Source: Candidatus Heimdallarchaeum aukensis (GTDB lineage Archaea > Asgardarchaeota > Heimdallarchaeia > Heimdallarchaeales > Heimdallarchaeaceae). From it: a stretch of DNA of 64,000 nt. This document shows, one piece after another, positions 1-64,000 of the stretch. Under the pieces are notes generated by a model. That model did not search any database, had not been told where the DNA came from, and saw only the letters and a list, made by a program, of their open reading frames with translations. How positions within the stretch are numbered: position 1 is the stretch's first letter; each line of letters opens with the position of its first letter. The translations under genes and the position numbers were made by a program. The stretch is taken from assembly GCA_021513695.1 (NCBI GenBank), contig CP084166.1, positions 768,001 through 832,000 on the forward strand. Direction: 5' to 3'.

Positions 1-1071
1 AGTCGTATTATTGTATTTAGGATAGTTCAAATCCTCTTTTCTTATAATTCCATTTTCTATTAATTTTTCAACATCTGGTTTTATTTTTTTCAATTCAGAG
101 ATAAGATGCTTTACTGTTCTACAGACTTTAGCAAAACCTTCTTCTCCCCATAACTTTGTTTTGTTTGCAAAAAGACACCTTCCTCCACACAAATCATATA
201 CTTCACAACTTAAACAAGGTTCTTCTATCAATACAGAGTTTAGAACATCAGAAGGCTTATTCTCTTTAATGTTTCCTACCACTGAAAATTCATATTCTGG
301 AGGAAGAGGACAAACTGTTATAACTCCATCAGTTCTTACAGCAAAACTTGTTAATCCTGCTTGACATGGAAGAGAAGTTTTCTTATCGTTTAAAATATTC
401 CAAAAAATACCCAAAAAAGGAACTATTCCGAGAATTTTTCCTTTTTTCATCTCTTTTAACCAATAATTAACTAATTTCGATATACCATTATTGTAATTTA
501 TGATCCAACTATCCAGATCTTTCCACCTGGTGTGTTCTATATCATCCCATAAAACATCAAGTTGCCAATGAACATGGTTAAATCCTAACTCTTCATCATT
601 CAGTAAGAAATATACATCCCGAAAAATGTCTGCTGTTTCAGAAACTGCCATTCTTGCTATTAAATCTCCTTTAAATCCTTTTTCCCTTATAATCCTGATA
701 TTATCCTTTATTTTATCAAAAACTCCTTCTCCTCTGTTAGCATCTGTAATTTCCTTATCACCATCAATAGATATTAGAATTGTTGAAAATCGCAGTAAAT
801 ACTCTTTAGATAACTTGTTTAAAAGCCATCCGTTAGTCTGAATTGTGTAATGTTCCGCATGGATCTCATCCATTACTTCTTTAATCAGTTTTAGATTAAG
901 TAGTGGTTCTCCGCCATAAAAAGCTATAGTAGGATTAGGATCTTGAGAAATAAAATTCTTCAATTGTTTGATATCCCAGCTTGCATTAACTGGTAAATCG
1001 GGATGGGGTTCATTTTGGCAATATTGACAGTAGAAATTGCACCTATTTGTCGTTACTAAAAACCAGTTCAT
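1..1071 (-). CDS. radical SAM enzyme with SPASM-type C-terminal Cys cluster (C-terminus cut by window edge)
   Basis: Absent from the ORF track because it has no stop in the window. The minus-strand ATG at 1071..1069 opens MNWFLVTTNRCNFYCQYCQNEP (CxxxCxxC). GGEPLL follows, and CQAG..VCP and CLSCEVYDLCGGRC lie near the edge. The frame stays open to base 1. Confidence 0.8.
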   Translation of the reverse strand, partial: MNWFLVTTNRCNFYCQYCQNEPHPDLPVNASWDIKQLKNFISQDPNPTIAFYGGEPLLNLKLIKEVMDEIHAEHYTIQTNGWLLNKLSKEYLLRFSTILISIDGDKEITDANRGEGVFDKIKDNIRIIREKGFKGDLIARMAVSETADIFRDVYFLLNDEELGFNHVHWQLDVLWDDIEHTRWKDLDSWIINYNNGISKLVNYWLKEMKKGKILGIVPFLGIFWNILNDKKTSLPCQAGLTSFAVRTDGVITVCPLPPEYEFSVVGNIKENKPSDVLNSVLIEEPCLSCEVYDLCGGRCLFANKTKLWGEEGFAKVCRTVKHLISELKKIKPDVEKLIENGIIRKEDLNYPKYNNTT

Positions 1072-1128
1072 TCTTACTTTCACTTGAAAAAATTTCTAGA
1101 TATTTAAAAGTGCTTTTAATTGGTCACT

Positions 1129-1150
1129 CCTACATATTACCTACATATTA
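1129..1150. repeat. perfect tandem 11-mer CCTACATATTA x2 in a divergent promoter region
   Basis: 1129-1139 and 1140-1150 are identical. The pair lies between the minus-strand start at 1071 and the plus-strand start at 1239. Confidence 0.6.
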
Positions 1151-1238
1151 TCACAGATTAAGTTATCAAATAAAATAAATTGAATTAGGATTTAAACCTT
1201 CAAAATTAGAGGTTAATCTAAACTTAAAAGAATAATAT

Positions 1239-2219
1239 GTGATGCGTTTGAAAATAATCATTACAACAGAAACTGGAGAATTGCTATTTTCATATGATTC
1301 CTTTACTGAAAATAGAAAATACGATAACGTACTGATTACTGGGTTGATTTCTGCAATTGTGGTTCTATCCAATGAAGTAGTTAGTTCTTTTCCAAGAGAA
1401 ATCGAATTTGAAGGAAAAATTCTTTATTTTTATAGAGAAAATGAATTTATAGCAGCTTTACTTGCAGATATAGAGTCACCTTTTAATGGTAGTATTCTTC
1501 CAGTTATTTTAGGAGAATTTAAGAAAGTACAAGAAAAACATGGCTTTCCTACACATAAAGCAATGAGATATGACAAAGAAATTGCTTATGCAGTAAAAGA
1601 TTGTTTAGCCATGTATTTAGCAAACATGCAGAAAAAGATGGTCAAATTATTAGATGACACAGATGTAGCGGATTACAATTCAATTATAAAAGTTAAAGCT
1701 GTAGCTAAAGATTTTTTGAAAGATGCAGCTCAATTTTTGCCTATTGATTTAATTTGCAGAATGATTCCTGATGGAATGGATAAAATTCTTTATAGTTTGA
1801 TTGTAGGTATTCCTATTGTAATTTCAGGAAACAAAGATATTGTTGAGCAGTTAATTAATAGTCTAAGAATGCTTTGTCCTACAAGAATTTTAAAAATAAA
1901 ATTTTGGTCAGACAAATATATTACAGGATATGACATTATAGGAACAAATGACATAAAAATAGTTAAACCTTCACTTTATCAATTGTACATTGATATTAAT
2001 AACGGAATAGTTTTAGGGGGTAAATCATCACAATATTTCAAAGATATTGAATGTCAAATATGTAATCTAAATACTGTAGAAGCTTTTAACTTCATAAGAA
2101 GCGAGTTGAATTGGATTTTCCAAGCATTCGAAGAATTAAAAATAGATGTTTTTTCTAAAAAATCACTACCACTTGAAAAACAGCTAATTTTGTTTGAACT
2201 TTTAAAAAGGTTACATTAA
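1239..2219 (+). CDS. longin/roadblock-like N-terminal domain plus DENN/folliculin-like C-terminal domain protein
   Basis: The N-terminal ~95 aa have a roadblock/longin-type strand/helix pattern (MRLKIIITTETGELLFSYD, EFEGKILYFYRENEFIAALLAD). The C-terminal half contains ILYSLIVGIPIVISGNKDIVEQLINSLRMLCPTRILKIKFWSDKYITGYDIIGTN, which resembles the core-DENN strand-helix-LxP segment. This is motif-level recall only. Confidence 0.45.
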   Translation: MMRLKIIITTETGELLFSYDSFTENRKYDNVLITGLISAIVVLSNEVVSSFPREIEFEGKILYFYRENEFIAALLADIESPFNGSILPVILGEFKKVQEKHGFPTHKAMRYDKEIAYAVKDCLAMYLANMQKKMVKLLDDTDVADYNSIIKVKAVAKDFLKDAAQFLPIDLICRMIPDGMDKILYSLIVGIPIVISGNKDIVEQLINSLRMLCPTRILKIKFWSDKYITGYDIIGTNDIKIVKPSLYQLYIDINNGIVLGGKSSQYFKDIECQICNLNTVEAFNFIRSELNWIFQAFEELKIDVFSKKSLPLEKQLILFELLKRLH

Positions 2220-2278
2220 AATTTCAATTACGAAAAAACTATTAATAACCATTTTTAATTTAGATTAAACTTTAAATA

Positions 2279-2599
2279 GTGATGATTGTGGAGAAAAAAT
2301 CTAAAACTACTATAAAAAAATGGATTTCAAATTTAGATATCAGAAAATTAAGTTTTAGAGGAAAACTCATAATAATTATTTCATTTCTCCTTATCAGTTC
2401 TGCAATCATAATTAATTACATCAATAACTTTCAAGGAAAGATAGTAAAATATTCTGTTTGGATTCTTTTCGGTTGGTTTTTTCTCATAATAATTTTCTAT
2501 ATATCAATTAAACTACTCTCATTCACAGTTCTACGAAATAAGCAACAAAAGTTAAAAGAAGAAATAGAAAGTGATAAATTTGATCAGAGTAAAGATTAA
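2279..2599 (+). CDS. small two-TM membrane protein
   Basis: 106 aa with two hydrophobic helices (LIIIISFLLISSAIIINYI, VWILFGWFFLIIIFYISI) and a charged tail. First of three overlapping small ORFs. Confidence 0.55.
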   Translation: MMIVEKKSKTTIKKWISNLDIRKLSFRGKLIIIISFLLISSAIIINYINNFQGKIVKYSVWILFGWFFLIIIFYISIKLLSFTVLRNKQQKLKEEIESDKFDQSKD

Positions 2600-2900
2600 A
2601 CCAAAAATTGCACACGTTGTTTTTGAAATTATAGCACTACTTGCAGCCATTGCAGGTTCTCTTTACATTGCTTCTATTGCTAATAAAATTGTATTATGGA
2701 TTTTTGAGACAATAATTGTCATTGTTCTGCTTTTCTTTGGTGGAAAGAGTATATACAATAAAATGAAACCATTTTATGTTTCAGCTCCCTTAAGAGAAGA
2801 CATGATAAAGGATCAAGAAGGTAGAAAGAGAATAATAACAGAACCTACAAAAAGAGGATTAACCAATGAAGACAAAGAAATTCAAAAAAATGACGAATAG
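2571..2900 (+). CDS. small two-TM membrane protein
   Basis: 109 aa with two helices (VVFEIIALLAAIAGSLYIASI, LWIFETIIVIVLLFFGG) and a charged tail. Overlaps the upstream ORF by 29 nt. Confidence 0.55.
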   Translation: MINLIRVKIKPKIAHVVFEIIALLAAIAGSLYIASIANKIVLWIFETIIVIVLLFFGGKSIYNKMKPFYVSAPLREDMIKDQEGRKRIITEPTKRGLTNEDKEIQKNDE

Positions 2901-3096
2901 AGAATATTCAAGAGTCTATGCTACTGTTTTTCTTTTAATAATTAGTTTTCCTGTTGTTTTTATATCACAAAAATATATAGTTCCTTTTTTAGGAAATTAT
3001 GAAACAATTTATTGGTTTAGCGTTTTTTTATTACTTTCTTTTACTTTTCCCTTATTTAATTCAATTTTTTCAAAGATCATAGATAAAGAAAAATGA
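2866..3096 (+). CDS. small two-TM membrane protein
   Basis: 76 aa with two helices (VYATVFLLIISFPVVFI, IYWFSVFLLLSFTFPLF). Overlaps the upstream ORF. An alternative start, MTNREY, lies at 2890. Confidence 0.5.
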   Translation: MKTKKFKKMTNREYSRVYATVFLLIISFPVVFISQKYIVPFLGNYETIYWFSVFLLLSFTFPLFNSIFSKIIDKEK

Positions 3097-3181
3097 ATTA
3101 AACAATTCCCGACATTAATCGCAAAATAATGATTGGTGTAAGACACACATTTATATACCCTAATAAGGATATATTCAAAAA

Positions 3182-3400
3182 ATGACTGAAAGAATTATCC
3201 CTTTAATCTCACATTGTAAACAAGAAAAGATATCTATTTCACTACTTCTTTCTTCTTTAAGACTAATAGAAAAAGGCTTGATAAGAAAACAGTCTGAACT
3301 TAATGAATATCTCAAAAGAAGAGCAAAATATGAACCTCGAATCTTGAAAGATATTGAAAAAGTAGAAAGGTTGATTGTTGAAAGTAATATCATCAAATAA
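3182..3400 (+). CDS. small hypothetical protein, possible helix-turn-helix fragment
   Basis: 72 aa, charged and protein-like, with LRLIEKGLIRK. TTTATATA lies ~25-30 nt upstream of the ATG, which is compatible with a leaderless transcript. The antisense ORF 3175..3396 is low-complexity and hydrophobic. Confidence 0.35.
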   Translation: MTERIIPLISHCKQEKISISLLLSSLRLIEKGLIRKQSELNEYLKRRAKYEPRILKDIEKVERLIVESNIIK

Positions 3401-3405
3401 TTAAA

Positions 3406-4782
3406 TCATTCTATAACTTTCTTTCTTTTAGCATATTGTATCAGCATTTTAATGGCATAAGCAGCTTCTCGTGGATTTAGAAATATGGGACTACTTTCTT
3501 TTTTGGCTATTCTCTTAGATTCATTTAACAAATTTCCACTCATGAATATGGGAATTATAGGTTTCTTTCTACCTGTTTCATTCCACGCTCTAATAACTCC
3601 TTCATAATGTTCTGATGTGGTCATTCCTAAAAATGTGGGTATTACTGCAATTGGAACAACAATATCAATGTTAGGATCTTCTAGCATTGCTTTAGTTACT
3701 TCATAGTACTCTTTTCCAGTTGCTCCTGCTATCATATCCAGAGGATTAACCTTTTTTACTAAAGGAATCAAAAAAGGATCAATTTTCTCTTTGAACTCTT
3801 CAGTAAATGTGGCTAGTTTTAGTCCGAAATCATCCGCAAAATCACTGAACATCACTGCACTTCCTCCACTATTTGTTAGTACTCCTATTTTTTCGCCTTT
3901 AGGAAGTGGAAGAAATGAAAAAGCTTTAATTGCAGCAATGTAATCTGTGATACTTTCACACATTATGGCTCCTGCTTGTTTAACTGCTGTTTTTAGAGAA
4001 CTATAGTCTGTAGCCATAGAACCTGTATGGCTTGAAGCTGCTCCCATTCCAGTAGCAGTTCTTCCTCCTTTAAGTACAACAACGGGTTTATCTTTTGCTA
4101 CTTCATGTAGTTCTTCATAAAATACTCTTCCATCAACAACATTTTCTAAATAAATAGTTACCACTTTTGTGTTTTCATCTTCCTTATAGAACCTTAAAAC
4201 ATCTGTTAAATTTATGTCTGCCATATTTCCTAAATTTGCAAATTTAGAGAATCCTAATCCTTGCCAAACCATTTCATACAAAACTATTGCCCCAACTGAA
4301 CCTGATTGTGTAATCATGCTTACATTTCCTTTAGGTGGGGTTTGAATGAATGATGCATTCATTCCTATATCTACATTTTGTATTCCTACACAGTTAGGTC
4401 CTATTAACCTTATTCCTGCATCTTTCAATTTTTGAGATAACTGTTCTTGCACTTTTCTTCCTTCTTCATTAATTTCTGCAAAACCAGCAGTTACGATAAT
4501 AATCCTCTTAACTTTTTTCTCTATACATTCATCGACAACATGAGGAACAATCTTTGCAGGAACAAGTAAAATCGCTAAATCGATCTCATCTGGTATTTCT
4601 AGTACAGACTTATATGCTTTTAATCCTCCAATAGTTTCAGCTTTAGGATGAACAGGACACAATTTTGCTTTCAGATCTTTATTCTCCATTAAGTTAGCTG
4701 TTACAGCATGTCCAAACTTTTTTTCATTATCTGTCGCACCAATAATTGCAATAGAATCTGGATAGAAAAACTTCCTAGTCAT
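3406..4782 (-). CDS. ADP-forming acetyl/acyl-CoA synthetase, alpha (CoA-binding/ligase-CoA) subunit
   Basis: FFYPDSIAIIGATDNEKKFGH, IIIVTAGFAEINEEGRK and RLIGPNCVGIQN are typical of the NDP-forming acyl-CoA synthetase alpha / succinyl-CoA synthetase-like fold. No ATP-grasp beta subunit is adjacent. Confidence 0.85.
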   Translation of the reverse strand: MTRKFFYPDSIAIIGATDNEKKFGHAVTANLMENKDLKAKLCPVHPKAETIGGLKAYKSVLEIPDEIDLAILLVPAKIVPHVVDECIEKKVKRIIIVTAGFAEINEEGRKVQEQLSQKLKDAGIRLIGPNCVGIQNVDIGMNASFIQTPPKGNVSMITQSGSVGAIVLYEMVWQGLGFSKFANLGNMADINLTDVLRFYKEDENTKVVTIYLENVVDGRVFYEELHEVAKDKPVVVLKGGRTATGMGAASSHTGSMATDYSSLKTAVKQAGAIMCESITDYIAAIKAFSFLPLPKGEKIGVLTNSGGSAVMFSDFADDFGLKLATFTEEFKEKIDPFLIPLVKKVNPLDMIAGATGKEYYEVTKAMLEDPNIDIVVPIAVIPTFLGMTTSEHYEGVIRAWNETGRKKPIIPIFMSGNLLNESKRIAKKESSPIFLNPREAAYAIKMLIQYAKRKKVIE

Positions 4783-4872
4783 TGTTCTTTTTAGAAATTG
4801 TGTCCTTTTAATTTTTTCTTATTGAACTAAAAAAAGAGTGAAAAAGAGTTTTCAAAATATTAAGACGATTTT

Positions 4873-5835
4873 TTATTGGTTTATATATCCGTGCTCAATT
4901 ACACACTTATCAGCGTCTAGATTTAAAACACTTATAGTATACTTTTTGATGTCATCATAACTTGTACTCGTCTTATCTATAAGATCAGCGAGAATATCAA
5001 GCAACCTCCTAGCTTCCTCGTGACTTTCATCAGTTTTTATTACCAATCCAAAGATATGAGATTGTGAAGAACGGAGAATGAATTTATAGTCTTTAGACAT
5101 GATAAACTGAATAATATTTTGTTCATTGAAAGTTTTTTTTGCAAAAGTTTGTATAGCTGAGAGAAAACCAGAATAGAGAGATATTTTATCTGAAAGTTTT
5201 TTCTTTGAGATACTTAAAATTGGCAATCCATCTCTATCTGCAAGTAAAAAAGACTCAGGAGTAACTTTTCTTTTTTGAATAAGTTTAGATAACTGATTTT
5301 GTAACCAATATAGGACAGAATCAAAATTTTCTCCAGTTTGCATGCTTATCTTAAAAAATTGAAAAGAGGCATTTGGAATCATAGCGAGATTATATATTTC
5401 CACGGTATTGATAATTTCTTCCAGGTTCATACTATTTTCTAAATCTGCTTTGTTACACAGAAATAGAATTAGAAACTCATCTCCGTTATCTTTTAACTTT
5501 ATTGACTTCCAAAATTCTTCTTTTGCTTCAAGTAATGATTCTCTATCTGAAGAATCAATGATAAAAATTATCCCATAAGCTAACTTAATGTAATTTTCCC
5601 AGATAGTCTTTCTAAAAACTTCTTGTCCCCCTAAATCAAAAATATTTACTTTTAGATCAAATAGTTCATATTGTTCTAACTGAACCCCCATAGTTGGTTT
5701 AGGACTAGTGAATTTTCCTGTGAGAATTCTGTTAACAAAAGTAGTTTTTCCAGCATTAGGTAAACCTAAAATTACTAAAGGAATTCCTTTTTTCTCAAAA
5801 GAAAGTAGTTTTTCAGATATTTTCTTCTTACTCAA
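4873..5835 (-). CDS. Arf/Arl-like small GTPase fused to a C-terminal roadblock/longin-like domain
   Basis: G1 is GLPNAGKTT, G3 is DLGGQ, the Arf-like interswitch is WENYIKLAYGIIFIIDSSDRESLLEAKEEF, and G4 is NKAD. The C-terminal ~130 aa (FLLADRDGLPILSIS..SGFLSAIQTF..HIFGLVIKTD) fit a roadblock pattern. TTG start. Confidence 0.8.
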   Translation of the reverse strand: MSKKKISEKLLSFEKKGIPLVILGLPNAGKTTFVNRILTGKFTSPKPTMGVQLEQYELFDLKVNIFDLGGQEVFRKTIWENYIKLAYGIIFIIDSSDRESLLEAKEEFWKSIKLKDNGDEFLILFLCNKADLENSMNLEEIINTVEIYNLAMIPNASFQFFKISMQTGENFDSVLYWLQNQLSKLIQKRKVTPESFLLADRDGLPILSISKKKLSDKISLYSGFLSAIQTFAKKTFNEQNIIQFIMSKDYKFILRSSQSHIFGLVIKTDESHEEARRLLDILADLIDKTSTSYDDIKKYTISVLNLDADKCVIEHGYINQ

Positions 5836-5840
5836 TTTCG

Positions 5841-5856
5841 TTTAAACATGTTTAAA
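5841..5856. promoter_or_regulatory. perfect 16-bp palindrome TTTAAACATGTTTAAA just upstream of the Arf-like gene start
   Basis: The sequence is self-complementary, as read directly. It contains two opposed TTTAAA TATA-like hexamers and lies 6-21 nt from the TTG start at 5835, in a divergent intergenic region. Confidence 0.5.
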
Positions 5857-6016
5857 ACAATTAATAAATATATTGATAATAATAAAGAAACAAGATAATT
5901 CTAATTAAAAGCGTACATTTATTCTATTAAATTTAGGAGTGCGCTCAAGGAACTTATGATTACAGCATATCTTTTTTATATTAAAAGAGTAATTTGAAGC
6001 TAGAAAGGTGAAATAA

Positions 6017-6961
6017 TTGACAAAAAGGATTTTAGTAACTGGTAGTTACGGACAAATTGGTCAAGTTCTTGTTCCTGCTCTAATGAATAGATATGGAAAA
6101 GAAAATATTATTGCAACAGGAAGAAAAAAGATTCCTTCAGTTTTTAAAGAAAAAGATGTTCATTATCATCGATTGGATGTTCGAGACTTAGCACAAATGC
6201 AGACTCTTCTCGTTGAACACGATATCGATATCTTAATTCATAATGCATCTGTTCTTTCTGCTACAGGAGAAAAAAATCCTCAACTTGCACATTCAATTAA
6301 TTTTGAAGGTTTTTATAATGCTTTAGAAGCCACAAGAATGCTAAATCTTGAACAACTTTTTGCTCCAAGTTCTATTGCAGCTTTTGGCCCATCTACTCCA
6401 AGAGAGAATACTCCTAATGATGTAATCACTCGACCTACTACAATATATGGAATAAGTAAAGTCTATATAGAGCTAATGGGAGAGTACTATCATCAGAAAT
6501 ATGGTTTGGACTTTAGATCTCTTCGTTATCCTGGAGTAATTTCTCCTGAAGAACCTGGCGGTGGAACAACAGATTGGGCAATATGGATTTTCTGGGAAGC
6601 TTTACGTAATAAAAAATACACTTGCTTCTTAAAAGAAGATACTTCTCTTCCAATGATGTATATGCCAGACTGTATTAAATCCACTATTGATTTAATTGAA
6701 GCAGATAATTCAAAGCTTGAACATCGTTCATTTAATGTAACCGCATTTAGTTTAGCTCCCAAAGATTTAGTAGAACCTATAAGAGAGGTTATTCCTGAAT
6801 TTAAAATAGCATATGAACCTGATTTTAGACAACAAATTGCTGAATCTTGGCCAGCTTCAATTGATGACAGTGTAGCTAGAAAAGAATGGGGTTGGAAACC
6901 TGATTACGATATTCCTGCTATGACAAAAGATATGCTAGAAAAAATATCCAAAATGATTTAA
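6017..6961 (+). CDS. tdh: L-threonine 3-dehydrogenase, UDP-glucose-4-epimerase-like (extended SDR) type
   Basis: VTGSYGQIGQ Rossmann motif, YGISKV (YxxxK) and PGGGTTDWAI are characteristic of SDR-type TDH. TTG start with GGTGA 8 nt upstream. Confidence 0.7.
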   Translation: MTKRILVTGSYGQIGQVLVPALMNRYGKENIIATGRKKIPSVFKEKDVHYHRLDVRDLAQMQTLLVEHDIDILIHNASVLSATGEKNPQLAHSINFEGFYNALEATRMLNLEQLFAPSSIAAFGPSTPRENTPNDVITRPTTIYGISKVYIELMGEYYHQKYGLDFRSLRYPGVISPEEPGGGTTDWAIWIFWEALRNKKYTCFLKEDTSLPMMYMPDCIKSTIDLIEADNSKLEHRSFNVTAFSLAPKDLVEPIREVIPEFKIAYEPDFRQQIAESWPASIDDSVARKEWGWKPDYDIPAMTKDMLEKISKMI

Positions 6962-7104
6962 TTTATTTTGCATTAGTATGTAAAATTCTTTAGCAAATTT
7001 TTTTTCCATTTTTTATAGTTTAGGACTTTTTAAGCACAATGATTATTTGAAAAATATCATCTTTAAGAAAAATTAAAAAGGAAAAAACAAATGAACGGAA
7101 TGGA

Positions 7105-8541
7105 ATGAAAATAATGAAAGAAGGATTAACTTTTGATGATGTTCTTCTTATTCCTAAACGTTCCTCTGTCCGCTCTAGACGAGAAATAGATACTTCTACA
7201 CAGTTATCTAAGAATATTAGATTGAACATCCCTATAGTAAGTGCAAATATGGACACAGTTACAGAAAGTGCGATGGCTATTGTTATGGCACAACAAGGAG
7301 GAATAGGAATCATACATCGATTTATGCCTATAGTTGAACAAGTAAACGAAGTTAACAAAGTTAAACGTGCTGAAATGATAAGAATTGACAATCCTTATTG
7401 CTTAAAGCCTGAAACCTCGTTACAAGAAGCTAAAGAGTTTATGAAAGAAAAAGGAATATCAGGATTGCTCATTACAGATAACAATAACATTTTACAAGGA
7501 ATTCTTACTTCACGAGACATTAAATTTACAGAAGATGAAAATGTTTTAGTAAAAGAACTAATGTCAACAGATCTTATTACAGCAAGACCAGATATTTCGA
7601 TTGAGGAAGCAAAAAATATTCTAAAGAAGAATAGAATTGAAAAACTTCCCCTTGTTGATGAAAAAGGAGTAGTAAGAGGACTAATAACAGCAACAGATAT
7701 TATCAAGGCTAAAATATTACCTAAAGCAAGTAAGGATTCTAAAGGAAGGTTAAGAGTAGGTGCAGCAATAGGAGTAGTAGGAGATTATTTAGAAAGAGCA
7801 GAAGCCCTTTATAATGCTGGAGCTGATGTTCTAGTTTTAGATATCGCACATGGTCATTCAGATTTGGCAATAAATGCAATAAAAGAAATTAGAAAGAATC
7901 TTGGAGATGTAGAATTAATTTCGGGAAATGTTGCTACAGCAGAAGGAGCAAAAGATCTAATTGAAGCGGGTAGTGATGGAATTAAAACTGGAGTGGGGCC
8001 AGGTTCAATATGTATAACAAGAGTAGTGGCAGGAGCTGGTGTTCCACAACTTACAGCTATAATTGAAACATCAAAAGTAGCTAAAGACTATGGGGTGCCT
8101 GTAATCGCAGACGGAGGCATTCGTACTTCAGGAGATATTACTAAGGCTATAGCTGCAGGAGCACAAACAGTTATGATTGGAAGCTTACTAGCAGGAACTG
8201 AAGAAAGTCCTGGAGCAGCTATTCTAAGACATGGGAGAAGATATAAAGTTGTCAGAGGAATGGCTTCTCTTGGAGCTACATTAGGTCGAGAAGCAAAAGA
8301 AAAGAAAGGAAGTTTTGACGAATTTGATTTAGGTTCTGTGGTTCCAGAAGGAGTAGAAGCAATGGTGCCATATCGTGGTTCAGCAGTAGACGTATTGAAT
8401 CAGCTAGTAGGTGGATTTAGAAGTGGTGTAAGTTACTGCGGAGCTTCTTCGATTCCAGAAATGCAAGAAAAAGCAGAATTTATAAAAATAACCTCTGCAG
8501 GAAGAAAAGAATCAACATCACATGATGTAGAATTAATTTAA
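7105..8541 (+). CDS. guaB: IMP dehydrogenase with CBS pair insert
   Basis: [24 protein letters not shown], a CBS region, and [24 protein letters not shown] with ADGGIR. Confidence 0.95.
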
Positions 8542-8568
8542 ATTGAAACTTTTTAAACACAATTTTAA

Positions 8569-8577
8569 TTTTTTTTT
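8569..8577 (+). terminator. oligo-T tract (T9) downstream of guaB
   Basis: T9 run 28 nt after the guaB stop. Archaeal terminators are typically oligo-T. Confidence 0.4.
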
Positions 8578-8620
8578 AAAAAAATATTTATAAACTTATA
8601 AACTTGGTTTATCCTAACAA

Positions 8621-10060
8621 ATGAATAGTGTTGATGGGGTTAGCCTGGTAATCGGGGACATATGTAAAAGAGACATTCGTTTTTTATTAGAAAAAAGAAA
8701 AAATTCTCTCCTACCTTATAGTCCATATTGCTTTTCAACAGTTTTTGGAGACATTACCGAAGAAGATAAACAATTATTTGAAAAAATAAAGAAAAAATAT
8801 GGGTTAATTACAACAGATATGTTTTATCGATTAGTGGGTTTAAGGATTTTAATTCAAAAGGAACTTATAATTATTCAACAAAGAAAGGAGGAAGAAACAA
8901 ATAATCCTCAAGAACAGATTCATAACATAGATCAATTTCAGTTGTGCCTATTCCTTCATTCAATGCATGAGTGCGGAGAATATTCTTTTTTTTCGGAAAA
9001 GATAAATAAACAGATAGTTATAAAGCAATATTTCTTTACTCCTCCCTATTCTGTAAAGATTAAAAAAAGAAATACAAAGTGGTTTAATTTTAATAAACTA
9101 TCCAAAAAAATAAACAACTTAAATATTCATTTAGACCCTCTTTCAAACCTTTTTTTTGAAATTTTTTATGATAGAAAATTTAATTTATTTGAAACAATTA
9201 AACGCTTAGAGTATAAAGAAGAAAAATCCAAAATCAATCCAAGTTTATGGCTTTTCAAACATAAATCACCTATTGTTCCTCCAGATAATTATATCAACAC
9301 ATTTGTTGTGGGAAATAAATACAAATATATTATTGATCCTGGAGCTGACAGTAAAAAAGAAATGATAAAATCAGGTTTTCTAGACTTTATAGAAAATCAT
9401 GTAACAGAAATTGATGGAATACTACTGTCACATGGTCATTTAGATCATTGTAATCAGATCGATTTCCTTAGGAAAAATTATGGTATCCCTGTTTTTAGTT
9501 CCAAAAATACAGCAAAAAAATTATTAGAAAAAACCAATTTTAAGATTAACGGTTTCTTAAATGATAACCAGCTCATAGACCTCGGGAACTCACCTTTTTC
9601 TAAAAAAAGATGGTATCTAAAAGTAATAAACCTTAATGGTCATACAAAGGGCTCTATTGGTTTCCTTGATATGAATCGTGGTTTCTTATTTAGCGGGGAT
9701 TTTATTTTGGAAGGAAGACAAACCATTGTAGATCCAAATTATGGTTCTTTGGTAGATTTAAGGAGAAATATTAAAAAATTGCTTAAACTAAATATCACTT
9801 TTATTCATCCAGGACATGGAGATATCTTTAAGTTTGACAGAAAATGGGTAAAAACAAATCTTACATTACTAGACAATCAAGAAGAAAAAATAAAAGAGAG
9901 TATAGAATCAGGATATTCTTCAATTGAAGAGATAACTAAACATGTTTTCTCTGATAGTACAGCCCACATAGGAAGATTTCTCACTTTAGCCCACATTCAA
10001 CATCTCGAAGAAAAAAATGTTGTTATAAAAAGAGGAGAGGACTATTTCTTGAATAAGTAA
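8621..10060 (+). CDS. metallo-beta-lactamase-fold hydrolase with an uncharacterised ~230-aa N-terminal region
   Basis: SHGHLDHC (HxHxDH) and later HPGHGD in the C-terminal half. I recognise no motifs in the N-terminal half. Confidence 0.7.
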   Translation: MNSVDGVSLVIGDICKRDIRFLLEKRKNSLLPYSPYCFSTVFGDITEEDKQLFEKIKKKYGLITTDMFYRLVGLRILIQKELIIIQQRKEEETNNPQEQIHNIDQFQLCLFLHSMHECGEYSFFSEKINKQIVIKQYFFTPPYSVKIKKRNTKWFNFNKLSKKINNLNIHLDPLSNLFFEIFYDRKFNLFETIKRLEYKEEKSKINPSLWLFKHKSPIVPPDNYINTFVVGNKYKYIIDPGADSKKEMIKSGFLDFIENHVTEIDGILLSHGHLDHCNQIDFLRKNYGIPVFSSKNTAKKLLEKTNFKINGFLNDNQLIDLGNSPFSKKRWYLKVINLNGHTKGSIGFLDMNRGFLFSGDFILEGRQTIVDPNYGSLVDLRRNIKKLLKLNITFIHPGHGDIFKFDRKWVKTNLTLLDNQEEKIKESIESGYSSIEEITKHVFSDSTAHIGRFLTLAHIQHLEEKNVVIKRGEDYFLNK

Positions 10061-10118
10061 AAGTCTTATTGTTCACATAAGGATTAAGTTTTTAAAATAT
10101 TTTTTTTAACGTAAAAAC

Positions 10119-11561
10119 ATGACAGTTAATGTTCTTGCAGATAAATGTGAAATATCTAAATGTAATAGTGAGTGTGTTGAAGTTTGCCCTCAAAATAAAA
10201 AAGGCATTTCAACCATTATAATAGAACAAAATAAAGCTCAGATATTTCACAAAAACTGTATTGAGTGTCTCTTATGTATCCAATATTGCCCTCTTAAAGC
10301 TATAGAAATTCAGCAATCTAAAGAAAAAAAAGCAAGAAGAAAAGATAAAAAAAAGAGAAAAGCAAAGTTAAATCAGTCTCCTTTTGAAATTGATGAAAAA
10401 ATATATCAGCCAATGAGTGAAAAAAAGACTATTTTTGCTAGAGTTATGTGGGATGAATCATTTAAAGGTTACCAGAGAGGAATTTTTGAAGGAGCAAAAA
10501 ACAAAATTCCTCTAAACTTGGATGGATATTCTGAAATTGAACATGCTGCTATTTCTGGTGCATGGTCTATTGATAGTGTTATTGGTATGTTCGAAAGAGA
10601 ACAGTTAACAAAAATGAACCAAGAATCAAGAGCAGCAGAGAACAGTAGAGAAAAAAAGGAAAAGAAAGATCTACTTAATCCTGAGCAAAGTGTAAAAAGC
10701 AAAAGATTAATGGAAAATAATCCTTCTGAACTAACTACATGGGTAAAAAAAATAGCTATGGTTTATGGAGCAGATCTTGTAGGAATTACACCTATAAACC
10801 TTAAGTGGATATACACTGAAGATAGAAAAGGTGACCCTCTGAACCTTCCTGAAGGATTAACACATGCAATAGTTTTTGCAGTAGAAATGGATATTGATGC
10901 AATTAATACTGCTCCAAAATATCCGAGTGGAATAGCAACAGGTTTAGGCTATTCTAAAATGGCTTTTATTCGTACTCTACTAACATTTTTTATCAGAAGG
11001 ATGGGATATAAAGCTATTCCAGCAGGAAATAATATCGCCCTTTCAGTTCCTCTAGCTGTAGAAGCTGGACTTGGTGGATATGGAAGACATGGATTACTTA
11101 TTACAAAAAAATATGGGCCTAGAGTGAGAATTGCAAAAGTTTTAACTGATATGCCCTTGGTTCCAGATAAACCTGATTATAAATTTATAAAAGCAGTCGA
11201 GCGTTTTTGTAAAACTTGTAAAACCTGTGCTAAAAAATGTCCAAGCAATTCTATTCCTTTTGATAAAGAACCTAGCTTCAAAATACAAAGTGAAGTGAGC
11301 AACAATCCAGGAATAAAGAAATGGTATGTAAATGTTGAAACTTGTTATATGTTTTGGACTGAAAACGGATGTGACTGTAGTAGATGCATTTCTGATTGTG
11401 AATATAATCATGTCTATACACTTCCTCACAAAATTGTTAATTGGATTGTTATGAATCTCCCCTTCCTTAACCCTATTTGGCCTTTTATTGGAAAAATCCT
11501 AGGATATGGAGGAAATAAATCAGCAAAAAAGTATTGGAAGAAAATAAAAGTTTATCCCTAG
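10119..11561 (+). CDS. ferredoxin-domain-fused reductive dehalogenase / epoxyqueuosine reductase (RdhA/QueG) superfamily Fe-S protein
   Basis: The N-terminus has CIECLLCIQYCP plus a second Cys cluster and a Lys-rich linker. The core VEAGLGGYGRHGLLITKKYGPRVRIAKVLTDMPLVPDKP is followed by FCKTCKTCAKKCP and GCDCSRCISDC. There is no Tat signal. Confidence 0.7.
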   Translation: MTVNVLADKCEISKCNSECVEVCPQNKKGISTIIIEQNKAQIFHKNCIECLLCIQYCPLKAIEIQQSKEKKARRKDKKKRKAKLNQSPFEIDEKIYQPMSEKKTIFARVMWDESFKGYQRGIFEGAKNKIPLNLDGYSEIEHAAISGAWSIDSVIGMFEREQLTKMNQESRAAENSREKKEKKDLLNPEQSVKSKRLMENNPSELTTWVKKIAMVYGADLVGITPINLKWIYTEDRKGDPLNLPEGLTHAIVFAVEMDIDAINTAPKYPSGIATGLGYSKMAFIRTLLTFFIRRMGYKAIPAGNNIALSVPLAVEAGLGGYGRHGLLITKKYGPRVRIAKVLTDMPLVPDKPDYKFIKAVERFCKTCKTCAKKCPSNSIPFDKEPSFKIQSEVSNNPGIKKWYVNVETCYMFWTENGCDCSRCISDCEYNHVYTLPHKIVNWIVMNLPFLNPIWPFIGKILGYGGNKSAKKYWKKIKVYP

Positions 11562-11584
11562 TTTCTTGTTTTTCTTTCTTATTT

Positions 11585-12472
11585 TTATTTTTCAAGGAAA
11601 GATTCAAGACTTACTTGTCCTTCATATTTATCGGTCAAAGGGTTAATAGGAGAAAAACCCTTTTTTTCAAACTCTTTAACTAATTGTTTAGCTGTTGGAG
11701 GAGCAAAACCTGTTAAATGATTGTTTACATAAATAAAACATGTATCTTTGGTTTTATTCTTTGAAAAATAATAAGATACAAGTTCAACAATATCTTTGAG
11801 TAAGTTAGTTCTATCAAGAACTATTTTTCCTTCTTCTATGTTAACATCCCAAGACCCTATTAATCTTAAGTAAAAGTAGTTAACTTCGACTTGATCTATT
11901 ATTTTAAATTTAATATACGGAAGAAACGAACTTACAAGCCCAACTTTAAAACTGTTTAAAATTTCAAAGATATCGTTTGAAAACCAATTTTCATCTCTAA
12001 ATTCAATTGCTAATTGAAAATTTTTTAATGGAAATTCTTCAAGAAAAGCTTCAAGTTCTTTTTCAGTTCTTTTCTCTTTCTTAAAACTAGGTGAGAATTG
12101 GAGAACCAAAGGCCCTAAATTTTTCTTTAAAGGTTCCATAGCATCTAGAAATTTATCCAGATAATCTTGTGTTTGAGAAACATTTTCAGCTTGAGAAATT
12201 ACCTTTGGTATTTTTGCTGTAATTATAAAACCTTCTGGCAAACTTTTAGCCCATTTTTGTGTAGTTTCTTTACTTGGAATCGTATAATAAGTTGAATTAA
12301 CCTCTACTGTAGGAAATTTAGTAACATAGTACGAAAGTAGTTTATCTTGAGATATTGAAGGTGGGTAAAATCCTCCTTTTTTAGCCATCCAACTATTATA
12401 GTTAAAACCAGTACATCCTACATAAATTTTCTTTGTTTCCATTATTTTCACTAATAATTTACACTTTTCCAT
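11585..12472 (-). CDS. DUF72 (UPF0759) family protein
   Basis: YVGCTGFNYNSWMAKKGGFYPP and FPTVEVNSTYY match the DUF72 N-terminal signature. Confidence 0.8.
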   Translation of the reverse strand: MEKCKLLVKIMETKKIYVGCTGFNYNSWMAKKGGFYPPSISQDKLLSYYVTKFPTVEVNSTYYTIPSKETTQKWAKSLPEGFIITAKIPKVISQAENVSQTQDYLDKFLDAMEPLKKNLGPLVLQFSPSFKKEKRTEKELEAFLEEFPLKNFQLAIEFRDENWFSNDIFEILNSFKVGLVSSFLPYIKFKIIDQVEVNYFYLRLIGSWDVNIEEGKIVLDRTNLLKDIVELVSYYFSKNKTKDTCFIYVNNHLTGFAPPTAKQLVKEFEKKGFSPINPLTDKYEGQVSLESFLEK

Positions 12473-12609
12473 TAAAATACCTTTGTGAAGAATTTCAAAA
12501 TAAAAGGTTTTTAAAAATAATGAAGAACTTTTACTAGAGTTTTTCTAATTAATTTTTGTAACATATTGCGGACAAAACTACCAATATTGATTTAAAAAGA
12601 GAAACATAT

Positions 12610-12666
12610 TATAAATTGCCCTAGTACCCCAAGTAAAAACTAGGAAATAGGGGGTTTATGGTTTTC
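12610..12666. other. two adjacent G/C-containing hairpins in an AT-rich divergent intergenic region
   Basis: H1 is CCTAGT (12610-12615) paired with ACTAGG (12629-12634). H2 is AATAGGGGG (12636-12644) paired with CCCCCTATT (12658-12666). Both loops are 13 nt. Confidence 0.5.
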
Positions 12667-12808
12667 TCCCCCTATTCATCTTCTTCTTTAGTGGATTAAA
12701 TATTAATGACAATTTGTTTTTCATTAAATATAAGAATTCTCAGAGTATATACAAAAAAATTGATATAGAAAAGACCTTATCTTTGGTAGAATATTAGGAG
12801 GAATTGTT

Positions 12809-14122
12809 TTGACAGCACTAGATATTTTAAAAAAGCACATGCTAGTAGATGGTTATCCAATTGTTTTAGATTTACAAAAGAGTGAAGGGTGTTATATTTA
12901 TGACAAAATTACAGGAAAGAGATATCTCGACTTCTTCTCCTTCTTTGCTTCTGCACCTTTAGGAATGAATCATCCTAAACTTACTACTAAAGAATTTAAA
13001 GATAAATTGGCTTATGTAGCAGTTAATAAACCAAGTAATAGTGATTTTTATACTGATGAGCTTGCAGAATTTGTAGATACTTTAGAAAAAATAGGTATGC
13101 CAAGCTTTTTACCTAATCTCTTTTTAATTAGTGGAGGAGCTCTTGCTGTTGAGAATGCACTTAAAACAGCTTTTGATTGGAAAGTAAGAAAGAACTTTTC
13201 TAAGGGAATCAAAGAAGAGAAAGGACATCAAATTGTTCATTTTAAAGAAGCATTTCATGGAAGATCAGGATATACTCTCTCTTTAACTAACACTTTTGAT
13301 CCAAGAAAATATATTTATTTCCCAAAATTCGATTGGCCAAGAGTTTCAAATCCCAAAATAAAATTTCCATTAGAAAAACACATTGATGAAGTCAAGAAAG
13401 CAGAAGAGCAAAGCCTTAATGAAATAAGAGAGGCCATAGCTTCAAACAAAGATGATATCGCAGGAATAATAATCGAACCAATTCAAGCTGAAGGTGGAGA
13501 CAATCATTTTAGACCAGAATTTTTCCATGAATTACGAAAAATAGCTGATGAAGAAGATATAATCTTGATTTATGATGAAGTACAAACAGGAGTAGGTTTA
13601 ACTGGAAAGTTCTGGGCTTTTGAGCATTTCGGAGAAAAAGGAAAACCAGATATCATTAGTTTTGGTAAGAAAATGCAAGTTTGTGGAATAATGGCTTCTG
13701 ACAGAATAAAAGAAGTAGAAAAGAACGTTTTTGAGGAATCAAGCAGAATTAACAGCACTTGGGGTGGAAACTTAGTTGATATCGTCAGAGCAACTAAATA
13801 CTTAGAGGTTATAAAAGAAGATAAACTTGTTGAAAATGCTTCTAAACAAGGAGAATACATATTGAAATTACTACACGAGATTCAAGACAAGTATCCTGAC
13901 AAAATAAACAATGTTAGAGGAAAAGGTCTAATGATAGCTTTTGACCTACCAAATAGCGAAATTAGAGACAAACTTAAGAACATAGCATTTGATAAAGATT
14001 TGATAATTCTTCCATGTGGAGCTAAATCTATTCGCTTCAGACCACCTTTAATCATTGAACAGGAAATTATTGATAAAGCATTTTCTATTCTAGAAGAATC
14101 AATAAAAGAAGTACAAATATAA
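12809..14122 (+). CDS. lat: L-lysine 6-transaminase (class III aminotransferase)
   Basis: HMLVDGYPIVLDLQKSEG, YLDFFSFFASAPLGMNHP and DIISFGKKMQVCGIMA (PLP lysine) fit lysine epsilon-aminotransferase. Confidence 0.75.
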   Translation: MTALDILKKHMLVDGYPIVLDLQKSEGCYIYDKITGKRYLDFFSFFASAPLGMNHPKLTTKEFKDKLAYVAVNKPSNSDFYTDELAEFVDTLEKIGMPSFLPNLFLISGGALAVENALKTAFDWKVRKNFSKGIKEEKGHQIVHFKEAFHGRSGYTLSLTNTFDPRKYIYFPKFDWPRVSNPKIKFPLEKHIDEVKKAEEQSLNEIREAIASNKDDIAGIIIEPIQAEGGDNHFRPEFFHELRKIADEEDIILIYDEVQTGVGLTGKFWAFEHFGEKGKPDIISFGKKMQVCGIMASDRIKEVEKNVFEESSRINSTWGGNLVDIVRATKYLEVIKEDKLVENASKQGEYILKLLHEIQDKYPDKINNVRGKGLMIAFDLPNSEIRDKLKNIAFDKDLIILPCGAKSIRFRPPLIIEQEIIDKAFSILEESIKEVQI

Positions 14123-14332
14123 TTAGTTCTTTAATTTCTTCCATTTTTTCTCTATTTTAGCTAAAAATAGCTCTAAATCCTTTTTAACCTATTTTTTTAG
14201 TAAGTTTTTATAATACATGTATTTGATTTTTCGTATATTTGTTAAATCAGTTAACTATGTAGCTAAGTATTTTGCGGTAGTGTTAAAAAGGGTGAGAGGA
14301 AAACAGCTTATCAAAAAAAAAGGTAGAAATAA

Positions 14333-15229
14333 ATGCCATTAGTAGAATGTGTTCCTAATTTTTCGGAAGGAAGAAGAAAGGAAGTTGTAGACAAAATTGT
14401 AGAAGAGATTCAAAAAGGTGGAAAAGTTACTTTGCTTGATTCAAGAATGGATCCTGACCATAATCGTGCAGTAGTAACTTTCATTGGAGAACCACAGGAA
14501 TGTTTTAAAGCAGCATTTGCAGGATGTAAAAAAGCTGCAGAGCTCATAGACATGGACCAACATACTGGAGAGCATAACCGATTTGGTGCCACAGACGTAA
14601 TTCCATTTATTCCTATAAGTGACATCACTATCGAGGAATGCGCAGAACTTGCAGATAAGCTTGCTAAGAAAATTGGTGAGGAATTAAATATTCCTACTTA
14701 TCTCTATGGTGCAGCAGCCAAAAGACCAGAGCGTGAAGTTCTTCAGAAGTATAGAACAAAATCATTCCAATATGAACAACTAAAAGAAGAGATAGCTACT
14801 AATCCTCTTTACGAACCAGATTATGGTCCTAAAGAAGTTCCAAAGGCAGGAGCTACAAATGTTGGTGCAAGAGAGTTTTTGATAGCTTACAACGTCTATC
14901 TTGATACTAATGACTACGAAATTGCAGCAAAGATTTCAAGAGCAATACGTTTCAGTGGAGGAGGATTAAGGTACATTCAAGCTGGTCCTATGGAAATAAA
15001 AGAGAGAAATTGTGTTCAGGTTAGTATGAATATTACAAACTACAAAGGAACGCCTATTCATAGAGTTTTAGAAATGATTAAGCGAGAAGCTGCACAATAT
15101 GGAGTAAATGTTACTGAGACTGAAGTTTATGGAATGATTCCATTAGATGCTTTGCTTGATGCAGCAATTCATTATCTTCAATTACACAACTTTGATAAGC
15201 AACAAATAATTGAAAAAAGAATAGAATAA
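14333..15229 (+). CDS. glutamate formimidoyltransferase
   Basis: The N-terminal LVECVPNFSEGRR is the hallmark of the formiminotransferase domain of FTCD. Confidence 0.9.
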   Translation: MPLVECVPNFSEGRRKEVVDKIVEEIQKGGKVTLLDSRMDPDHNRAVVTFIGEPQECFKAAFAGCKKAAELIDMDQHTGEHNRFGATDVIPFIPISDITIEECAELADKLAKKIGEELNIPTYLYGAAAKRPEREVLQKYRTKSFQYEQLKEEIATNPLYEPDYGPKEVPKAGATNVGAREFLIAYNVYLDTNDYEIAAKISRAIRFSGGGLRYIQAGPMEIKERNCVQVSMNITNYKGTPIHRVLEMIKREAAQYGVNVTETEVYGMIPLDALLDAAIHYLQLHNFDKQQIIEKRIE

Positions 15230-15230
15230 G

Positions 15231-15881
15231 GTGAAAAAAATGGGAGAAGAATTACTAATTAATAAAAAAATAGTAGATTTCTTAGATGAACTTGCTTCAG
15301 ATAGCCCTGCTCCTGGAGGAGGTTCTGCGGCTTGTATAGCTGGAGCAATGGGTGCGTCTCTTGGTTCAATGGTTGCCAGACTAACCATTGGTAAGAAGGG
15401 ATATGAAGAAGTAGAAGAGTTTTTCAAAGAGAAACTAGAAAAAACAGAAGAACTAAGAAAAGATTTAACCAATCTAGTTGATAAAGACGCCAACGCTTTT
15501 TCAGGAGTTATAGAAGCTTTTAAGATGCCTAAAGAAACTGAAGAACAAAAAGCTGCTCGTTCTGCAAAAATTCTAGAAGAGTATAAAAAAGCAGCTGAAG
15601 TTCCAATGCTAACTTGTAAAAAATGCCGAGAAGTCATAGATTTATTGGCGGAAATGGGTACTAAAGGAAATAAAAACGCTCTTTCTGACATTGCAGTAGG
15701 AGCTCTATGTGCATTAACTGGTCTACGTTCTGCAGCTCATAATGTAGAAATAAATCTCGGATACATAAAAACTAAAGATGCAGAATATGCAGACAAGATG
15801 TACAAAGAGCTAGAAGAACTTCTAGAAGGAATAGAAGAAAAAGTTAACAAACTTGATGAAGACGTAAGAGCAACATTCTAG
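15231..15881 (+). CDS. formimidoyltetrahydrofolate cyclodeaminase / methenyl-THF cyclohydrolase (FTCD C-domain family)
   Basis: LASDSPAPGGGSAACIAGAMGASLGSMVARLTIGKK. Starts 1 nt after the transferase stop. Confidence 0.85.
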   Translation: MKKMGEELLINKKIVDFLDELASDSPAPGGGSAACIAGAMGASLGSMVARLTIGKKGYEEVEEFFKEKLEKTEELRKDLTNLVDKDANAFSGVIEAFKMPKETEEQKAARSAKILEEYKKAAEVPMLTCKKCREVIDLLAEMGTKGNKNALSDIAVGALCALTGLRSAAHNVEINLGYIKTKDAEYADKMYKELEELLEGIEEKVNKLDEDVRATF

Positions 15882-15886
15882 TTTTC

Positions 15887-15895
15887 TTTTTTTTT
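15887..15895 (+). terminator. oligo-T tract (T9) after the cyclodeaminase gene
   Basis: T-run beginning 6 nt after the stop at 15881. Confidence 0.4.
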
Positions 15896-15923
15896 AAAAA
15901 TTTATTTTTAATTAAGAAAAAAT

Positions 15924-16514
15924 ATGTTTTTAAGTACATCTTTTTCTCTTTTTTTAATGAATAAATCTCTTAATTACGAGGCAATAAAATTAGAGCTGAT
16001 TCCTTTAGATGCACCTATCAAAAAAATTCCAGAACTTAAACTTGGTACTGTACTTATTCCTATCTTTCCCTCTAGCAACCAAATAATGTTTACAAAAAGA
16101 TCCAATAAAATGAAAAATCATCCAGGGCAGATATCTTTTCCTGGGGGAGCAGTAGAAGAAGGAGAGACAATCGTAGAAGCTTGTCTACGAGAAACAAATG
16201 AGGAAGTAGGAATTAATAATGAAAAGATCCAACTTTTAGGTCGTCTACCTCCTCTAGCAACAAGTAGTAATTTTTTTGTTTATCCAATTGTTGGTTTAGT
16301 TGAAAGCGATGTAAAGATTTCTGTTAATCCAGATGAAGTAGAAAAAGTTTTTTTTGTTCAAATTGAGGAACTACTAAACGATAATAACAAAGTAGTAGAA
16401 AAAGAATCGGATTCCTCTAAAACTTATTATTTAGCTGGAAACTACACTATTTGGGGAGTGACCGCTCAGATACTTGAGGAGTTATTCTCAACAATAAATA
16501 AAATAGAAAATTAG
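15924..16514 (+). CDS. Nudix hydrolase, CoA pyrophosphatase-like
   Basis: Nudix box GGAVEEGETIVEACLRETNEEVGI, preceded by KRSNKMKNHPGQISFPGG (CoAse-type motif). Confidence 0.8.
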   Translation: MFLSTSFSLFLMNKSLNYEAIKLELIPLDAPIKKIPELKLGTVLIPIFPSSNQIMFTKRSNKMKNHPGQISFPGGAVEEGETIVEACLRETNEEVGINNEKIQLLGRLPPLATSSNFFVYPIVGLVESDVKISVNPDEVEKVFFVQIEELLNDNNKVVEKESDSSKTYYLAGNYTIWGVTAQILEELFSTINKIEN

Positions 16515-17672
16515 TTAATTATTTCTAATTTTTAATTCTCTAACTGTTGTCTTAAAGCAAACATTTCTCTTTTCTAGTTCATTTATTAAAATCTCAAATA
16601 CTTCGTGATTCTCGCCTATTAGTTCTGGGGGTACAAGTGTTTTAGGAGCATACTTTCCTTTGACTACTAAGTTTGCAATAATAGAGCATGTAAAACCTGT
16701 AGTTCTGGCCATAGAAATCATTTGCTCTTGTTTGTCATATTTATCTAGTAAGTAGTACCTGTGTTGGACTATTTTATTTTCATGTTTACCTTCTACTTCA
16801 ATCTCCATAATAGTATAATCTTCTTCTCCAGGGCTTAGTTTCCATTCTTTAAAAAGCAGTTTAGTTGTTAGATCAATAGGTTTTATTTTTACCCCCTTGA
16901 TTTCAATATCTTCTTTTCCAAAAAAGCCAGTTTCTCGAAGTATCTTCATCTTTTCAATATGTCCTGGATATCTCAAAGTCTTTTCTTTTAGATTTGGAAT
17001 GTGAGGCATTGTCTTTAGGAGTGTTCTCAAGCCATCAGTATTGAAAGCTTCTAGTGTGCCTATTCCTTCAAATTCCAACAATTCTGGATCAGATAAGGCT
17101 GGTTTTACAACTACTTTTCCATTTTCTACAAAACGTGCGGGACGAGTATATTCTTCTATAACATCGATTGGCGAAAAAGGTGCTTTATATTCATATGGCC
17201 AAGTTCGTATAACGGGAAGACCACCTACATAACAAAGAAAAGATTCTACTTTCTCCATTATATTATTAACATACCCTAAAATTATATTACTTAATCCTGG
17301 AGCAACTCCGCAATCTATAACTGCTGTTACTCCTTTTTCTTTTGCTAATTCAGATAAAGAAAATGGGTCTTCATCAAAGAATGATATATCTACAATATCT
17401 TTTCCTTCTTCAATTACAGTTTTAAGTGTTTGATAACCCATGAAACCAGGAACTGCTCCAACCACCAAATCAAAATCAGCTATAATTTTCTTTAAATTTT
17501 CAGTGTTTGATAAATCAGCCTTAATACCTTGTATATTGAAATTGCTTTTTAGAAAATCCAAAGCTTTTTGATTAATATCTGCTACAGTAACTTCAATTTC
17601 AGGATCTTTTGCTAAATCTCTTGCAATTACGTTTCCTACTAAACCTGCGCCTAATACAACTATTTTTTTCAT
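16515..17672 (-). CDS. saccharopine dehydrogenase-family NAD(P) oxidoreductase
   Basis: MKKIVVLGAGLVGNVIARDL Rossmann N-terminus. Length and C-terminal region are consistent with the saccharopine DH / carboxynorspermidine DH family. Confidence 0.65.
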   Translation of the reverse strand: MKKIVVLGAGLVGNVIARDLAKDPEIEVTVADINQKALDFLKSNFNIQGIKADLSNTENLKKIIADFDLVVGAVPGFMGYQTLKTVIEEGKDIVDISFFDEDPFSLSELAKEKGVTAVIDCGVAPGLSNIILGYVNNIMEKVESFLCYVGGLPVIRTWPYEYKAPFSPIDVIEEYTRPARFVENGKVVVKPALSDPELLEFEGIGTLEAFNTDGLRTLLKTMPHIPNLKEKTLRYPGHIEKMKILRETGFFGKEDIEIKGVKIKPIDLTTKLLFKEWKLSPGEEDYTIMEIEVEGKHENKIVQHRYYLLDKYDKQEQMISMARTTGFTCSIIANLVVKGKYAPKTLVPPELIGENHEVFEILINELEKRNVCFKTTVRELKIRNN

Positions 17673-17829
17673 TTTAGCACCTATTTGCTATTATGCAATT
17701 ATCTTTTTAACTTTAACCTTAAAATTCGAAATAGTTCTAAAAAGTGTTCTAGAAGAAAAAAGAGAATAAAGAAGAACTTCATTACAAGAAGAATATTCAA
17801 TCTTTGGATTCTTCAGATTTTGCTTCTTC

Positions 17830-19140
17830 TTAATGGTTACTTGAAATTTTGTCTTCTTTTTTTACACTTTCACCTTTTGTTTCTTCACTACTTTGTTCTT
17901 CTTCCTTTTCTTCCTTATCTCCCTTTTCTTTAAATACTAGCTGTAACATCAGTGGCGTTAGGAGAACTGTTACAAATACAAGTAGAATAACTACTGTAAA
18001 TATATTTTCATCAAATATCCCATTTTCTAGGCCTATACCAGCAATAACTAGTAAAATTTCAGCTCTAGGAGTTATTCCAGTTGCTATACGTAGTGCTGAT
18101 TTTGAGGAAAAACCTGTCATTTTTGAACCTACAAAAGCTCCTATTCCTTTTGATAGAATAGCAAAGGGTATCACTAACCATATCCCCCATGGAAAAACGT
18201 AATTAGCGCTTCCTAGTTGAGTAAGATCAATCTGGAAATTAGACCCGACAGAGAAGAAGAATAATGGGATAAACACTCCTTCACCAAATTTTGTGATTGT
18301 TCCTTTTATTTCACCTACTATTATTCTATCTTGCTGAATTGATATTCCGAGTAGAAAAGCCATAACAGCACCAGAAAAATGTAGTTCTTCCGCAAAATAA
18401 GCTAACAAAGATATTAAACCAAAAACTATACCTAGCGTGAAGTTATTAGTGCGAGAACGAGTGAAAACATTAAAACGGTATTCTATCCAATTCAAGAATT
18501 TAGGTAAAAGAACAACTACTATCAGAATGAAAGCTGCTAAAAGACCTAAATCTTTCAGAATTATTGTAGCGATATTTCCTTCTTCAGTATTGAATAAAGC
18601 ACTAGCAAGTATTAAAACAAGAATTAGTGCGATAAAATCGTCCAAAACGGCTATAGAAAGTAAAGTTTGTCCTTCTTCAGAACCAAGTTTCTTTAAGTCA
18701 GAAAGAGATCTTACGGTAACACCTATAGAAGTAGCTGTAAACAAAGTTCCAAAAAAGATTGCAAATCTTACATCTCGTTCAAGAAAAATAAAGGCTGTTA
18801 GAAATCCTCCTAATAAAGCCAAGCTAACCTCAGTAATCGATATAGTCATACTTCTTTTTCCAGTTTTTAACAATGAGTTTACGTTTATCTCCATTCCAAC
18901 AATGAATAATAGCAAAATTATACCAATTTGACTAAAGGAACGCAATGAGTTTTTATCCATAAATAAATCATTAATTTCTGATAAACCTAAAATAGAAAAT
19001 AAAGGCCCACCTAACAGAATACCTGCGAATAATTCTCCTAATATAGCAGAAAGTTTCAATCGTTCAAATATTTCTCCGAAAATCCTCGCAGCAAGAATTG
19101 CTACACCAATATATAGAAGCAAGGAAGTGGCTTCGTTCAT
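17830..19140 (-). CDS. monovalent cation:proton antiporter (CPA2, Kef/NapA type)
   Basis: Polytopic protein with FGEIFERLKLSAILGELFAGILLGGP at the N-terminus and an acidic/Lys-rich C-tail. Confidence 0.8.
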   Translation of the reverse strand: MNEATSLLLYIGVAILAARIFGEIFERLKLSAILGELFAGILLGGPLFSILGLSEINDLFMDKNSLRSFSQIGIILLLFIVGMEINVNSLLKTGKRSMTISITEVSLALLGGFLTAFIFLERDVRFAIFFGTLFTATSIGVTVRSLSDLKKLGSEEGQTLLSIAVLDDFIALILVLILASALFNTEEGNIATIILKDLGLLAAFILIVVVLLPKFLNWIEYRFNVFTRSRTNNFTLGIVFGLISLLAYFAEELHFSGAVMAFLLGISIQQDRIIVGEIKGTITKFGEGVFIPLFFFSVGSNFQIDLTQLGSANYVFPWGIWLVIPFAILSKGIGAFVGSKMTGFSSKSALRIATGITPRAEILLVIAGIGLENGIFDENIFTVVILLVFVTVLLTPLMLQLVFKEKGDKEEKEEEQSSEETKGESVKKEDKISSNH

Positions 19141-19668
19141 TTAAATATCACCTTTACAAGAGAGATCGTTGTTAGATTTTTCTTTGTATTCTAACCATTT
19201 GTCTTTGACAAAATTTAGTATATCAATAAAGAGAATTACTCCTTTTACTTCGCTTTTTCTATCCTTAGCTCTTGGAAGGACATTCGTAGAGTATTTTAAC
19301 ATTAATTCTGCCACATCCTCTAGCTTTAGATCATCATAAACAACGGGTAACTTTTTGTCTACTATTTCATCAGCAGTAGCCTTCTCGAGATAAATCTTCT
19401 GAAGGAAAGGATCACGTAAGTCTGAATGAACAGGATTGAATAGTTTGAGAAAATTTTTTGGTGTTAATAGTCCAAGAAAGTTTTCTTTTTCGTCATTAAT
19501 AATCATAACAGGACTATCATAATCAAAGAAGCAACTAAATAGCTTGTCACAGGAAATAGTTGAGGGTAACTCAGGTACCTTTTTCATAGGTATCTCTAAA
19601 ACACTTACATTTCTCATATTTGTTAAAAAATCTTCTAATGAACCAGTCATGCAGTTTTGTGTTAACAA
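19141..19668 (-). CDS. CBS-pair domain protein, translationally abutted to the antiporter
   Basis: Two CBS-like repeats (VMIINDEKENFLGLLTPKNF, VLPRAKDRKSEVKGVILFIDIL). Its stop abuts the antiporter start at 19140. Confidence 0.6.
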   Translation of the reverse strand: MLTQNCMTGSLEDFLTNMRNVSVLEIPMKKVPELPSTISCDKLFSCFFDYDSPVMIINDEKENFLGLLTPKNFLKLFNPVHSDLRDPFLQKIYLEKATADEIVDKKLPVVYDDLKLEDVAELMLKYSTNVLPRAKDRKSEVKGVILFIDILNFVKDKWLEYKEKSNNDLSCKGDI

Positions 19669-19715
19669 ACTACTAATTAAACTTTATTCTTTGTAAAAAA
19701 AAAGAAAGAAGGCTA

Positions 19716-20537
19716 TTAAAATAGAAAAGGTATTAGTGCTTTCCTATTATTTGGGTAATCAGTGAATTTTTCTTGATACCAATTGTGATGAGCTCGGGCT
19801 CTGGGTGCTAAGTTGAAAAATGTCCATAAAGCAAAAACCAATCCAGGAACTGACCAAGTTAATATTGCCCAACCTATCCATTCCATTATCTCTCCAAGAT
19901 AATTAGGAGATGAGACAAACTTGAACATTCCACCATAAGGAATCTTATACCCATCTTTTGCTCCTTTTTCTCTGAGATTGCGGAGAATATGATCTGATTG
20001 CTTGTTAATAAAAAATCCAGTAATAAACATAATAATGCCAATGATAAATTGTGGAGAATAAAACCATGTATTGGTGTACATATTTTCTGGAACAAGGTAA
20101 AAAAGCCATATTCCCTGAATATAAGTATTGAAGAGATTAAAAGTTACTCCAAAGAGCATTATCAATATAGGCATTTTTTTCCTTCCTCTTAACATCCAAG
20201 GATAAATTAGGGCCCGATGAATATAGTGAATTTCAAATATTGCAATAAAGACAATGAAAACTGGATCCTTTATTCTTTCACTTCCAAAAAAGTAAATTGC
20301 CATTAACAATGCGGACGGAAATTCCATTATAAACCAAGCTACTCTATCATCTAAAGTTGGCCCCCATCCTTTTCTTCTATGACGTCCATAGGGTGCTGTT
20401 ATGAAAAACAGTAAGATGAATATTGAAACTCCTAACCCTAAAAAAACGTACATTACAGCTTTAAAATATAAAGGGTTACCAAATACAGAAAGAATAGATT
20501 CCATAAGTGAAGATAGTAAAGACATTATTCTTTTCAA
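19716..20537 (-). CDS. 3-oxo-5-alpha-steroid 4-dehydrogenase / polyprenol reductase family membrane protein (SRD5A-like), paralog 1
   Basis: APYGRH, HYIHRALIYPW, YKIPYGGMFKFVSSPNYLGEIMEWIGWAILTWSVPGLVF, HHNWYQEKFTDYPNNRKALIPFLF. The C-terminal signature resembles SRD5A1/2. Confidence 0.85.
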   Translation of the reverse strand: MKRIMSLLSSLMESILSVFGNPLYFKAVMYVFLGLGVSIFILLFFITAPYGRHRRKGWGPTLDDRVAWFIMEFPSALLMAIYFFGSERIKDPVFIVFIAIFEIHYIHRALIYPWMLRGRKKMPILIMLFGVTFNLFNTYIQGIWLFYLVPENMYTNTWFYSPQFIIGIIMFITGFFINKQSDHILRNLREKGAKDGYKIPYGGMFKFVSSPNYLGEIMEWIGWAILTWSVPGLVFALWTFFNLAPRARAHHNWYQEKFTDYPNNRKALIPFLF

Positions 20538-20586
20538 AAAGCAGCTTTTATTTAAATTTTATTTAAAACCTAAAAAAAAGAAGAAA

Positions 20587-22074
20587 TTAGGGGAGTTTAT
20601 TCATATTTTCAGCTATACTCCGTATAACCTCCCATATTACACCTACACTTTCTATCTCCACTTTTTCATCGGGAGAGTGGGGAGAGAGAATTGTTGGTCC
20701 AATCGAAGTCACTTGTAAATTAGGATCTAAAGCTAAAAACAGACTGCATTCCAATCCTGCATGAATGGCTTCTAGCTTTACTTCTTTTTTATACACTTGT
20801 TCATACTGTTCTTTAACAAGTTTCAAGAATGGTGAATTAAGATTTGGCTCCCAACCAGGATAAGCTTTTCCTTGAGAGACATTGGCACTCACTTTTTCTC
20901 CGATTTTCTTCAGTTTTAGTCTTACTTCTTCAAGCTCATTCATTACTGAACTTCTGGTTGAAACATGAATTTCAACTTGCTTCTCACTAGTTTTTACAAC
21001 TGCAAGGTTGTTAGAAGTTTGAACTAAATCACTTATTTCTTTGCTATATGAAATAACTCCATGTTGAATCTCATCTAAAACATAGATTACATTCTTTGTT
21101 GTTTCTTCAGTAAATATTTTTTCTACATTGTCCTTTTCAAACATTTCAAACTTGAAGTTAGGTTCATATTCTTTAATTTCATGTGAATTCTTTCTAAACC
21201 ACTCTTTCAAAGCTTTCTTTGCTTCTTTCTCATTTTCCTTAGGTAATGCTATTCGAACTGAACAATCTCGGGGTATTGCATTATGTGCCGTTCCTCCTTC
21301 GATACTTACAAGATGAAAAGGCTTTACTTCGAGTTCAGTCAATTTATCTCTTAAGAAGTTTAAGGCTGAAATAGCAACTTTTATTGCATTAGCTCTTGGT
21401 AAATTAATGTCTACTCCTGAATGTCCCCCTTGAAGTCCTGATAGAACAAAACGAATCTCTACCCAATTCTCAGGGTTATCTATGCTCTCAAACTCTATTG
21501 GAATATCTATCTGTGTTCCTCCTCCCCCTGCGCTACTTATTGTTATTTTACCTAAATCCTCAGAATCAACATTCAGCAAATATTTTCCTGTGAAAAAACC
21601 TTTCTTTACATTAAAAGCTCCAGTCAATCCCGTTTCCTCGTCAACAGTAATAAGCAACTCCAGTTTTCCATGCTTTACCTCATCATCTAGAAAAAGAGCT
21701 AAACCCATAGCCAATCCTAAACCATTGTCAGCTCCTAAAGAGGTTCCTTGTGAAAAAACATACTTATCGTTAAAAGTTACAGGAATAGGGTCTTCTTCAC
21801 AATTAAAATTTGGATCATCTGCTTGACAAACCATGTCCATATGAGCCTGAATTATAAGAGTTGGGTATTTTTCACATCCTTTACTTGCTTCTTTCGTTAA
21901 AAGAAGATTTCCTGTCTCATCCTCCTTAAACTTAATATTATTCTCTTTCGCCCAACTTTTTATCCATTCTCTAATTTTTTCTTCTTTTTTTGAAGGACGG
22001 GGGACTTGTGTTATTTCATAAAAAATTCTCCACACTTGTTCAGGTTGTAATTCAGATAATTTATTTGAAGTCAT
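20587..22074 (-). CDS. pepD: aminoacyl-histidine (Xaa-His) dipeptidase, M20 family
   Basis: VWRIFYEITQVPRPSKKE, IIQAHMDMV, GADNGLGLA, ITVDEETGLTGA. Confidence 0.9.
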   Translation of the reverse strand: MTSNKLSELQPEQVWRIFYEITQVPRPSKKEEKIREWIKSWAKENNIKFKEDETGNLLLTKEASKGCEKYPTLIIQAHMDMVCQADDPNFNCEEDPIPVTFNDKYVFSQGTSLGADNGLGLAMGLALFLDDEVKHGKLELLITVDEETGLTGAFNVKKGFFTGKYLLNVDSEDLGKITISSAGGGGTQIDIPIEFESIDNPENWVEIRFVLSGLQGGHSGVDINLPRANAIKVAISALNFLRDKLTELEVKPFHLVSIEGGTAHNAIPRDCSVRIALPKENEKEAKKALKEWFRKNSHEIKEYEPNFKFEMFEKDNVEKIFTEETTKNVIYVLDEIQHGVISYSKEISDLVQTSNNLAVVKTSEKQVEIHVSTRSSVMNELEEVRLKLKKIGEKVSANVSQGKAYPGWEPNLNSPFLKLVKEQYEQVYKKEVKLEAIHAGLECSLFLALDPNLQVTSIGPTILSPHSPDEKVEIESVGVIWEVIRSIAENMNKLP

Positions 22075-22166
22075 TTATGGTCTTTTAAACATTCTTTAGA
22101 TGATGATAAAAATGTTTTTGAAAAACGATATTTGTTTTTTTCAATTCTAAATAAACTAATGAATAG

Positions 22167-22841
22167 TCACTCATAGTTTTTTAGAAATTTATCAAGTACC
22201 AGCTTACTTACTATTCGATAAGAAGGATTATAGTTCGTTCTAAATATAGCTGAATGAGAAATAAGAGGAAGATCCAAACACGACTTATATCCTTTAAGCT
22301 GAATAGAAATGTCTGATAAAGTATTTTTCAGCAATCTTATTTGATTGTCTTCTGTTGTTAATATTCCCTCCTTAAAAAAGTAACAAATTTGATTCCAACT
22401 ATCAATAAATATCAATAATGTTTGAGGGGTAGCTCTTAAACTTTCTTCCATTAATTTCCATATATAAGAAGAGGATAAACCAAGTTCTTCTTTCCAAACC
22501 CTCAAATTCAGTCTTCCAAACATGGTTTTTTCATTTAATAACTCAAACAGTACTTCATCTTCTCTTTTCTTATTACAAGCATCCAGTTCTCGTTCTAAAT
22601 AGACTTTTACTCGTTCTAAATTTGAGATCTTCTTTAAGTGAATCCACCCACAACTTCCTTGGTAAATAAATTTATACAAATCTCCCCACGTTTGTTTTGG
22701 ATACTTCTTCAGATAAAATAAAAGGGAAGAAGGAATTTTTTCTTCTATTATCTCATTAAACTTAGTAATAAGATTAAACTCGTGTAATAGTTGAATATTG
22801 TTCTGTTCGTTCATTTTCCTTAGAAAGTTAATTGATGCCAA
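22167..22841 (-). CDS. hypothetical protein
   Basis: 224 aa in a non-repetitive ORF that overlaps the upstream gene by 22 nt (operon-like). I recognise no family. Confidence 0.5.
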   Translation of the reverse strand: MASINFLRKMNEQNNIQLLHEFNLITKFNEIIEEKIPSSLLFYLKKYPKQTWGDLYKFIYQGSCGWIHLKKISNLERVKVYLERELDACNKKREDEVLFELLNEKTMFGRLNLRVWKEELGLSSSYIWKLMEESLRATPQTLLIFIDSWNQICYFFKEGILTTEDNQIRLLKNTLSDISIQLKGYKSCLDLPLISHSAIFRTNYNPSYRIVSKLVLDKFLKNYE

Positions 22842-23155
22842 CCTTCTTTAAGCATTTCAGTGACTAATGTGCCCACGTACTTTACATCAATTCCTAATTC
22901 TTCTAGCTTATCGCTAACACCGAAGTTGTCACTACATGCTTTGCAAGCGATTACTTCTACTCCTGCATTAAGTAAGGCTAAAACATATTCTTGAAAATTT
23001 TTATCTTCTGCAGCTATTTTTTCTGTTGGCCCCCAGAGAATTACACGAACTTCATCCATCCATTTAAGCTTTTTTGCATTAATTGCATAAGGAAAACTAG
23101 CTTCTTGATGCACTACTACATCTCCACTTGTTAGAATCAAAAATACTTTGTTCAT
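22820..23155 (-). CDS. DsrE/DsrF-like family protein
   Basis: 111 aa. KVFLILTSGD and VIACKACSDNFGV fit the small DsrE-like fold pattern. Confidence 0.55.
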   Translation of the reverse strand: MNKVFLILTSGDVVVHQEASFPYAINAKKLKWMDEVRVILWGPTEKIAAEDKNFQEYVLALLNAGVEVIACKACSDNFGVSDKLEELGIDVKYVGTLVTEMLKEGWHQLTF

Positions 23156-23231
23156 ACAATTTTTTTTGAACCCAGTTTTTATGTTTTTTTAAAAGTAAAA
23201 AAGTAGTTAAAGCTTCTATTTTCATCTTCTC

Positions 23232-24314
23232 TTATTTATTAACAGTTTTTATTATAATCTCTGCTAGTTCTTCAGATTCTAGACCTTCAATTTTATTTTC
23301 GCTAAATTGGTAAAAACTATCTATTTTTTGTTTTAGTAATTCTTGAGAAAGTTCTGTTCCCATAAGGTTTTCTTCTAATTTCGAGAGATTAAAGGGGTTC
23401 TTGATGAAGAAATCTCCTGTTATTGCTATGTCTGCTATCGTATTTTCTTCTACTTGAATATAGAGTGATATAAGTCCTCCTTTAGTTTTTACTTCGTTAA
23501 AGAAGCATCTTACTCCAGATTTAATTTTTAGTGAGATTAAATCTTTGTGTCTTCTTTCAACATAATTTATCCATTCTTCTGTCTGGTAATATTGATTTAA
23601 CCTTTGAATCTCGTTTTTCTCTAGCTCTGTTAACGAACCAACTTCAAGAGATATTCCTAAAATGTCCTCGAATTCTTTCTTAAAATTGTAAATTAAATCT
23701 AGTTTATCTGGAGAATAACCCAAAAAGTACTTTATACTACCTATTCTTTCCTCAAGTGTTTTTGCTATCTTGTCTCTAAATTTCTCGTCTGGCACTTTAA
23801 GAATTCTAGACATCTCTTTGACAGGAAAATCTAGAATAAAGTTCCCCACTAAGATTGTTGATCTATCTATCGCACTTGCTCCATTCCCACTGATTTTTTT
23901 ATCTAAAGCTACTATATCATTTAACGGTTGGTATTTTGCGGGTATACCTAAATATCTATAAGTAGAAACAACTGGCTGCAAAAAATGTTCAAACAACTCT
24001 TTTACAGAGAAAGGGTAATCATTTTTGTTAAAAATCAATTGATAAAACAACTGGTTTTGATCTAAATAAACTGCCCCTCCTCCAGTTATTCTTCTTATCA
24101 AAGGAATATCCATTTCTGATATTGCGTTGGTATCTACAACTAAATCTATAACCTGATGTATTCCAATAGAAACATAAGGGGTATTTGGCCAAGTAAGAAT
24201 AAGAGTATTAGGAGAGTTATGTTTAGACTGGATATTAGCTAATGCGTGGTAAACTGTTTGTGTTTCAAGAGGGGGGAGATCAGGTAAAACAATTAATCTC
24301 CAATTATTTTTCAT
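23232..24314 (-). CDS. lplA: lipoate-protein ligase A family protein
   Basis: IRRITGGGAVYLDQNQ (RRxxGGGAV.D) and KKISGNGASAI (lysine motif). At 360 aa it has both catalytic and accessory domains. Confidence 0.75.
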   Translation of the reverse strand: MKNNWRLIVLPDLPPLETQTVYHALANIQSKHNSPNTLILTWPNTPYVSIGIHQVIDLVVDTNAISEMDIPLIRRITGGGAVYLDQNQLFYQLIFNKNDYPFSVKELFEHFLQPVVSTYRYLGIPAKYQPLNDIVALDKKISGNGASAIDRSTILVGNFILDFPVKEMSRILKVPDEKFRDKIAKTLEERIGSIKYFLGYSPDKLDLIYNFKKEFEDILGISLEVGSLTELEKNEIQRLNQYYQTEEWINYVERRHKDLISLKIKSGVRCFFNEVKTKGGLISLYIQVEENTIADIAITGDFFIKNPFNLSKLEENLMGTELSQELLKQKIDSFYQFSENKIEGLESEELAEIIIKTVNK

Positions 24315-24326
24315 TTTAATCAGCGT

Positions 24327-25022
24327 TTAGCTTCCCTTTACAGGAGACCATGCGTCTTCGTTGGATAAGAATAAGATAGGATACTCATTGTTATCAATTA
24401 AAATTACTCTTCCAAAACTGATTTTGTAATTTCCATCTTCTCTTTCTAGATTTGCATTAAAGGTCACTGTTATTATGTACTTTAGTTGTATTCCCCTACT
24501 ATCAATTTCATCAATAATATTTCCAATAGAAGGATATTGTCCAGTAGCAAATGTTGAATAGGCGTCTGTTTCTATATCCAATTTTACAAACATGAAGGTA
24601 CTTGAACCATTTAATGTTTCATTATATTCTGTGTAAAATGTATCAGTATTATTATCCCACAAACTTATTCTCATTGTTAAGTTGAAGATGTGGACATTAT
24701 CTTTAAAACCACCATAGTTTTGAGTATTTACAGTTGCGAGGAAGTCTTCTTCTCCTATAATAAGTTCTGTAATGTTATTAATATAGCTTAATTCAGGAAG
24801 AGCACCTAATGAATCCCAATAACTCGAACTTCCATTTATTTTTGCTGTTTCGTTTAATATCATTGCACTTCTTCCATCTTGCACAGTGTCTATAATGTTT
24901 ATTTCAGAATAGAATTGCTCGGGGGTTGGAGGAACAGTACTGTAATGTATAAGTATTATCGGTAAACCTAGTAAGAGAAATCCCAAAATAATTACAAAAA
25001 AGTTGAAACTTGAGTTACTCAT
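24327..25022 (-). CDS. secreted/anchored protein with many N-glycosylation sequons
   Basis: N-terminal hydrophobic segment FNFFVIILGFLLLGLPIILI. Multiple NxS/T sites (NGS, NIT, NLT, NNT, NET, NGS). Confidence 0.6.
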   Translation of the reverse strand: MSNSSFNFFVIILGFLLLGLPIILIHYSTVPPTPEQFYSEINIIDTVQDGRSAMILNETAKINGSSSYWDSLGALPELSYINNITELIIGEEDFLATVNTQNYGGFKDNVHIFNLTMRISLWDNNTDTFYTEYNETLNGSSTFMFVKLDIETDAYSTFATGQYPSIGNIIDEIDSRGIQLKYIITVTFNANLEREDGNYKISFGRVILIDNNEYPILFLSNEDAWSPVKGS

Positions 25023-25103
25023 AGATAGTATTAGAATCTTATAGTTAAAAAATCTTATCTTTTTAAAAAGTAATAAAAAATTAAGAAGAGATTTATACCT
25101 TCT

Positions 25104-26375
25104 CTATTTAGTGTTCTTCTTTACCTTTGAAAAAATAAAATTAACAGTAAAAACGACCACAAATAAAGCAAGCGTACCTATAAAGTAATAGATTGCGGGA
25201 TTGTTTAAGAATGTGTAAACACCAAAATAGGAAGTTGTCCATCTATATCCATCTTTAGAGAAGAAGAAAGCTATTTCAGGTGTTTGAAGACTTGATTTTA
25301 CACTTGGCCCTTGTTCTGTTGCTACAACGACATTGTCCTTAAATGTTGTTACTTCAGGAACACGTTCATAATAATCATCATGAAGTGGAGAAGAAATGTT
25401 ATGGAATTCTAGCGTTTCTTCTTTTGTAATGTCTTCTACCCAGAAGCCCCAGAGAAACATTTCATAACGATTGACTTTATGGATAGTTGTATTGCTGATA
25501 TCCTGGGCAACAACGTAAAATCCATCATTCCATCTTGTTAATGATGGATACAACAAACCTACATCTTGAGCAACAACTTCAGTTAAGTTTGCATCTGCTA
25601 AATCTAATTGGAAAGGTGCTCCTACAGATATTCCAGAACTAAATGAACTACCATCTACGGTGGATGTAAGTTTAACTAGATTGTCTTCTGTATAAGTAAT
25701 ATACAATAAATTATTATATGAATATAAGTTAAAATCTCTTCCCAAACTTATTGAAGCAGAAGTTACTTCTGTACTATTTTTAAATGTCTGTAAATCAAAA
25801 TGAACAATGCTTGTTAATACTCGTGTATGTACGATAACTTTGACTTCATAGCTGAAAAATATAACTAATTCATTATTGAGAATAGCAGAGTCAAACCACA
25901 CAAAATCCTTATTGAAGACAGTAGAATTACCCAGTTCTACATAGTCGCTCCATGTTTTTCCATCATCATCTGAATATTTCATAAAGAAATATGTGAAATC
26001 AGTGTCATTTCTTTGTATTGCAAAAAGTACCATAGTTCGTCCATTATAATATATAGCATCACTCTTCTGAACTTTAAAGGAAGTTTTATTGATCACAAAA
26101 GTTGTCGGAGTTATCTCTATTTCTTCAGTATCATGCGTTTTAAACTCTGTAACAGTTTCATAACATGGTCTAGCATAGATTTCCGAACTAACTACTCTAT
26201 CAGCGTCATAACCAATTTTAGTATAAATTAGCAAATACTGTTCAGGAGAAGTTTCTATGAAATATGGACTCTTTTCGTGATAAAGTATTTTTGCCTTTGC
26301 TACATAAGGATTAAATGCATTAAGAAGCAAAATGAATATTGATAACAAAACGATTTTTTTCACTGCTCTTCTCAT
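25104..26375 (-). CDS. BNR/Asp-box (sialidase-like beta-propeller) surface protein with C-terminal TM anchor
   Basis: Signal-like N-terminus, a perfect Asp-box SDDDGKTW plus a weaker SKDGYRW, and the C-terminal helix IYYFIGTLALFVVVFTVNFIF followed by a basic tail. Confidence 0.6.
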   Translation of the reverse strand: MRRAVKKIVLLSIFILLLNAFNPYVAKAKILYHEKSPYFIETSPEQYLLIYTKIGYDADRVVSSEIYARPCYETVTEFKTHDTEEIEITPTTFVINKTSFKVQKSDAIYYNGRTMVLFAIQRNDTDFTYFFMKYSDDDGKTWSDYVELGNSTVFNKDFVWFDSAILNNELVIFFSYEVKVIVHTRVLTSIVHFDLQTFKNSTEVTSASISLGRDFNLYSYNNLLYITYTEDNLVKLTSTVDGSSFSSGISVGAPFQLDLADANLTEVVAQDVGLLYPSLTRWNDGFYVVAQDISNTTIHKVNRYEMFLWGFWVEDITKEETLEFHNISSPLHDDYYERVPEVTTFKDNVVVATEQGPSVKSSLQTPEIAFFFSKDGYRWTTSYFGVYTFLNNPAIYYFIGTLALFVVVFTVNFIFSKVKKNTK

Positions 26376-26645
26376 TTACTAAACACCATTAAACTTACAA
26401 CCTAATTCAAATTGAAATATATATAAGTTTTGTCAAAGAATTTCATATGGTTTTATTCAAGATATAGTGTCGAGAAAGAAAAAATTCTCCATTTTTCTCA
26501 ATTATGCATTTCTTAGCTATTTTTTGTCCTTAGAATTCACTAATAGATAAACAAAATTCTTGTTTCTTCATCGAGAAAATTTAAAACGAAAATTGGGCTG
26601 ATGTGATAAGGTAAAAATTTACTCTTAACTACTATACTGAGAACT

Positions 26646-26879
26646 CTAGGATATTATGCTTATGTAAGCTTTAAACCCTAGATAGTTCAAAGAACGAACT
26701 ACTTTTTTTCTGTTAATTATTGAGGGGTTTAGTCTAACTTTCACATTTTTTGCCTGAAAATCTACGTTACTGTCCATGATTCCTTCTAAATACTTTAAAG
26801 TTATAGCAATTGTCTTCGCACAATTCTTACAGTGAATATCTGGAATGGCAATTGTCAATTCTTCTTCAAATTCTTTCAT
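26646..26879 (-). CDS. heavy-metal-associated (HMA)-like small protein
   Basis: 77 aa. IAIPDIHCKNCAKTI carries the CxxC in the position of the HMA metal loop, and the length suits a beta-alpha-beta-beta-alpha-beta fold. Confidence 0.5.
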   Translation of the reverse strand: MKEFEEELTIAIPDIHCKNCAKTIAITLKYLEGIMDSNVDFQAKNVKVRLNPSIINRKKVVRSLNYLGFKAYISIIS

Positions 26880-27074
26880 TTAATCATCTCAAGATAACGT
26901 ATTTTTAAACCCTTTTTAAAGTTGGGATAATACTAGATGTTGAATCAAGAATATGTAGAAAAAACTTATTTTTTGAAATATTAATAAGTTATTTGACTTA
27001 ACTCGAAAATGAAATGGACTAAATATTTAACAATTAAGAGTTATTTTTTATTTAGATAGTGGAGAGCTGTAAAA

Positions 27075-28376
27075 TTGCAATACTATATTCCAGAATGGGA
27101 CGATATGGTTAGTTCAAGGTATGACTATTGGAATGACACTGAACTACCTGATTCTAGAAAGGTTTATGCACATGAAATTTATCCCAAACCCAACTATGAT
27201 GGAATTTTAGTATCTAGAATGAAGATTGAAGAGAGTAAAACTAAGATTGAAAAAATAAAGAAAGTAGGAGTGCATAGATTTTTCAAGTTCAATGGACCCA
27301 TTTTTGGAGATTGTGGAGCTTGGGGATATATAAATGAAAAAGATCCTCCATTTGAAACAAAAGACATGTTAAATTACTATGAATCTTTTGGCTTTAATAT
27401 AGGTGTTTCCATTGACCACTTATGTATTCCCCAAGTTAAATCAGAATGGTATTATAGACAAGAATTGACACTAAAAAATGCAGAAAAATTTTTCAAATAT
27501 TATGAAAGTGGAGACTATTCTTTTGAAGCAGTAGGGGCAGCTCAAGGATGGGATTTAGAATCGTATAGATATGCAGTGCAAGAATTGCTAGATATAGGAT
27601 ATGATTTTATTGCCTTAGGAGGATTAGCACGAGCACAAACAGGAATAATTATTAAGATTCTTAAAAATATTCAAGATTTAATTAAAGAAAAGAAAATAAA
27701 GATCCATTTATTTGGTGCTGCAAGATTAGATGGCCTACGTGCATTCAATAATTTAGGAGTAACAAGTTTTGATTCAGCTTCTCCTCTTAGAAATGCGTGG
27801 TTAGGTTCTAAAAAGAATTATAGAGGTTTAGATTGGAAGGGTTATACTGCTATTCGTTTACCTTTCCTTTCAAGAACAAAGAAATATCAAAAGTTAGTAG
27901 AGGAAGGACTATTCACTATCAAAGAGCTAGAAGAATTCGAAAAGTCTATCTACGCTCTCCTAAGAAGATATGAAATAGAAAAATCTAGAAGTCCAGAAGA
28001 AATAATAGAAGCTTTTGAAATGCTCAACCAGACATTTACTTTAAGAGATGATCTTAAAGAAGACTACCTTGAAATCTTGAATGAACGACCATGGGAAAAA
28101 TGCTCTTGTCCTGTTTGCAAAGAAGCAGGAATGGATGTAGTTATTTTTAGGGGGAACAACAGGAACAGAAGAAGAGGTTTCCACAACACCTATGTTTTTT
28201 ATCAATTAATGCAGAAAATTCTTAATGAACCTAATTTCAAAGGAACTCCGCATTTAAATTTAATAAATGAAAAAGATTTTTCAATTCCAATTCAAGTTCA
28301 AGCGAAAAAATTAAAATCCAAATTTAACAAACAAACAAAAATTGATAATTTTATAGAACAAATAAGTGAGGAATAG
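27075..28376 (+). CDS. tRNA-guanine-transglycosylase-fold base-exchange enzyme, DpdA-like (no PUA domain)
   Basis: Ordered TGT motifs: FGDCGAWGY, IALGGLARA, HLFGAARLD, and SFDSASPLRNAWLG (catalytic Asp position). The Zn site is CSCPVC followed ~21 aa later by His. The N-terminus YIPEWDDMVSSRYDY..VYAHEIY..YDGILVS resembles DpdA rather than canonical TGT. TTG start with GGAGAG upstream. Confidence 0.65.
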   Translation: MQYYIPEWDDMVSSRYDYWNDTELPDSRKVYAHEIYPKPNYDGILVSRMKIEESKTKIEKIKKVGVHRFFKFNGPIFGDCGAWGYINEKDPPFETKDMLNYYESFGFNIGVSIDHLCIPQVKSEWYYRQELTLKNAEKFFKYYESGDYSFEAVGAAQGWDLESYRYAVQELLDIGYDFIALGGLARAQTGIIIKILKNIQDLIKEKKIKIHLFGAARLDGLRAFNNLGVTSFDSASPLRNAWLGSKKNYRGLDWKGYTAIRLPFLSRTKKYQKLVEEGLFTIKELEEFEKSIYALLRRYEIEKSRSPEEIIEAFEMLNQTFTLRDDLKEDYLEILNERPWEKCSCPVCKEAGMDVVIFRGNNRNRRRGFHNTYVFYQLMQKILNEPNFKGTPHLNLINEKDFSIPIQVQAKKLKSKFNKQTKIDNFIEQISEE

Positions 28377-28378
28377 CA

Positions 28379-29200
28379 ATGAATTCAGAGTTTGAGAATA
28401 TAGCCACCGAAATTATGATACAAGTGGGGACTGAAAAAGAAGAAGCATTAAGATGTCTTTATTACGAACCAAAAAATGAAATAAAACAAACTATTGTTCT
28501 TATTCCAGGTTTTTTTTCTCTGCCTAGTGCTTGGGACGAACTTTTAATAAATGCAAAAGAAGATTATAGAATATTCTTGATTGAAACCAGAGAGAAGCAT
28601 ACAGCAAAAATAAATAAAAAAAGTGACTTTTCTCTGGAACGTTTTGCTAATGACATCGCTGAAGTAATTGATTACTTAATGTTAAAAGATTATATTTTAG
28701 TTACAAGTAGTATGGGAGGAGCTTTCACATTAACTGCAATGAAAGAAAGCTTAATTCACCCTAAACATAGTTTTCTGGTAGGTCCTGTTTTAAGAGTTGA
28801 AATTCCTGATTGGTCATGGCCTTTAGTTAGAATAACTACTCCTTTCTTTTATCGTTTTATCTTAAAACCTTCAATAAAACTTTATGTCAGAAGAAAGTTC
28901 GAAAGAGATCAAGCTGAAAAATACTGTGTTTCATTAGATAACTTAGAAATTAGAAGAGTAAAGAAAACAATGCTAACGCTTAAAAAATTCCGCATTACTG
29001 CTGAAGACCTTAATGTCATAAATTCTCATTGTGTCCTCATAGGAGCTGAAAAGGATAAGCTCCATCAGTCTCAAATTACAAAATGGATTCATGAACAAAT
29101 ACCTAATTCAGACTATGTAGATTTAGGGTCAAATGTAGTTGCACATGGAATTCCACTCTTAGAATTAATAGAAAAAACAATAGAAAAAGATAATAATTGA
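28379..29200 (+). CDS. alpha/beta-fold hydrolase
   Basis: IVLIPGFFS, the nucleophile elbow VTSSMGGA, a late Asp (GAEKDKL) and His (VVAHGIP). Starts 2 nt after the TGT-like stop. Confidence 0.7.
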   Translation: MNSEFENIATEIMIQVGTEKEEALRCLYYEPKNEIKQTIVLIPGFFSLPSAWDELLINAKEDYRIFLIETREKHTAKINKKSDFSLERFANDIAEVIDYLMLKDYILVTSSMGGAFTLTAMKESLIHPKHSFLVGPVLRVEIPDWSWPLVRITTPFFYRFILKPSIKLYVRRKFERDQAEKYCVSLDNLEIRRVKKTMLTLKKFRITAEDLNVINSHCVLIGAEKDKLHQSQITKWIHEQIPNSDYVDLGSNVVAHGIPLLELIEKTIEKDNN

Positions 29201-29278
29201 TTCCTATTATAAAGCAAATTTCTTTTATAAATACCTAATATACCAAAATTTAAAAATTCTTATTTTTTTAATTTAAGT

Positions 29279-30871
29279 ATGCAATTTCTCGCACCTTTTT
29301 CTATAAGACATTCAAAGATATTGGATCAAGATACTTTAGAACAACTAAAAAACGCTCTAAGCAATATAAAAGGGAAAAATATTCTTGTGGAGTTTACCCG
29401 AAACTTTTCTACATTGCTAAAAAACAAAGAAAAAGATAAAGATTTCACAAACTTGGCTTTAGATATCTTTTTCTCAATTGAAGATTATGAAAAAATCCTA
29501 GAATACTCATCGCCCCTTTACGCCGCAGAGTATTATTTTTATCGGGCATTAGCTTTCTATAAACTTAATCAGTTCAATAAGATTGCAAGCCTTAAGCTAC
29601 AATTTGAGATGAAATTTGAGAGAGCATTAGATTTACCTCGTAATCGCTTAATACTTGCTTTTTTAGATCTTTTTATTACTCTTAAAGAAAATCCTGAAGA
29701 AGTCGATCTTAAACTAGAAGAAATAGGTGCGTTTTTAGATAGCCAAGATGAAGAATTCAAAAGTAAATTTTGGGTCATAATAGTATTTTCCTATTATTCT
29801 GAACTCTTATTTATAAGAGATCACTTGAATAAAACAGAAGAAATTGCTAGATTGATTCTTTCCTATTCTCTTCAAAATCAAGACCCATACTTACAAAGTA
29901 ATGCACTCATATTGCTTTCCTCAATTTATATAAGAAAAGGAGAATTTAGAAAAGCAAAACAAATGATTAAATCCTCTCTTGTTCCTGTTAATCAAACAGG
30001 AGAACTAACAAATAAAGCTAAAATACTAAACAATCTTCTGCTTTTAGATTTAGCAAAAATGGACTATCTAAAAGCAGTTGATAGAATTTCAAAGATGAAA
30101 GAACTAAAAATAAGTGATACAAAAAGAAAAGAGTTAGAGATACTTGAACTCAAGTTAAAAATTCATTTAAAACTTGAAAATAATATAGAAGAAAAAATTA
30201 ATGAAATAACTTCAGATTTAGAAAAAGAAGATGAATTCTATCAAGATATTCTCCTCCTACAGTGTTGGTATAGCTTAAAAAAGAAGAACTATGACGAAGC
30301 AAAGAAAACAATAGAAGAACACCTAAAACTCACAGAAAATAACCTAAGTTCATTGTTGAAAAATCGATATTATTATGGATTATATCATAAAGAAGTAGAA
30401 GACTATGAAAAAGCTTTTTCAGATTTTGAGGAAGTAATTGAACTAAGTAAAAAAGACTACAAAATAGAATTATTAGTAAAAAGTTTGATGCATTTCCTTG
30501 ATCTTGCTTTCTCTAATAATAACGAAAAGTATTCGCTTTCTGAAATTATTCAAAAGATAAACATTTTGGAAGAAACTTCAACAAAGCAATTTATTCCTAA
30601 ATTGCAAGTAGATGCTTTAATGATAAAAATGATTTTCACACTTCTAAATTCAACAGAAATAGACATTATGGAAGATTGGGAAAATGCAATGAAAAAAGTT
30701 CATAAATTTAGATACATTGATCGTGTTAAACAACTAAACATAATAAGAAGTTGCTCTGAAAACAATTCTGAAAATAACAATATATATCAACTTGAAGAAT
30801 TATTCAAAGAAATAATACAACCTTACGAATGCTTCTTTTTTATTAAGAAGCCAAAGAAAGAAGAGGGGTAG
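29279..30871 (+). CDS. TPR-like all-helical repeat protein
   Basis: 530 aa of repeated helix pairs with Y/A/L spacing (AEYYFYRALAFYKLNQFNKI, LLSSIYIRKGEFRKAKQMI, YYYGLYHKEVEDYEKAFSDFEEVI). No NTPase motif. Confidence 0.6.
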   Translation: MQFLAPFSIRHSKILDQDTLEQLKNALSNIKGKNILVEFTRNFSTLLKNKEKDKDFTNLALDIFFSIEDYEKILEYSSPLYAAEYYFYRALAFYKLNQFNKIASLKLQFEMKFERALDLPRNRLILAFLDLFITLKENPEEVDLKLEEIGAFLDSQDEEFKSKFWVIIVFSYYSELLFIRDHLNKTEEIARLILSYSLQNQDPYLQSNALILLSSIYIRKGEFRKAKQMIKSSLVPVNQTGELTNKAKILNNLLLLDLAKMDYLKAVDRISKMKELKISDTKRKELEILELKLKIHLKLENNIEEKINEITSDLEKEDEFYQDILLLQCWYSLKKKNYDEAKKTIEEHLKLTENNLSSLLKNRYYYGLYHKEVEDYEKAFSDFEEVIELSKKDYKIELLVKSLMHFLDLAFSNNNEKYSLSEIIQKINILEETSTKQFIPKLQVDALMIKMIFTLLNSTEIDIMEDWENAMKKVHKFRYIDRVKQLNIIRSCSENNSENNNIYQLEELFKEIIQPYECFFFIKKPKKEEG

Positions 30872-30952
30872 TTTTTCTTTAGAAATTTTGTAATTAAAAA
30901 AAAGTTAAATAGGAAAAAAAGGATATTTTTTTACCAAAAAAGAGGAATAAAA

Positions 30953-31120
30953 ATGACACAAAAATGGATTTGTACTTTATGTGGCTACATTTATGACCCT
31001 GCCGAAGGAGACCCTGACGGAGGAATCGCTCCAGGAACAGCTTTTGAAGATATCCCTGAAGATTGGGTTTGTCCTGAATGCGGAGCTGCAAAAGAAGATT
31101 TCGAACCCTATGAAGAATAA
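30953..31120 (+). CDS. rubredoxin
   Basis: A 55-aa ORF below the track cutoff: [55 protein letters not shown]. It has two CxxCG knuckles and the conserved YDP and PG..F..P..W.CP pattern. AGAGGA lies upstream. Confidence 0.92.
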
Positions 31121-31142
31121 TAACAAAGTTTTAAATTGTTTT

Positions 31143-32327
31143 TTACAACTTTCTATTTTTTCTTGATAATTGAACTATTTTTTTTATTACTACAAATTCT
31201 GTTTCATTTAGGACGTTTTTTGTGATTTTTATTTTTTCTTGCTGAATTCTTACTTGGTTTGCATATTCATTCTCAACTAATAGCTCCATCTCCTCTGTTA
31301 TCGCTCCATCTACATTTGTTTTAATAACTTCCATGAGGTTATTATATTTTTCTAGTATTTTTTCATAAACAGCTAATTTTGAAGAGAATTTTGATGTATA
31401 CTTATTTATTTCTTCAGCTCGTTTAATGTCTATAGAAGTTAAACTATCAGTAGCTTCAGATAAATCTCTTAATTCTTCTTCACTAAATTCTCTTTTAACA
31501 AAACTTGAAATTATAGAAATAAGTGATTTATCCAGCAAATAATCTGTTTTTCTCTCATAGCTTATACTAGGGATTGATTTTGATAGAGAAGATTTTTTAC
31601 TTTTGAAGGTAGTATCTTTTTTTTCTGTTGTTAAATACTTTTCAACAAGAACTAATTTTTCATTCCACCATTCCTTAAAAGAAAGACCAGGAGTATATTC
31701 AATAGCAAAATTTAGAAAAATTGTTCCTTTAGCTAAAACTGTTGCGCCTATAGGTTTTTTGAATATGGGTTTACTTGTTCTTTTACCTACAAAGTCATAT
31801 GTACTAAAAGAATGAAAGTTTGAGGGAAGATCTTTTGCTTTACCAAAAAAAATTATTTCTTTTCCAAGATTTGCTAAATCTTTGAGATCTCCTAAAGTTA
31901 CTAAATAATCTTCTCCTAACGAAAGATAAACAAGATCATAAGTTTTTTTGGATAATTTTCTAACAGATTCTGGAATAGCTAATTTTTCTGCTCTTTCTTT
32001 TATTGCTTTTTTTGATAAGCCTGAAAAAGTGCACTCATAAGGAGGAAGAAGTTCATTCTCATTAACTAATCCAAAACCTGCAGAAATAATGTAATAATCA
32101 ACTTCAGCTTTTGACGAAAGAATCTTAACAGCTTTTTTTATTGCAAGAGCTTGTCCACCTATGTATAATTCTCCTGCTTCTCTTAATAATGAAGAAAATT
32201 TTTCTTTTGCACTTTCTCTTTGATCTTTTGTTTCTAGGTCCTTACATGTTGGTTGATCATCATGTTGTACAGACTTTTTCTTTCCACAAGAGTTAATAAC
32301 AAGTATTGAAGGTTTCAGAGATCTCAC
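31143..32327 (-). CDS. DUF6884-like N-terminal domain fused to a long coiled-coil
   Basis: ILVINSCGKKKS, ELYIGGQA and YYIISAGFGLVNENELLPPYECTF match my recollection of the DUF6884 pattern (SC.k.K .. LY .. ilSA..GL..p...l.PYd). The C-terminal ~170 aa are heptad-rich. Confidence 0.45.
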   Translation of the reverse strand: MRSLKPSILVINSCGKKKSVQHDDQPTCKDLETKDQRESAKEKFSSLLREAGELYIGGQALAIKKAVKILSSKAEVDYYIISAGFGLVNENELLPPYECTFSGLSKKAIKERAEKLAIPESVRKLSKKTYDLVYLSLGEDYLVTLGDLKDLANLGKEIIFFGKAKDLPSNFHSFSTYDFVGKRTSKPIFKKPIGATVLAKGTIFLNFAIEYTPGLSFKEWWNEKLVLVEKYLTTEKKDTTFKSKKSSLSKSIPSISYERKTDYLLDKSLISIISSFVKREFSEEELRDLSEATDSLTSIDIKRAEEINKYTSKFSSKLAVYEKILEKYNNLMEVIKTNVDGAITEEMELLVENEYANQVRIQQEKIKITKNVLNETEFVVIKKIVQLSRKNRKL

Positions 32328-32333
32328 CTAAAG

Positions 32334-32753
32334 CTATTCAGTATCCTTTTTTGCCAAATATCGATTATAAAATCTTTTAATTTTCTTTTTTTCGAGATCA
32401 AAATCTAGATCTTTACTATTTTTGCCTTCTTGCCTTTCCATTTTATTGAGTTTACTTTGAATTTTGCTTAGTTTTAGAGCAAGCATTGAATTTCTTCTAA
32501 AAAGTTCACTGTTTTCAAAAAACAAAACCCCATATGCTTTTCTAAGTTTACTATACTTTATTGTTAATTCATTATATCGTTCTCTTAATTCTTCAAGATT
32601 CTTAAGTAGACTAACCTCATCAATTTGTAAATCCTCGCTGTTTAATGCCAGAAAATCATAATAATCAAGGAGTGTGTTAATTATATCATCAGTATATTCA
32701 GTAACATCTTCAAAAATAGCAGGAATCTTGACATTAGTGATCATTTTCTTCAT
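32334..32753 (-). CDS. coiled-coil protein
   Basis: 139 aa, helical and charged. Its start overlaps the upstream stop by 4 nt, and a 6-nt gap separates it from the downstream gene. Confidence 0.5.
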   Translation of the reverse strand: MKKMITNVKIPAIFEDVTEYTDDIINTLLDYYDFLALNSEDLQIDEVSLLKNLEELRERYNELTIKYSKLRKAYGVLFFENSELFRRNSMLALKLSKIQSKLNKMERQEGKNSKDLDFDLEKKKIKRFYNRYLAKKDTE

Positions 32754-33106
32754 TTTGCTACACCTTTTAGAATACCATCTAACTTCTCTTCAAGTTCAGT
32801 AATAACATTATAATCTTCATTATATTCTTTCTTCATTTGTTTTTCTTCTTCTATACTTTTTTTCAATTTTTCAATTTCTTTTTCTCTTTCTGGAATTTTC
32901 TCCAAAAGAGCCTTATATTCTAGTATATACTCCACAAATGCCCAAGAAAGCTTTTTTTCTTTGTTATATTCTGTAAGAAACTTAAAAAATTGGTTTACTT
33001 TTTCTATTATTGTTTCAGATTTTTCCTTTCTCTCTTCAGCGATTCTAGCAATTTTTCGCTGAATTCTTGAGGAAAAAGAAATCTTTACTTTCTCTTGTTT
33101 TTTCAT
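32750..33106 (-). CDS. possible ribbon-helix-helix DNA-binding domain plus coiled-coil
   Basis: The N-terminus KVKISFSSRIQRKIARIAEERKEKSETIIEKV fits the strand-helix-helix of CopG/Arc-type RHH. The remainder is coiled-coil. First gene of the minus-strand trio. Confidence 0.4.
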   Translation of the reverse strand: MKKQEKVKISFSSRIQRKIARIAEERKEKSETIIEKVNQFFKFLTEYNKEKKLSWAFVEYILEYKALLEKIPEREKEIEKLKKSIEEEKQMKKEYNEDYNVITELEEKLDGILKGVAK

Positions 33107-33246
33107 TTACAACTTTTTTTTCAGCTTGCTGTTTTAAAAGTTTATTAAGTTTAACTCAAAATCAGATTTTTCAAAACTTTTTTCTTTTACTTCCATCATT
33201 TTTTTTAAATCAAATAACTTTAATAGCTCTAATTCAAAGTTAAATT

Positions 33247-33576
33247 ATGGAAGAAATAAGTGTCAAGGAGTATTTAGAAAAATCAGGACAATTACTAGAA
33301 AAATATAGATTTAATATTGAAAATCTTCGACATCAGAGAAAACAAATAGAACAGAAATTTTTCCTCCCTCACGAGATGGTTGACTTTTTTCATACAAATA
33401 AAAGCGAATACAAAGTTTGGTTAAAAATTCAAGACATGATTCTCACACTTGAAGATGCTTATGCAGACCTAGTTGGGAGTATGATGGAAGCAAAAGCTAA
33501 CCCTGATAATTATAATTATTATTTAGAAGACAAACGTATTACAATTATGCAACTAAAAGAAACTGAAGAAGAATAA
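33247..33576 (+). CDS. small helical hypothetical protein
   Basis: 109 aa, charged and helical. Diverges from the trio and precedes the phosphoesterase gene. Confidence 0.45.
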   Translation: MEEISVKEYLEKSGQLLEKYRFNIENLRHQRKQIEQKFFLPHEMVDFFHTNKSEYKVWLKIQDMILTLEDAYADLVGSMMEAKANPDNYNYYLEDKRITIMQLKETEEE

Positions 33577-33678
33577 AGAAATAAGTGATAAAGAAAAGAA
33601 ATTAAATTAACAATTTTAAAAAGTAAATTCACTGTTTTTCTAATAAGATTTATTTAGGGTGTTTGAATAATATAATAT

Positions 33679-35265
33679 TTGATGAGATTTGTTTTATTTT
33701 CTGATACCCATATTGGTGGAAGATATGATGAAATGATATTGATGAAAGGTATAGATTTTATTAATAACATTGATGGAGATATTTTTATTCACTGTGGAGA
33801 TTTAACTGGTTCTGGCACTTTGGCTGAATATGAGATTGCTAGACTTTATTTAGAAAAAATCAAGAAAAGGCCTTTTTTCATTGTTCCTGGAAATCATGAC
33901 TGCAAAAATGTGGGTGATTTACTTTTTGAAGAAATAGTTGGTGAGCGTTTTTGGGTAAAGACATTCGAAAAAAAGAAAACTCGGATTCTTGGTCTTGACT
34001 CTACTGAACCCGATGCAAATACTGGAAGAATGGGTCCTAAATCAATAAAAAGAATTTATGAAGAATTTGAGGATTTACCAGAATATTGGTTAAAAGTTTT
34101 AGTTTTTCATCATCAGACTTTACCAATTCCCTATACTGGTAGAGAAAGAAGTGCAATCAAAGATGCAGGAGATGTAGTGAAAGCTATTCTTGATTGTAAC
34201 ATTCATCTTGTTTTCAATGGTCATAGGCACATTTCTAATGTCTATAAGATGTCTGATGGAGTAGTAAATGCTTGGATTATTAATGTTGGTACATTATCTT
34301 GTAAAAAAACTAGATATAGAGAAGAGTATAGCTTAACTGTCGTTGATGCTTCTTTAAAGAAAAACAACCTTGCTATTCGTAGTATACTACTTAAGAAAGA
34401 GCCTATCAGAGAAGTTGTAAAATATTCTGGTAAATTCCAACGTTTTATTGCCCCTATGAATAAGAAACACATAGCAACAATAATTCAAATAGGCAATACA
34501 GCTTTTTCTAATTCACGATTTAGGATGGGTAATTTCTACAAAGGTCTCGAAACAATTAATCTCATCCCTTGTGATGTAGTTGTCCATTGTGGAGAAGTTA
34601 CAGGTGCCTCCTATGTCAATGAGTTTCAAAGAGCAAAGGCTTTATTATCTCAAATAGAAAAACCTCTTATTGTTGTTCCAGGAGATAATGATGCTTTTCC
34701 ACTTGGTTGGGATTTGTTTCCTGAGTACATTGGTGATCCTAACCCCTATTTTGAGAATGAGCATTTGATTGTTAAAGGGTTCAATACTTGCTTAATTGAC
34801 GAACAAGAGGGAAGACTCGGAAGAGGAAATATGAAAGAGATGATAACAACATTTGAGAATAAATCAAAAATAGGAGTAGTAGCTTTTCATCATTCAATAA
34901 TGCCTTTACCTCACTCTAAACATGATGCAGAGCTAATAGATGCAGGAGATGTTCTTGCTGCCATAGTAAACCACAGAATCAATCTCGTTTTAACTGGAGC
35001 TAAAAATAGAAGCGGGTGTTGGCAAGTTAACGACACTGTATTTGTAAATGCTGGAACACTCAGCTCTGAAAATATTACTACAAGAGACGGAAATAGTTTC
35101 AACATAATAACCATTAGCCAAACAGATATAGGTAAACTTTACGAGGTCGATGAGTATTTTGTTGAAACAAACGAAAGAAAAACTATTGGAGTTTTCCATA
35201 TTTCTGATAGGGGGATACCTATTCTCATTCCTGATAGAAAGGTTCCCAACACCATTCATTTATGA
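33679..35265 (+). CDS. tandem calcineurin-like metallophosphoesterase: intact N-domain plus degenerate C-domain
   Basis: Domain 1 has FSDTHIG, CGDLTGSG, PGNHD, FHHQ and NGHRH. Domain 2 has IGNTAFS, CGEVTGAS, PGDNDAF, FHHS and TGAKNRS at the same positions, so most metal ligands are lost. Confidence 0.8.
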   Translation: MMRFVLFSDTHIGGRYDEMILMKGIDFINNIDGDIFIHCGDLTGSGTLAEYEIARLYLEKIKKRPFFIVPGNHDCKNVGDLLFEEIVGERFWVKTFEKKKTRILGLDSTEPDANTGRMGPKSIKRIYEEFEDLPEYWLKVLVFHHQTLPIPYTGRERSAIKDAGDVVKAILDCNIHLVFNGHRHISNVYKMSDGVVNAWIINVGTLSCKKTRYREEYSLTVVDASLKKNNLAIRSILLKKEPIREVVKYSGKFQRFIAPMNKKHIATIIQIGNTAFSNSRFRMGNFYKGLETINLIPCDVVVHCGEVTGASYVNEFQRAKALLSQIEKPLIVVPGDNDAFPLGWDLFPEYIGDPNPYFENEHLIVKGFNTCLIDEQEGRLGRGNMKEMITTFENKSKIGVVAFHHSIMPLPHSKHDAELIDAGDVLAAIVNHRINLVLTGAKNRSGCWQVNDTVFVNAGTLSSENITTRDGNSFNIITISQTDIGKLYEVDEYFVETNERKTIGVFHISDRGIPILIPDRKVPNTIHL

Positions 35266-35343
35266 TATAACTTAGATATTTAACTAGTTATATCGATAGA
35301 TATTGTAAAAAAATTTAAATCTAAATAATGAAGTGTACACCTT

Positions 35344-36627
35344 ATGCACAAAGAGGTAAAAAATTCAAAAAACGTTTCTTTTCCAGTTGTAATAAAAAAT
35401 TTAGATGAGAGAATGAATAAATGGTTGAAAGAAGCACAGAAACGTATATTTAGTATTGCTGCAGGAGATAGGATTTCATTCATAGCTTCTGCCATAGCAC
35501 AAGTTGGTTTTGGCAAAATCCTCTATGCTGCAAATGAACTTGGGGTTGATATTGAAAAAACCAAACCATACATTTTTTTTGCTCCTGACGGAACTTGCTC
35601 ATACAACGAAATTAGAATAAAAAGAGGTTTTACATATGGTTGTATATTCAAAGCAGATTTCGAGGGACTGATTGGTACTAATAACTCAATGCCAAACGGT
35701 TGTGGATATAGCTTATATGAACTTAAAGATTGGAACGATGATGAAACTCTAATCAGAACTTTAAACCAAATAAAGCAAAATATAACAGAAGAACAAGCAA
35801 AAGAACTAGGAAAAGGCAATCATTTTATTGCTGTTTACAAGGTTTTAGACGCTATATCAGGAGAAGATACAGAAAGGAGAATGGTATTACTTCATTGTAG
35901 TGGGCATGATTTAAGCAAAAAACCACTTTATTTCTTCAACTGGTTAGAAGAAACAGATGGATGTCATAAAGTACAAACACCACATGGAGAAATTTACCTT
36001 TTAGAAAGTGAGGCAAAAAAGAGATATATCAAAGAATTTGAGAAACTTGACAAACACAATAAAGAAGCTCGTGTCACTGTCATGAAAGAGTTGTTTAGAG
36101 ACTCTTCCTATGAATTAATTTCAAGTATCACTCACCAAGGGTTATATAATAACGGTTCATATCATTTTTTGGGAATACAAAAAAGCGAAAAACTTATTCC
36201 TATAGCTTTCAATGCAGATGAAGGAGGAATTGCTGTCAAGACAAAGAAGAATCTGTCAGGACAATTTATAGATCAATGGAAACAAGGAACAAGAGTGAAA
36301 GATTTAGGATATGAAAGAGAATTTAAAGAGCTCAACTTTACTCCACACGGAGGAGGATACGAATTCAAATACCCAATCAAACGTTTTGTTATATTCTTAA
36401 ATGATCAAGGACTGGATCACTTCTCGGTTGAATTAAAAAAGCCGAAAGAGCCAAGTATTAAACTTATTGCTTCCTATTTCAAACCTATTAGAGAATACAT
36501 GACATATAGGAGAAAGTTACCAGTAATGAAAGAAGTCTTTAAAGCGGAGCTAGCAAACCACATTTATGATCTTGTTCCATTTATGCAATTACATCCTAAA
36601 GTTAGTATTCCTGGAGGACATTACTAA
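35344..36627 (+). CDS. hypothetical protein with RtcB-like motif series (possible divergent RNA ligase)
   Basis: Ordered motifs MPNGCGYS, LGKGNHFIAVYKV, VLLHCSGHD and FTPHGGGYE resemble RtcB PD.H.G.G, G.GNHF.E, HSGSRG and HGAGR. The spacing differs from canonical RtcB. Confidence 0.3.
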   Translation: MHKEVKNSKNVSFPVVIKNLDERMNKWLKEAQKRIFSIAAGDRISFIASAIAQVGFGKILYAANELGVDIEKTKPYIFFAPDGTCSYNEIRIKRGFTYGCIFKADFEGLIGTNNSMPNGCGYSLYELKDWNDDETLIRTLNQIKQNITEEQAKELGKGNHFIAVYKVLDAISGEDTERRMVLLHCSGHDLSKKPLYFFNWLEETDGCHKVQTPHGEIYLLESEAKKRYIKEFEKLDKHNKEARVTVMKELFRDSSYELISSITHQGLYNNGSYHFLGIQKSEKLIPIAFNADEGGIAVKTKKNLSGQFIDQWKQGTRVKDLGYEREFKELNFTPHGGGYEFKYPIKRFVIFLNDQGLDHFSVELKKPKEPSIKLIASYFKPIREYMTYRRKLPVMKEVFKAELANHIYDLVPFMQLHPKVSIPGGHY

Positions 36628-36651
36628 TCAAGATTTAACCAAAGTGATAAT

Positions 36652-37395
36652 ATGCATTCTAACCCTTACATTATAGCTCATCGGGGTTTTTCTTCTAAAT
36701 ACCCCGAAAATACTATTCTAGCGATTAACAGGTCAGTAGGAATAGCAGATATTGTTGAATTTGATGTTCAACTTACAAAAGATAGGTATGTAGTTTTATT
36801 TCATGATGAAACAACAAAAAGGATTTTCCCAGAAATCGAGGAGAAGAGAATCCAAGACTTATATTATCATGAACTAAAAGAATTAAATGCTGGTAAATGG
36901 TTTTCATCAAAAATAGAAAAACAAACTATTCCCAAACTCGAGGAAGTAGTAGAAAAGATAAACAACAAAATCTCAATGATTATTGAATTAAAGAACAAGG
37001 GAAATAAAGAAAAAAAAGAAGAACTAGCTACTATAGTATTGAATATCCTAGATGACAACAATGTCTCTTTAAACAAAGGGTATCTTTCAGTTCGAGACTT
37101 AGAAATGCTTGAAATTATTAACTCTCTTTCTTCAAAATACAGAATTGGATTAATGCAGAAAACGAGAACACCGGAAGAATTTATAGAACTAGTTAAAAGT
37201 AACAATCTTGAATTTGCTCAAATAAGATGGAAGAATTGGACTGAGAGTAATTGGCAAGAACTTTTGTCTTTAGAAACTAAAATTACTGCTTTTTATGCTG
37301 ATGAAGAAAAAGAATACAATTTTTTAATTGAAAAACAAGTTTATGGAATTTTCACTAATTTTCCAGATAGATTAAGAAAACTGCTGAACATGTAG
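36652..37395 (+). CDS. glycerophosphodiester phosphodiesterase
   Basis: IIAHRGFSSKYPENT, EFDVQLTKDRYVVLFHDET. Confidence 0.85.
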   Translation: MHSNPYIIAHRGFSSKYPENTILAINRSVGIADIVEFDVQLTKDRYVVLFHDETTKRIFPEIEEKRIQDLYYHELKELNAGKWFSSKIEKQTIPKLEEVVEKINNKISMIIELKNKGNKEKKEELATIVLNILDDNNVSLNKGYLSVRDLEMLEIINSLSSKYRIGLMQKTRTPEEFIELVKSNNLEFAQIRWKNWTESNWQELLSLETKITAFYADEEKEYNFLIEKQVYGIFTNFPDRLRKLLNM

Positions 37396-37403
37396 AATTT
37401 AAT

Positions 37404-38147
37404 TTATTGAGGTTTCTTTCCTACAGTCGCTGCATAAATTACAAATTGATCTTTTCCATTAATGTTTAACAATTTATTTAGTTCATCATCATGAAAAGCT
37501 CCTATAGCACATGTTCCACAATCTATATTTTCAGAAGCAAGATAGAGATTCTGACAAACATGTCCCGCATCTAAGAATAGATATCTATACCCTCTTTCTC
37601 CATATCTCCAGGCCATACGGTAAGGAACAGCAACCCAAAAGAATGTTACAGCACTTCTTTTTACAGTACTTTGGTTATAAGATGCTTTTGTAAACTTTTC
37701 TGCTAGATTTTTTGAATTATCAATAGGCATCAGACTATGTTTAGAAGCAATATATCTATAGAGACCTGGTTCTATGTTGTCTACATTATTAATTAACAAG
37801 AAAGTTTCAAAAGCATGCCTAGCTCCTGCTGAAGGAACAGTTCTGAGAGTATAAGCTTGTCTCATAAATTCTTTTATTCCTTGAGAAGACCAGAGTAGCC
37901 AGCTTAACTCTAGTAAGCTTATTGGATCAGGAGCATATTTTCTTAAAGATCTTCTGTTTGTGATGCACTCTTTTAAAGAAACTTGAGGAATATTACTAAA
38001 ATCTCTACTCAATTCAATTAATTCTGCATTTTCGTCCCATGGGAGCTCTAAAGGGGGAGAGGGAGCTCCTTTACCTTGATCACTTCGAGAAAGATACTTA
38101 TACTTAGTTTTTTCAATAAACTCTTTTCCAATATTTTTGTATGTCAT
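37404..38147 (-). CDS. SagB/ThcOx-type nitroreductase-family dehydrogenase
   Basis: RRSLRKYAPDPISLLELSWLLWSSQGI, RTVPSAGARHAFE, PGLYRY, FLDAGHVCQNLYL. Confidence 0.8.
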   Translation of the reverse strand: MTYKNIGKEFIEKTKYKYLSRSDQGKGAPSPPLELPWDENAELIELSRDFSNIPQVSLKECITNRRSLRKYAPDPISLLELSWLLWSSQGIKEFMRQAYTLRTVPSAGARHAFETFLLINNVDNIEPGLYRYIASKHSLMPIDNSKNLAEKFTKASYNQSTVKRSAVTFFWVAVPYRMAWRYGERGYRYLFLDAGHVCQNLYLASENIDCGTCAIGAFHDDELNKLLNINGKDQFVIYAATVGKKPQ

Positions 38148-38242
38148 TGCTATAGTATAGAAATAAGATTTTTTAAATTGTTCCTTTTAATAATGCATTA
38201 ATACTTTAAAAAACTTAAAAAAGCATAAAAACAATTTGTCGT

Positions 38243-38788
38243 GTGATACAGAGGAACTACAAAATAATACTTATTGGAAATGCTCTTGTTGGAAAAACTG
38301 CTATTGTAACACGTTTTGCTAAAGATTACTTTGAACAGAACTATTTGAGAACGCTAGGAATCAATTACTACATAAAGACACAAGTAATTACTAATGTAGA
38401 AGTAAAGATGATTATTACAGACACCGCAGGACAAGAAGCGTTTCAACGCCTAAGAAGTTCGTATTACAAGGGGGCAAGAGGAGCAATAATTGTTTATGCA
38501 ATAAATGACAGACATAGCTTTGGACAAGTTGATTATTGGAAGAATGAAATGTTCAAGACTTTAAAAGAAATCCCAATAATAATTGTCGGAAATAAAATTG
38601 ACTTAATCGATCAAAGAAGAATATCAACAAGTGAAGGACGCTTGTTAGCGAAAAAATTGGGTTGTTTATTTATTGAATCATCTGCTAAAACAGGAGAAAA
38701 TATTGATAAAATCTTTGAAATGATAGTTAAAGATATACTAAGAAAAGATAATTTAATAACAGAAGAAAAAGAAGAAAGTTCTACTTAA
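38243..38788 (+). CDS. Rab-like small GTPase
   Basis: G1 is GNALVGKT, G3 is DTAGQE, then YYKGARGAIIVY, G4 is GNKIDL and G5 is SAKTGEN. There is no C-terminal Cys, so no prenylation motif. Confidence 0.85.
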   Translation: MIQRNYKIILIGNALVGKTAIVTRFAKDYFEQNYLRTLGINYYIKTQVITNVEVKMIITDTAGQEAFQRLRSSYYKGARGAIIVYAINDRHSFGQVDYWKNEMFKTLKEIPIIIVGNKIDLIDQRRISTSEGRLLAKKLGCLFIESSAKTGENIDKIFEMIVKDILRKDNLITEEKEESST

Positions 38789-38918
38789 GTAATTAAAGTA
38801 GATGAAGGACAAAATCCATTAAATGAAGATCAAGAAGTAGAAAAAAATTAGAAACTACAAAGAATATCTCAAAAAGAAAGATTAATTATAGAAATTATGC
38901 ACAAAGAAGGTTCTAAGA

Positions 38919-39683
38919 ATGCTAGAAAGAGTTTTTTTTATTTATTACCAGTATATCTTTTTATCTTTAGGTATAGTAACTTTTTTTCTATTACTTAGAA
39001 TTACAGCTCCTTATGGGAAACATTTTTCAGAAAAATTTGGTCCTTCAATTAAAGGTTCTTGGGCTTGGTTGATTATGGAATCACCAGCAGCAATTACGAC
39101 TACGATTCTATTCTTACTTTCGCTAAAAGAACTATCACTAGTTCCTGTGCTTTTGGTTTGCATTTTTTGTATTCACTACTACCCTAGAGATTTTATTTAC
39201 CCTTTTTGGGCTAGAAGAGAAGCAAAAACACCTTTGATTATTATGTTCTCTGCTATATTCTTTAATATTAGCAATGCTTATCTTCAGACTAGATGGTTAC
39301 TCAAATTCGCTCCTGAAGATAAGTATACTATTAGTTGGCTTTATAGTCCCCAATTTATTGTTGGAAGTTTACTATTTATTTTAGGATTTATATTTAATCG
39401 AAAAGCTGAATTCTCATTAAGAAAACTAAGAAAGAAAGGAGAAAGTAGTTACAAAATACCCTATGGGGGAATGTTTGAGCTTATATCTTGTCCTAACTAC
39501 TTCTTTGAAATTATTGAATGGATAGGTTGGGCAATAATAACTTGGTCAATTCCAGGGCTTGTATTTATGATTTGGACTATAGCTAATCTTGGCCCAAGAG
39601 CAGTTAGCACGCATAACTGGTATAAAAATAACTTTCCAAATTATCCAAAATCAAGAAAAGCTCTTATTCCATTTGTTTTTTGA
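38919..39683 (+). CDS. SRD5A-like steroid-5-alpha-reductase / polyprenol reductase family protein, paralog 2
   Basis: APYGKH, HYYPRDFIYPF, YKIPYGGMFELISCPNYFFEIIEWIGWAIITWSIPGLVF, THNWYKNNFPNYPKSRKALIPFVF. Collinear with the 19716..20537 product. Confidence 0.85.
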   Translation: MLERVFFIYYQYIFLSLGIVTFFLLLRITAPYGKHFSEKFGPSIKGSWAWLIMESPAAITTTILFLLSLKELSLVPVLLVCIFCIHYYPRDFIYPFWARREAKTPLIIMFSAIFFNISNAYLQTRWLLKFAPEDKYTISWLYSPQFIVGSLLFILGFIFNRKAEFSLRKLRKKGESSYKIPYGGMFELISCPNYFFEIIEWIGWAIITWSIPGLVFMIWTIANLGPRAVSTHNWYKNNFPNYPKSRKALIPFVF

Positions 39684-39754
39684 ATATTCTCTTTTTAATG
39701 AAAAATGAAGAGTTTAGGGAAAGTTTTTTTATTCAGTCGATTTAATTTTATTCT

Positions 39755-40669
39755 ATGAAAAAAATAACAAAAATCTTTTTTTCTGTTTGCTTTCTTCTTT
39801 TAATCTCTATCCTAACCTTTAGTCAATTTTCTAAAGGGCTATATTCTCCAGATTTGAAGGATAATACAGTATATACCTGGAATGTTCAAACTCTCGCAAA
39901 AGTAGGTACTTTTGATACACCTTACTTATCTATTGATGATAGTACAATAAAACAAGGTGATGTCATTAAGTTACGGCTATTAAATAACACAGATGAAGTA
40001 GCAAATGGATCCGTAAGTAATCTATGGGGAAGAAGTAACGTTTGGTTCGACCTCTTTATAAACAACGAATTTGTTACAAATGATTCTGATGTACCATTAT
40101 TTGCCTTAGATTGGATGGGAATTCCCAGAATATATTTTGATTGGGCTAACCAGTATGACTTTTATTGGGTACTTCCAGTAGAATTTACTAACGAAACAGG
40201 GACATATGAATTCTTTGAAGTAACACATAGTCTTTTTAATAATTTAAAACTAAGTCAAAGTTCTGTTCAAGATTACCACGGATATTATAGTTCGGTCAGT
40301 TGGAACTTAAAACAGATATCAAAATTATCTAACTTAACTTGGTCATTAGTTGTTAAATGGTCATATAAAGAAAAAACAGAAGATAGAACCTCACCAGATT
40401 GGAGTATCATAAATCTAGAAGAAACAATAAGCACAGAATTTAGATTTAATAGAAAAACAGGACTACTAGTATATTTGTCTTATAAATATACTCTAAAGCA
40501 AAATGAAAAATCTGAAGGTGTTGAAACTAACGAAAACGAAAGTTTAGATTTGCTAATAACAAGTAATGAATTACCTACAAAAGCTTCTACAAACTTTATA
40601 TTATATATGATAACCATCCTTACAGTTACAAGTATTAAAATAGTCTATAGTAAACGCAAGAAGAAATAG
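39755..40669 (+). CDS. secreted protein with C-terminal TM anchor
   Basis: Signal-like FFSVCFLLLISILTF, several NxS/T sequons, and the C-terminal FILYMITILTVTSIKIV followed by KRKKK. Confidence 0.6.
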   Translation: MKKITKIFFSVCFLLLISILTFSQFSKGLYSPDLKDNTVYTWNVQTLAKVGTFDTPYLSIDDSTIKQGDVIKLRLLNNTDEVANGSVSNLWGRSNVWFDLFINNEFVTNDSDVPLFALDWMGIPRIYFDWANQYDFYWVLPVEFTNETGTYEFFEVTHSLFNNLKLSQSSVQDYHGYYSSVSWNLKQISKLSNLTWSLVVKWSYKEKTEDRTSPDWSIINLEETISTEFRFNRKTGLLVYLSYKYTLKQNEKSEGVETNENESLDLLITSNELPTKASTNFILYMITILTVTSIKIVYSKRKKK

Positions 40670-40723
40670 TAGCTTTCTTCTTCTCTTTTTAATTTTTCAA
40701 AAAAGTTTATTAGTCCAAAAAAA

Positions 40724-41101
40724 ATGAGTTATTTAATGAGTTCCAGCAATTTAAGTGAAAGATATATTGACCTAGAGCAGATTTGCAACGAATATGATAT
40801 CAGACTTTTTAAACCTTTAAGTTGGATATTAATTTTAAACCTCGAACTAATTCCAGAAGAAGATATTCAAGCTGATCCAAAACTAAAATTTTCCCACGCT
40901 TTACTTGAGGGTAATAAAGAAGAAGCTTTGAAAATAGCAAATGAGTTAAAAGGAAAAGATACTACCATCTCGAAATACTTTAAGCAACTACTAGAAATCG
41001 ATCCTGAATTAAAAAATACTCTAGAAATAAGTAAAAAGTTCTTTGACTTTTCAAAAAGAAGAATAGAATTTATCAAAGAACATGGTATTAAAGCATATTA
41101 G
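40724..41101 (+). CDS. hypothetical helical protein
   Basis: 125-aa ORF with no recognised motifs. The antisense ORF 40867..41076 looks less protein-like. Confidence 0.4.
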   Translation: MSYLMSSSNLSERYIDLEQICNEYDIRLFKPLSWILILNLELIPEEDIQADPKLKFSHALLEGNKEEALKIANELKGKDTTISKYFKQLLEIDPELKNTLEISKKFFDFSKRRIEFIKEHGIKAY

Positions 41102-41126
41102 TCTTATTATTTTTACTTTTTCTATT

Positions 41127-41441
41127 TTAGTAGATACTTTCTCTCATCCATTCAATATATTCATCGGAGGCATACTTTATAGGTAAAGCTATAATCTCTG
41201 GGATTTCATATGTATGATGTTTCTTTAATTCTTCAACAATATCATGGAATTTATCAGAAAAAGTTTTAGCAATAACTAAATACTCTTCTGCCTTCTCAAT
41301 CTTCCCTTTCCACCAATATTTTGAGTGTATTTTCGAAATTTGAACACAGACTACAAGCTTTTCTTCTAGAAGAAAATTACTTATCCTTTCTGCTTCTTCT
41401 TTGCTATCAATACTTACATGCAAATGTATTGGTTCATTCAT
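41127..41441 (-). CDS. cutA: divalent-cation tolerance protein CutA
   Basis: KLVVCVQISKIHSKYWWKGKIEKAEEYLVIAKT and HHTYEIPEIIALP match the CutA1 pattern. Confidence 0.85.
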   Translation of the reverse strand: MNEPIHLHVSIDSKEEAERISNFLLEEKLVVCVQISKIHSKYWWKGKIEKAEEYLVIAKTFSDKFHDIVEELKKHHTYEIPEIIALPIKYASDEYIEWMRESIY

Positions 41442-41506
41442 TGTTTTTTTTTCCTCTTTTCTCTTTTTAAGTATATAGGAGAAGATATATATCGAAATAT
41501 TTAGAT

Positions 41507-41692
41507 GTGGCTATATGTTTAGCATATAAGGAATGTAAAAAACAGTTAGAGTATGTTCAAAGCACTCTAAGGAAAATAAACAAAGAAAATGAATACGAGA
41601 TAGAATATGTTACAGAACTGAATAAAATCGCTGAAGAAGGAATATTTCTAACACCTGCACTAATAATTGAAGACAAAGTAATAAGTGAATGA
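41507..41692 (+). pseudogene. decayed copy of the small thioredoxin-fold (redox-active disulfide protein 2-like) gene
   Basis: Collinear at nt and aa level with 45599..45844. However, GCKKC has become AYKEC (TGT to TAT), the N-terminal strand is shortened, and the C-terminus is truncated by ~16 aa. Confidence 0.5.
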
Positions 41693-41794
41693 AAAAAATA
41701 AGTAAAAACAAACTTGAAAAAATGCTTTAAAAGATTCTTTTTTTCTTTTTTTTTTATTCTTTTCAAACTGTTCTTTATTTAGAAGTTTAACCCC

Positions 41795-42595
41795 TTATTC
41801 AATAGTTGCCAAGAGTTTGTCTTTATCTTCAGATGCAATAAATATCATTGAGTTTATATAATCTGTCAAAATTTCTTTTTCTGTCTCTGTTGGTTTAAAA
41901 TTTAGCGCATGAGTTAAAATAAATATCAACTCTGTTGCTTGCTCTGGATAGTGATCAAATAAATAGATAATACTGTTGAACGGGATAAAATTTAATAATG
42001 CTGAACTAAGTCTACGTACTTCACTTTCGCTTTTTTCAGATATAGGCTTCAAAATTGAATAAAATTCTCTAAGCTGCAAAGTGATAAATTCATAATATGT
42101 CGAACCAAATGGAAACCTTTGTTCATGTAAGCTTAAAGCAATATACAAATAGACGTTAATGTAAAACTGAATCTTCAGAATAATGGTTAAATTAGTATCA
42201 GACCTTGGAGTAAAATACAATTGATATCTTTTAAATTTGTCAGAGAATTCAATAATTTCTGAAATAATTTCTTGAGAAAATAATCCGCTTTCGTTTTCGA
42301 CTATTTCATTAAAAATAGAAGGATATAATTTGGATAGCATGAATAGGATTGTCTGTTTATCCATCTTGTTTTCTTCTATTATTTTTTTCGCAGTTAAAGC
42401 AAATACTACTAGAAGTTCAATTGGATCTTGTATTTCTTTTAGTTCTTGGCTTGATTGGGCATTAGGCATTGAAAACAAAATTTTCTCATATTCTCCATTC
42501 TCTATTCTTTCCTCACATTCTTTTGATATTAATTGAAAAAAGGAATGAGTTGGAAGATAAATTCTAATTTTCTCACGCAAGGAATACGAATACAT
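41795..42595 (-). CDS. hypothetical all-helical protein
   Basis: 266 aa. Starts 8 nt after the upstream TPR gene's stop, which looks like an operon. Confidence 0.5.
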   Translation of the reverse strand: MYSYSLREKIRIYLPTHSFFQLISKECEERIENGEYEKILFSMPNAQSSQELKEIQDPIELLVVFALTAKKIIEENKMDKQTILFMLSKLYPSIFNEIVENESGLFSQEIISEIIEFSDKFKRYQLYFTPRSDTNLTIILKIQFYINVYLYIALSLHEQRFPFGSTYYEFITLQLREFYSILKPISEKSESEVRRLSSALLNFIPFNSIIYLFDHYPEQATELIFILTHALNFKPTETEKEILTDYINSMIFIASEDKDKLLATIE

Positions 42596-42603
42596 TCTAA
42601 CAC

Positions 42604-43920
42604 CTACAAATTAAAATGATGAAATAGGTCTAGAAAATTACCTATCATTTCAGAATATGCAAGCTCTCCGTGATCAATCATCCATTGATAAATTTCTTCA
42701 ATTCCTTGCAAGAGAGATCTTACATTTGTATTTAAATTCAATTGAGTAATCTGGTAGGATAGATAAAAGAATTTTGTCATTTTTGCTTTAACAATATCAC
42801 CATAATTCTCAAAAATCGCCATTATTCTCTTCATTTCTTCTTCGATATCTAAATTCTCCAACTCTTTATCTACTTCATAGTTCATTAAGAAGCCTGAAAA
42901 ATCTCTTAACATCGACCTAGACTTATTTTGGATTAGAGCTGGTAGAAAAACAAAAGAAGTTAAAGCTTCTTCGTATTCTATATTTTCAGAAAGAAAATAA
43001 TTCTTTGCTTTCATAAAATATTGTGTAGCTTCTTTAAATTGTCCTATTGTCTGGTTTAATCCTGCAAGCAATCTATAAATTTTGGAAGCCAAATCATAAT
43101 TTTCTATACTTTCAACTGTAGACAATAACCTTTCTCCTTTTTCTATGGCTTCTTCAGGGCTTATTTGTTCTGCACGCAATTCCAATTCTATCCTATAAGC
43201 ATTTAAAGCTAAAGGTTGAATGTCTTCAGGACCATATTTTTGAATATATGAATCAATATATTCGACAGTTGTTGAGGGCTCTTCCGTAAATTGAGATAAA
43301 ATTATTTTTTTCTCGAATGCCGACCTTTCAAAAGGCGTTTCTTCAAAGTACTTGAGAGCTTTATCTAATTTAGAAAAAGCAGTCATTACATCTCCTTTTT
43401 CAGCATCGATTTGAGCTTCTAAAACATTTAATTCGTGGTAGTAAACTTCATTACCAAATTCTTTTGCTTTATCTTTAAGAGTAGAGATAAGTTCCTTAGC
43501 TTCATCAAGATTATGATAAATAATCATTATTTGAGCCCTTAATTGCCAGTATCTAAAATAGATCTGAACATTTGCGCTTATGTTGATATCTTCCTGTTCT
43601 ATAGAGTCTAACCATTCTAAACCTAAAGTGTACTCCCCATATAAAATGTAAGTCGCTGCTAACTCAATTACAGCTTCTATATTTTCTTGTAGAAGTAATT
43701 GATCTCGTGTTTGAAAATAAAGTTCTTCCAGAATTTCGATAGCTTCTTTCTTTCTTCCAACAAGAGAAAGACATCTAGCGATTTTTATTTTGATTCTTCT
43801 CTCTTCTTCTTCCATCCCTTTTGTAAAAAAAATTGTATGAGCTTTTAAATAATAGTGTAAAGCTTGTTTAAATTTATATTTAGTAAAAAGTTCGTCGCCT
43901 TTATCTCTTTCAAAGCTCAT
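42604..43920 (-). CDS. TPR repeat protein
   Basis: GDELFTKYKFKQALHYYLKA, RCLSLVGRKKEAIEILEELY and further 34-aa-type helix pairs. Confidence 0.65.
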   Translation of the reverse strand: MSFERDKGDELFTKYKFKQALHYYLKAHTIFFTKGMEEEERRIKIKIARCLSLVGRKKEAIEILEELYFQTRDQLLLQENIEAVIELAATYILYGEYTLGLEWLDSIEQEDINISANVQIYFRYWQLRAQIMIIYHNLDEAKELISTLKDKAKEFGNEVYYHELNVLEAQIDAEKGDVMTAFSKLDKALKYFEETPFERSAFEKKIILSQFTEEPSTTVEYIDSYIQKYGPEDIQPLALNAYRIELELRAEQISPEEAIEKGERLLSTVESIENYDLASKIYRLLAGLNQTIGQFKEATQYFMKAKNYFLSENIEYEEALTSFVFLPALIQNKSRSMLRDFSGFLMNYEVDKELENLDIEEEMKRIMAIFENYGDIVKAKMTKFFYLSYQITQLNLNTNVRSLLQGIEEIYQWMIDHGELAYSEMIGNFLDLFHHFNL

Positions 43921-44000
43921 TTAATGCCCTCTATTACTTCAATAAAAAATGAAGATAGAAATATATAAACTTGAAGATAATGCAAAAAAAATAAAAAAAG

Positions 44001-44152
44001 AAAAGGAAAACCTAGAAAATATTCTTATATTCTATTTTTTCTGAATATTTCTGCATCTCTTTACCTTTACTTCTTGATCAATGTGCAAAGAGCTTATTTC
44101 TAGCTCTAAGGATAAAAGTAGTTTTGTGGATTTGTTAAACACAATGCTGATG
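44001..44152. repeat. left copy of a ~152-bp direct repeat (copy of intergenic + 3' end of the 581-aa gene)
   Basis: Aligns by eye with 45914..46066, with the last 55 nt about 87% identical. The minus-strand reading gives ISIVFNKSTKLLLSLELEISSLHIDQE, against ISIVCNKSTGLLLSLELETSDMNIDQE in the real gene. Confidence 0.85.
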
Positions 44153-44173
44153 TAGATGTATTGGTTCATTCAT
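44153..44173 (-). pseudogene. orphan cutA 5' fragment (8 codons) at the duplication junction
   Basis: The minus strand reads ATG AAT GAA CCA ATA CAT CTA CAT (MNEPIHLH), identical in protein to the cutA start at 41441. It joins out of frame to the repeat at a shared CAT. Confidence 0.8.
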
Positions 44174-44243
44174 TTTTTTATCATATAGATTAAAGTGTAG
44201 AACATATCGAAATTTTTAAATATGTCGTGTTGAGTTTTGGCTT

Positions 44244-45587
44244 ATGTTTTGGCAAACAATTCTAGATATGATCTATAATGGATGGTTAAGTTTACTCGAT
44301 TACCTTTCATTTCATGTGCTCCTTTGTTTAATACCCGCTTTCTTTATTGCAGGAGCTATGATGGTGTTTGTGCCTAAAAATGCAATCTTAAAATATTTAG
44401 GGAAAGACTCGAAGAAAATTGTCTCGTATCCAGTAGCTGCAATTGCAGGTTTACTCATTGCAGTATGCTCTTGTACTGTTCTCCCCCTATTTGCAAGCAT
44501 AAAGAAAAAGGGAGCAGGATTAGGTCCAGCTATAACTTTTCTTTTTTCAGCTCCAGCTGTTAATATTCTAGCTCTGGTTTATACAGGAAGTATAATTGGA
44601 GCAGATATTGCCATAGCAAGGGCAATTTTGTCTTTATTATTTGCTATAATAATTGGATATATAATGGAGTTAATATTTGATAGGAAAAAACCAGAGAAAA
44701 AGAAAGGAAAAGAAGAAAAAAATCAAGAAATTGATCAACAAAAAGAAAGGAAAGAAGAAAAGAAAAAGCTCACAGTCAACTGGAGCAAACTAGGAACAAT
44801 TAGTCTGGGCGTTTTCGGATTATTATTAGGTATTCTTCTTTTAACTCTTGATAAGAAATTATTAGATTCAATGGGAATAGCTTCTCCGCTTATTTTTCAA
44901 ACAATAATGTGGATTATAGGGTTGGCTAGTTTAATTATTTTTTCTTTAATATACAATCAAAAAGAACTCTCTCTATTCTTTCTATTAATATACGTATTAT
45001 TTACTGGTACATCTCAAATAGCCTACTTTTCAGCCTATTGGGGAATTGGAAATTTGACTGTTAATCCATCTTTTCTTAACATGTTAACGAAAGCTCTTTT
45101 AACACTTATTGCAACCATTTATGTAGTTATTTTCACAATTTCAAGATTCGATAAAGAAGAAAGAAGAGAATGGATGAAGGAAACTTGGTCATTCTTTAAA
45201 TCGATCTTTCCTCTGATTGTTATTGGAGTTTTCGTTGCAGGAATGTTAGAGGTAATTATCCCTGAAAAATGGGTTCAATCAGTTGTTGGGAGGAATAGTG
45301 TCGTTGGAAACCTAACGGGTGTTCTTTTTGGAGTATTCATGTATTTTCCAACATTAATGGAGGTACCTATTGCTAGAATGTTTCTCAATTTAGGGATGTC
45401 AAGAGGTGTGCTTCTTGCTTATCTACTTGCAGACCCTGAATTGAGTATTCAATCTATTTTGGTTACTCGAAAATATTTAGGCAACAAGAAAAATTTTATA
45501 TTTGTGCTTTTAGTTACGATCTTCTGTACCATTGCTGGACTGATTTTCGGTCTTGTAGTTAGTAAAGAAAGTATAAAATGGTATTAA
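44244..45587 (+). CDS. predicted permease (ArsP/YraQ-type, PF03773-like) with a Lys/Glu-rich loop
   Basis: Polytopic protein. LIAVCSCTVLPLFASIKKKGAGLGPAITFLFSAPAVNILAL is typical of this permease family. The central loop is KKPEKKKGKEEKNQEIDQQKERKEEKKK. Confidence 0.7.
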   Translation: MFWQTILDMIYNGWLSLLDYLSFHVLLCLIPAFFIAGAMMVFVPKNAILKYLGKDSKKIVSYPVAAIAGLLIAVCSCTVLPLFASIKKKGAGLGPAITFLFSAPAVNILALVYTGSIIGADIAIARAILSLLFAIIIGYIMELIFDRKKPEKKKGKEEKNQEIDQQKERKEEKKKLTVNWSKLGTISLGVFGLLLGILLLTLDKKLLDSMGIASPLIFQTIMWIIGLASLIIFSLIYNQKELSLFFLLIYVLFTGTSQIAYFSAYWGIGNLTVNPSFLNMLTKALLTLIATIYVVIFTISRFDKEERREWMKETWSFFKSIFPLIVIGVFVAGMLEVIIPEKWVQSVVGRNSVVGNLTGVLFGVFMYFPTLMEVPIARMFLNLGMSRGVLLAYLLADPELSIQSILVTRKYLGNKKNFIFVLLVTIFCTIAGLIFGLVVSKESIKWY

Positions 45588-45598
45588 GAGGTGAAAAA

Positions 45599-45844
45599 AT
45601 GTCGGATAAAAAAACAATTAAAGTTATAGGTGCAGGATGTAAGAAATGTAAACTGCAATTAGACTATGTAAAAGAAGCTTTAGCAAAGCTAAACAAAGAA
45701 GATGAATATGAAATCAAATATATTACAAATGTAGATGAAATAGTGGAAGAAGATGTATTTCTTACACCAGCTGTAAAGATAGACAATGAAACAATAAATG
45801 AAGGTAAGGTAATAGGAATCAATAAGCTTGTAAAAATTCTTTAA
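45599..45844 (+). CDS. small thioredoxin-fold protein (redox-active disulfide protein 2-like)
   Basis: MSDKKTIKVIGAGCKKCKLQ with an intact CxxC. AGGTGA lies upstream of this ATG, so the track start at 45578 is probably too early. This is the usual partner of the upstream permease family. Confidence 0.75.
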   Translation: MSDKKTIKVIGAGCKKCKLQLDYVKEALAKLNKEDEYEIKYITNVDEIVEEDVFLTPAVKIDNETINEGKVIGINKLVKIL

Positions 45845-45913
45845 TATTTCTCTTTTTTTAATAGTATATATACTCGAAAATAATACAAAAAAGACTAAAG
45901 AAAAAGAAGAAAA

Positions 45914-46066
45914 AAAGGAAAATCTAAAGACTATTCTAATATCCCATTTCTTTTGAATATTTCCATAATCTCATTAACTTTTTCTTCTTGATCTATGTTC
46001 ATATCACTTGTTTCTAGTTCTAAGGACAAAAGTAGTCCTGTGGATTTATTACATACAATGCTGATG
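45914..46066. repeat. right copy of the ~152-bp direct repeat
   Basis: Covers the intergenic sequence plus the last ~45 codons of gene 45931..47676. It matches 44001..44152. Confidence 0.85.
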
Positions 46067-47676
46067 GTTTCAAGATTAAGTTCTTTTATATCGCTTGTGT
46101 CCCAGATATAGGTATGCAAAACGTTTCCAGATTCATATTCTACTTGTTTCATCACAATTTCTTTTCCTTCTAAAAATGCTTCTAAATTATTCATGTCAAT
46201 CTTTCTATTAATGTTTAAGGTTATAATGAAATCTCTTAATGCTTTTTTCTCCATTCTTGATTTACTTATCCGTAAATACACTACTAAAGCTACCCACGCA
46301 AAAATGCTGAAAATAAATAGTATAAGATTTGCTATCTGATCTCTAGCTAACGGTATTTTATTTACAATTGAATTATAAATTGTTTGGTCAGAAGAGATTT
46401 CTCCAATGGCAAAAGCTACAATCTCAAGAATTATTGAACCAGCAAGAATCAATTCGATCATATCAATAGCTTCGCTAGTTCTTGTATTAGCTTGAAGAAC
46501 TTGATTCATCGATTTTGTATTTTGTGTCATTGCTTTATTCATTTTTCTTATTTGCATTTCAGAAAGTGTATTTATGTGATCTCTCTTCCCTTCGAGCTCA
46601 GTAAGTAAACCCTTAATTACTTTAGTGCTTTCTTTTACTCTATTTCGTATGGTTTCTAATCCTTTTTCGATTTCAAAGAAAGAAAAAGTGGATAAACTAT
46701 CAAAATTATTTGTTAGCTGCTCACATGAATCATGCAAAAACTCTTTTACTTGTCCTAAAACGCTAATTGTACTTGTTAGAATAGTTATCTCTTCTTGTAC
46801 TTTGTTTAGAGCATCAGTATTTCCTTTTACAGCCATATTAACTAATTCTTGAATTTCATTGGTTTGATCATAAAGTTCCCATACTCGAGACATGAAACTG
46901 TCAATGAATATAGTTATTCCTTCTTTTATACCGTTATAAATTGAGTAATATTCCATTTCTTCAGTAAACTCTTTGGGTACAAGAATAGCCCCTCTATTAC
47001 CTATAAAATAGATGGAACCATCTATAGAATGTGCTCTAAACCCTTCTCCAATTATTTGACTTATCTCAATCTCACAATCTTCACCATCTAAGTAATCTTT
47101 TACGTCTTCAAACTTCTTGTTTATATCTTCCCCAACAATGAGAATAGTTTTAGGTCTATACATTGGGTTACCAAAAATAATTTTGATAAAGTTCCTCTGA
47201 AATTCTGTAAGAAGAGAGTCTATAACTTGTGATGAATCTTGTGAAAGATCAGCAATAACGCGAGAGAGTTTATCTAAAGACATAAAGCTATTCTTTCCAT
47301 TAATTTCACGAAGATCTAAAGAATAAATAATAAAACCTAACTTTGAAATAAATACAGCCATTTCCTCAATCTGTACTATTCCTTCTTCTTCAGGTAGATC
47401 AATTATTGCTTCAAGATTAACATAATTATTAATATCGTAATCCTTTACTGTTACTTTTGTATATTTGCCTTCTGTTAGAAAAGAGGGAGAATCAGGGTCA
47501 GAGTCAATCAATCCTGTAAGTAAAGTTTTAGAAGAACTCTTTTCTATATCTAGTTTCTTATTAAGTTCTCTCAGCTGATTACTATCAAAAGGAAGCCATT
47601 CAATTACGAAAATTTTAGGGTTTTTTAGAAAAAGTATTTCACTTAATTCATCCTTTATGTTATCTGATTTTTGCAT
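45931..47676 (-). CDS. large membrane protein: soluble N-region, long Q/N/T-rich helix, two TM helices, C-terminal domain
   Basis: MNKAMTQNTKSMNQVLQANTRTSEAIDMIE runs straight into TM1 (LILAGSIILEIVAFAIG). TM2 is ANLILFIFSIFAWVALVVYL. About 110 aa follow TM2. I recognise no family. Confidence 0.5.
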   Translation of the reverse strand: MQKSDNIKDELSEILFLKNPKIFVIEWLPFDSNQLRELNKKLDIEKSSSKTLLTGLIDSDPDSPSFLTEGKYTKVTVKDYDINNYVNLEAIIDLPEEEGIVQIEEMAVFISKLGFIIYSLDLREINGKNSFMSLDKLSRVIADLSQDSSQVIDSLLTEFQRNFIKIIFGNPMYRPKTILIVGEDINKKFEDVKDYLDGEDCEIEISQIIGEGFRAHSIDGSIYFIGNRGAILVPKEFTEEMEYYSIYNGIKEGITIFIDSFMSRVWELYDQTNEIQELVNMAVKGNTDALNKVQEEITILTSTISVLGQVKEFLHDSCEQLTNNFDSLSTFSFFEIEKGLETIRNRVKESTKVIKGLLTELEGKRDHINTLSEMQIRKMNKAMTQNTKSMNQVLQANTRTSEAIDMIELILAGSIILEIVAFAIGEISSDQTIYNSIVNKIPLARDQIANLILFIFSIFAWVALVVYLRISKSRMEKKALRDFIITLNINRKIDMNNLEAFLEGKEIVMKQVEYESGNVLHTYIWDTSDIKELNLETISIVCNKSTGLLLSLELETSDMNIDQEEKVNEIMEIFKRNGILE

Positions 47677-47680
47677 TTTG

Positions 47681-48286
47681 TCACCTCACTAACCTATCTG
47701 AAACTCTAATGAAATAGGGCTCAGAAACATAACTCACATCTTCGCTTTCTAGAAAATCAAGATCAGTATCTGATTCATCACAAATAGGGCAATCCATTTT
47801 GATAATAGGTTTTTCACCTAGTTCCATATAAAACTTCAAATGAGTGTTACATTTTTTGCAATAAAATAAATTCTTAACTTCTTCTTTTACATCTGCAGGA
47901 ATTTGTTTTAGTAACTCATATCCTTGAGGAGTAATTCTGTAAGCTGTCACAAATCCATGTTTTGCAGTGCTTAATCTTATTTTTTCTAGAATGTCCAACT
48001 CTCTTAAATCTTCGATATCATCTACTCCTTCATAACTAATGTTACAGCTATAACAGCTTCTACCAAAAAATTGAACTGAAGTAGGAGCATAGTCATAAGT
48101 CTCATACGAGCCTTTAATAATCTGATAGTAAATAACTGCAAGCAAAGGTAACTCTTTTATCCAGATTCTCTTTCCATTTTGAATAAAAGAATTATCGTCT
48201 GTTCCAGACACCCACTTTAGTAGATAGTCTATAGTATATAATAATAGTTGTTGATCTCTAGTTAAGTCCTTAATTTCAACATCCAT
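47681..48286 (-). CDS. winged-helix plus zinc-ribbon protein
   Basis: LRELDILEKIRLSTAKHGFVTAYRITPQGYELL is wHTH-like. CxxC pairs are CYSC, CKKC and CPIC. Its stop lies 4 nt before the downstream membrane-protein gene. Confidence 0.5.
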   Translation of the reverse strand: MDVEIKDLTRDQQLLLYTIDYLLKWVSGTDDNSFIQNGKRIWIKELPLLAVIYYQIIKGSYETYDYAPTSVQFFGRSCYSCNISYEGVDDIEDLRELDILEKIRLSTAKHGFVTAYRITPQGYELLKQIPADVKEEVKNLFYCKKCNTHLKFYMELGEKPIIKMDCPICDESDTDLDFLESEDVSYVSEPYFIRVSDRLVR

Positions 48287-48466
48287 ATTTAACCAGTCTA
48301 ATAAATCCTAAGTTCTATAAAATGTTTTTGTGAGTTTTGGAAATATATCTCCACAAACTTGTTAATTAAAAATTTCACAAATCTTACTATTCATACTCTT
48401 TATTTTTTCAGTTAATTTTATATTACAGTATTTTTCTATCTTTTAAACGCCTTTTGAGATGATAAA

Positions 48467-50002
48467 ATGAAAATAAACCTCAACAAATTACAAAGAAAAG
48501 AAAATGGACAAGTAAGGATAGGAGTATTAATCAGTGGAACAGGCATCGGAGTTTTTATGGCCTCTCTTGATGCCACAGTAGCAGTAATCCTCCTTGAGCT
48601 CATACGAGCAGATTTCAATGTTAGTCCTAATAGAATTCAGTGGGTAGTTCTAAGTTATTTATTAGTAATGATGGCGTTTACTATTATTGCAGGAGATCTA
48701 GGAGATAAAATAAGTAATAAACATATTTTTCAATTAGGAATGCTTATTTTTGCTTTAGGTTCTTTTCTTTGTTTTCTTTCACATAGCCTAATGTTTCTGA
48801 TTTTTGCCAGGGCAATCCAGTCATTAGGAGCTACTGGAATGATAGCTAATGGTATTGCCCTTGTTACTCGCTTTACAACTAGAAATAATAGAGGAAAAGC
48901 AATGGGTTTAAGCAACCTAATAATTTCTGTTTCTGTCATTTCTGGCCCTTTACTTGGTGCTTTAATAACCCATTATTATAGTTGGAGAGTAGTCTTTCTA
49001 GTTAATGTTCCCATAGGTTTAGTCGGATTGATTTGGGGACAATTTGCAATTCCTGAAACACCTTCATTAAAGAAAGAAAAAAAGGCTGATTATATAGGTT
49101 CGTTATCTTTTGCTTCATTTTTGACATTATTTATGTTAAGTTTAAGTCTATTTGTAGAGGAGATCGTACCCAACTCACAAACCTATGCAATAATAAGTTT
49201 AGTTGGAAGTGTTATCTTCTTTCCTATTTTTATCTGGTGGGAAGGGAGACATGATAATCCCTTAATTGATCTCAAGTTGTTAAAAGACAAAAAAATAAGC
49301 TTTGGGCTAATCACCGCAGTGATGAAACACCAAGGCTATATAATTATTCTTTATCATCTTAACATTTATCTTCAAGCAATACATATAGCAGCAAGAATAG
49401 ATAATATTGAACTTCCTTCAATAATAATTGTAGGATTAATTATTTCTGGTTTGCCTGTCGGAATGGCTATAATGGCTGTAATTTCAGGGTATCTCTCTGA
49501 TAAAATAGATGCACGTTATTTATGTACAGCTGCAATTTTGGGAGTTGTGTTAATGCTAATTCTGTTGTTTATTTTCTTATCAGTCGATGCTCCTATTTGG
49601 TTCTATGTAATTGTTACTACAATAATAGGAGTTTGTATAGGACTATTTCAATCACCAAACATTAATTCAGTCATGTCTGCAGCTCCAAAAGATAAAGTAG
49701 GCGTAATAAGTGGTCTTCACGGGTTAACAACAAGTATTGGTATAAGTTTAGGAACAGCTATTTCTACAGCAGTATTGACTCTAGGAGGAACAATAATAGC
49801 AAATAGTAAAGGGATTCAAGTAGGAAATCTTGTTGATACACCAGAAGTCTATGTTCCAGCTCTTCGTTGGATGTTCCTATTCTTTGCTATCATAACTTCC
49901 TTTGGTGCAATAATATCTTATCTCAGAGGACCAGAAAACAGAGAGAAAATAGAAGAAGAAAAAGTTAATTTGAAAAACTTTAAATCATTAATAAAAAATT
50001 AA
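48467..50002 (+). CDS. MFS transporter, 14-TM drug:H+ antiporter (DHA2/EmrB-like)
   Basis: FMASLDATVAVILLELI, WVVLSYLLVMMAFTIIAGDLGDK and many TM segments. Confidence 0.8.
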   Translation: MKINLNKLQRKENGQVRIGVLISGTGIGVFMASLDATVAVILLELIRADFNVSPNRIQWVVLSYLLVMMAFTIIAGDLGDKISNKHIFQLGMLIFALGSFLCFLSHSLMFLIFARAIQSLGATGMIANGIALVTRFTTRNNRGKAMGLSNLIISVSVISGPLLGALITHYYSWRVVFLVNVPIGLVGLIWGQFAIPETPSLKKEKKADYIGSLSFASFLTLFMLSLSLFVEEIVPNSQTYAIISLVGSVIFFPIFIWWEGRHDNPLIDLKLLKDKKISFGLITAVMKHQGYIIILYHLNIYLQAIHIAARIDNIELPSIIIVGLIISGLPVGMAIMAVISGYLSDKIDARYLCTAAILGVVLMLILLFIFLSVDAPIWFYVIVTTIIGVCIGLFQSPNINSVMSAAPKDKVGVISGLHGLTTSIGISLGTAISTAVLTLGGTIIANSKGIQVGNLVDTPEVYVPALRWMFLFFAIITSFGAIISYLRGPENREKIEEEKVNLKNFKSLIKN

Positions 50003-50049
50003 CAAACATAATAAAATCAATAAAAAATAAATAGAAAAGTGTAAACTTA

Positions 50050-50517
50050 ATGAGAGGAGTGTTTATAGCTTTAGAAAAAGAGAATAAGTTTGAATACTAT
50101 TTCAAACCAGAAAAAATCATTGATGAAATAGAGTGGACAGAATTAAAAATTCAGCAATTACATGAACAAGGAATGATTAATGAATTCTTTTCTATAAGTT
50201 TACATGAATATCAAATTGCAGGACAGTTTTTTACACTGAAAAACAATAAGAACAAGAAACACATAATAGGCTTTTTATTAAACGAAAATACGAATCCAAT
50301 CCCCTATAGAAGCCTAATAAACTCTCTTCTCTCATTTGTAAATTCATTAATAATAACGGACGAAGATAAAATTTTTGAGGAAATATTAGAAGACTTGATT
50401 AAATTGGCGAACAAACAATGTACTACAATTTCTGTAAATAACCACAAGAAGAAATTATGTGTTGAAAATAAAAAAACACTCTATGAAACACTAAAAGAAA
50501 ACTTGTGGGCTTTCTAA
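50050..50517 (+). CDS. hypothetical protein (possibly roadblock/longin-like)
   Basis: 155 aa. A weak strand/helix alternation (GVFIALEKEN.., HIIGFLLNEN..) is the only support. Confidence 0.3.
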   Translation: MRGVFIALEKENKFEYYFKPEKIIDEIEWTELKIQQLHEQGMINEFFSISLHEYQIAGQFFTLKNNKNKKHIIGFLLNENTNPIPYRSLINSLLSFVNSLIITDEDKIFEEILEDLIKLANKQCTTISVNNHKKKLCVENKKTLYETLKENLWAF

Positions 50518-50594
50518 ATATTAAATTTAATCAAATCTGTTATAATAATGGATATAGGAAAAAGCTTACTAATGTGTTTAAAAAAATATTTTAC

Positions 50595-52379
50595 ATGAGT
50601 GAAAACATTGTTCAATGGAATCTAAGCGATTTTTTTGATTCGATAAATGACCCGCGGATAGATAAGACAATATCAGAAATAGAAGAGAAAGTTGAAGATT
50701 TTGTCAAGAAAGCTAAAGGAAATTTACAAAAAATCGAACCAGCAAAGCTAAAAGAATTGTTTAAAGAATATGAAGAAATAAACGAAAAAAGTTTCTATCT
50801 GTCAGTTTATTCATACCTTGTATATTCTACTAATTCAATTGATGAAGAAGTAAAATCATTCTATGCAAAAATAGACGAGTTTTCAAGCAAAGTTTCTGAA
50901 AAAATGCTTTTCTTTGAAATTGAACTAAACACTATTTCAGATGAAGATTTTAAGAAACTTGTAGAAGCTCCTGAACTTAAAGAATATAAACACTTTTTAG
51001 AGTTTAATAGATTACAAAAACCTCATCAACTATCTGAAAAGGAAGAGCAGATAATCATAATGAAAGATCTAGTAGGCTCTAAAGCTTTTAATAAACTATA
51101 CACTGAAATCGTTTCTAGGTTTAGTTTTCAATTTGAATTGGATGGAGAAATAAAAACTTTAACTGGCCCTCAACTTATATCCTTACTTCAACATAAAGAC
51201 AGAGAAGTAAGAAAAAGAGCTTTACTTACCTATGTTGAAGCTTATAAGAACAACGAACTTGTTCTGACTCACATATATAATAACGTAATCAAGGATTTTG
51301 ATCTAGAAACAAAAAAACGTAACTATGAAAAACCAGTTCAACTTCGAAATCTAGAAAATGAGGTAGAAGATGAGATAGTAGAAGCACTAGAGAAAGCTAC
51401 AACAGAGAGCTACAAACCTTTAGTAGAACGTTATTACAATCTAAAAAAGAATATTCTAGGTTACGATGATTTGCATATGTATGATATTTATGCTCCTGTA
51501 GGCAATATAAATAAAGAATATGAATACGAAGAAGCAGTAGAAATAATAAAACAAGCAACAGAAAATTTTGATCCAGAGTTTAAAGAAATTGTTGAAAATA
51601 TGGTCAAAAAAGGACACATAGACCTTACTCCAAGGAGAGGAAAGGAAGGAGGAGCTTACTGCCACTATGGAAAGTTAAAGAATTATCCTTTTGTCTTTGT
51701 GAATTACACTAAGACCATTGATTCAGTCTTAACACTGGCACATGAGCTTGGACATGCGATACACTTTTACTACACACTAAAGAACCAAAATTATGTAAAT
51801 ATATTCCCAACAATACCTATGGCAGAAATAGCTTCAGTTTTCTGCGAGATAATGACTTTTGATTATCTAGTTAACCAGGATCTAAAAAAAGAAGAAAAAA
51901 TAGCTTTACTATGTACTCATCTAGAAGGAAATTTTGCCACTTCTCACAGACAAAACGCGTTTTATAGATTTGAAAAACAAATACATGAACTAATGAGCAA
52001 GAAACTCCCAAGCACAAAAGACTATGTAGATATTTTTACAAATGAAATGCAACTAATGTTTGGAAATGCAGTAGAAAAAATAAAAGAAGAATATTCACAT
52101 TATGCTTTCGTAGTAAATCATTTCTTACACACACCTTTCTACGTCTATGCATACAACATGTCTAATCTAATGGTAATAGCTTTATATCAACTATATCTAG
52201 AAAAAGGAAAAGAATACTTTATACCAAGATACAAAAAATTACTATCATCGGGAGGATCAGCAACACCACAAGAAATGCTAAAAGAATTCGAGATTGACTT
52301 GAAAGATGCTGAATTCTGGAAAAAAGGACTAAAGTACTTAGAAAGCAAAATAGATGAATTAGAAGAATTAATTAACTAA
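50595..52379 (+). CDS. pepF: oligoendopeptidase F (M3B)
   Basis: Contains the HELGHAIH zinc motif, and length and flanks are typical of PepF. I chose the internal ATG (MSENIVQWNLSDFF) because the track's GTG start at 50505 overlaps the previous gene. Confidence 0.85.
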   Translation: MSENIVQWNLSDFFDSINDPRIDKTISEIEEKVEDFVKKAKGNLQKIEPAKLKELFKEYEEINEKSFYLSVYSYLVYSTNSIDEEVKSFYAKIDEFSSKVSEKMLFFEIELNTISDEDFKKLVEAPELKEYKHFLEFNRLQKPHQLSEKEEQIIIMKDLVGSKAFNKLYTEIVSRFSFQFELDGEIKTLTGPQLISLLQHKDREVRKRALLTYVEAYKNNELVLTHIYNNVIKDFDLETKKRNYEKPVQLRNLENEVEDEIVEALEKATTESYKPLVERYYNLKKNILGYDDLHMYDIYAPVGNINKEYEYEEAVEIIKQATENFDPEFKEIVENMVKKGHIDLTPRRGKEGGAYCHYGKLKNYPFVFVNYTKTIDSVLTLAHELGHAIHFYYTLKNQNYVNIFPTIPMAEIASVFCEIMTFDYLVNQDLKKEEKIALLCTHLEGNFATSHRQNAFYRFEKQIHELMSKKLPSTKDYVDIFTNEMQLMFGNAVEKIKEEYSHYAFVVNHFLHTPFYVYAYNMSNLMVIALYQLYLEKGKEYFIPRYKKLLSSGGSATPQEMLKEFEIDLKDAEFWKKGLKYLESKIDELEELIN

Positions 52380-52546
52380 TTTTTTCTTTTTGTGAATTTC
52401 TTTAAAAAAGTATTTTGCATTCTAAAAAGCCAATTAGACCTATTAATTATAATTTGTGAAATTCTCCAAGGAAAAGAATACACATAATAACACCATAAAT
52501 AGAAAAATAATTAAATATAAAAATAAAGTATTTAATTAGAGTATTA

Positions 52547-53002
52547 ATGTCAGATATATCACTGTCCCTTACTGAAAAAGATAGTAGGAAACAAATGGAA
52601 GAGGAGTATAAAAGCCAACAGTTTGAAAGATTGCAAATTGCATCTGAAGAAGAAAATTCTATTAATACCATTTTAAAGAATGAAAACGTTTCAACTAAAA
52701 TTAGAGAAATAACTACAGCTATACCTATAATCAAATATAAAATAAACTTCTTAACAGATAATATTAAAGTTGTACACCTAAAAGACAAAAAAATCGAATC
52801 AGAAAAAATAAGCAATGAAATAAAAAAGTATGAAGAAACGGATGAAGATATTAGTGTAGAAAAAATAAAACCATTAATTCTTGAATATATAAAAAATAAA
52901 GAAGGTGTAAAAACTACAGAAATTATTGAACATTTCGATTTTGATACATGGTTAATATTAGAATCTCTAGATGAATTAAAAGAGGAAGGTATGATAGAAT
53001 AA
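52547..53002 (+). CDS. acidic protein with C-terminal winged-helix-like segment
   Basis: KPLILEYIKNKEGVKTTEIIEHFDFDTWLILESLDELKEEGMIE. Its stop abuts the next start at 53003. The antisense ORF 52447..53016 is low-complexity. Confidence 0.5.
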   Translation: MSDISLSLTEKDSRKQMEEEYKSQQFERLQIASEEENSINTILKNENVSTKIREITTAIPIIKYKINFLTDNIKVVHLKDKKIESEKISNEIKKYEETDEDISVEKIKPLILEYIKNKEGVKTTEIIEHFDFDTWLILESLDELKEEGMIE

Positions 53003-53212
53003 ATGACAGATATCACAAAAGAACTTAAACCAGGAGACAGATTTAGATTTGAACAGATAACTGTTCAAGCAAGAAAAATGTCTAAAGAAAAACTTGTGAG
53101 AGGAACTCAATCACATAAAGCTGTACTAGTTACTTTTAGCAAATCAGGAATAGTTTTTATAGACAAAACATGGAGGATTGCTAACAAAAGAGAAAGTGAT
53201 TATAGAAGGTGA
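53003..53212 (+). CDS. small hypothetical protein
   Basis: 69 aa, abutting the previous stop and overlapping the next ORF (coupled trio). Confidence 0.45.
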   Translation: MTDITKELKPGDRFRFEQITVQARKMSKEKLVRGTQSHKAVLVTFSKSGIVFIDKTWRIANKRESDYRR

Positions 53213-53690
53213 TAATATAACAAGAGAGGAAATAATAAATATAAGAATTGAAGAAGACTTAGACTTTGAAATTCAGCAATTAAATTTTAGCAGATACGAA
53301 GTAGAAGACGGAACTATATTAAGAATTTTAAATATACCAACAAAAATCTTTCGTTTAGCAGACTATGATAAACAAGGTTTTCCTGAGTATCTAGTTCAGC
53401 ACAAGAACATTGTTTCTGCTCTTGTTCCACAGGAGTTAAGAGGAGAAGCTTCTCATGAAATTTTTAACTTAAAAAAAGATAGAGTAGATATTATTGAATT
53501 TATTCCTCTAGAAGAGCCATTCAATGAGTTTAAATTGGGCGATGGAACTTTATTACGTATCAGACTTATAGTAAATCAAGTTTTTAAATCAGAAAAAAGA
53601 AACTACCTAGGAGAACCAATTTATGTAATAGACAGTTTAATTAGTATAACAAGGAAAATTCCAGATCATTTAAGAAAAAATAATTCATAA
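53178..53690 (+). CDS. hypothetical protein with an internal ~48-aa duplication
   Basis: FSRYEVEDGTILRILNIPTKIFRLADYDKQGFPEYLV aligns with FNEFKLGDGTLLRIRLIVNQVFKSEKRNYLGEPIYVI. The start may be GTG at 53193. Confidence 0.5.
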   Translation: MLTKEKVIIEGDNITREEIINIRIEEDLDFEIQQLNFSRYEVEDGTILRILNIPTKIFRLADYDKQGFPEYLVQHKNIVSALVPQELRGEASHEIFNLKKDRVDIIEFIPLEEPFNEFKLGDGTLLRIRLIVNQVFKSEKRNYLGEPIYVIDSLISITRKIPDHLRKNNS

Positions 53691-54261
53691 ACCACCGCTA
53701 TGTTTATCTAGTGCGCAAAAGTGTAACCCATGTCTATTGAGTGAACAACTCTTTAGAAAAAGAAAAAGAGAAAACACAAGTCACTAGCTTCAACAGTGAA
53801 GAGCTATCTATTGCTCTTAAGGAAAGGTGGGAAATTAGATAATAAACACAATATCAAAAACTCAATTCATAAATTCTTTTTTAAATTTTTATTAGAGGGC
53901 AGTAAACATTGGAAAATCTAACTTTTGTACAATTTTTTCTTTTTGCTGCAATGGTTTTTTTTCACCTCATTCTTCTAATAAGGGGTTCTATACAAAAAGC
54001 CACCACCTTTACGGCAGTGGAAAAAAGGTAAGCTTCCAGTGGAATAGCACTAAAAATAATACGCTTTTTAAATGCTTTTTCCAGCAAAGAACAATAATAT
54101 CTAAAAGTAAATTAAAAATCATAAATGCTGTTTATTCAATTATTTTGCTTTTATCCATTTTTGACCATTTATAATAAAAAATCAAGATATATCTAAAGGG
54201 TCTAATTCTAACAAAGAAGACCTCTTTCAATAAATAATTTTGGATTTTTTCAATTTTTAAC

Positions 54262-55224
54262 TTATTCATATTTTTCCTTTTTGCTTTTCTTAATTTGCCA
54301 AAATATTCTATTATTATATTCAACACGTTTTATTTTCTCTTTTTTCTCCATTTGCAAAAGTAAATCCATAATCTCATTCTTTGATACATTAGGGAATAGT
54401 GTAAATATTTGATCCTCTCTTAATGGATGCCTTTGTGTAATTTCTAAGATTATTTTTTCTGGTGAAGAATTTTTATCTATGTTTTCTACTAATAATTGAT
54501 CATAGTGAGCAATACTTTCAGCATTTAGTATTCTTAATGCTTCTTGTAGTCTTTCCGTTAGTGGAATTTTCACCCATTTCTCTGCAGGTGGTCTTATAGG
54601 GACATTAATGAATATTTTATCTGGTTGAATTTTATCAAAAATTCTTTTTAGAACTTTTAATGTATTATCATCATCATTAAGATCTTTGACAAGCATTAGT
54701 TCCAACCATAGTTGACCTGAAAAAATTTTTCTAAACTTAATCATACCTTCTGTTATTTTATCTAAGTCAAGTTCTTTTCTAGGTCGATTAATTCTTTTAA
54801 ATAGCTCTTTGTTTGGAGCATCTAAAGTAGGTAAAACAAAATCTGCTTTACTAATTTCTTTTCTCACTTCTGCTTCACATAATAAAGCTCCATTAGTAAT
54901 AACTGCAATAGGTATTTGACTAATCTTCTTAAGTTCACTTATTAGTTCTCCTAATCCCTTGTATAGAGTGGGTTCACCGTCTCCCACTATTGTTATAACA
55001 TCAATGTCTAATTTTTCTAGAAGAGCTCTTCTTACTTCATCAACTATATCTAATACAGGATAGAACATCTTTCTTGTATTGGTATAATTTGTTGTTCTCC
55101 CTAATTGACAGTAAACACAGCTAAAGTTACAAGTTTTTGATGGAATAGGGCTGATTCCCAATGAACGCCCTAATCTTCTAGAAGGAACAGGTCCGAAAAC
55201 ATATTTATATTCTTGCTTACTCAT
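54262..55224 (-). CDS. radical SAM protein with C-terminal winged-helix-like tail
   Basis: FGPVPSRRLGRSLGISPIPSKTCNFSCVYCQLGRT (CxxxCxxC), GDGEPTLY. Confidence 0.8.
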   Translation of the reverse strand: MSKQEYKYVFGPVPSRRLGRSLGISPIPSKTCNFSCVYCQLGRTTNYTNTRKMFYPVLDIVDEVRRALLEKLDIDVITIVGDGEPTLYKGLGELISELKKISQIPIAVITNGALLCEAEVRKEISKADFVLPTLDAPNKELFKRINRPRKELDLDKITEGMIKFRKIFSGQLWLELMLVKDLNDDDNTLKVLKRIFDKIQPDKIFINVPIRPPAEKWVKIPLTERLQEALRILNAESIAHYDQLLVENIDKNSSPEKIILEITQRHPLREDQIFTLFPNVSKNEIMDLLLQMEKKEKIKRVEYNNRIFWQIKKSKKEKYE

Positions 55225-55556
55225 TAATTATTAAATCTTAAATTTATTAATATCTCTTTATGTATAACAAAAAACATCTTTCGCATTTTTGATTATCGAA
55301 GGTCCTTTCAATTCCCTCTGTATTACAAATATTTACACTAGCAATACTTTTGAGATTTTTCTCACTTGTTTTGAATATTATTTCTCTTTTCTAAATCTTT
55401 TTTTTTTATTTTTTTAATATCTGAATAAATATCAGATTATTTACAGAAAAAAAATTTTTTAATGGTCTTATTTTATTAGGAATTGGCGTTCTTTTTTGTA
55501 GTAAAAAAACAAATAAAACACTAATATTTAAAGTATCATGGAAAAAGGTTAGTTAA

Positions 55557-56090
55557 ATGACAAAAACAATTAATACTTGCAAGATTGTTATTGTTGGCGA
55601 TAAAGGAGTGGGAAAAACATCACTAGTCCATAGCCTAGTCGGGAAAGAAAAAATAATTAAAATTACTCCTGGGGTGAAAATAGAAAATATGCTAGTAGAT
55701 TTAGGTGAAAATATTACTGCAGACGTTGTTTTCTGGAATTTAGAAGAAGATCCTCATTTTAGATTTTTTCAACAAGATGTTCTAGAATGTCCAAATATTG
55801 TCTTATTAGTATATGATCTAAACAACTTTAGTTCTTTATTACACTTAGAAAATGAATGTCTTCCAATGTTTGAGAAAAATGACACATTAAAAAAATCTAC
55901 ACCGATTCTGATTGGTAATAAAATTGATCTAGGACAATCAATAAATGATAAGGTAATAGAAGATTTTATACAAAAATATGGAATTCCATCTTTCAAAATT
56001 TCTGTTAAAGAAAAAATCAACATTGAAGAAGTAGCTAACGCAACAATTGAGATAGTAAAGTCTTATTATAAGAAGAAAAAACAAAGTTAA
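55557..56090 (+). CDS. Ras-superfamily small GTPase-like protein with degenerate G3 (switch II)
   Basis: G1 GDKGVGKTS and G4 GNKIDL are intact. Where DxxGQ is expected the sequence reads VVFWNLEEDP. Confidence 0.7.
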   Translation: MTKTINTCKIVIVGDKGVGKTSLVHSLVGKEKIIKITPGVKIENMLVDLGENITADVVFWNLEEDPHFRFFQQDVLECPNIVLLVYDLNNFSSLLHLENECLPMFEKNDTLKKSTPILIGNKIDLGQSINDKVIEDFIQKYGIPSFKISVKEKINIEEVANATIEIVKSYYKKKKQS

Positions 56091-56340
56091 CTAATTGATT
56101 TATTGTCAAACATTGTTTAGTCATTCATTTCATATTTTATAGCAATATTGATTTTTATTTGCGTATTTTTCTGTATAGGATCGATTCATTGAGCCATTGC
56201 TATAATGAATTGTAGAGAAATAGTTTATTCAATAATAATAGTTTGTTCATCAGCACCTTTCTTTTCAATTTCACCAATTTTTTTAACTATAATAAAGATG
56301 AATTTCTAAAAAAGTTTGAGGTCAAATTAAAAGAAAGTAA

Positions 56341-56703
56341 CTATTTTGGATATTTTTTCTTGTTTTTTTGTAATTTATTTATTATAGCTTCTTCTAAATT
56401 TATTCCTAGGATTTCAGAAAGAGCTAATAAATATATTGCCACATCTGCAAGCTCGTCAGATAAATTATTCTTATATTGTTCACTAGCTAATTCGTTAAAT
56501 ATTTCTTCATCTGTTTTCCATTGAAAAAGCTCAAAAAGTTCTGCTAACTCTATTGCAATAGATAAAGACAGATTCTTTGGGGTATGATATTTTTTCCAAT
56601 CTCTCTCGTCTCTAAATTCTACTATTTTTTTAGTCAATTCTTCAATAGTTGTCAATTTAATCAAAATAAAAAAGAGAAGGGTTAGATAATTTTTTCTATC
56701 CAA
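56341..56703 (-). CDS. MazG-type nucleotide pyrophosphohydrolase (dCTP pyrophosphatase-like)
   Basis: FRDERDWKKYHTPKNLSLSIAIELAELFELFQW and ELADVAIYLLALS. The start is uncertain: the ATG at 56703 overlaps ilvE by 22 nt, and a TTG at 56655 is an alternative. Confidence 0.8.
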   Translation of the reverse strand: MDRKNYLTLLFFILIKLTTIEELTKKIVEFRDERDWKKYHTPKNLSLSIAIELAELFELFQWKTDEEIFNELASEQYKNNLSDELADVAIYLLALSEILGINLEEAIINKLQKNKKKYPK

Positions 56704-57752
56704 CCATATTTGTCTGGTTTTTCTCCAGTTTGTATTCCTATTAACTCTTCATAAAGGTGTTGAGTTATTTTACCTATCTCAAAGTTGTTTATTTGGTAAG
56801 TTTTACTCTTATAGAATAATTCACCTACAGGAGAGATCGAAGCTGCTGTTCCCATTCCAAATGCTTCAGTACATTCTCCAGTTTCTATTTGTTCTAAAAG
56901 TTTTTCTAGTTCTATCCTCGTTTCCTTGATTTTGTAACCAAGATCTTTGGCTAGTTGTATTACTGATTTTCTTGTTATTCCATGCAAAATTGTTCCATCA
57001 AGTTCAGGAGTAAGAATTTCTTCATTTACAACAAAGGCAATATTATTTGTCCCTACTTCTTCTACATACTTTCTTTCAATAGAGTCGAGCCATAATACTT
57101 GACTATATCCTTGTTTCTTAGCTATTTCTGTTTCGAATAGTGTTCCAGCATAGTTTCCTCCTGTTTTTGCTTCTCCTGTTCCACCTGGAGCTGCACGAAT
57201 GTGTTCGCTAGCAACATAAATTTTCGTTGGATTAAATCCTGCTTTAAAGTATGGACCAACGGGAGAAAGAATAATGTAGAAATAAAATTCTGCACTACTA
57301 TGCAAACCTATTGCTGGCTCTGTTGCGATCATAGTAGGACGGATGTAAAGCGAAGTTCCTTTTTCTTTTGGAACCCACTCTTTATCTAATATTATCAATT
57401 CCTTAATTGCTTTAACGAATAATTCTTCATCAACAGTGGGCATACACATTCTTTCAGCAGAACGATTGAACCTTTTAGCGTTCTCATATGGACGGAAAAG
57501 GTTGATACTTCCGTTCTGAGAATAAAACGCTTTCATTCCTTCAAAAATTTCCTGACCATAATGAAATACTGCACATGCAGGATCAAGAGTAAATGGTTGA
57601 TAAGGTACAATCTGAGGTTGACCCCATTCACCATCTTGATATTTCATTAAAAACATGTGGTCAGTGAAAAATCTACCAAAAGGTAAATGATGCATATCTT
57701 TTGGCTTTTCTTTTAATTGTTCTGGGGTGCATTTATTGATGATTATATCCAT
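56682..57752 (-). CDS. ilvE: branched-chain amino acid aminotransferase (class IV, long form)
   Basis: FGRFFTDHMF, AVFHYGQEIFEGMKAF, GTGEAKTGGNYA, GTAASISPV. Confidence 0.9.
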   Translation of the reverse strand: MDIIINKCTPEQLKEKPKDMHHLPFGRFFTDHMFLMKYQDGEWGQPQIVPYQPFTLDPACAVFHYGQEIFEGMKAFYSQNGSINLFRPYENAKRFNRSAERMCMPTVDEELFVKAIKELIILDKEWVPKEKGTSLYIRPTMIATEPAIGLHSSAEFYFYIILSPVGPYFKAGFNPTKIYVASEHIRAAPGGTGEAKTGGNYAGTLFETEIAKKQGYSQVLWLDSIERKYVEEVGTNNIAFVVNEEILTPELDGTILHGITRKSVIQLAKDLGYKIKETRIELEKLLEQIETGECTEAFGMGTAASISPVGELFYKSKTYQINNFEIGKITQHLYEELIGIQTGEKPDKYGWIEKII

Positions 57753-57975
57753 TGTAAAAAAGAGTTAAATTATTCGTTTAAAAGCTTTTATATCCGAAAT
57801 GGAGAAAATAATAACTATTTAGTTGTCAGACTGCAAGTAGAAGAAAAAATAAATGAAACAAATGTGAAGAGTAAATAGCTCAATGTAATTTTAGTAATTT
57901 TTTCTAGAAACAAATCTTGCTCTAGGAATAAATAAGAGATAAAGATATAGTCATTACAAAAAAGAGAACAGAGAA

Positions 57976-58097
57976 CCTTTCAACCACAGAAACTAAAGAA
58001 ATAGTTTTTCAACCAAACAAAAAAGATAATTGGAGAATAAGAACAAAACGAGAAAAAGAAATCTTTCAACCTTAAAAATCTTTGAAATATCTTTGAA
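57976..58097. promoter_or_regulatory. cluster of repeated motifs (TTTCAACC x3; ATCTTTSAA x3) in a 508-bp ORF-free spacer
   Basis: The decamers ending in TTTCAACC start at 57976, 58005 and 58062, giving spacings of 29 and 57 nt. ATCTTTCAA is at 58061. ATCTTTGAA is at 58078 and 58089, an 11-nt period. Confidence 0.45.
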
Positions 58098-58260
58098 TTA
58101 AGAGCAATTCTTCTAGTATTAGGATTATAAATTTGTTAACAGTTATAAAATATTTTTGAAATCGTCAGACATAATATTTAAGGATAAAAATTAGATACGT
58201 TTAAAAATATATTTAATAAATATATTATTCAGAAATAACAAAAGCAGATACATTAATCAT

Positions 58261-59427
58261 ATGCTGCATAGTAGCTTTGTACTAAAAAATCAAAAAAGTG
58301 AAAATATGAAAGGCAAAAGAATAGTTAACTTTTCTAGTTGTTTTCTATTATGTTTAGTGATTTTCTCAATTTCAACAATTGGATCTTCTGACGAAATTGT
58401 GGAAAGAGAGGAAAGACTTTCAAGTTCAGATATTTATCTAGCAGAGGAAACAAATACATTGTACATTACATCATCAGATGAAAATATTTTATATGTTTTC
58501 AGTACTCAATCACTAGAGATACAACAAACTATTGAATATGATTCGCCAATAACACATCATATTTCAAGGATTTTTTCTTTTGGTGACGAGCTCTTTCTCT
58601 TTAATTACAACTCTAGCAATTTAGCTGTTTTAAAAATAGATCCTGATTATTCAGTAAATTTACTTTCATTCACTCAAGATTATATTCCTATTAACTATGA
58701 CTGCATTTTTAGTTATCTTGAATATATTGGTTTTATTTCTAATGAAAACAAATTAATTTTATTTTCACCTACAAATCAAAGTCTCATAGATACAGGAATT
58801 ATCATTCCTAACATAAATTTTGTTACTTCTTGTAATGAAACAATTATTGTATACAATACTTTTCAATCTTCTAGTTACAAACAATTCGTCTTTTATGATA
58901 TATTAAAGAAAAAAATCTTAGCTAATTACACTTACAATAACACAAATGTTAAACTTTCGTATCTTCCTGAAGAACATGCTTTTGCAGCGCTCTACACCTC
59001 AGCTAATAATGTCTCTATTTTCTCTACTAAAGGAGATTTCCAAAGAAATATTACAATAAATTTAGAAGAAGAAATACTTACACCAATATTTGAAAGTTCT
59101 GGAAATTGGTTCTTTGCCTCGTATGAACATTTCTATCATTATTCTAATAACAAATCAACAGAGTTACTGACTTATAATAGTAAATTATTGTCCTTTGTTA
59201 CTATAAAAAAAGTTCTAACACAAGATTCTGTTCATATTTTTATATCCACACCTTATTATACATATTTGTATGATATAAATGAAGATTCTTTTTATGCATT
59301 ATACAAAATAACAACTGAATTAATTATAAATAATAATAGTAAAAGAATCTACTTCATTGATTTTGGATTGATAGCAGCAACAATAATGTTTGGAGCAGGA
59401 GTCATTTATTACTTGGTGAAGAAATGA
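58261..59427 (+). CDS. secreted/surface protein with C-terminal TM anchor
   Basis: Signal-like FSSCFLLCLVIFSISTIG, with the likely true start MKGKRIV at 58306. It has many NxS/T sequons and a C-terminal FGLIAATIMFGAGVIYYLVKK. Confidence 0.6.
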   Translation: MLHSSFVLKNQKSENMKGKRIVNFSSCFLLCLVIFSISTIGSSDEIVEREERLSSSDIYLAEETNTLYITSSDENILYVFSTQSLEIQQTIEYDSPITHHISRIFSFGDELFLFNYNSSNLAVLKIDPDYSVNLLSFTQDYIPINYDCIFSYLEYIGFISNENKLILFSPTNQSLIDTGIIIPNINFVTSCNETIIVYNTFQSSSYKQFVFYDILKKKILANYTYNNTNVKLSYLPEEHAFAALYTSANNVSIFSTKGDFQRNITINLEEEILTPIFESSGNWFFASYEHFYHYSNNKSTELLTYNSKLLSFVTIKKVLTQDSVHIFISTPYYTYLYDINEDSFYALYKITTELIINNNSKRIYFIDFGLIAATIMFGAGVIYYLVKK

Positions 59428-59476
59428 GTAACTTAATTTACAGCTAGTGAAAAGAAAGTGTTAAAAAAAGTATAAA

Positions 59477-61156
59477 TTAGGAAATTGAAGATTCCTTAAC
59501 TATACATATAATGGGAGAATTGATTACATAATATTCTTCTAGTGAAGAATTTTGGACGTTTGCAAAAGCAAAAGTTAAACTTGTTCCAGCAGAGAACGAG
59601 GAATTAACTTTTCCAACTATTGAAAAGATACCTGTAGAATTTATTAGTACTTTTGAATAGTTTTCTTCTGTCTGGGTAATCGAAATCTGTGAATTTAGTT
59701 CAGTAGAATTTACAGAATAAATGTAACTGAATGAATCGAAATAGTCATTATTGTTTGAGTCATATATCAGACTATTAAAGATGATAATGTTAATATCGAA
59801 TCCTTTAGGAATATTTGAATAAAAGGAACTTATGTTCATTACACAAGAGAAAGTACCGTTAGTGAAAACATCCATTTGTTCAATAATAATGGTCGAATTA
59901 GCTTCCCAATGGGGATAGAATATTTTTCCCCCATCAAATAAATTGTTGTTACTGATTGATGAAAGAAAAGAAATAAGTGGAAAAGGAATACAAATTAGTA
60001 AAATAAGTAAAGATGTAAAAATAACTCTTTTGGCAGTTGAAGAGAGTTTAAAACTTTTTTTGGTTATTTGTTCAGTAATTTTTTTGATCAGTAGAAAGCT
60101 TTTTGCCTTTTTACTTTTCCAATATTTAAGTATTTCAAATAGAATAAGAGGAAGATAGAATAAAAGAAATACTACAAAAAGAGCTTTTTCAAGAGTGAAA
60201 GGAATATAATCGGTTGAAGGTATTGAAATACCAAAAAGGACGATTGTAGTTTTAACTGCTACCTGAGAAACGTGATGATTCCAAAAAGATACAGAATACA
60301 GGAATAAAACAATAAAAACAACTGATGAAAGAACTATTTTTACCAATGATAATTTAGTCGAAATAGTTTTTTCCAAATCGTTTTTTGTTTTATTCTCTAT
60401 CGCAGGTTTTTTTGAGATCTTTTCTAGAAGGAAGTTTAGAAAACTATAGATTACAATATTAACAAGAATAAAAAGAATATACCATAAGATAGCAAATCTG
60501 GAGAAAAATAGACTAAAGGTTCCACTTAAAGCTATAACAAACACACCTACAAAACTAATAGCAACAGAAGATAAAACTGGAAGATTTGATATTCTATCAA
60601 TTACATAATTGATGTTTTGATTTTCACTAGTTCTATTTGGTTTTTCTTCATGAGAAACTAGAAGAATTAACCCTTCTAAAAGTAGAACTAAAGGAAGCAA
60701 AAAAGAACTGAGAATAAATAAAGGATTAAAAGATAAACTCAAATAAAAGGAAGAGTTTTCGATCATCTTGACAACCCAAAAGGCAGTTATCGCTACTTTG
60801 TAGTTATATATTAGAAACAAATAATCAGTCAATTTAGAAAAAGCAAACATGATCAAGAAAATACCTGTTTTTCTATTATTTACAAAAACAAGATAATTTA
60901 TTGACAACACAACAAATATAGTAAACAAAGCTAAAAAGATGAAAGAAAGCATAGATTCATTTGTATTCTTAATAGTAGAGAGAGAATTTTGAATCGTAGC
61001 TGTATCCTCTTTTAATTGAGTTGAAGAAACATAAGCTCTACCAAAAACAAAGGAAGTTAGGTGTGCTGTTAAAAGGTTTAAGAAAGACAAAATTAAGGCT
61101 ATTGAATTTAGAATTAAAACTGTTATTAATACAATTTTTTTTCTCATTTTCTTCAC
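59477..61156 (-). CDS. polytopic membrane protein with sequon-rich C-terminal extracytoplasmic domain
   Basis: More than 10 hydrophobic helices over ~400 aa, followed by a ~150-aa Ser/Asn-rich domain with NxS/T sites. Confidence 0.55.
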   Translation of the reverse strand: MKKMRKKIVLITVLILNSIALILSFLNLLTAHLTSFVFGRAYVSSTQLKEDTATIQNSLSTIKNTNESMLSFIFLALFTIFVVLSINYLVFVNNRKTGIFLIMFAFSKLTDYLFLIYNYKVAITAFWVVKMIENSSFYLSLSFNPLFILSSFLLPLVLLLEGLILLVSHEEKPNRTSENQNINYVIDRISNLPVLSSVAISFVGVFVIALSGTFSLFFSRFAILWYILFILVNIVIYSFLNFLLEKISKKPAIENKTKNDLEKTISTKLSLVKIVLSSVVFIVLFLYSVSFWNHHVSQVAVKTTIVLFGISIPSTDYIPFTLEKALFVVFLLFYLPLILFEILKYWKSKKAKSFLLIKKITEQITKKSFKLSSTAKRVIFTSLLILLICIPFPLISFLSSISNNNLFDGGKIFYPHWEANSTIIIEQMDVFTNGTFSCVMNISSFYSNIPKGFDINIIIFNSLIYDSNNNDYFDSFSYIYSVNSTELNSQISITQTEENYSKVLINSTGIFSIVGKVNSSFSAGTSLTFAFANVQNSSLEEYYVINSPIICIVKESSIS

Positions 61157-61499
61157 TTAGTCAACATCTATCCCTAAAATAGCAACCTTTATTAACATTT
61201 CCAATTATTTTTCCATACAATGTTTATTCATATCTATCTGCGAGAGCATACTCATTGACTATAGTATCCCTGGTCAAGAAAGAATATAGTATCTAAATTA
61301 TAGATTACTAGCTCTGGAAAGACTACATACAATACGCAGAAGATATGAAATCTGTTTTTATTAAGTTTGTTTATTATTAAACAAGAATATTAACACAACT
61401 GAACAGATCATTTATTTTCTGCGGAAGTTATGTTTGTCTTTTCTTTGAACAATTTCCCCACAATACCATCTTTGCTTTAGGGACTGATATTCACCCTCG

Positions 61500-62606
61500 G
61501 TGAAAAAAATGATAAAAATAGAAAATATAGAAAAAACCTACTTTAGTAAAAAAATAGAATTCACTCTATTCGTAAGAAATGTAAAGAAAAAAGGAAAAGA
61601 AATCAAAAAGTCTAAACCTACTGCTTCCAGTATTAGTGAAACAAAAGTCCACTACAACCCTCTATTTAAGACTGAAAAAAAGAAAACCTATGCTCTTCGA
61701 GGAATTAGTCTGAATATTAGAGAAGGAGAAATATTTGGTTTACTTGGTCCTAATGGCGCTGGAAAGACTACACTAACAAAAATAATATCTACACTTATTA
61801 TCCCCGATAAAGGTAATATCTTAGTCAATGGATATAATGTAGTTAGTAAAGTCAAACAAGCACGTGCTTCAATAGGTTTAGTAACAGGTGGAGAACGTTC
61901 ACTCTATTGGAAACTTACTCCTCTTGAAAATTTATCTTTCTTTGGTAGAATGTATTACCTATCAAAAAAAGAAAGTTTAGAAAGAGCTAAAGAATTGATT
62001 GAAATCTTTGGGTTAGAGGAAAAGAAAAATGATCTTGTTCAAAACTTAAGTACTGGACAGAAGATGAAAGTAGCTTTTGCCCGTGCTTTGATGCACGACC
62101 CCCCAGTTTTACTACTGGATGAATACAATAGAGGACTAGACCCCCAAGCTTCAAAAGACCTTAGAGATTTCATAAAAAAAGTTCTACAGAAAGAGCAAAA
62201 CAAGACAATATTACTTTGTACTCACGATATGGTAGTTGCAGATAATTTGTCTGATAGAGTTGGACTAATTTTTCAAGGAAAAATTGTAGCTTTGGATACT
62301 CCTGAAAAATTGAAAAGTTCTCTAAAATTCAGAACAAAATTAACCTTTGTTACAGATAAACCAATTGCCCCTCTAGTTGAAAAATATGAAGGAGTTAGTA
62401 TTCTTACAACAAAAAACGTTGAAGGAGAAAACACAACAATTCTCACTCTAAAAAACGGTTTATCTAGTATTGAAATAATGGACTATATAAGAGGAAAAGA
62501 CTGTTTCATTAAAAACTTTGAAGTAAACCATGCTAGTCTAGAAGATGTATTCCTTTCTTTTACAGGAAGGAAACTAGAAGAGATAGAAAACGGAGAGGAG
62601 GACTGA
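61500..62606 (+). CDS. ABC transporter ATP-binding protein
   Basis: Walker A is GPNGAGKTT, the signature is LSTGQKMKVAFARAL, and Walker B is LLLDEYNRGLD. A Lys-rich ~45-aa insertion precedes the P-loop strand. Confidence 0.85.
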   Translation: MKKMIKIENIEKTYFSKKIEFTLFVRNVKKKGKEIKKSKPTASSISETKVHYNPLFKTEKKKTYALRGISLNIREGEIFGLLGPNGAGKTTLTKIISTLIIPDKGNILVNGYNVVSKVKQARASIGLVTGGERSLYWKLTPLENLSFFGRMYYLSKKESLERAKELIEIFGLEEKKNDLVQNLSTGQKMKVAFARALMHDPPVLLLDEYNRGLDPQASKDLRDFIKKVLQKEQNKTILLCTHDMVVADNLSDRVGLIFQGKIVALDTPEKLKSSLKFRTKLTFVTDKPIAPLVEKYEGVSILTTKNVEGENTTILTLKNGLSSIEIMDYIRGKDCFIKNFEVNHASLEDVFLSFTGRKLEEIENGEED

Positions 62607-62610
62607 TAAG

Positions 62611-63516
62611 TTGGTTAGCCAAACAATAGAACTGAGAAGAACAAAAGCTGCGATGTTAAACGAAAAATTACTGTATAGAGCTAATAAAAGATCCTTCAAA
62701 AACTCATTACGTGTAATTCTAGCTTATGCTTGGAAGAATCTACAAAATGATCTTCGCTATTTAGGAAGTTGGATTTACTGGATGGTTGTTCCATTATTAT
62801 GGCTTATTCCATACGCATTTCAAGGAAAAGCTCTTCTTGGAGATTCAGACTCAAGTTTCTTCCTTAAATATGGAGGAACTGGAGACTATTTCTCCTATGT
62901 AGCTTTAGGATTTATTCTCTTCAACATCGTCGACTCTGCTATTTGGGGCGCAGGAAATAGGTTGAGATGGGAACAAAAAAGTGGAACTTTCGAATATATA
63001 TGGATTACACCAATTTCAAGGGTAGAATTGCTTCTAGGTTCAAGTTTTTCAGAACTTGTTTGGATAGCATTTGTATGTACAACCCAGTTCCTTATTCTTA
63101 ACTTTGCTCTATCTTGGACATTCACAATAATACAAATATTACTAGCGCTAGTCGTAATAATAGTAACAATAGCTGGTTTATTCAGTTTTAGTTTCATATT
63201 TGCAAGCATAATATTAATTTTCAAAGAACCAGGAACTTTAAGTGAATTAACAGATATATCGCTGAATATATTTCTACCTGTGAGATACCCTTTACGTATT
63301 CTTCCACCTTTCTTACGATGGATAGGATATACAATACCTTTTGCTTACGGATTCTTCTCAATTAGAGCTTTCACTTTAGCACGAGAATATAATCTAGGTT
63401 TCGTATGGTTAGCTATACAGCTTGTTCTATCAACGATCATGTGGATAGTAGGTTTGAAAATATTCAAACGTATAGAACATCGAACTAGAAAAATAGGACA
63501 GATAGGAGCGTATTAA
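62611..63516 (+). CDS. ABC-2 type transporter permease
   Basis: Six-TM pattern. TTG start 4 nt after the ATPase stop. Confidence 0.7.
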   Translation: MVSQTIELRRTKAAMLNEKLLYRANKRSFKNSLRVILAYAWKNLQNDLRYLGSWIYWMVVPLLWLIPYAFQGKALLGDSDSSFFLKYGGTGDYFSYVALGFILFNIVDSAIWGAGNRLRWEQKSGTFEYIWITPISRVELLLGSSFSELVWIAFVCTTQFLILNFALSWTFTIIQILLALVVIIVTIAGLFSFSFIFASIILIFKEPGTLSELTDISLNIFLPVRYPLRILPPFLRWIGYTIPFAYGFFSIRAFTLAREYNLGFVWLAIQLVLSTIMWIVGLKIFKRIEHRTRKIGQIGAY

Positions 63517-63517
63517 G

Positions 63518-64000
63518 ATGAATGAAGAAAAATATAAAACTAAAGTAAATCAATTAAAATGTGAGCTATTTGGCTCTTTAGCAGTCTATAAGAAATCTTG
63601 GCAGGTTCAAAAACGTTACCCTTTAGCTATGTTCTTCTATGCTCTTTCTCCACTCCTTTGGTTGTTACCTCATCTAATATTTAGTTCTGCACTAGTAGGA
63701 GGAAGATACTCTGAAAATCTTTATTCTTTAATTGGATACGGTGACGTGCTAATATATACTTCTCTTGGATTAGTCTTTATGGCCATATTCTCTTCATCAA
63801 TGTGGGGAACAGCTTACAGTTTTAGAGACGAAGAATTCGCAGGTACTCTTGAAAACCTATACATTACGCCCATTTCTAGATACAGCATTATTTTAGGAAA
63901 GACACTATTTTACTTATCACAGGCGCTGATAGGTTGTATAATACAACTTATAGTAATAGGAATATGGTATAGAGAGGATTTTTCTTGGACAAATTTCTTG
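63518..64000 (+). CDS. second ABC-2 type permease (3' end beyond window)
   Basis: Not in the track because it has no stop. The ATG at 63518 opens MNEEKYKTKVNQLKCELFGSLAVYKKSWQVQKRYPLAMFFYALSPLLWLLPHLIF. The frame stays open to base 64000. Confidence 0.7.
   Translation, partial: MNEEKYKTKVNQLKCELFGSLAVYKKSWQVQKRYPLAMFFYALSPLLWLLPHLIFSSALVGGRYSENLYSLIGYGDVLIYTSLGLVFMAIFSSSMWGTAYSFRDEEFAGTLENLYITPISRYSIILGKTLFYLSQALIGCIIQLIVIGIWYREDFSWTNFL

Follow-up and report, generated by a model that had tools for sequence, protein, structure and literature searches.

A predicted DpdA/DpdC-like cassette for 7-deazaguanine modification in the archaeon Candidatus Heimdallarchaeum aukensis

Modification of DNA with 7-deazaguanines has been documented in bacteria, where it is the province of the Dpd system, in phages and in archaeal viruses. 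In Salmonella, the ATPase DpdB is required for the insertion of preQ0, and DpdC turns the resulting preQ0-DNA into ADG-DNA independently of DpdA and DpdB (PMC10164549). DpdB has also been reported as being dispensable in some clusters (PMC12839542), and the DpdAs of phages are essential for base insertion (PMC6884629). The Pfam family listed for dpdC is DUF6884 (bioRxiv 10.1101/2025.02.24.639861), whose named motifs are CxxxK and (L)SAxxG (PMC11701544). One of its members, YfjM, was found among the interactors of DNA lesions, and both DUF6884 and YaaA are described as possessing a positively charged DNA-binding cleft, with predicted base flipping (PMC11701544). On the RNA side, G15 of archaeal tRNAs is modified with preQ0 derivatives (PMC5699537).

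Against this backdrop, we analyzed a stretch of 64,000 nucleotides from Ca. Heimdallarchaeum aukensis (contig CP084166.1, positions 768,001 to 832,000; hereinafter the window), and our best reading is that it encodes a compact 7-deazaguanine-modification cassette of the DpdA/DpdC-like type, a variant of the known system whose chemistry is predicted. The Asgard archaea are the closest prokaryotic relatives of eukaryotes, and a limited literature search found no report of DpdA or DpdC from them, which is to be read as absence of evidence only.

The candidate modifying enzyme of this cassette is the product of gene C (31143..32327, minus strand; 394 aa, GTG start), the last in a run of three minus-strand genes. 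Its alpha/beta 'cantaloupe' core (aa 1-235) is joined through a disordered linker (aa 236-262) to a six-helix accessory domain (aa 267-389). The catalytic-looking core (31623..32327, minus strand) is recognized by the DUF6884 profile PF21818 over aa 49-144 (E = 1.2e-7), with a score of 32.3 bits against a cut-off of 30 that, for C as a single sequence, lies marginally, about 2 bits, above gathering; the same annotation is precomputed for 31 of the 33 homologues. Six PADLOC DpdC models likewise match C (best E = 1.3e-10), with the match confined to its first ~110 residues, i.e., the N-terminal third of a 312-position model, whereas an NCBIfam search of C recovered nothing. The original prediction had named DUF6884 from the patterns SCGKKK, LY.GGQ and IISAGFGLV....LPPYE, and these are indeed located in C as SCGKKK (aa 13-18), LYIGGQ (aa 54-59) and IISAGFGLVNENELLPPYE (aa 80-98), encompassing the two family motifs in the form of C14-G-K-K-K18 and I81-S82-A83-G84-F85-G86. 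Across 26 Asgard sequences, S82, A83, G84 and G86 are invariant, with C14 and K18 being at least 90% conserved; when the comparison is extended to the nine-sequence alignment, which combines Asgard with fused bacterial and haloarchaeal DUF6884 homologues (see below), the invariant positions include C14, K18, Y55, G57, Q59, S82-A83-G84, G86, Y97, F101, L137-G138 and Y141. The top structural match of C is the Escherichia coli YaaA (PDB 5CAJ; DUF328/PF03883), at 14% sequence identity and with no match of C to PF03883 itself in the Pfam search; the YaaA-like alpha/beta 'cantaloupe' fold is recovered in C. Profiles, motifs and fold together bear out this family, and by these features we assign C to DUF6884/DpdC.

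One of the nearest characterized counterparts is the DpdC (DUF6884/DUF328-like) of the dpdABC system of Salmonella enterica serovar Montevideo, with which C shares its Pfam family and PADLOC DpdC matches, a YaaA-like fold, the CxxxK and SAxxG motifs and genetic linkage to a DpdA transglycosylase. The two differ in that C bears an extra helical domain derived from a novel accessory module, aligns with the DpdC profile only over its first ~110 residues and is encoded outside the operon of dpdA; its activity is likewise predicted only.

The presumptive partner of C (27075..28376, plus strand; 433 aa) is encoded in convergent orientation at a distance of 2.8 kb. This protein obtains 388 bits on the NCBIfam DpdA equivalog NF041059 (cut-off 200), along with matches to the PADLOC DpdA model (E = 1.2e-105) and to PDB 7UI4 (E = 3.6e-67). 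Read against PMC10164549, it conserves the equivalents of Asp95, Asp130 and Asp256 and the CxCxxC...H zinc site, and we accept it, on these sequence criteria, as a bona fide DpdA, i.e., a DNA-guanine transglycosylase. Its linkage to DUF6884 recurs among several Heimdall/Thor lineages in different configurations: the two genes lie within 2.8 kb of each other in the window and in the loci L001 and L010; they are in tandem in L002/L011, L005, L008/L012 and L026; and they are divergent in L013/L019 and the thorarchaeotal L017. In AB_125 and the Thor loci L018 and L020, DUF6884 is accompanied by the accessory module with no DpdA within 7-10 kb, implying that the family can work, or at any rate survive, where no DpdA is adjacent.

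An alternative is that the pair acts on tRNA or rRNA, in an Asgard version of archaeosine synthesis. In its favor, the position of the base-contacting His181 of Salmonella DpdA is occupied in the window protein by Gln, which is the state in tRNA TGTs; a gene for a protein with DUF5591, a domain that occurs in the archaeosine synthase ArcS, follows the DpdA orthologue in L017/L019; archaeal tRNAs carry preQ0 derivatives at G15; and the cassette sits in housekeeping contexts with no restriction genes. However, the 388 bits on the DpdA equivalog are to be set against scores of just 46 bits for arcTGT (cut-off 350) and 31 bits for the bacterial Tgt (cut-off 306.75), no PUA or C1-C3 tRNA-binding domain was detected in the window protein by a Pfam search, and its closest relatives are DpdA proteins within Dpd-type DNA restriction-modification islands. 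We hence regard an RNA target as very unlikely and infer that DNA is the substrate of DpdA and C.

A Rosetta-stone link between the two domains comes from proteins in which they are fused. An HMM of the Asgard DUF6884 core matches the N-terminus of 690-715-aa 'DpdA' proteins from plasmids of Picosynechococcus, Nostoc and Paenibacillus (E = 1e-40 to 1e-45). In a 969-aa DpdA of Haloarcula the match is C-terminal (E = 3e-42), and a Kariarchaeota fusion of a small TGT with DUF6884 is hit as well. In the Picosynechococcus protein, Pfam recognizes both DUF6884 and TGT. The bacterial and haloarchaeal fusion proteins (WP_062436786.1 from Picosynechococcus, WP_331711066.1 from Nostoc, WP_149847115.1 from Paenibacillus and WP_004966131.1 from Haloarcula) are the closest relatives that we found for both halves of the cassette: their DUF6884 core shares all the invariant residues with C, and the window DpdA is 42-46% identical to the bacterial versions and about 39% identical to that from Haloarcula. 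Such DUF6884-bearing proteins are currently annotated simply as 'DpdA'. In the fusions, both activities reside on one polypeptide, whereas C and DpdA are separate genes in the window, with the extra helical domain on the DUF6884 part being a further distinction of the window protein. The contexts also differ: the fusion genes sit in plasmid defence islands (between them, the bacterial and haloarchaeal loci encode the preQ0 synthesis proteins QueC/D/E, YhhQ, helicases, a PD-(D/E)XK nuclease, DpdJ and DpdK), whereas the neighbors of the window cassette are housekeeping genes.

These fusions bear on whether C might instead be a YfjM/YaaA-like protein of DNA-damage or stress responses unrelated to 7-deazaguanine, with the proximity of DpdA being merely leftover synteny. 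YaaA, a peroxide-stress protein that to our knowledge has not been linked to TGT enzymes, is the top structural match of C, YfjM is a DUF6884 member found among DNA-lesion interactors (PMC11701544), and some lineages possess DUF6884 with no DpdA nearby. Nevertheless, DUF6884-DpdA pairs in tandem, divergent or fused form are encountered repeatedly across Asgard archaea, Bacteria and Haloarchaea, and the Asgard core, which matches generic DUF6884 at E = 1e-7, is far nearer to the domains fused to DpdA (E about 1e-43). These observations make the stress-protein interpretation highly improbable. The original prediction had suggested surveying the genomic context of DUF6884 for recurring partners, TGT-like proteins among them; a genuine DpdA emerges as the conserved, and elsewhere fused, partner of C's subfamily, so that the 'function unknown' first assigned to these genes can be replaced by a specific hypothesis. 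We propose that C is a DpdC-family (DUF6884, YaaA-like fold) enzyme that modifies nucleic-acid bases together with the DpdA at 27075..28376, a reading that we hold to be probable.

In terms of its other components, the window cassette departs from the bacterial Dpd systems in being archaeal and chromosomal and in having no DpdB or DpdD-K detected in the window. Specifically, a PADLOC scan (E <= 1e-5 for 47 of the window proteins and E <= 0.1 for 7) obtained no match to DpdB, a ParB/DndB-like ATPase, among the 54 window proteins and none in the window to the restriction genes DpdD-K (helicases and PLD nuclease), and the annotations of the Asgard loci that we inspected contain no DpdB. No genes for preQ0 synthesis or transport were detected in the window, with the search for QueC/D/E being a weak one (BLASTP with two distant queries). 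As regards DpdB, the window resembles the fusion-bearing regions inspected, where none is annotated either.

The lack of these genes counts against our proposal, and an alternative role for C would be to stand in for DpdB as a cofactor that handles DNA (by binding it, bending it or flipping the target guanine so that DpdA can insert preQ0) rather than to modify the base, with dPreQ0 as the final mark. In its favor are the absence of DpdB from the window, when it is needed in Salmonella, the fusion of this DUF6884 subfamily to DpdA in bacterial plasmid systems with no annotated DpdB, and the charged cleft and predicted base flipping described above for DUF6884/YaaA (PMC11701544); the reported dispensability of DpdB in some clusters (PMC12839542) has also been counted on this side. 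Yet, the invariant constellation of Cys, Lys, Tyr, Gln and Ser in C looks catalytic, and the canonical DpdC acts independently of DpdA and DpdB (PMC10164549). Further, phage DpdAs are essential to base insertion (PMC6884629). The catalytic appearance of C and the Salmonella precedent render a purely DNA-handling role improbable, and we know of no DpdB partner described for those phage enzymes.

The C-terminal domain of C belongs to a module that we newly recognize here. In homologues, a helical domain and a beta domain constitute an accessory unit, the C-module, that is fused to DUF6884 in some genomes and encoded alongside it in others. The HMM of this module (283 positions) matches aa 261-388 of C over its positions 12-134 only (E = 3e-14); thus, C keeps the helical half (aa 262-389; 31161..31544, minus strand), with the basic linker and the beta domain of the long-form homologues being absent. 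None of the other window ORFs of at least 40 aa matches the module HMM at E <= 10, and the helical domain has no relative in Pfam or PDB. The AF2 model of C is confident (pLDDT 89.6) and presents this region as a compact six-helix domain, the longest helix of which has 24 residues.

Upstream of C lie gene A (32750..33106, minus strand; 118 aa, ATG start) and gene B (32334..32753, minus strand; 139 aa, ATG start). The stop of A overlaps the start of B by 4 nt (ATGA at 32750-32753), and 6 nt (32328-32333) separate the TAG of B from the GTG of C; the ORF coordinates thereby confirm the layout first described, and we judge its operon-like character to be correct. All three are real genes, with diverged homologues of each being present in other Heimdall lineages; A and B are respectively 100% identical to K9W45_03260 and K9W45_03255 of Ca. 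Heimdallarchaeum aukensis. Both encode small helical proteins. An A homologue (31-42% identity in AB_125, L026 and L028) precedes B as its constant upstream partner in every locus examined, the L031 contig holding only the end of A, and the B family, with only 7 representative clusters in 1.84 billion proteins, is tiny and Heimdall-restricted.

The original prediction went further in viewing A, B and C as partners in a hetero-oligomeric coiled-coil complex, made from a single coupled mRNA under autoregulation by an N-terminal ribbon-helix-helix (RHH) domain of A that acts on the spacer upstream of it. The tight spacing of the genes, the retention of the A-B-C adjacency both within Heimdallarchaeum spp. 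and in L026/L027, a more distant lineage whose B is from 46% identical by phmmer to 55% by tblastn, and the about 90% conservation of the spacer (33107..33246, 140 nt; alignment of four Heimdallarchaeum relatives) are all consistent with such an assembly. The claim that long heptad-rich regions pervade all three proteins holds for one of them: in a crude home-made a/d-periodicity score compared with 300 shuffles, aa 77-111 of B beat all but 6 shuffles, A is marginal (56/300; its model contains a 43-residue predicted helix), and C has no signal (185/300). The latter result and the AF2 helices of at most 24 residues argue against a coiled coil in C.

The RHH assignment of A fares no better. A resembles the CopG/Arc/MetJ repressors in that hydrophobic residues alternate in a short N-terminal segment that leads into two predicted helices, and in being first in an operon facing a divergent promoter region; it differs from them in having K-E-K-S where a G-x-S/T turn is typical and in continuing over its other ~70 residues as a long helical extension. 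The hhalign comparison of A with nine RHH sequences recovers the expected strand-helix-helix register, but with a probability of 3.9% (score 16.4). No RHH family is matched in Pfam at E <= 1, and no RHH chain in the PDB at E <= 10 (phmmer). The AF2 model of A, which was run on a two-sequence alignment and is of low confidence (pLDDT 68.8), has helices at 13-25, 33-51, 55-69 and 71-113 and no strand, with residues 1-10 being disordered (pLDDT 41-61). The N-terminus of A thus displays an RHH-compatible pattern, and an RHH fold for it is putative only. Likewise, our search for operators in the spacer yielded only weak, low-complexity, AT-rich imperfect inverted repeats, and this region presumably holds the promoters of both A and the divergent gene D. 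The latter (33247..33576, plus strand) encodes another small helical protein (109 aa), whose family HMM has matches in AB_125, L026, L028 and L030, in every case in the vicinity of A-B; a directly divergent arrangement with A-B is confined to the loci of Heimdallarchaeum (window, L001, L009 and L010). Downstream of D are a double metallophosphoesterase (33679..35265) and, beyond it, a 427-aa ORF (35344..36627). The trio had been described as divergent from a phosphoesterase/RtcB-like operon, and of this the divergence and the phosphoesterase stand; the 'RtcB-like' label of the 427-aa ORF is rejected (PF01139 at E = 0.27 and 10.9 bits against a cut-off of 27; no PDB match). An Rfam scan and a tRNA scan of the window were both negative.

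Gene order, too, bears on the assembly. While L026 is collinear (A-B-C-DpdA-ABH-TPR), its B-C gap measures 114 nt, and in AB_125 three unrelated genes lie between A-B and C. Further, A-B occur with no DUF6884 gene downstream in L028/L029 and L031, and, conversely, at least five other Asgard lineages have DUF6884 but no A-B, with C-DpdA being found there in L002, L005, L008, L013/L019 and L017. This is a double dissociation of A-B from C, and the 'coupled trio' is the junction between two independent modules: A-B are lineage-specific neighbors of C, and a complex of them with C is only putative. Taken together with the compact C-terminal domain of C and the lack of an RHH profile match for A, these dissociations run against the coiled-coil trio headed by a repressor, which we consider unlikely.

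Returning to C as a DpdC-type enzyme with DpdA as its conserved partner, this combination predicts 7-deazaguanine modification of DNA in a Heimdall (Asgard) archaeon. Briefly, we advance the following plausible mechanism. The cassette could draw on the preQ0 that archaea already make for archaeosine. C would bind the modified site and probably flip the base into a conserved pocket formed by Cys14 and Lys18 of the CxxxK motif, Tyr55, Gln59, Ser82-Ala-Gly and Tyr97. There it may convert the nitrile, the likeliest route being hydration to the 7-amido product (dADG), a nitrile-to-amide chemistry inferred by analogy with the bacterial DpdC. Its C-terminal helical domain, as half of the conserved accessory module that seems always to accompany this DUF6884 subfamily, might serve as an adaptor for binding DNA or a partner. 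A-B form a constant pair of their own; these small helical proteins, which would be co-transcribed with C in Heimdallarchaeum, are probably not catalytic parts, and any role of theirs in the cassette would be at most that of lineage-specific regulators or adaptors.

More speculatively, Heimdall, Thor and Kari Asgards might mark their own chromosomal DNA with 7-deazaguanine by means of a self-contained set of DpdA, the DUF6884 enzyme and the hitherto undescribed helical and beta module, with neither the DpdB ATPase nor a restriction partner. Such an 'orphan' system would be one of epigenetic or protective hypermodification rather than of restriction-modification; in Heimdallarchaeum, where the beta domain has been lost, the co-transcribed A-B may have assumed the targeting or regulatory role of that domain. 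We offer this extension tentatively, as a possibility that is rather less likely than not to hold in full.

In conclusion, the DpdA-linked DUF6884 subfamily is now defined, with clear invariant candidate catalytic residues, and the recognition of a junction of modules should curb the over-reading of A-B-C as one complex. If the cassette is active, Asgard chromosomes would contain a hypermodified base, which would bear on: (i) Asgard virus-host biology; (ii) the reading of Asgard nanopore and PacBio data; (iii) how DpdA operates without DpdB.

Three minus-strand genes, A (32750..33106, 118 aa), B (32334..32753, 139 aa) and C (31143..32327, 394 aa, GTG start), are present just as first described: an ATGA joins the A stop and the B start in a 4-nt overlap, 6 nt separate the B stop from the C start, and A is divergent across a 140-nt spacer from D (33247..33576), which precedes a double metallophosphoesterase gene and a 427-aa ORF. 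In Ca. Heimdallarchaeum aukensis, K9W45_03260 and K9W45_03255 match A and B, respectively, at 100% identity, which makes the window part of its chromosome or of one very closely related. The window has a G+C content of ~30%; its remaining genes are mostly housekeeping, together with small GTPases typical of Asgard archaea, and Rfam and tRNA scans of it gave no match.

The initially suggested kinship of C with DUF6884 is borne out by a Pfam PF21818 match of 32.3 bits, which exceeds the gathering score of 30 (E = 1.2e-7), and by the family motifs, with SCGKKK, LYIGGQ and IISAGFGLV...LPPYE all present. Six PADLOC DpdC models also match C (best E = 1.3e-10, aa 7-114), and a 2025 survey of dpd islands gives DUF6884 as the Pfam family of dpdC (bioRxiv 10.1101/2025.02.24.639861). 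According to the Pfam consortium, DUF6884 adopts the YaaA-like 'cantaloupe' fold, bears the motifs CxxxK and LSAxxG, and has a DNA-binding cleft, with base flipping predicted (PMC11701544); that C is a lesion-binding protein like YfjM we regard as very unlikely. Its AlphaFold2 model, built from an alignment of 26 homologues, is confident (pLDDT 89.6): aa 1-235 form an alpha/beta core and aa 267-389 a compact domain of six helices, the longest of 24 residues, joined by a disordered linker (236-262). Invariant across these 26 Asgard homologues are Y55, G57, S82-A83-G84-F85-G86, Y97, F101, L137-G138 and Y141; conservation reaches at least 90% for C14 and K18; all source-named homologues are Asgard (Heimdall, Kari, Thor). 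Long heptad-rich regions had been claimed for all three proteins: in a crude heptad test this holds for B (aa 77-111; 6/300 shuffles equal it), is marginal for A (56/300) and fails for C, which has no periodicity (185/300) and a compact helical domain. Sequence and model together speak against a coiled-coil protein and point to C being an enzyme of the DUF6884/DpdC-like kind.

The predicted true partner of C is the DNA-guanine transglycosylase DpdA (27075..28376, plus strand, 433 aa). It scores 388 bits against the NCBIfam DpdA equivalog NF041059 (cut-off 200), as against 46 bits for arcTGT and 31 bits for bacterial Tgt among the tRNA enzymes, and matches the PADLOC DpdA model (E = 1.2e-105) and the Salmonella DNA-guanine transglycosylase structure 7UI4 (E = 3.6e-67); that RNA is the target of DpdA and DUF6884 seems to us quite improbable. 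Aligned to 7UI4, with positions as named in PMC10164549, it keeps Asp95 (GDCGA), Asp130 (VSIDH), Asp256 (TSFDS), Gly206/207 and the CxCxxC...H zinc site, with Phe99 replaced by Trp and His181 by Gln relative to Salmonella. DpdA puts preQ0 into DNA, and DpdC turns preQ0-DNA into 7-amido-7-deazaguanine DNA without need of DpdA/B (PMC10164549). A TGT-like partner of DUF6884 had been listed for survey. Across gene contexts, a DpdA orthologous to that of the window (45-69% identical) lies in tandem with DUF6884 (L002/L011, L005, L008/L012, L026) or divergent from it (L013/L019 and Thorarchaeota L017); in the window, as in L001 and in L010 of H. endolithica, the two genes are convergent and 2.8 kb apart. 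Since the flanking genes are wholly different among these loci, the pairing is not residual synteny. On the 96% identical MAG contig of L001, DpdA is called as two ORFs of 83 and 336 aa (11929-13184, minus strand), which suggests a frameshift or assembly error in that contig; both the window and H. endolithica have an intact gene.

Fusions constitute stronger evidence than gene neighborhood for the proposed DUF6884-DpdA link. An HMM of the Asgard DUF6884 core matches plasmid-encoded 'DpdA' proteins of 690-715 aa from Picosynechococcus, Nostoc and Paenibacillus at their N-terminus (E = 1.5e-40 to 1.7e-45) and one of 969 aa from a Haloarcula plasmid at its C-terminus (E = 3e-42), as well as a Kariarchaeota protein with DUF6884 fused to a small TGT paralogue. 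In the Picosynechococcus fusion, Pfam places DUF6884 at aa 43-154 and TGT at aa 339-525. Nine aligned sequences, Asgard and fused, share as invariants, among others, C14, K18, Y55, G57, Q59, the SAG-GL motif, Y97, F101, L137-G138 and Y141. Four RefSeq fusions (L022:1074-3149, L024:11158-13227, L025:9077-11221 and L023:8533-11442; 690-970 aa), with either DUF6884 or DpdA first, are named only 'tRNA-guanine transglycosylase DpdA' or, in one case, 'hypothetical protein', the DpdC-like half being unannotated. The bacterial and haloarchaeal fusion loci collectively encode QueC/D/E, a YhhQ-type transporter, DEAD-box helicases, a PD-(D/E)XK nuclease, DpdJ and DpdK, none of which was found at the Asgard loci inspected; no DpdB or DpdD-K homologue was detected among the window's other proteins. 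Beside the cassette in some lineages lies a second, small TGT paralogue of ~300 aa (L002:10873-11769, minus; Kariarchaeota L014:3273-5225, plus, where it is fused to DUF6884 and a second DUF6884 gene directly follows); bacterial plasmid islands have a comparable ~307-315-aa 'tRNA-guanine transglycosylase' gene, and the window has none.

A helical and beta accessory module, of which we found no description in the literature searched, is the likely third component of the cassette. In the long Asgard DUF6884 forms (520-548 aa) the core is followed by a helical domain (R..QE..G....LN..K....KTL..W...PE.L), a basic linker and a beta-rich domain ([YH]P[LY]QN[VI]); with short DUF6884 (~240 aa) the module is always a separate adjoining gene, downstream in the Heimdall lineage AB_125 (295 aa, E = 6.6e-36 to long forms) and convergent in Thor-type loci (L013/L019, L015, L016, L017, L018, L020/L021). 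The window C keeps the helical half alone (HMM positions 12-134 of 283, E = 3e-14), with no other ORF in the window matching the module; neither Pfam nor PDB offers a relative for the helical domain.

A, B and D appear from their distribution to form a module separate from C-DpdA. Their families are very small, with B making up just 7 representative clusters out of 1.84 billion proteins; A and B adjoin each other in all loci examined, with D divergent or nearby. L026/L027 have a collinear A-B-C(long)-DpdA-ABH-TPR array, ABH and TPR encoding an alpha/beta-hydrolase and a TPR protein (B identity 46% by phmmer to 55% by tblastn), and the window has the same set with the DpdA-ABH-TPR block inverted. 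In AB_125, A-B is followed by three unrelated genes, then short DUF6884 and the split module, without DpdA; in L028/L029, A-B adjoins ABH, TPR, rubredoxin and D without DUF6884 or DpdA; in L031, B precedes a convergent unrelated gene. Conversely, L002, L005, L008, L013/L019 and L017 have C-DpdA without A, B or D. This double dissociation speaks against A-B as obligate subunits of the DUF6884 machine and against reading A-B-C order as the sign of one assembly; the 6-nt B-C coupling is specific to Heimdallarchaeum (the L026 gap is 114 nt), and an A-B-C complex as first envisaged is unlikely. The RHH fold proposed for A has so far gained no support: neither Pfam nor PDB gives a match, its low-confidence AlphaFold2 model has two N-terminal helices and no strand, with a predicted 43-residue helix, and hhalign against RHH sequences finds the expected register at 3.9% probability. 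The A/D spacer (33107..33246) is ~90% identical across four Heimdallarchaeum relatives, the flanking proteins being 77-94% identical, and has only weak, AT-rich repeats; its long invariant blocks, e.g., TTATTAAAGTTATTTGATTT and TTAATAAACTTTTAAAACA, could be putative TATA/BRE elements or operator sites.

ABH starts 2 nt from the DpdA stop and is followed by TPR and rubredoxin (28379..29200, 29279..30871, 30953..31120). ABH and TPR remain near A-B and/or C-DpdA in L026, L028 and AB_125; as they are retained even where C and DpdA are missing, they resemble a syntenic backbone more than parts of the system. The phosphoesterase (33679..35265) has two tandem metallophosphoesterase domains and weakly resembles anti-phage models (PADLOC PDC-S10, E = 1.1e-16; NCBIfam DS9_1 far below cut-off). 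The 427-aa ORF (35344..36627), thought RtcB-like, matches RtcB at E = 0.27 and is assigned to no family; only Heimdallarchaeum keeps the pair together with D. Outside 27-37 kb, the 47 remaining proteins of the window include PADLOC matches to mad3 (E = 1.7e-27) and mad8 of the MADS system, an ATPase-Toprim model, AriA and a pVip-like radical SAM protein (E = 6.7e-13).

The family assignments are not new, as the NCBI pipeline already names C a 'DUF6884 domain-containing protein' and 27075..28376 via a DpdA model. In the literature searched we found neither an Asgard link to Dpd-type modification nor recognition of many 'DpdA' proteins as DUF6884-DpdA fusions; the largest dpd survey consulted reports eight bacterial phyla, with dpdA and dpdB both required. 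Against the DpdA/DpdC-like model, which we favor, stand the partial DpdC profile match and marginal Pfam score, the absence of DpdB and restriction genes, the separate transcription units of C and DpdA in the window and the existence of some lineages in which DUF6884 and the module have no DpdA nearby. With DpdB missing, C might be its non-catalytic substitute, which we think improbable. Under the DpdA/DpdC-like model, DpdA would exchange specific DNA guanines for preQ0, and C, as a base-flipping YaaA-fold enzyme, would then act on the inserted base: most likely, by analogy with DpdC, Cys14 would attack the nitrile and water would resolve the thioimidate to the amide (dADG). The helical (and beta) module may provide DNA binding or targeting and could make up for the missing DpdB. 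In two lineages, one Thorarchaeota and one unclassified, the gene after the DpdA orthologue (L019:7126-7653 and L017_8120_8641, both minus) encodes a protein of 175 aa with DUF5591 (Pfam E = 7.7e-10), a domain that occurs in the archaeosine synthase ArcS; the syntenic locus L020 has neither gene. This hints that some Asgard cassettes may form a different, G+-like 7-deazaguanine derivative.

Follow-up and report, generated by a model that had tools for sequence, protein, structure and literature searches.

Calcineurin-like metallophosphoesterases (PF00149 / PF12850) are among the best-studied hydrolases, and the superfamily is recognised by five motifs, DxH, GD, GNH[D/E], H and GHxH, which together supply seven metal ligands and the catalytic histidine. 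M. tuberculosis Rv0805, E. aerogenes GpdQ, E. coli CpdA/Icc and rhizobial SpdA carry all five on a single domain and form homo-oligomers in which every site is active. The same fold also has non-catalytic members, namely Vps29 of retromer, Plasmodium GAP50 and the B-subunits of eukaryotic replicative polymerases, which have lost the metal ligands and serve as scaffolds. Active and inactive copies are joined in the receptor-type protein tyrosine phosphatases, where an active D1 domain is followed in tandem by a D2 pseudo-phosphatase. Among RNA repair systems, bacterial Pnkp/Hen1 combines a kinase, a metallophosphoesterase and a ligase.

Here we describe a protein of Candidatus Heimdallarchaeum aukensis, encoded in a 64,000-nt stretch of DNA (the window), in which two calcineurin-like copies are fused and one active site appears to be left. 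Its first half, domain 1, has the five motifs as they occur in Rv0805, GpdQ, CpdA and SpdA, whereas those enzymes are single-domain proteins with no inactive partner. Domain 2 resembles Vps29, GAP50 and the polymerase B-subunits in fold and in the loss of metal ligands; unlike these free-standing or otherwise fused scaffolds, it is half of a tandem with a putatively active sister. Vps29 and GAP50 were among the Foldseek structural matches, and no specific sequence relationship of domain 2 to any of the three scaffolds was found. The receptor-type phosphatases share the logic of an internal duplication in which the proximal domain is catalytic and the second, though degenerate, is conserved for regulation or structure, although they are eukaryotic membrane receptors with an unrelated fold and chemistry (cysteine phosphatases). 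Finally, as in the Pnkp/Hen1, RtcB-RtcA and RtcB-archease systems, the metallophosphoesterase is encoded beside a protein with a predicted RNA-ligase fold (Table 1).

Table 1. Features of the tandem metallophosphoesterase locus, in positions of the window
Feature	Position	Strand	Evidence
Tandem metallophosphoesterase ORF, 528 aa	33679..35265	+	ORF list; Pfam Metallophos 6.4e-19
Domain 1, residues 1-256, intact binuclear metallophosphoesterase (predicted)	33679..34446	+	Invariant site; profile and Foldseek matches
Domain 2, residues 260-515, degenerate copy (predicted)	34456..35223	+	BLASTP against domain 1; AlphaFold2 model; conservation
Divergent RtcB-fold protein (predicted), 427 aa, no Pfam assignment	35344..36627	+	Fold search; hhalign; motifs
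GDPD family protein, 247 aa, third cluster gene	36652..37395	+	Pfam GDPD PF03009 7.2e-31

Results

The initial annotation had read the open reading frame as a tandem metallophosphoesterase with one intact and one catalytically dead copy, and our analysis confirmed this, down to the limits of the frame. The frame is uninterrupted. Its listed start is TTG, and the ATG at 33682 is more likely the true start because a 94%-identical homologue is 527 aa long. We collected 376 homologues, of which the full-length members measure ~490-570 aa, and found the locus to be collinear with the complete Ca. Heimdallarchaeum endolithica genome at 83.8% nucleotide identity. The two halves had been proposed to align motif on motif, and BLASTP matched them with 32% identity over 203 columns (E=5e-33), while a global alignment gave 74 identities in 237 columns with the motifs superimposed; the ten motifs quoted originally all read identically in the translated frame. 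Structure prediction, suggested at the time as a check for two calcineurin-like folds, agreed: the AlphaFold2 model (pLDDT 93.2, pTM 0.91) has 17 secondary-structure elements in each half, in the identical order E-H-E-H-E-H-E-E-H-E-H-E-E-E-E-E-E, and residues 516-528 form a low-confidence tail. Both domains also keep a non-catalytic DAGD motif and, in the model, a C-terminal three-strand cap.

Domain 1 carries the motifs D9-T-H11, G40-D41, G71-N-H-D74, H144/H145 and G181-H-R-H184, and so has all nine canonical residues (D9, H11, D41, N72, H73, D74, H145, H182 and H184). This DHDNHDHHH signature is invariant in 115 homologues, with the exception of N-terminally truncated sequences and one H73R substitution, as well as in 45 tandem loci (all complete loci), and the nine positions have zero entropy within the 55-member Heimdall-type clade. 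Pfam Metallophos (PF00149) matched residues 2-185 with 69.6 bits, above its gathering threshold of 21.5 bits. Beyond the catalytic motifs lie the subfamily motifs G154-R-E-R157, D162-A-G-D and K210-T-R212, followed by the beta cap; G-R-E-R and K-T-R are invariant, belong to domain 1 itself and set it apart from Rv0805, GpdQ, CpdA and SpdA. We conclude that domain 1 has the motif set of the calcineurin-like superfamily and that its sequence preserves a complete, invariant two-metal catalytic site.

Several searches place the protein among known enzymes. A profile of domain 1 and its single-domain relatives matched Rv0805 at 1.1e-19 and GpdQ at 8.3e-19, and Foldseek ranks 1-7 were all GpdQ or Rv0805, with target-normalised TM-scores of 0.63-0.79. 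The best solved structure covers at most ~0.39 of the tandem model by TM-score; the Foldseek search returned no solved structure spanning both domains, and the libraries searched contained no dedicated family model for the fused active-plus-dead architecture. By sequence and model, the tandem protein thus appears nearest to the class III phosphodiesterases, in the broad Rv0805 / GpdQ clade. The scores for SpdA (NF050112, 42.1 bits against an equivalog cut-off of 400) and CpdA (NF008359, 37.3 bits against 225) lie far below these NCBIfam thresholds, indicating a relative of CpdA and SpdA and not an orthologue.

In domain 2 the corresponding motifs are G272-N-T-A275, G305-E306, G335-D-N-D338, H404-H405 and G440-A-K-N443. 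Its site (N273, A275, E306, D336, N337, D338, H405, A441, N443) reads NAEDNDHAN against the canonical DHDNHDHHH, so that seven of nine residues are lost, two are canonical and the full catalytic set is absent. What persists is D338, H405, an invariant G381-R382 loop and D421-A-G-D, and domain 2 taken alone still matched Metallophos_2 at E=1.7e-5 (25.4 bits, just below the 27-bit cut-off). Homology and predicted fold both point to membership of domain 2 in the superfamily.

Loss of the site was accompanied by drift. Within the Heimdall-type clade, positions 273, 275, 306, 336 and 337 fall in the 51st-80th percentile of domain-2 variability (entropy), and former ligand positions accept Gly, Val, Pro, Met and Ala. 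Restoration of a full metal site by alternative ligands had been named as an observation that would overturn the claim of a dead copy, and no alternative ligand set is conserved in this clade; because the five former ligand positions vary freely there, a substitute metal site does not appear to be maintained. The loss of seven residues, the drifting ligand positions and the contrast with the zero-entropy site of domain 1 bear out the claim, and we infer that domain 2 is catalytically dead. Its remainder is not drifting in this way: columns conserved at 90% or more number 23 in domain 2 vs 53 in domain 1, and mean pairwise identity is 39% vs 48%, a pattern that indicates purifying selection on the rest of the domain. 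With the site lost and other residues constrained, domain 2 can be classed, on sequence grounds, as a pseudoenzyme domain.

Across the family, the domain-2 site keeps 8/9 canonical residues in members labelled Bathyarchaeota and Hydrothermarchaeota, 6-7/9 in some Loki-type members, 4-5/9 in other members and 2-3/9 in the Heimdall type. None of the homologues and loci scored had a domain 2 with 9/9. As judged from these sequences, the loss in this protein is the end of a graded series that runs from 8/9 down to 1-2/9. In a neighbour-joining tree, domain 1 clustered with the single-domain sequences and domain 2 lay outside this group, while the domain-1 and domain-2 subtrees were broadly congruent; this congruence and placement suggest that the tandem probably arose in an ancient single event. 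The initial annotation's internal duplication with a pseudo-enzyme copy therefore stands as to homology and site loss, and needs amending in that it is not peculiar to one gene: the duplication is family-wide and probably ancient.

Downstream of the tandem gene lie two further genes (Table 1). The first belongs to a family of 170 members, nearly all labelled 'hypothetical', and is predicted to have the RtcB fold. Its score against Pfam RtcB (PF01139) was 10.9 bits (E=0.27), below the gathering threshold of 27, and 22 of 59 family members matched this model at E<=1, the best at 1.8e-4. A PDB sequence search with a five-sequence profile gave nothing meaningful, and the RtcB relationship emerged only from the fold search and from hhalign, which aligned only the GNHF and H-x-S motifs with a probability of 80% (E=1.3e-5). 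The protein contains P-N118-G-C120-G, G-N159-H160-F, H184-x-S186, H264-Q-G-L and P-H335-G-G-G-Y, and C120, H160, H184, H264 and H335 are invariant, in RtcB-like motifs that are collinear; in E. coli RtcB (from NC_000913.3) the metal-binding Cys/His residues and nucleophilic His are C78, H168, H185, H281 and H337. No canonical RtcB was found in the retrieved DNA.

The third gene scored 108.6 bits against GDPD (PF03009), above the 23.6-bit cut-off. GDPD is present in the window and in five other loci (L001, L003 and L005-L007), and in every Heimdall-type locus with enough flanking sequence it is part of the cluster; an HD-domain phosphohydrolase takes its place in Loki- and Bathyarchaeota-type clusters (L002, L004, L013 and L087). 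Pairing homologues of the two proteins by equal length of the longest contig gave about 27 matches, and the one pair checked (3486 nt) proved false. Counting only loci that were inspected individually, the RtcB-fold neighbour was verified in 12, and GDPD or HD accompanied it in all but one, a contig-end fragment. The RtcB-like neighbour was absent within 7 kb in 34 of 46 tandem loci, mostly of the Loki 'NLNFTDHSS' subfamily, and in other archaea it was found without any metallophosphoesterase, so that the link between the tandem and the RtcB-fold protein is subfamily-specific.

Some further observations concern the surroundings. Synteny in the unlinked Loki subfamily reflects the close relatedness of the genomes and gives no functional clue. 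The 109-aa ORF upstream (33247..33576) is not conserved between loci and was ruled out as part of the module. We also rejected an anti-phage defence system: PADLOC gave only a generic metallophosphoesterase match (candidate PDC-S10, 1.1e-16) and no matches for the RtcB-like and GDPD genes. The 64,000 nt contain no tRNA genes and no Rfam families.

Discussion

We favour, with moderate confidence, the interpretation that this is an ancient tandem class-III-type phosphodiesterase, a covalent pseudo-dimer with one catalytic centre that probably acts in phosphodiester or RNA-end processing. The protein would be a covalently joined 'heterodimer', imitating the homodimer that its single-domain relatives form: hydrolysis of phosphodiesters would fall to domain 1, while domain 2, as a pseudo-protomer without catalysis of its own, would stabilise domain 1 and may present a surface to a substrate or a partner protein. 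The substrate-binding or regulatory role proposed in the initial annotation may likewise belong to domain 2. The idea of a pseudo-dimer draws on the high pTM of the model and on analogy, and such a role would fit because the closest enzyme, Rv0805, is dimeric and becomes almost entirely dimeric when metal is added (PMC4320098). Gene context suggests that its partners may be the RtcB-fold protein encoded next to it and a further phosphoesterase, which is GDPD here and HD elsewhere. The enzyme would then most likely process phosphodiester or cyclic-phosphate ends, whether of RNA or of nucleotides, before or in parallel with nucleotidyl transfer or ligation of the RtcB type. The initial annotation suggested RNA ends with a 2',3'-cyclic phosphate or a 3'-phosphate as substrates to try, and the RtcB-fold neighbour lends this indirect support. 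In RNA repair, calcineurin-like and HD domains have been described as interchangeable end-healing phosphatases (PMC7824862).

A more specific version of this pathway, which we regard as improbable, is that the tandem, the RtcB-fold protein and HD/GDPD make up an archaeal heal-and-seal module not described before, which would be concentrated in the Asgard archaea and the Bathyarchaeota and act on RNA or on another phosphodiester polymer or nucleotide. The dead domain 2 would then serve as a platform for docking or for positioning the substrate, linking the trimming of ends by domain 1 to RtcB-like nucleotidyl transfer, and the loss of its site in the Heimdall type would accompany the swap from HD to GDPD. 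The putative module differs from the known heal-and-seal systems in several respects: its ligase-fold partner scores far under the Pfam RtcB threshold, it is without a kinase, methyltransferase, cyclase or archease gene, and its phosphoesterase is duplicated, with one copy dead.

The same architecture could instead serve lipid or glycerophosphodiester turnover, with a GpdQ-like diesterase working beside GDPD and an RtcB-fold protein that is not a ligase. The top structural and profile matches do include the glycerophosphodiesterase GpdQ, and this similarity and the GDPD neighbour, present throughout the Heimdall-type clusters, would suit glycerophosphodiester or lipid head-group metabolism equally well. 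However, Loki- and Bathyarchaeota-type clusters have HD where Heimdall-type clusters have GDPD, so that the second phosphoesterase looks generic, which speaks against glycerophosphodiester chemistry. The constant partner is the RtcB-fold protein, whose Cys motif and four His motifs appear to follow the order seen in RtcB. Because Rv0805-type enzymes are promiscuous, likeness to GpdQ leaves the substrate undefined, and we consider a lipid pathway unlikely.

As to origin, a fusion between two paralogous metallophosphoesterase genes that had diverged beforehand, in place of duplication in situ, could account for the position of domain 2 in the neighbour-joining tree, and it gains from the 33-41% identity of domain 1 to single-domain actinobacterial proteins, comparable with its 31-32% identity to domain 2, and from one locus (L046) in which the gene takes the form of two ORFs, divided where the domains meet. 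Faster evolution after loss of function would also push domain 2 outside in a distance tree, however, and the subfamily-specific DAGD motif and the cap are common to both domains. The matches to domain 2 alone that we inspected had degenerate motifs, were indistinguishable from fragments or split genes and included no intact free-standing gene of the domain-2 type. We therefore think fusion quite unlikely and retain a single ancient duplication as the preferred origin.

It is also conceivable that domain 2 is alive, with N273, E306, D336, D338, H405 and N443 forming a non-canonical mononuclear or oxygen-rich metal site that catalyses another reaction or, by binding a phosphorylated ligand, acts as an allosteric sensor. 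Potential O/N donors occupy five of the seven metal-ligand positions in this protein, the six residues could in principle hold one metal, and D338, H405 and N443 are fixed or nearly so in the Heimdall clade; moreover, since distant members retain 6-8/9 canonical residues, metal binding may persist in some copies of domain 2. Against this, relatives with at least 50% identity have D, N, E, G or S at position 306, P, D, V, G or T at 336, D, E, A, S or H at 275 and N, M, S, T or A at 273, a spread unlike that of a maintained ligand shell. In motif V, Ala and Asn, both fixed, stand where the two histidines were, and the motif-III Asn is absent even from the best-preserved copies. A living domain 2 is accordingly very doubtful, and a dead pseudo-protomer remains our preferred reading. 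The idea that the tandem is an error of annotation or assembly, or a pseudogene in decay, found no point in its favour and is refuted to near certainty by the uninterrupted frame, the collinear relative, the confident model and an architecture common to more than 100 full-length homologues from several archaeal phyla.

The tandem is real and, as a variation on a well-known enzyme family, only moderately surprising. Searches of the accessible literature returned nothing relevant on tandem or duplicated metallophosphoesterases or on archaeal RtcB with a metallophosphoesterase. Pseudo-domains born of duplication are a familiar theme, and the finding has no bearing on a long-standing open question. 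Its value lies in the series: with relatives at 8, 6-7, 4-5 and 2-3 of nine residues, the family offers a natural set in which to study how a duplicated domain of an enzyme turns into a pseudoenzyme without the protein ceasing to work. In addition, the conserved association with an RtcB-fold protein that lacks annotation points to a pathway for phosphoester processing, so far uncharacterised, in Asgard archaea.

Two homologous halves in one chain

The initial annotation described a tandem metallophosphoesterase gene, and the open reading frame (ORF) is present as described, on the plus strand. Its listed start codon is TTG, and because ATG follows directly and homologue P0001, 94% identical, has 527 residues, the ATG at 33682 is probably the true start. 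Translation exactly matched the motif sets that had been read in both halves: D9-T-H11, G40-D41, G71-N-H-D74, H144-H145 and G181-H-R-H184 in domain 1, and G272-N-T-A275, G305-E306, G335-D-N-D338, H404-H405 and G440-A-K-N443 at the equivalent sites of domain 2. BLASTP of residues 1–262 against 263–528 gave 32% identity over 203 columns (E = 5e-33), and in a global alignment 74 of 237 columns are identical and all motifs line up. By these alignments the similarity is well above chance, and the halves are homologous, motif for motif, as had been claimed. Pfam assigned residues 2–185 to Metallophos (69.6 bits); domain 2 scanned by itself matched Metallophos_2 slightly under the gathering score (E = 1.7e-5).

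Features of the window (window positions)
Feature	Position	Strand	Remarks
394-aa protein, N-terminal DUF6884 (1.2e-7)	31143..32327	-	also PADLOC DpdC models, 1.3e-10
Small coiled-coil ORF	32334..32753	-	beside the DUF6884 gene
Small coiled-coil ORF	32750..33106	-	beside the DUF6884 gene
Tandem metallophosphoesterase	33679..35265	+	528 aa
RtcB-fold neighbour	35344..36627	+	427 aa; 78-nt gap after tandem gene; no Pfam/NCBIfam assignment
GDPD-family gene	36652..37395	+	24-nt gap after RtcB-fold gene; Pfam 7.2e-31
Ras-family small GTPase	38243..38788	+	Pfam Ras 6.7e-53, Roc 4.3e-28
3-oxo-5-alpha-steroid 4-dehydrogenase (steroid/polyprenol reductase) family membrane protein	38919..39683	+	Pfam 2.7e-55

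Structure prediction, proposed earlier as a check for two calcineurin-like folds, returned both. In an AlphaFold2 model built on the 78-sequence alignment A1 (mean pLDDT 93.2, pTM 0.91), residues 2–252 and 263–509 have an identical order of 17 secondary-structure elements (E-H-E-H-E-H-E-E-H-E-H-E-E-E-E-E-E), each half being predicted as a calcineurin-like core with a three-strand beta cap after it. This pTM is high for a chain of two domains and suggests that their relative arrangement is fixed. Foldseek against the PDB ranked GpdQ (2zo9, 2dxl, 3d03) and Rv0805 (3ib7, 2hy1, 2hyo, 2hyp) highest, with E-values of 4e-12 to 6e-11 and target-normalised TM-scores of 0.63–0.79; since the query-normalised TM-score never exceeded 0.39, no solved structure among these matches spans both domains. 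Profile A4, made from domain 1 and single-domain relatives, matched Rv0805 (1.1e-19), GpdQ (8.3e-19) and Lmo2642 (1.2e-14), which places domain 1 among the class III phosphodiesterases, broadly defined. It scores far under the cut-offs of both the CpdA and SpdA equivalogs of NCBIfam and is a new, divergent branch of that class.

Domain 1 is intact and domain 2 has lost its site

Save for N-terminally truncated sequences and one H73R, 115 full-length proteins all carry the nine canonical residues of domain 1 (D, H, D, N, H, D, H, H, H), and so do the 45 tandem genome loci. Not one of these proteins and loci retains all nine (9/9) in domain 2, where, judged from the aligned residues, site loss is a graded series across the family.

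State of the nine canonical positions in domain 2
Residues	Canonical	Members
DHD(P/S)HDHHH	8/9	including Bathyarchaeota- and Hydrothermarchaeota-labelled: P0098, P0101, P0107, P0109, L004, L013, L042
e.g. NHDNNDHHH, NHDDTDHHH	6–7/9	some Loki-type members
various	4–5/9	Thermococcus, Theionarchaea, others
e.g. NAEDNDHAN (the window's protein)	2–3/9	Heimdall, Hod and Kari clade, and a large Loki subfamily

Within the Heimdall-type clade (55 relatives of the window's protein at 50% identity or more), the former ligand positions 273, 275, 306, 336 and 337 lie at the 51st–80th percentile of domain-2 entropy and tolerate Gly, Val, Pro, Met and Ala. The clade shows no variation at D338 and H405 and almost none at A441 and N443. 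The entropy profile of these 55 members showed no conserved replacement set of metal ligands. With the ligand positions variable and no alternative ligand shell conserved, the proposal that the second copy is a pseudo-enzyme is borne out at the sequence level: the domain-1 site is intact and invariant, and the domain-2 site degenerate and unconstrained. The rest of domain 2 is, by residue conservation, still constrained and not free to drift, with 23 columns at least 90% conserved vs 53 in domain 1 and a mean pairwise identity of 39% vs 48%. It retains the DAGD motif of the subfamily and an invariant G381-R382 loop of its own. Missing from it are G-R-E-R and K-T-R, invariant in domain 1, where they may be substrate contacts.

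Distribution and origin of the family

Among 5.8 billion proteins searched there were 376 relatives. Nearly all of the top 120 are 490–570 aa long and span 90% or more of the query; where named, relatives are called 'metallophosphoesterase family protein' or, generically, 'CpdA' or 'Icc protein'. Their source labels, taken from MAG records, are Heimdallarchaeota, Hodarchaeales, Kariarchaeaceae, Thorarchaeota, Promethearchaeota (Loki), Borrarchaeum and Harpocratesius, with a few Bathyarchaeota and some labels, such as 'Spirochaetales', that may be binning errors. Scanning a genome collection added Hermodarchaeota, Theionarchaea, Thermococcus MAGs and Hydrothermarchaeota. Among the best 80 matching loci, the nearest single-domain relatives (33–41% identity) all come from Actinomycetota and related bacterial MAGs. 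The tandem family is small: 1.84 billion cluster representatives, searched exhaustively by HMM, gave 18,131 superfamily matches, and only about 29 of these were full-length tandems at the 50%-identity level.

In a neighbour-joining tree of the separated domains, domain 2 falls outside the cluster of domain 1 and single-domain relatives, and the internal orders of the two subtrees are broadly congruent, a pattern consistent with a single ancient duplication or fusion after which both domains co-evolved. As to homology of the halves, the initial annotation's internal duplication stands; whether it arose in situ or by joining two paralogues is a distinction that this rough, distance-based tree does not make. 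At one locus of an uncultured archaeon (L046:6938-8535) the gene occurs as two overlapping ORFs, 6938-7774 and 7732-8535, meeting near the domain boundary, either through a frameshift or assembly error or as a natural separation into domain-1 and domain-2 proteins.

Linkage to an RtcB-fold gene

Over 14.9 kb, the stretch around the tandem gene aligns collinearly with Candidatus Heimdallarchaeum endolithica PR6, a complete genome, at 83.8% nucleotide identity. The family of the downstream neighbour has 170 members, nearly all 'hypothetical protein' and one 'RtcB family protein'. Comparing its profile with E. coli RtcB, hhalign gave 80% probability (E = 1.3e-5), pairing G-N-H160-F with G-N-H168-F and H184-x-S with H185-S-G-S. 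Motifs at the invariant residues C120, H160, H184, H264 and H335 are collinear with those around C78, H168, H185, H281 and the nucleophile H337 of E. coli RtcB. Because the neighbour is under the Pfam RtcB threshold (10.9 vs 27 bits) and matches in 22 of 59 family members are sub-threshold, we call it a divergent RtcB-fold protein, outside the curated RtcB family.

Counting individually inspected loci only, RtcB-fold homologues adjoin tandem genes at 12 verified loci in archaea, the window included. They occur with GDPD at Heimdall-type L001 and L003, with an HD phosphohydrolase at Loki-type L002 and L087, with HD at L004 (unlabelled metagenome) and L013 (Bathyarchaeota), and also beside the tandem gene at L005–L007 and L009; versions from different loci share 25–29% identity (E ~1e-21 to 1e-28). 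Linkage of the tandem gene to an RtcB-fold gene and a second phosphoesterase is conserved in part of the family. At 34 of 46 inspected tandem loci, mostly of a Loki subfamily whose domain 2 is dead, no RtcB-fold gene lies within 7 kb, and RtcB-fold proteins also occur without a metallophosphoesterase in other archaea; the linkage to the RtcB-fold gene is subfamily-specific. At RtcB-linked loci, HD (L002, L004, L013, L087) accompanies a well-preserved domain 2 (6–8/9) and GDPD a decayed one (2–3/9), an association drawn from few independent lineages and confounded by phylogeny. In Loki-type clusters (L002:11492-12868, L089:1309-2688) a protein of ~458 aa is encoded after the RtcB-fold gene; it has only weak ATP-grasp matches (YheCD/sugar-transfer/TTL type, E ~2e-3 to 6e-2) and could be a fourth module component in that lineage.

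Further along the window, the small GTPase belongs to the eukaryote-like signature proteins that Asgard archaea typically carry, and the steroid 4-dehydrogenase family is known mainly from eukaryotes. The DUF6884 protein has a long coiled-coil-like tail. GC content is 26–34% across the whole 64 kb, in which no tRNA gene or Rfam family at gathering score was found.

Proposed function

Contacts made by beta-strands hold Rv0805 together as a dimer, and on addition of metal nearly all of it is dimeric (PMC4320098). Because the closest characterised enzymes are oligomers, the simplest reading is that the tandem would be a hard-wired dimer: fusion would have fixed the pairing, one of two sites would then have become dispensable, and domain 2 would serve as a structural pseudo-protomer and possibly also as a binding surface.

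As to substrate, the main functional rival is a glycerophosphodiester or lipid head-group role, suggested by similarity to GpdQ and by the GDPD gene and weakened by the presence of HD in place of GDPD in other lineages. 2′,3′-cyclic nucleotides are substrates of Rv0805-type enzymes. RNA repair systems with RtcB or other ligases are described as using either calcineurin-like or HD domains as the phosphatase that heals the ends (PMC7824862). On these two grounds we favour a role in which the tandem enzyme would trim or convert cyclic or 3′-phosphate ends beside an RtcB-like nucleotidyl-transfer step. That the tandem, the RtcB-fold protein and HD or GDPD form a hitherto undescribed heal-and-seal module of Asgard archaea and Bathyarchaeota, in which domain 2 acts as the coupling platform, we consider unlikely.

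Active and dead metallophosphoesterase copies in one chain have no solved PDB representative by Foldseek, and we did not find this architecture in the literature searched, where absence is no proof of absence elsewhere. Its evolutionary logic resembles that of the tandem D1-D2 receptor tyrosine phosphatases and of kinase/pseudokinase pairs. Vps29 and GAP50, both among the Foldseek structural matches, are non-catalytic metallophosphoesterase folds, and domain 2 joins them.

Follow-up and report, generated by a model that had tools for sequence, protein, structure and literature searches.

Judging from its predicted structure and from profile comparisons, a 427-amino-acid protein encoded by Candidatus Heimdallarchaeum aukensis is very probably a genuine, though very remote, enzyme of the RtcB superfamily whose catalytic core is intact. 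Its gene lies in a 64-kb stretch of contig CP084166.1 (hereafter the window), between two phosphodiesterase genes on the same strand (Table 1). Our overall reading, to which we give a probability of roughly 0.45, is that a catalytically competent, divergent RtcB-superfamily enzyme and these phosphodiesterases form a module that opens and seals RNA ends. To our knowledge, RtcB is the only enzyme class that seals 3′-phosphate ends, its fold is unique, and its single job so far is the joining of RNA ends, or of DNA ends in vitro. The family described here would be a second branch of that fold, in which the metal and histidine core is kept, the nucleotide contacts and partner proteins have changed, and the genes have repeatedly been wired to phosphodiesterases of the GDPD, metallophosphoesterase (MPE) and HD classes.

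The evidence for this relationship comes from structure and from profiles. The AF2 model of the protein (pLDDT 90.9, pTM 0.90) has the RtcB fold, and the best five matches that Foldseek returned for it were all RtcB (E 1e-8 to 6e-6). Alignment of the family with a canonical RtcB alignment (E. coli rtcB, PDB alignments and six phage RtcBs) using hhalign gave a probability of 94% in local mode (E 1.3e-7) and of 97% in global mode (E 2e-10), and unrelated, reversed and shuffled controls reached at most 1.1%. Searches based on sequence were insignificant: PF01139 scored 10.9 bits (E 0.27), below its gathering score of 27; a scan of the protein with NCBIfam gave no match; and phmmer and hmmsearch runs against the PDB returned no RtcB. 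Weak Pfam RtcB matches were obtained for 21 of the 43 family members, with a best E value of 1.8e-4, and none reached the cut-off. The relationship became visible only through structure prediction and profile–profile comparison. When all ORFs of more than 40 loci were scanned with a canonical RtcB HMM, it matched the RtcB-like ORFs only.

The initial annotation had singled out this ORF on the strength of four short motifs, which it took to echo the metal and GMP-histidine sites of RtcB. All four are present in the order it gave, and in the profile–profile alignment they fall on equivalent positions: GKGNHF corresponds to GxGNHF of RtcB and LHCSGH to HSGSRG (both with a metal-binding His), PHGGGYE to xHGAGR or SHGAGR (the nucleophilic His) and, in the global alignment, PNGCG to DIGCG (the metal-binding Cys). 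FAPDGT and THQG are two more conserved motifs, which that annotation had overlooked.

Table 1 Features of the RtcB-like locus (nucleotide positions within the window; residues of the RtcB-like protein; for motifs, the hhalign mode that aligns them with RtcB)
Feature	Nucleotides	Residues	Strand	Remarks
MPE2, tandem metallophosphoesterase	33679..35265		+	528 aa; Pfam Metallophos 6e-19
Spacer between MPE2 and RtcB-like gene	35266..35343		+	78 nt, AT-rich
RtcB-like gene (subject of this study)	35344..36627		+	ATG start, 427 aa, stop included; predicted divergent RtcB-superfamily protein
FAPDGT motif	35578..35595	79-84	+	global
MPNGCGYS motif	35689..35712	116-123	+	global only
GKGNHFIAVY motif	35809..35838	156-165	+	local, 94% probability
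LHCSGH motif	35890..35907	183-188	+	local
THQG motif	36130..36141	263-266	+	local
PHGGGYE motif	36343..36363	334-340	+	local
MTYRRK motif	36499..36516		+	local
GDPD-family phosphodiesterase	36652..37395		+	247 aa; Pfam GDPD 7e-31; 24 nt downstream of RtcB-like gene

Residue by residue, local hhalign pairs N159-H160-F161 with N167-H168-F169 of E. coli RtcB (N202-H203-F204 in P. horikoshii), H184 with H185 (H234) and H264 with H281 (H329), so that each of the three metal-ligand histidines of the P. horikoshii enzyme (H203, H234 and H329) has a counterpart in the profile alignment. H335 pairs with E. coli H337 (P. horikoshii H404), the His that carries the covalent GMP. In the global alignment only, C120-G121 falls on E. 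coli C78-G79 (P. horikoshii C98); global hhalign also places P81-D82 on the MPDxH motif (E. coli P47-D48, P. horikoshii D65), which suggests that C120 and D82 are the equivalents of these RtcB sites. The residues of the RtcB two-metal site (the Cys, three His and the Asn) and the nucleotidylated His thus appear to be strictly kept.

These positions are also those that the family conserves. Among 43 homologues with 26-68% identity to the protein, no variation was seen at P81, D82, N118, C120, G121, G158-N159-H160-F161, H184, S186, G187, P334-H335-G336 or G338-Y339-E340; because the motifs are kept in homologues so dissimilar, they are not a product of chance. In the wider family alignment of 106 sequences, H160, H184, H264 and H335 are each present in all 106, N159, F161 and P334 in 104, G338 in 103, C120 in 101, D82 in 95 and N118 in 92. 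Position 388, which aligns with the Tyr of the RtcB AYK motif (E. coli Y380), is Tyr or Phe in 92/106, and R389, which aligns with K381, is found in 96/106.

Compared with RtcB (PF01139; E. coli, P. horikoshii PH1602, T. thermophilus TTHA1785 and human RTCB), the Cys, NHF, HxSG, H and HGxG elements come in the same order and an aromatic residue is kept at the guanine-stacking Tyr position, whereas identity is about 13%, under every curated sequence threshold, and the spacing from Cys to NHF is about 40 residues rather than 90-105. Several catalytic-site residues also differ. P117 takes the place of the metal-ligand Asp in the D-x-x-C-G loop (P. horikoshii D95), with the invariant N118 beside it and one residue out of register with that Asp, and T84 replaces the MPDxH His (P. 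horikoshii His67). In PhoRtcB structures, GTP is contacted by Glu206, Lys480 and Arg408 and through stacking with Phe204 and Tyr451. The two stacking positions are kept as F161 and Y388; the guanine-reading Glu206 is replaced by A163 (Ala or Gly across the Heimdall clade), Arg408 (E. coli Arg341) by Y339 in the Heimdall clade, and Lys480 by Tyr or His in the same clade (71/106 sequences of the wider family have Lys or Arg there). H188 stands in place of E. coli Arg189, and the basic residues R189, K299, R341 and R345 of the E. coli enzyme are all absent. Because the Asp, His, Glu, Arg and Lys of RtcB are replaced, neither the use of GTP nor the complete three-step ligation is assured, and specificity for NTPs is probably altered in the Heimdall clade, where the Glu, Arg and Lys contacts to GTP have been replaced. 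We consider it likely that RtcB-type His-NMP chemistry has been kept.

The upstream neighbour is a calcineurin-type phosphoesterase, as initially annotated, and the gap that separates it from the RtcB-like gene is exactly 78 nt. This protein, MPE2 (for which a gene caller run on an identical contig sets the start one codon later, giving 527 aa), has an N-terminal domain in which the five metal-binding motifs of PF00149 are intact and without variation. It groups with GpdQ and Rv0805, not with Pnkp, and its best match in both structure and sequence is the glycerophosphodiesterase GpdQ. It differs from the GpdQ, Rv0805 and Lmo2642 class-III phosphodiesterases in having two MPE domains, the second being a conserved but degenerate Metallophos copy that has lost its metal ligands; this tandem architecture occurs mainly in Asgard archaea and a few bacteria. 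Rv0805-class MPEs hydrolyse 2′,3′-cNMP. A generic MPE match (PDC-S10) was all that PADLOC reported for MPE2, and it found no defence-system match for the RtcB-like or GDPD proteins.

The downstream gene, which the initial annotation had overlooked, is the tightest partner. It scores 108.6 bits against PF03009 (cut-off 23.6), its protein matches GDPD structures in the PDB down to 3e-18, and the catalytic motifs HRG, ENT, E..D and HD are kept in 21 orthologues. It is thus of the standard cytoplasmic UgpQ/GlpQ type, except that here it is translationally or tightly coupled to a gene for an RtcB-fold protein, a coupling that we did not find reported in the literature. The GDPD enzymes we know of have glycerophosphodiesters or lysolipids as substrates, and none is known to us to attack nucleic acids.

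In Heimdallarchaeia the three genes form a co-directional cassette in the order MPE2, RtcB-like gene, GDPD, and this linkage persists between divergent genomes. Across 30 non-redundant loci, a GDPD gene lies within 6 kb of the RtcB-like gene in 17 (mostly directly downstream or overlapping its stop codon), MPE2 in 15 and both in 13. All of these linked loci belong to the 20-group clade closest to the RtcB-like protein (at least 47% identity), and the misses within that clade are mostly contigs without enough flanking sequence. Gaps in the syntenic loci measure 13-96 nt, or stop and start codons overlap. The GDPD gene follows immediately, or overlaps, in about 15 lineages; within Heimdallarchaeia no partner is more conserved. 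In a Lokiarchaeal locus, to which MPE2 alone had led us, the order is MPE2, HD, RtcB-like gene. Relatives of the Loki type and those in bacteria have an HD phosphohydrolase (YedJ/YpgQ type) in place of GDPD; among about 73 metagenomic loci from the Loki-type subfamily, 23 have it next to the RtcB-like gene and in the same orientation. We hold with good confidence that the RtcB-like protein and the neighbouring phosphodiesterases are a functional unit.

The initial annotation had gone further and proposed an RNA heal-and-seal pair. Its pairing of phosphoesterase and RtcB-like protein stands, given the MPE2 linkage and the Lokiarchaeal locus. The analogy with Pnkp-type repair carries over only in part: a Pfam scan of all ORFs found no kinase, classical ligase, Hen1, RtcA, RtcR or archease within about 5 kb. 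As in Pnkp–Hen1 and HD-Pnk systems, an MPE gene (HD in the relatives) adjoins the gene for a polynucleotide-ligase-type enzyme, and in bacterial RNA repair enzymes the healing of 2′,3′-phosphate ends is the work of these two domain types, MPE and HD. Unlike those systems, the cassette has no 5′-kinase, P-loop kinase, ATP-dependent ligase domain or Hen1 methyltransferase, the phosphoesterase being the sole Pnkp–Hen1 component present, and its sealing enzyme would be of the RtcB kind, for which the 3′-phosphate is needed rather than removed. Since RtcB chemistry needs that phosphate, a Pnkp-style 3′-phosphatase would destroy the substrate, not prepare it. The partners also differ from those in RtcB operons of the RtcB–archease or RtcBA/RtcR kind; PrfH, too, is not nearby.

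We propose instead an open-and-seal arrangement. In an NTP- and metal-dependent reaction, as in RtcB, the enzyme would form a covalent His335–NMP and hand the NMP to a terminal phosphate monoester, and attack by a hydroxyl would then yield a phosphodiester. GDPD, class-III phosphodiesterases of the GpdQ-type MPE group and HD proteins are classes able to open phosphodiesters or five-membered cyclic phosphates, and the partner phosphohydrolases would most likely make or trim the phosphate end for the RtcB-like enzyme. Canonical RtcB opens the cyclic phosphate itself. The RtcB-like protein thus probably joins or activates phosphate ends, its putative substrate. That this substrate is RNA or another polynucleotide we put slightly short of an even bet, with RNA 3′-phosphate or 2′,3′-cyclic-phosphate ends as the favoured form, and we favour a specialised repair or processing role, apart from that of the housekeeping tRNA-splicing RtcB. 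Our preference for RNA ends over a non-nucleic-acid phosphoester is narrow. Counting against RNA ends are the antagonism that a 3′-phosphate-removing phosphatase would bring to RtcB chemistry, the absence of any tRNA or Rfam RNA from the window, and a set of associations (the GDPD partner, the GpdQ-like MPE2, the DegV and Steroid_dh neighbours and a fusion to an APH kinase) that bear on the strongest alternative. Heimdallarchaeia are the archaeal lineage closest to eukaryotes; if the enzyme does seal RNA, the cassette would give this lineage a novel archaeal module for repairing or processing RNA.

According to that alternative, which we regard as somewhat unlikely, RtcB-type chemistry acts on a non-nucleic-acid phosphoester, and the enzyme works with GDPD and the GpdQ-like protein in the turnover or remodelling of glycerophosphodiesters. 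The acceptor of the NMP would be a small phosphomonoester or the product of opening a 1,2-cyclic phosphate (for example glycerol phosphate, a lyso-lipid or another polyol phosphate), and the NDP-activated product would then be released or coupled to an alcohol. A glycerol phosphodiester carries a vicinal hydroxyl and is chemically like the RNA backbone; the tightest partner is a GDPD with intact catalytic motifs; and the protein lacks the basic residues of RtcB named above. The match of MPE2 to GpdQ points the same way, although the promiscuity of GpdQ and Rv0805-class enzymes means that the substrate cannot be read from it. DegV, which binds fatty acids, and a steroid-reductase/PEMT-like (Steroid_dh) membrane protein recur near paralogues, but in a few lineages only. 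A distant family member, P0239, is fused to an APH-type small-molecule kinase within a radical-SAM/aminotransferase/SDR/HAD cluster of small-molecule biosynthetic character. On the other side, subfamilies elsewhere in the family swap GDPD for a YedJ/YpgQ-type HD protein, a class tied to nucleotides, and no RtcB-fold enzyme is known for substrates other than polynucleotide ends. Every RtcB enzyme characterised so far has RNA or DNA ends as its substrate (PMC5829648 and references therein). If glycerophospho-type esters were the substrate, RtcB chemistry would reach beyond nucleic acids, and we see a minority chance that this is the first RtcB-fold enzyme to do so, as an NTP-dependent His-NMP activator or ligase of polyol or glycerol phosphate or of cyclic phosphate esters. 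Heimdallarchaeia would then have a soluble phosphodiester-remodelling pathway with GDPD and a GpdQ-like phosphodiesterase, and the relative fused to an APH kinase would use this chemistry within a pathway of natural-product-like character. Either way, the operon encodes three soluble proteins, and H335A and C120A are clear point mutants for biochemistry.

It is distinctly improbable that the protein has kept the RtcB metal site but acts purely as a hydrolase or nucleotidyl-transferase, either a cyclic phosphodiesterase or an NMP-capping enzyme that performs RtcB steps 1-2 without sealing, for example in a phosphate-ester salvage pathway with two phosphodiesterases. The RtcB residues for GTP and for the incoming 5′-OH strand are indeed replaced, and the conserved partners are all hydrolases; but His335, invariant within PHGxG, would be needless for simple hydrolysis, and three hydrolases in a single operon would be redundant.

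We give very little credence to a fast-evolving housekeeping tRNA/rRNA splicing ligase that has replaced canonical RtcB. The RtcB fold and catalytic histidines would suit such a role, and the canonical RtcB HMM found no canonical RtcB in the window or the related loci, which lack an archease as well, but the window is about 2% of a 3-Mb genome, so that absence says little. For the source genome as a whole the sole evidence is indirect: when circularised and near-complete archaeal genomes were searched with PF01139, every one had a canonical RtcB (PMC12918454; their lineages are unspecified here). In the supplementary material to the Heimdallarchaeum paper and to Eme et al., neither RtcB nor archease is mentioned. 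The family is moreover patchy, with two paralogues in some Heimdall genomes and a narrow, lineage-specific operon context, and the GTP-binding residues are not kept. An inactive pseudo-enzyme or scaffold whose motifs are an evolutionary relic is just as implausible: the protein lacks the metal-ligand Asp and several contacts to GTP or phosphate, and MPE2 already has one degenerate domain, but the catalytic centre's four His, Cys and Asn hardly vary over about 100 clusters that share only 20-50% identity, which is the mark of selection on catalysis.

The RtcB-like family is an undescribed second, deeply divergent branch of the RtcB fold. It comprises about 250 sequence clusters from Asgard archaea, Altiarchaeales and some bacteria, and we found neither a model for it in Pfam or NCBIfam nor any publication on it. 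For distant members in Altiarchaeales, Myxococcota and Promethearchaeota, the neighbouring genes gave no useful information. Paralogous pairs occur on CP070695.1 (L033/L034) and in GCA_026702845.1 (L001/L002). What looked like an ABC ATPase gene next to those of the second paralogue clade proved to be a clustering artefact, in which ZnuC of a Znu transporter (L030) and ABCE1 (L041) had been mixed in one cluster; its identification as a Pst phosphate transporter was wrong.

The 427-aa ORF, the order of its four motifs and the 78-nt gap after a calcineurin-like phosphoesterase gene (MPE2) are as the initial annotation described, according to the ORF listing, motif positions and coordinates (see table). 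Kinship with RtcB is barely visible from sequence alone: the Pfam RtcB model gave 10.9 bits (E 0.27), short of the cut-off of 27, the NCBIfam search found no match, and neither the single protein nor a 43-sequence profile retrieved RtcB from PDB sequences. Four independent lines settle the relationship. An AlphaFold2 model from 43 homologues (pLDDT 90.9, pTM 0.90) has a predicted RtcB fold, and its best five Foldseek matches in the PDB are all RtcB (E 1e-8 to 6e-6), comprising human RTCB, T. thermophilus TTHA1785 and P. horikoshii RtcB. With hhalign, the family profile matched a canonical RtcB alignment (E. coli rtcB, PDB sequences and six phage RtcBs) at 94% probability in local mode (E 1.3e-7) and 97% in global mode (E 2e-10), against at most 1.1% for unrelated, reversed and column-shuffled controls. 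When every ORF from the window and from 40 related loci was scanned with a canonical RtcB HMM, only RtcB-like genes matched (22 matches, E 8e-6 to 0.03), and sub-threshold Pfam RtcB matches occur in 21 of 43 family members. The quoted motifs appear to fall on equivalent RtcB positions, and their unusual spacing is reflected in a Cys-to-NHF interval of 40 residues, versus 90 in E. coli RtcB.

Features of the window, the RtcB-like protein and related loci; RtcB equivalences are alignment-based throughout, including the Cys/Asp loop
Feature	Position	E. coli RtcB	P. horikoshii RtcB	Remarks
DUF6884 gene	31143-32327 (-)			394 aa
Small ORF	32334-32753			no family match
Small ORF	32750-33106			no family match
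MPE2	33679-35265 (+)			528 aa
MPE2 domain 2	34470-35265			residues ~265-528
RtcB-like gene	35344-36627 (+)			427 aa, ATG start
MPNGCGYS	residues 116-123
GKGNHFIAVY	residues 156-165
LHCSGH	residues 183-188
PHGGGYE	residues 334-340
Putative active site	P81-D82	P47-D48	D65	global alignment only
Putative active site	G99	G58		global alignment only
Putative active site	C120-G121	C78-G79	C98 (C120 only)	global alignment only
Putative active site	N159-H160-F161	N167-H168-F169	N202-H203-F204	local alignment
Putative active site	H184	H185	H234	local alignment
Putative active site	H264	H281	H329	local alignment; THQG, overlooked by the initial annotation
Putative active site	H335	H337	H404	local alignment
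Putative active site	Y388	Y380		local alignment
GDPD	36652-37395 (+)
Small GTPase	38243-38788 (+)			Pfam Ras 6.7e-53
Steroid-dehydrogenase-family protein	38919-39683 (+)			Pfam E 2.7e-55
CutA1	41127-41441 (-)
ArsP-type permease	44244-45587 (+)
Lokiarchaeal cassette	L053, 6001-9441
Kinase-fused member P0239	L048, 8001-10232			743 aa
TetR and DksA/TraR examples	L109, 116-748; L078, 535-1035
Split RtcB-like gene	L031, ~3785-5090			206 + 169 aa
Paralogue beside metal transporter	L029/L030, 4949-9726

Across 106 family sequences (20–50% identical), H160, H184, H264 and H335 are invariant, and N159 and F161 (each 104/106), C120 (101/106) and D82 (95/106) nearly so, forming a conserved putative catalytic constellation; H335 aligns with P. 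horikoshii H404, the GMP-carrying histidine. Other positions are predicted to differ. Pro117, adjoined by the invariant Asn118, would replace the metal-ligand Asp (P. horikoshii D95), Ala or Gly the guanine-reading Glu206, Thr84 His67 and Tyr339 Arg408, and the C-terminal Lys480 appears as Tyr or His in the Heimdall clade, with Lys or Arg in 71 of the 106 sequences of the wider family.

A word-indexed search returned 88 homologues, almost all from MAGs of Heimdallarchaeota, Kariarchaeaceae and Hodarchaeales and nearly all annotated as hypothetical protein; the sole member that NCBI names RtcB family protein is a non-cassette copy (in L002). An HMM search run exhaustively over 1.84 billion representatives gave 248 clusters at E ≤ 1e-3, mostly of 360–415 aa, with named members from Altiarchaeales, Myxococcota, Promethearchaeota and Hermod- and Odinarchaeota. 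A Pfam scan assigned no domain to any of these members, and literature searches uncovered no account of this family or of an association between RtcB and glycerophosphodiesterases. These data identify an undescribed, deeply divergent RtcB-fold branch in which the catalytic core appears intact, the nucleotide contacts are altered and the conserved partners, phosphodiesterases, are new, a real finding that exceeds routine annotation in interest.

Clustering of the ORFs from 39 loci (30 groups once those at 90% identity are merged) revealed a conserved co-directional operon in the order MPE2, RtcB-like gene, GDPD. Within 6 kb of the RtcB-like gene, GDPD occurs in 17 of the 30 groups (in most cases beginning 13–94 nt after that gene or overlapping its stop codon), MPE2 in 15 and both in 13. 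All partner-bearing groups fall in a 20-group clade sharing 47% identity or more with the window protein, in which the misses are mostly contigs with too short a flank. Neither partner accompanies the second paralogue clade (at most 46% identity), whose seeming ABC ATPase neighbour was rejected as a clustering artefact mixing ZnuC and ABCE1. Some Heimdall genomes hold two paralogues: in GCA_026702845.1 one lies within the cassette (L001) and one outside (L002), and in CP070695.1 the cassette surrounds neither (L033, L034). The gene at L031, from a Heimdall MAG, is split in two ORFs within an otherwise intact cassette, and is either a frameshift, a pseudogene or an assembly error. At L029/L030 the genes just upstream of one paralogue encode a ZnuA/ZnuC/ZnuB-type metal ABC transporter, and the locus also holds genes for a ZIP transporter and a xylose-isomerase-like TIM-barrel protein; an Altiarchaeales member (L049) is followed by an AP_endonuc_2 TIM barrel.

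Outside Heimdallarchaeia, MPE2 homologues led to a Lokiarchaeal locus (L053) in which MPE2 precedes a 194-aa YedJ/YpgQ-like HD phosphohydrolase, in the slot held by GDPD in Heimdallarchaeia, and a 403-aa family member. The gene after this cassette (458 aa) has only faint ATP-grasp-like matches. A metagenome scan with the Loki-type subfamily gave 80 loci, with MPE2 in five and GDPD in none; in 23 of the ~73 flank-bearing loci the immediate same-strand neighbour is an HD gene. In ~20 bacterial-looking metagenomic loci (within L071–L116), a same-strand pair of TetR and DksA/TraR zinc-finger genes precedes the RtcB-like gene. GDPD, MPE or HD neighbours thus make a recurring theme of an RtcB-like enzyme beside a metal-dependent phosphohydrolase. 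The distant member P0239 fuses an N-terminal APH/choline-kinase-type phosphotransferase to the RtcB-like domain, among two radical-SAM enzymes, an aminotransferase, a short-chain dehydrogenase and HAD hydrolases; this fusion and gene cluster suggest small-molecule chemistry for at least P0239.

GDPD keeps its motifs intact and is otherwise a standard member of its family. In MPE2, two metallophosphoesterase domains stand in tandem: domain 1 keeps every metal-binding motif invariant, whereas domain 2 shows GNT, GDND and GAKN where DxH, GNHD and GHxH would be expected; though degenerate, domain 2 is conserved across 38 homologues and is probably a pseudo-enzyme domain for binding or scaffolding. 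The profile match of MPE2 to PDB 4j6o, which we take to be a Pnkp phosphatase entry, is weak (E 0.02). For the heal-and-seal pair put forward by the initial annotation, the general notion that a phosphoesterase works with an RtcB-like sealing enzyme gains support from their conserved linkage; the Pnkp analogy fails in detail, because the cassette has no kinase, Hen1 or ATP-ligase, MPE2 is not of the Pnkp class, and the group that RtcB requires would be stripped by a 3'-phosphatase.

We infer that the enzyme retains RtcB-type chemistry: His335-NMP would form, the terminal phosphate would be activated and a hydroxyl would attack it, with the partner phosphohydrolases producing or trimming the phosphate or cyclic-phosphate end, a step that canonical RtcB handles itself. 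RNA or polynucleotide ends, on which to our knowledge every characterised RtcB acts, are our leading candidate substrate (probability roughly 0.45); the presence of MPE and HD agrees with this, as bacterial RNA repair relies on these domain types to heal 2',3' ends. Several features point instead to a small, non-nucleic-acid phosphoester, which we consider somewhat less likely: GDPD is translationally coupled, MPE2 resembles GpdQ, DegV and Steroid_dh/PEMT genes lie nearby in a few loci, one member carries an APH fusion within a small-molecule cluster, and basic RtcB residues are lost. That the protein acts only as a hydrolase or capping enzyme seems improbable. Neither canonical RtcB nor archease was found in the window or fetched loci, and one study (PMC12918454) reports PF01139 RtcB in every circularised or near-complete archaeal genome that it examined, a set that may not cover Heimdallarchaeia; replacement of the housekeeping ligase is therefore unlikely, and we give that role very little credence. 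The conservation pattern, as aligned, is that expected of a working catalytic centre, and a pseudo-enzyme is highly improbable.

The window (~30% G+C) shares its gene order with the complete Candidatus Heimdallarchaeum endolithica PR6 genome (CP084167.1), with 94% identity at the RtcB-like gene. Upstream, the DUF6884 protein (N-terminal domain, E 1.2e-7) has a long coiled-coil-like C terminus and is followed by the two small ORFs. Downstream lies a Ras/Rab-type small GTPase, a class typical of Asgard archaea, with another near the L002 paralogue. The 3-oxo-5-alpha-steroid 4-dehydrogenase (SRD5A/polyprenol-reductase) family membrane protein recurs near paralogues in L002 and L043, there with DegV. 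The CutA1 divalent-ion tolerance protein and the ArsP-type permease have no relation to the cassette and are unremarkable as neighbours.
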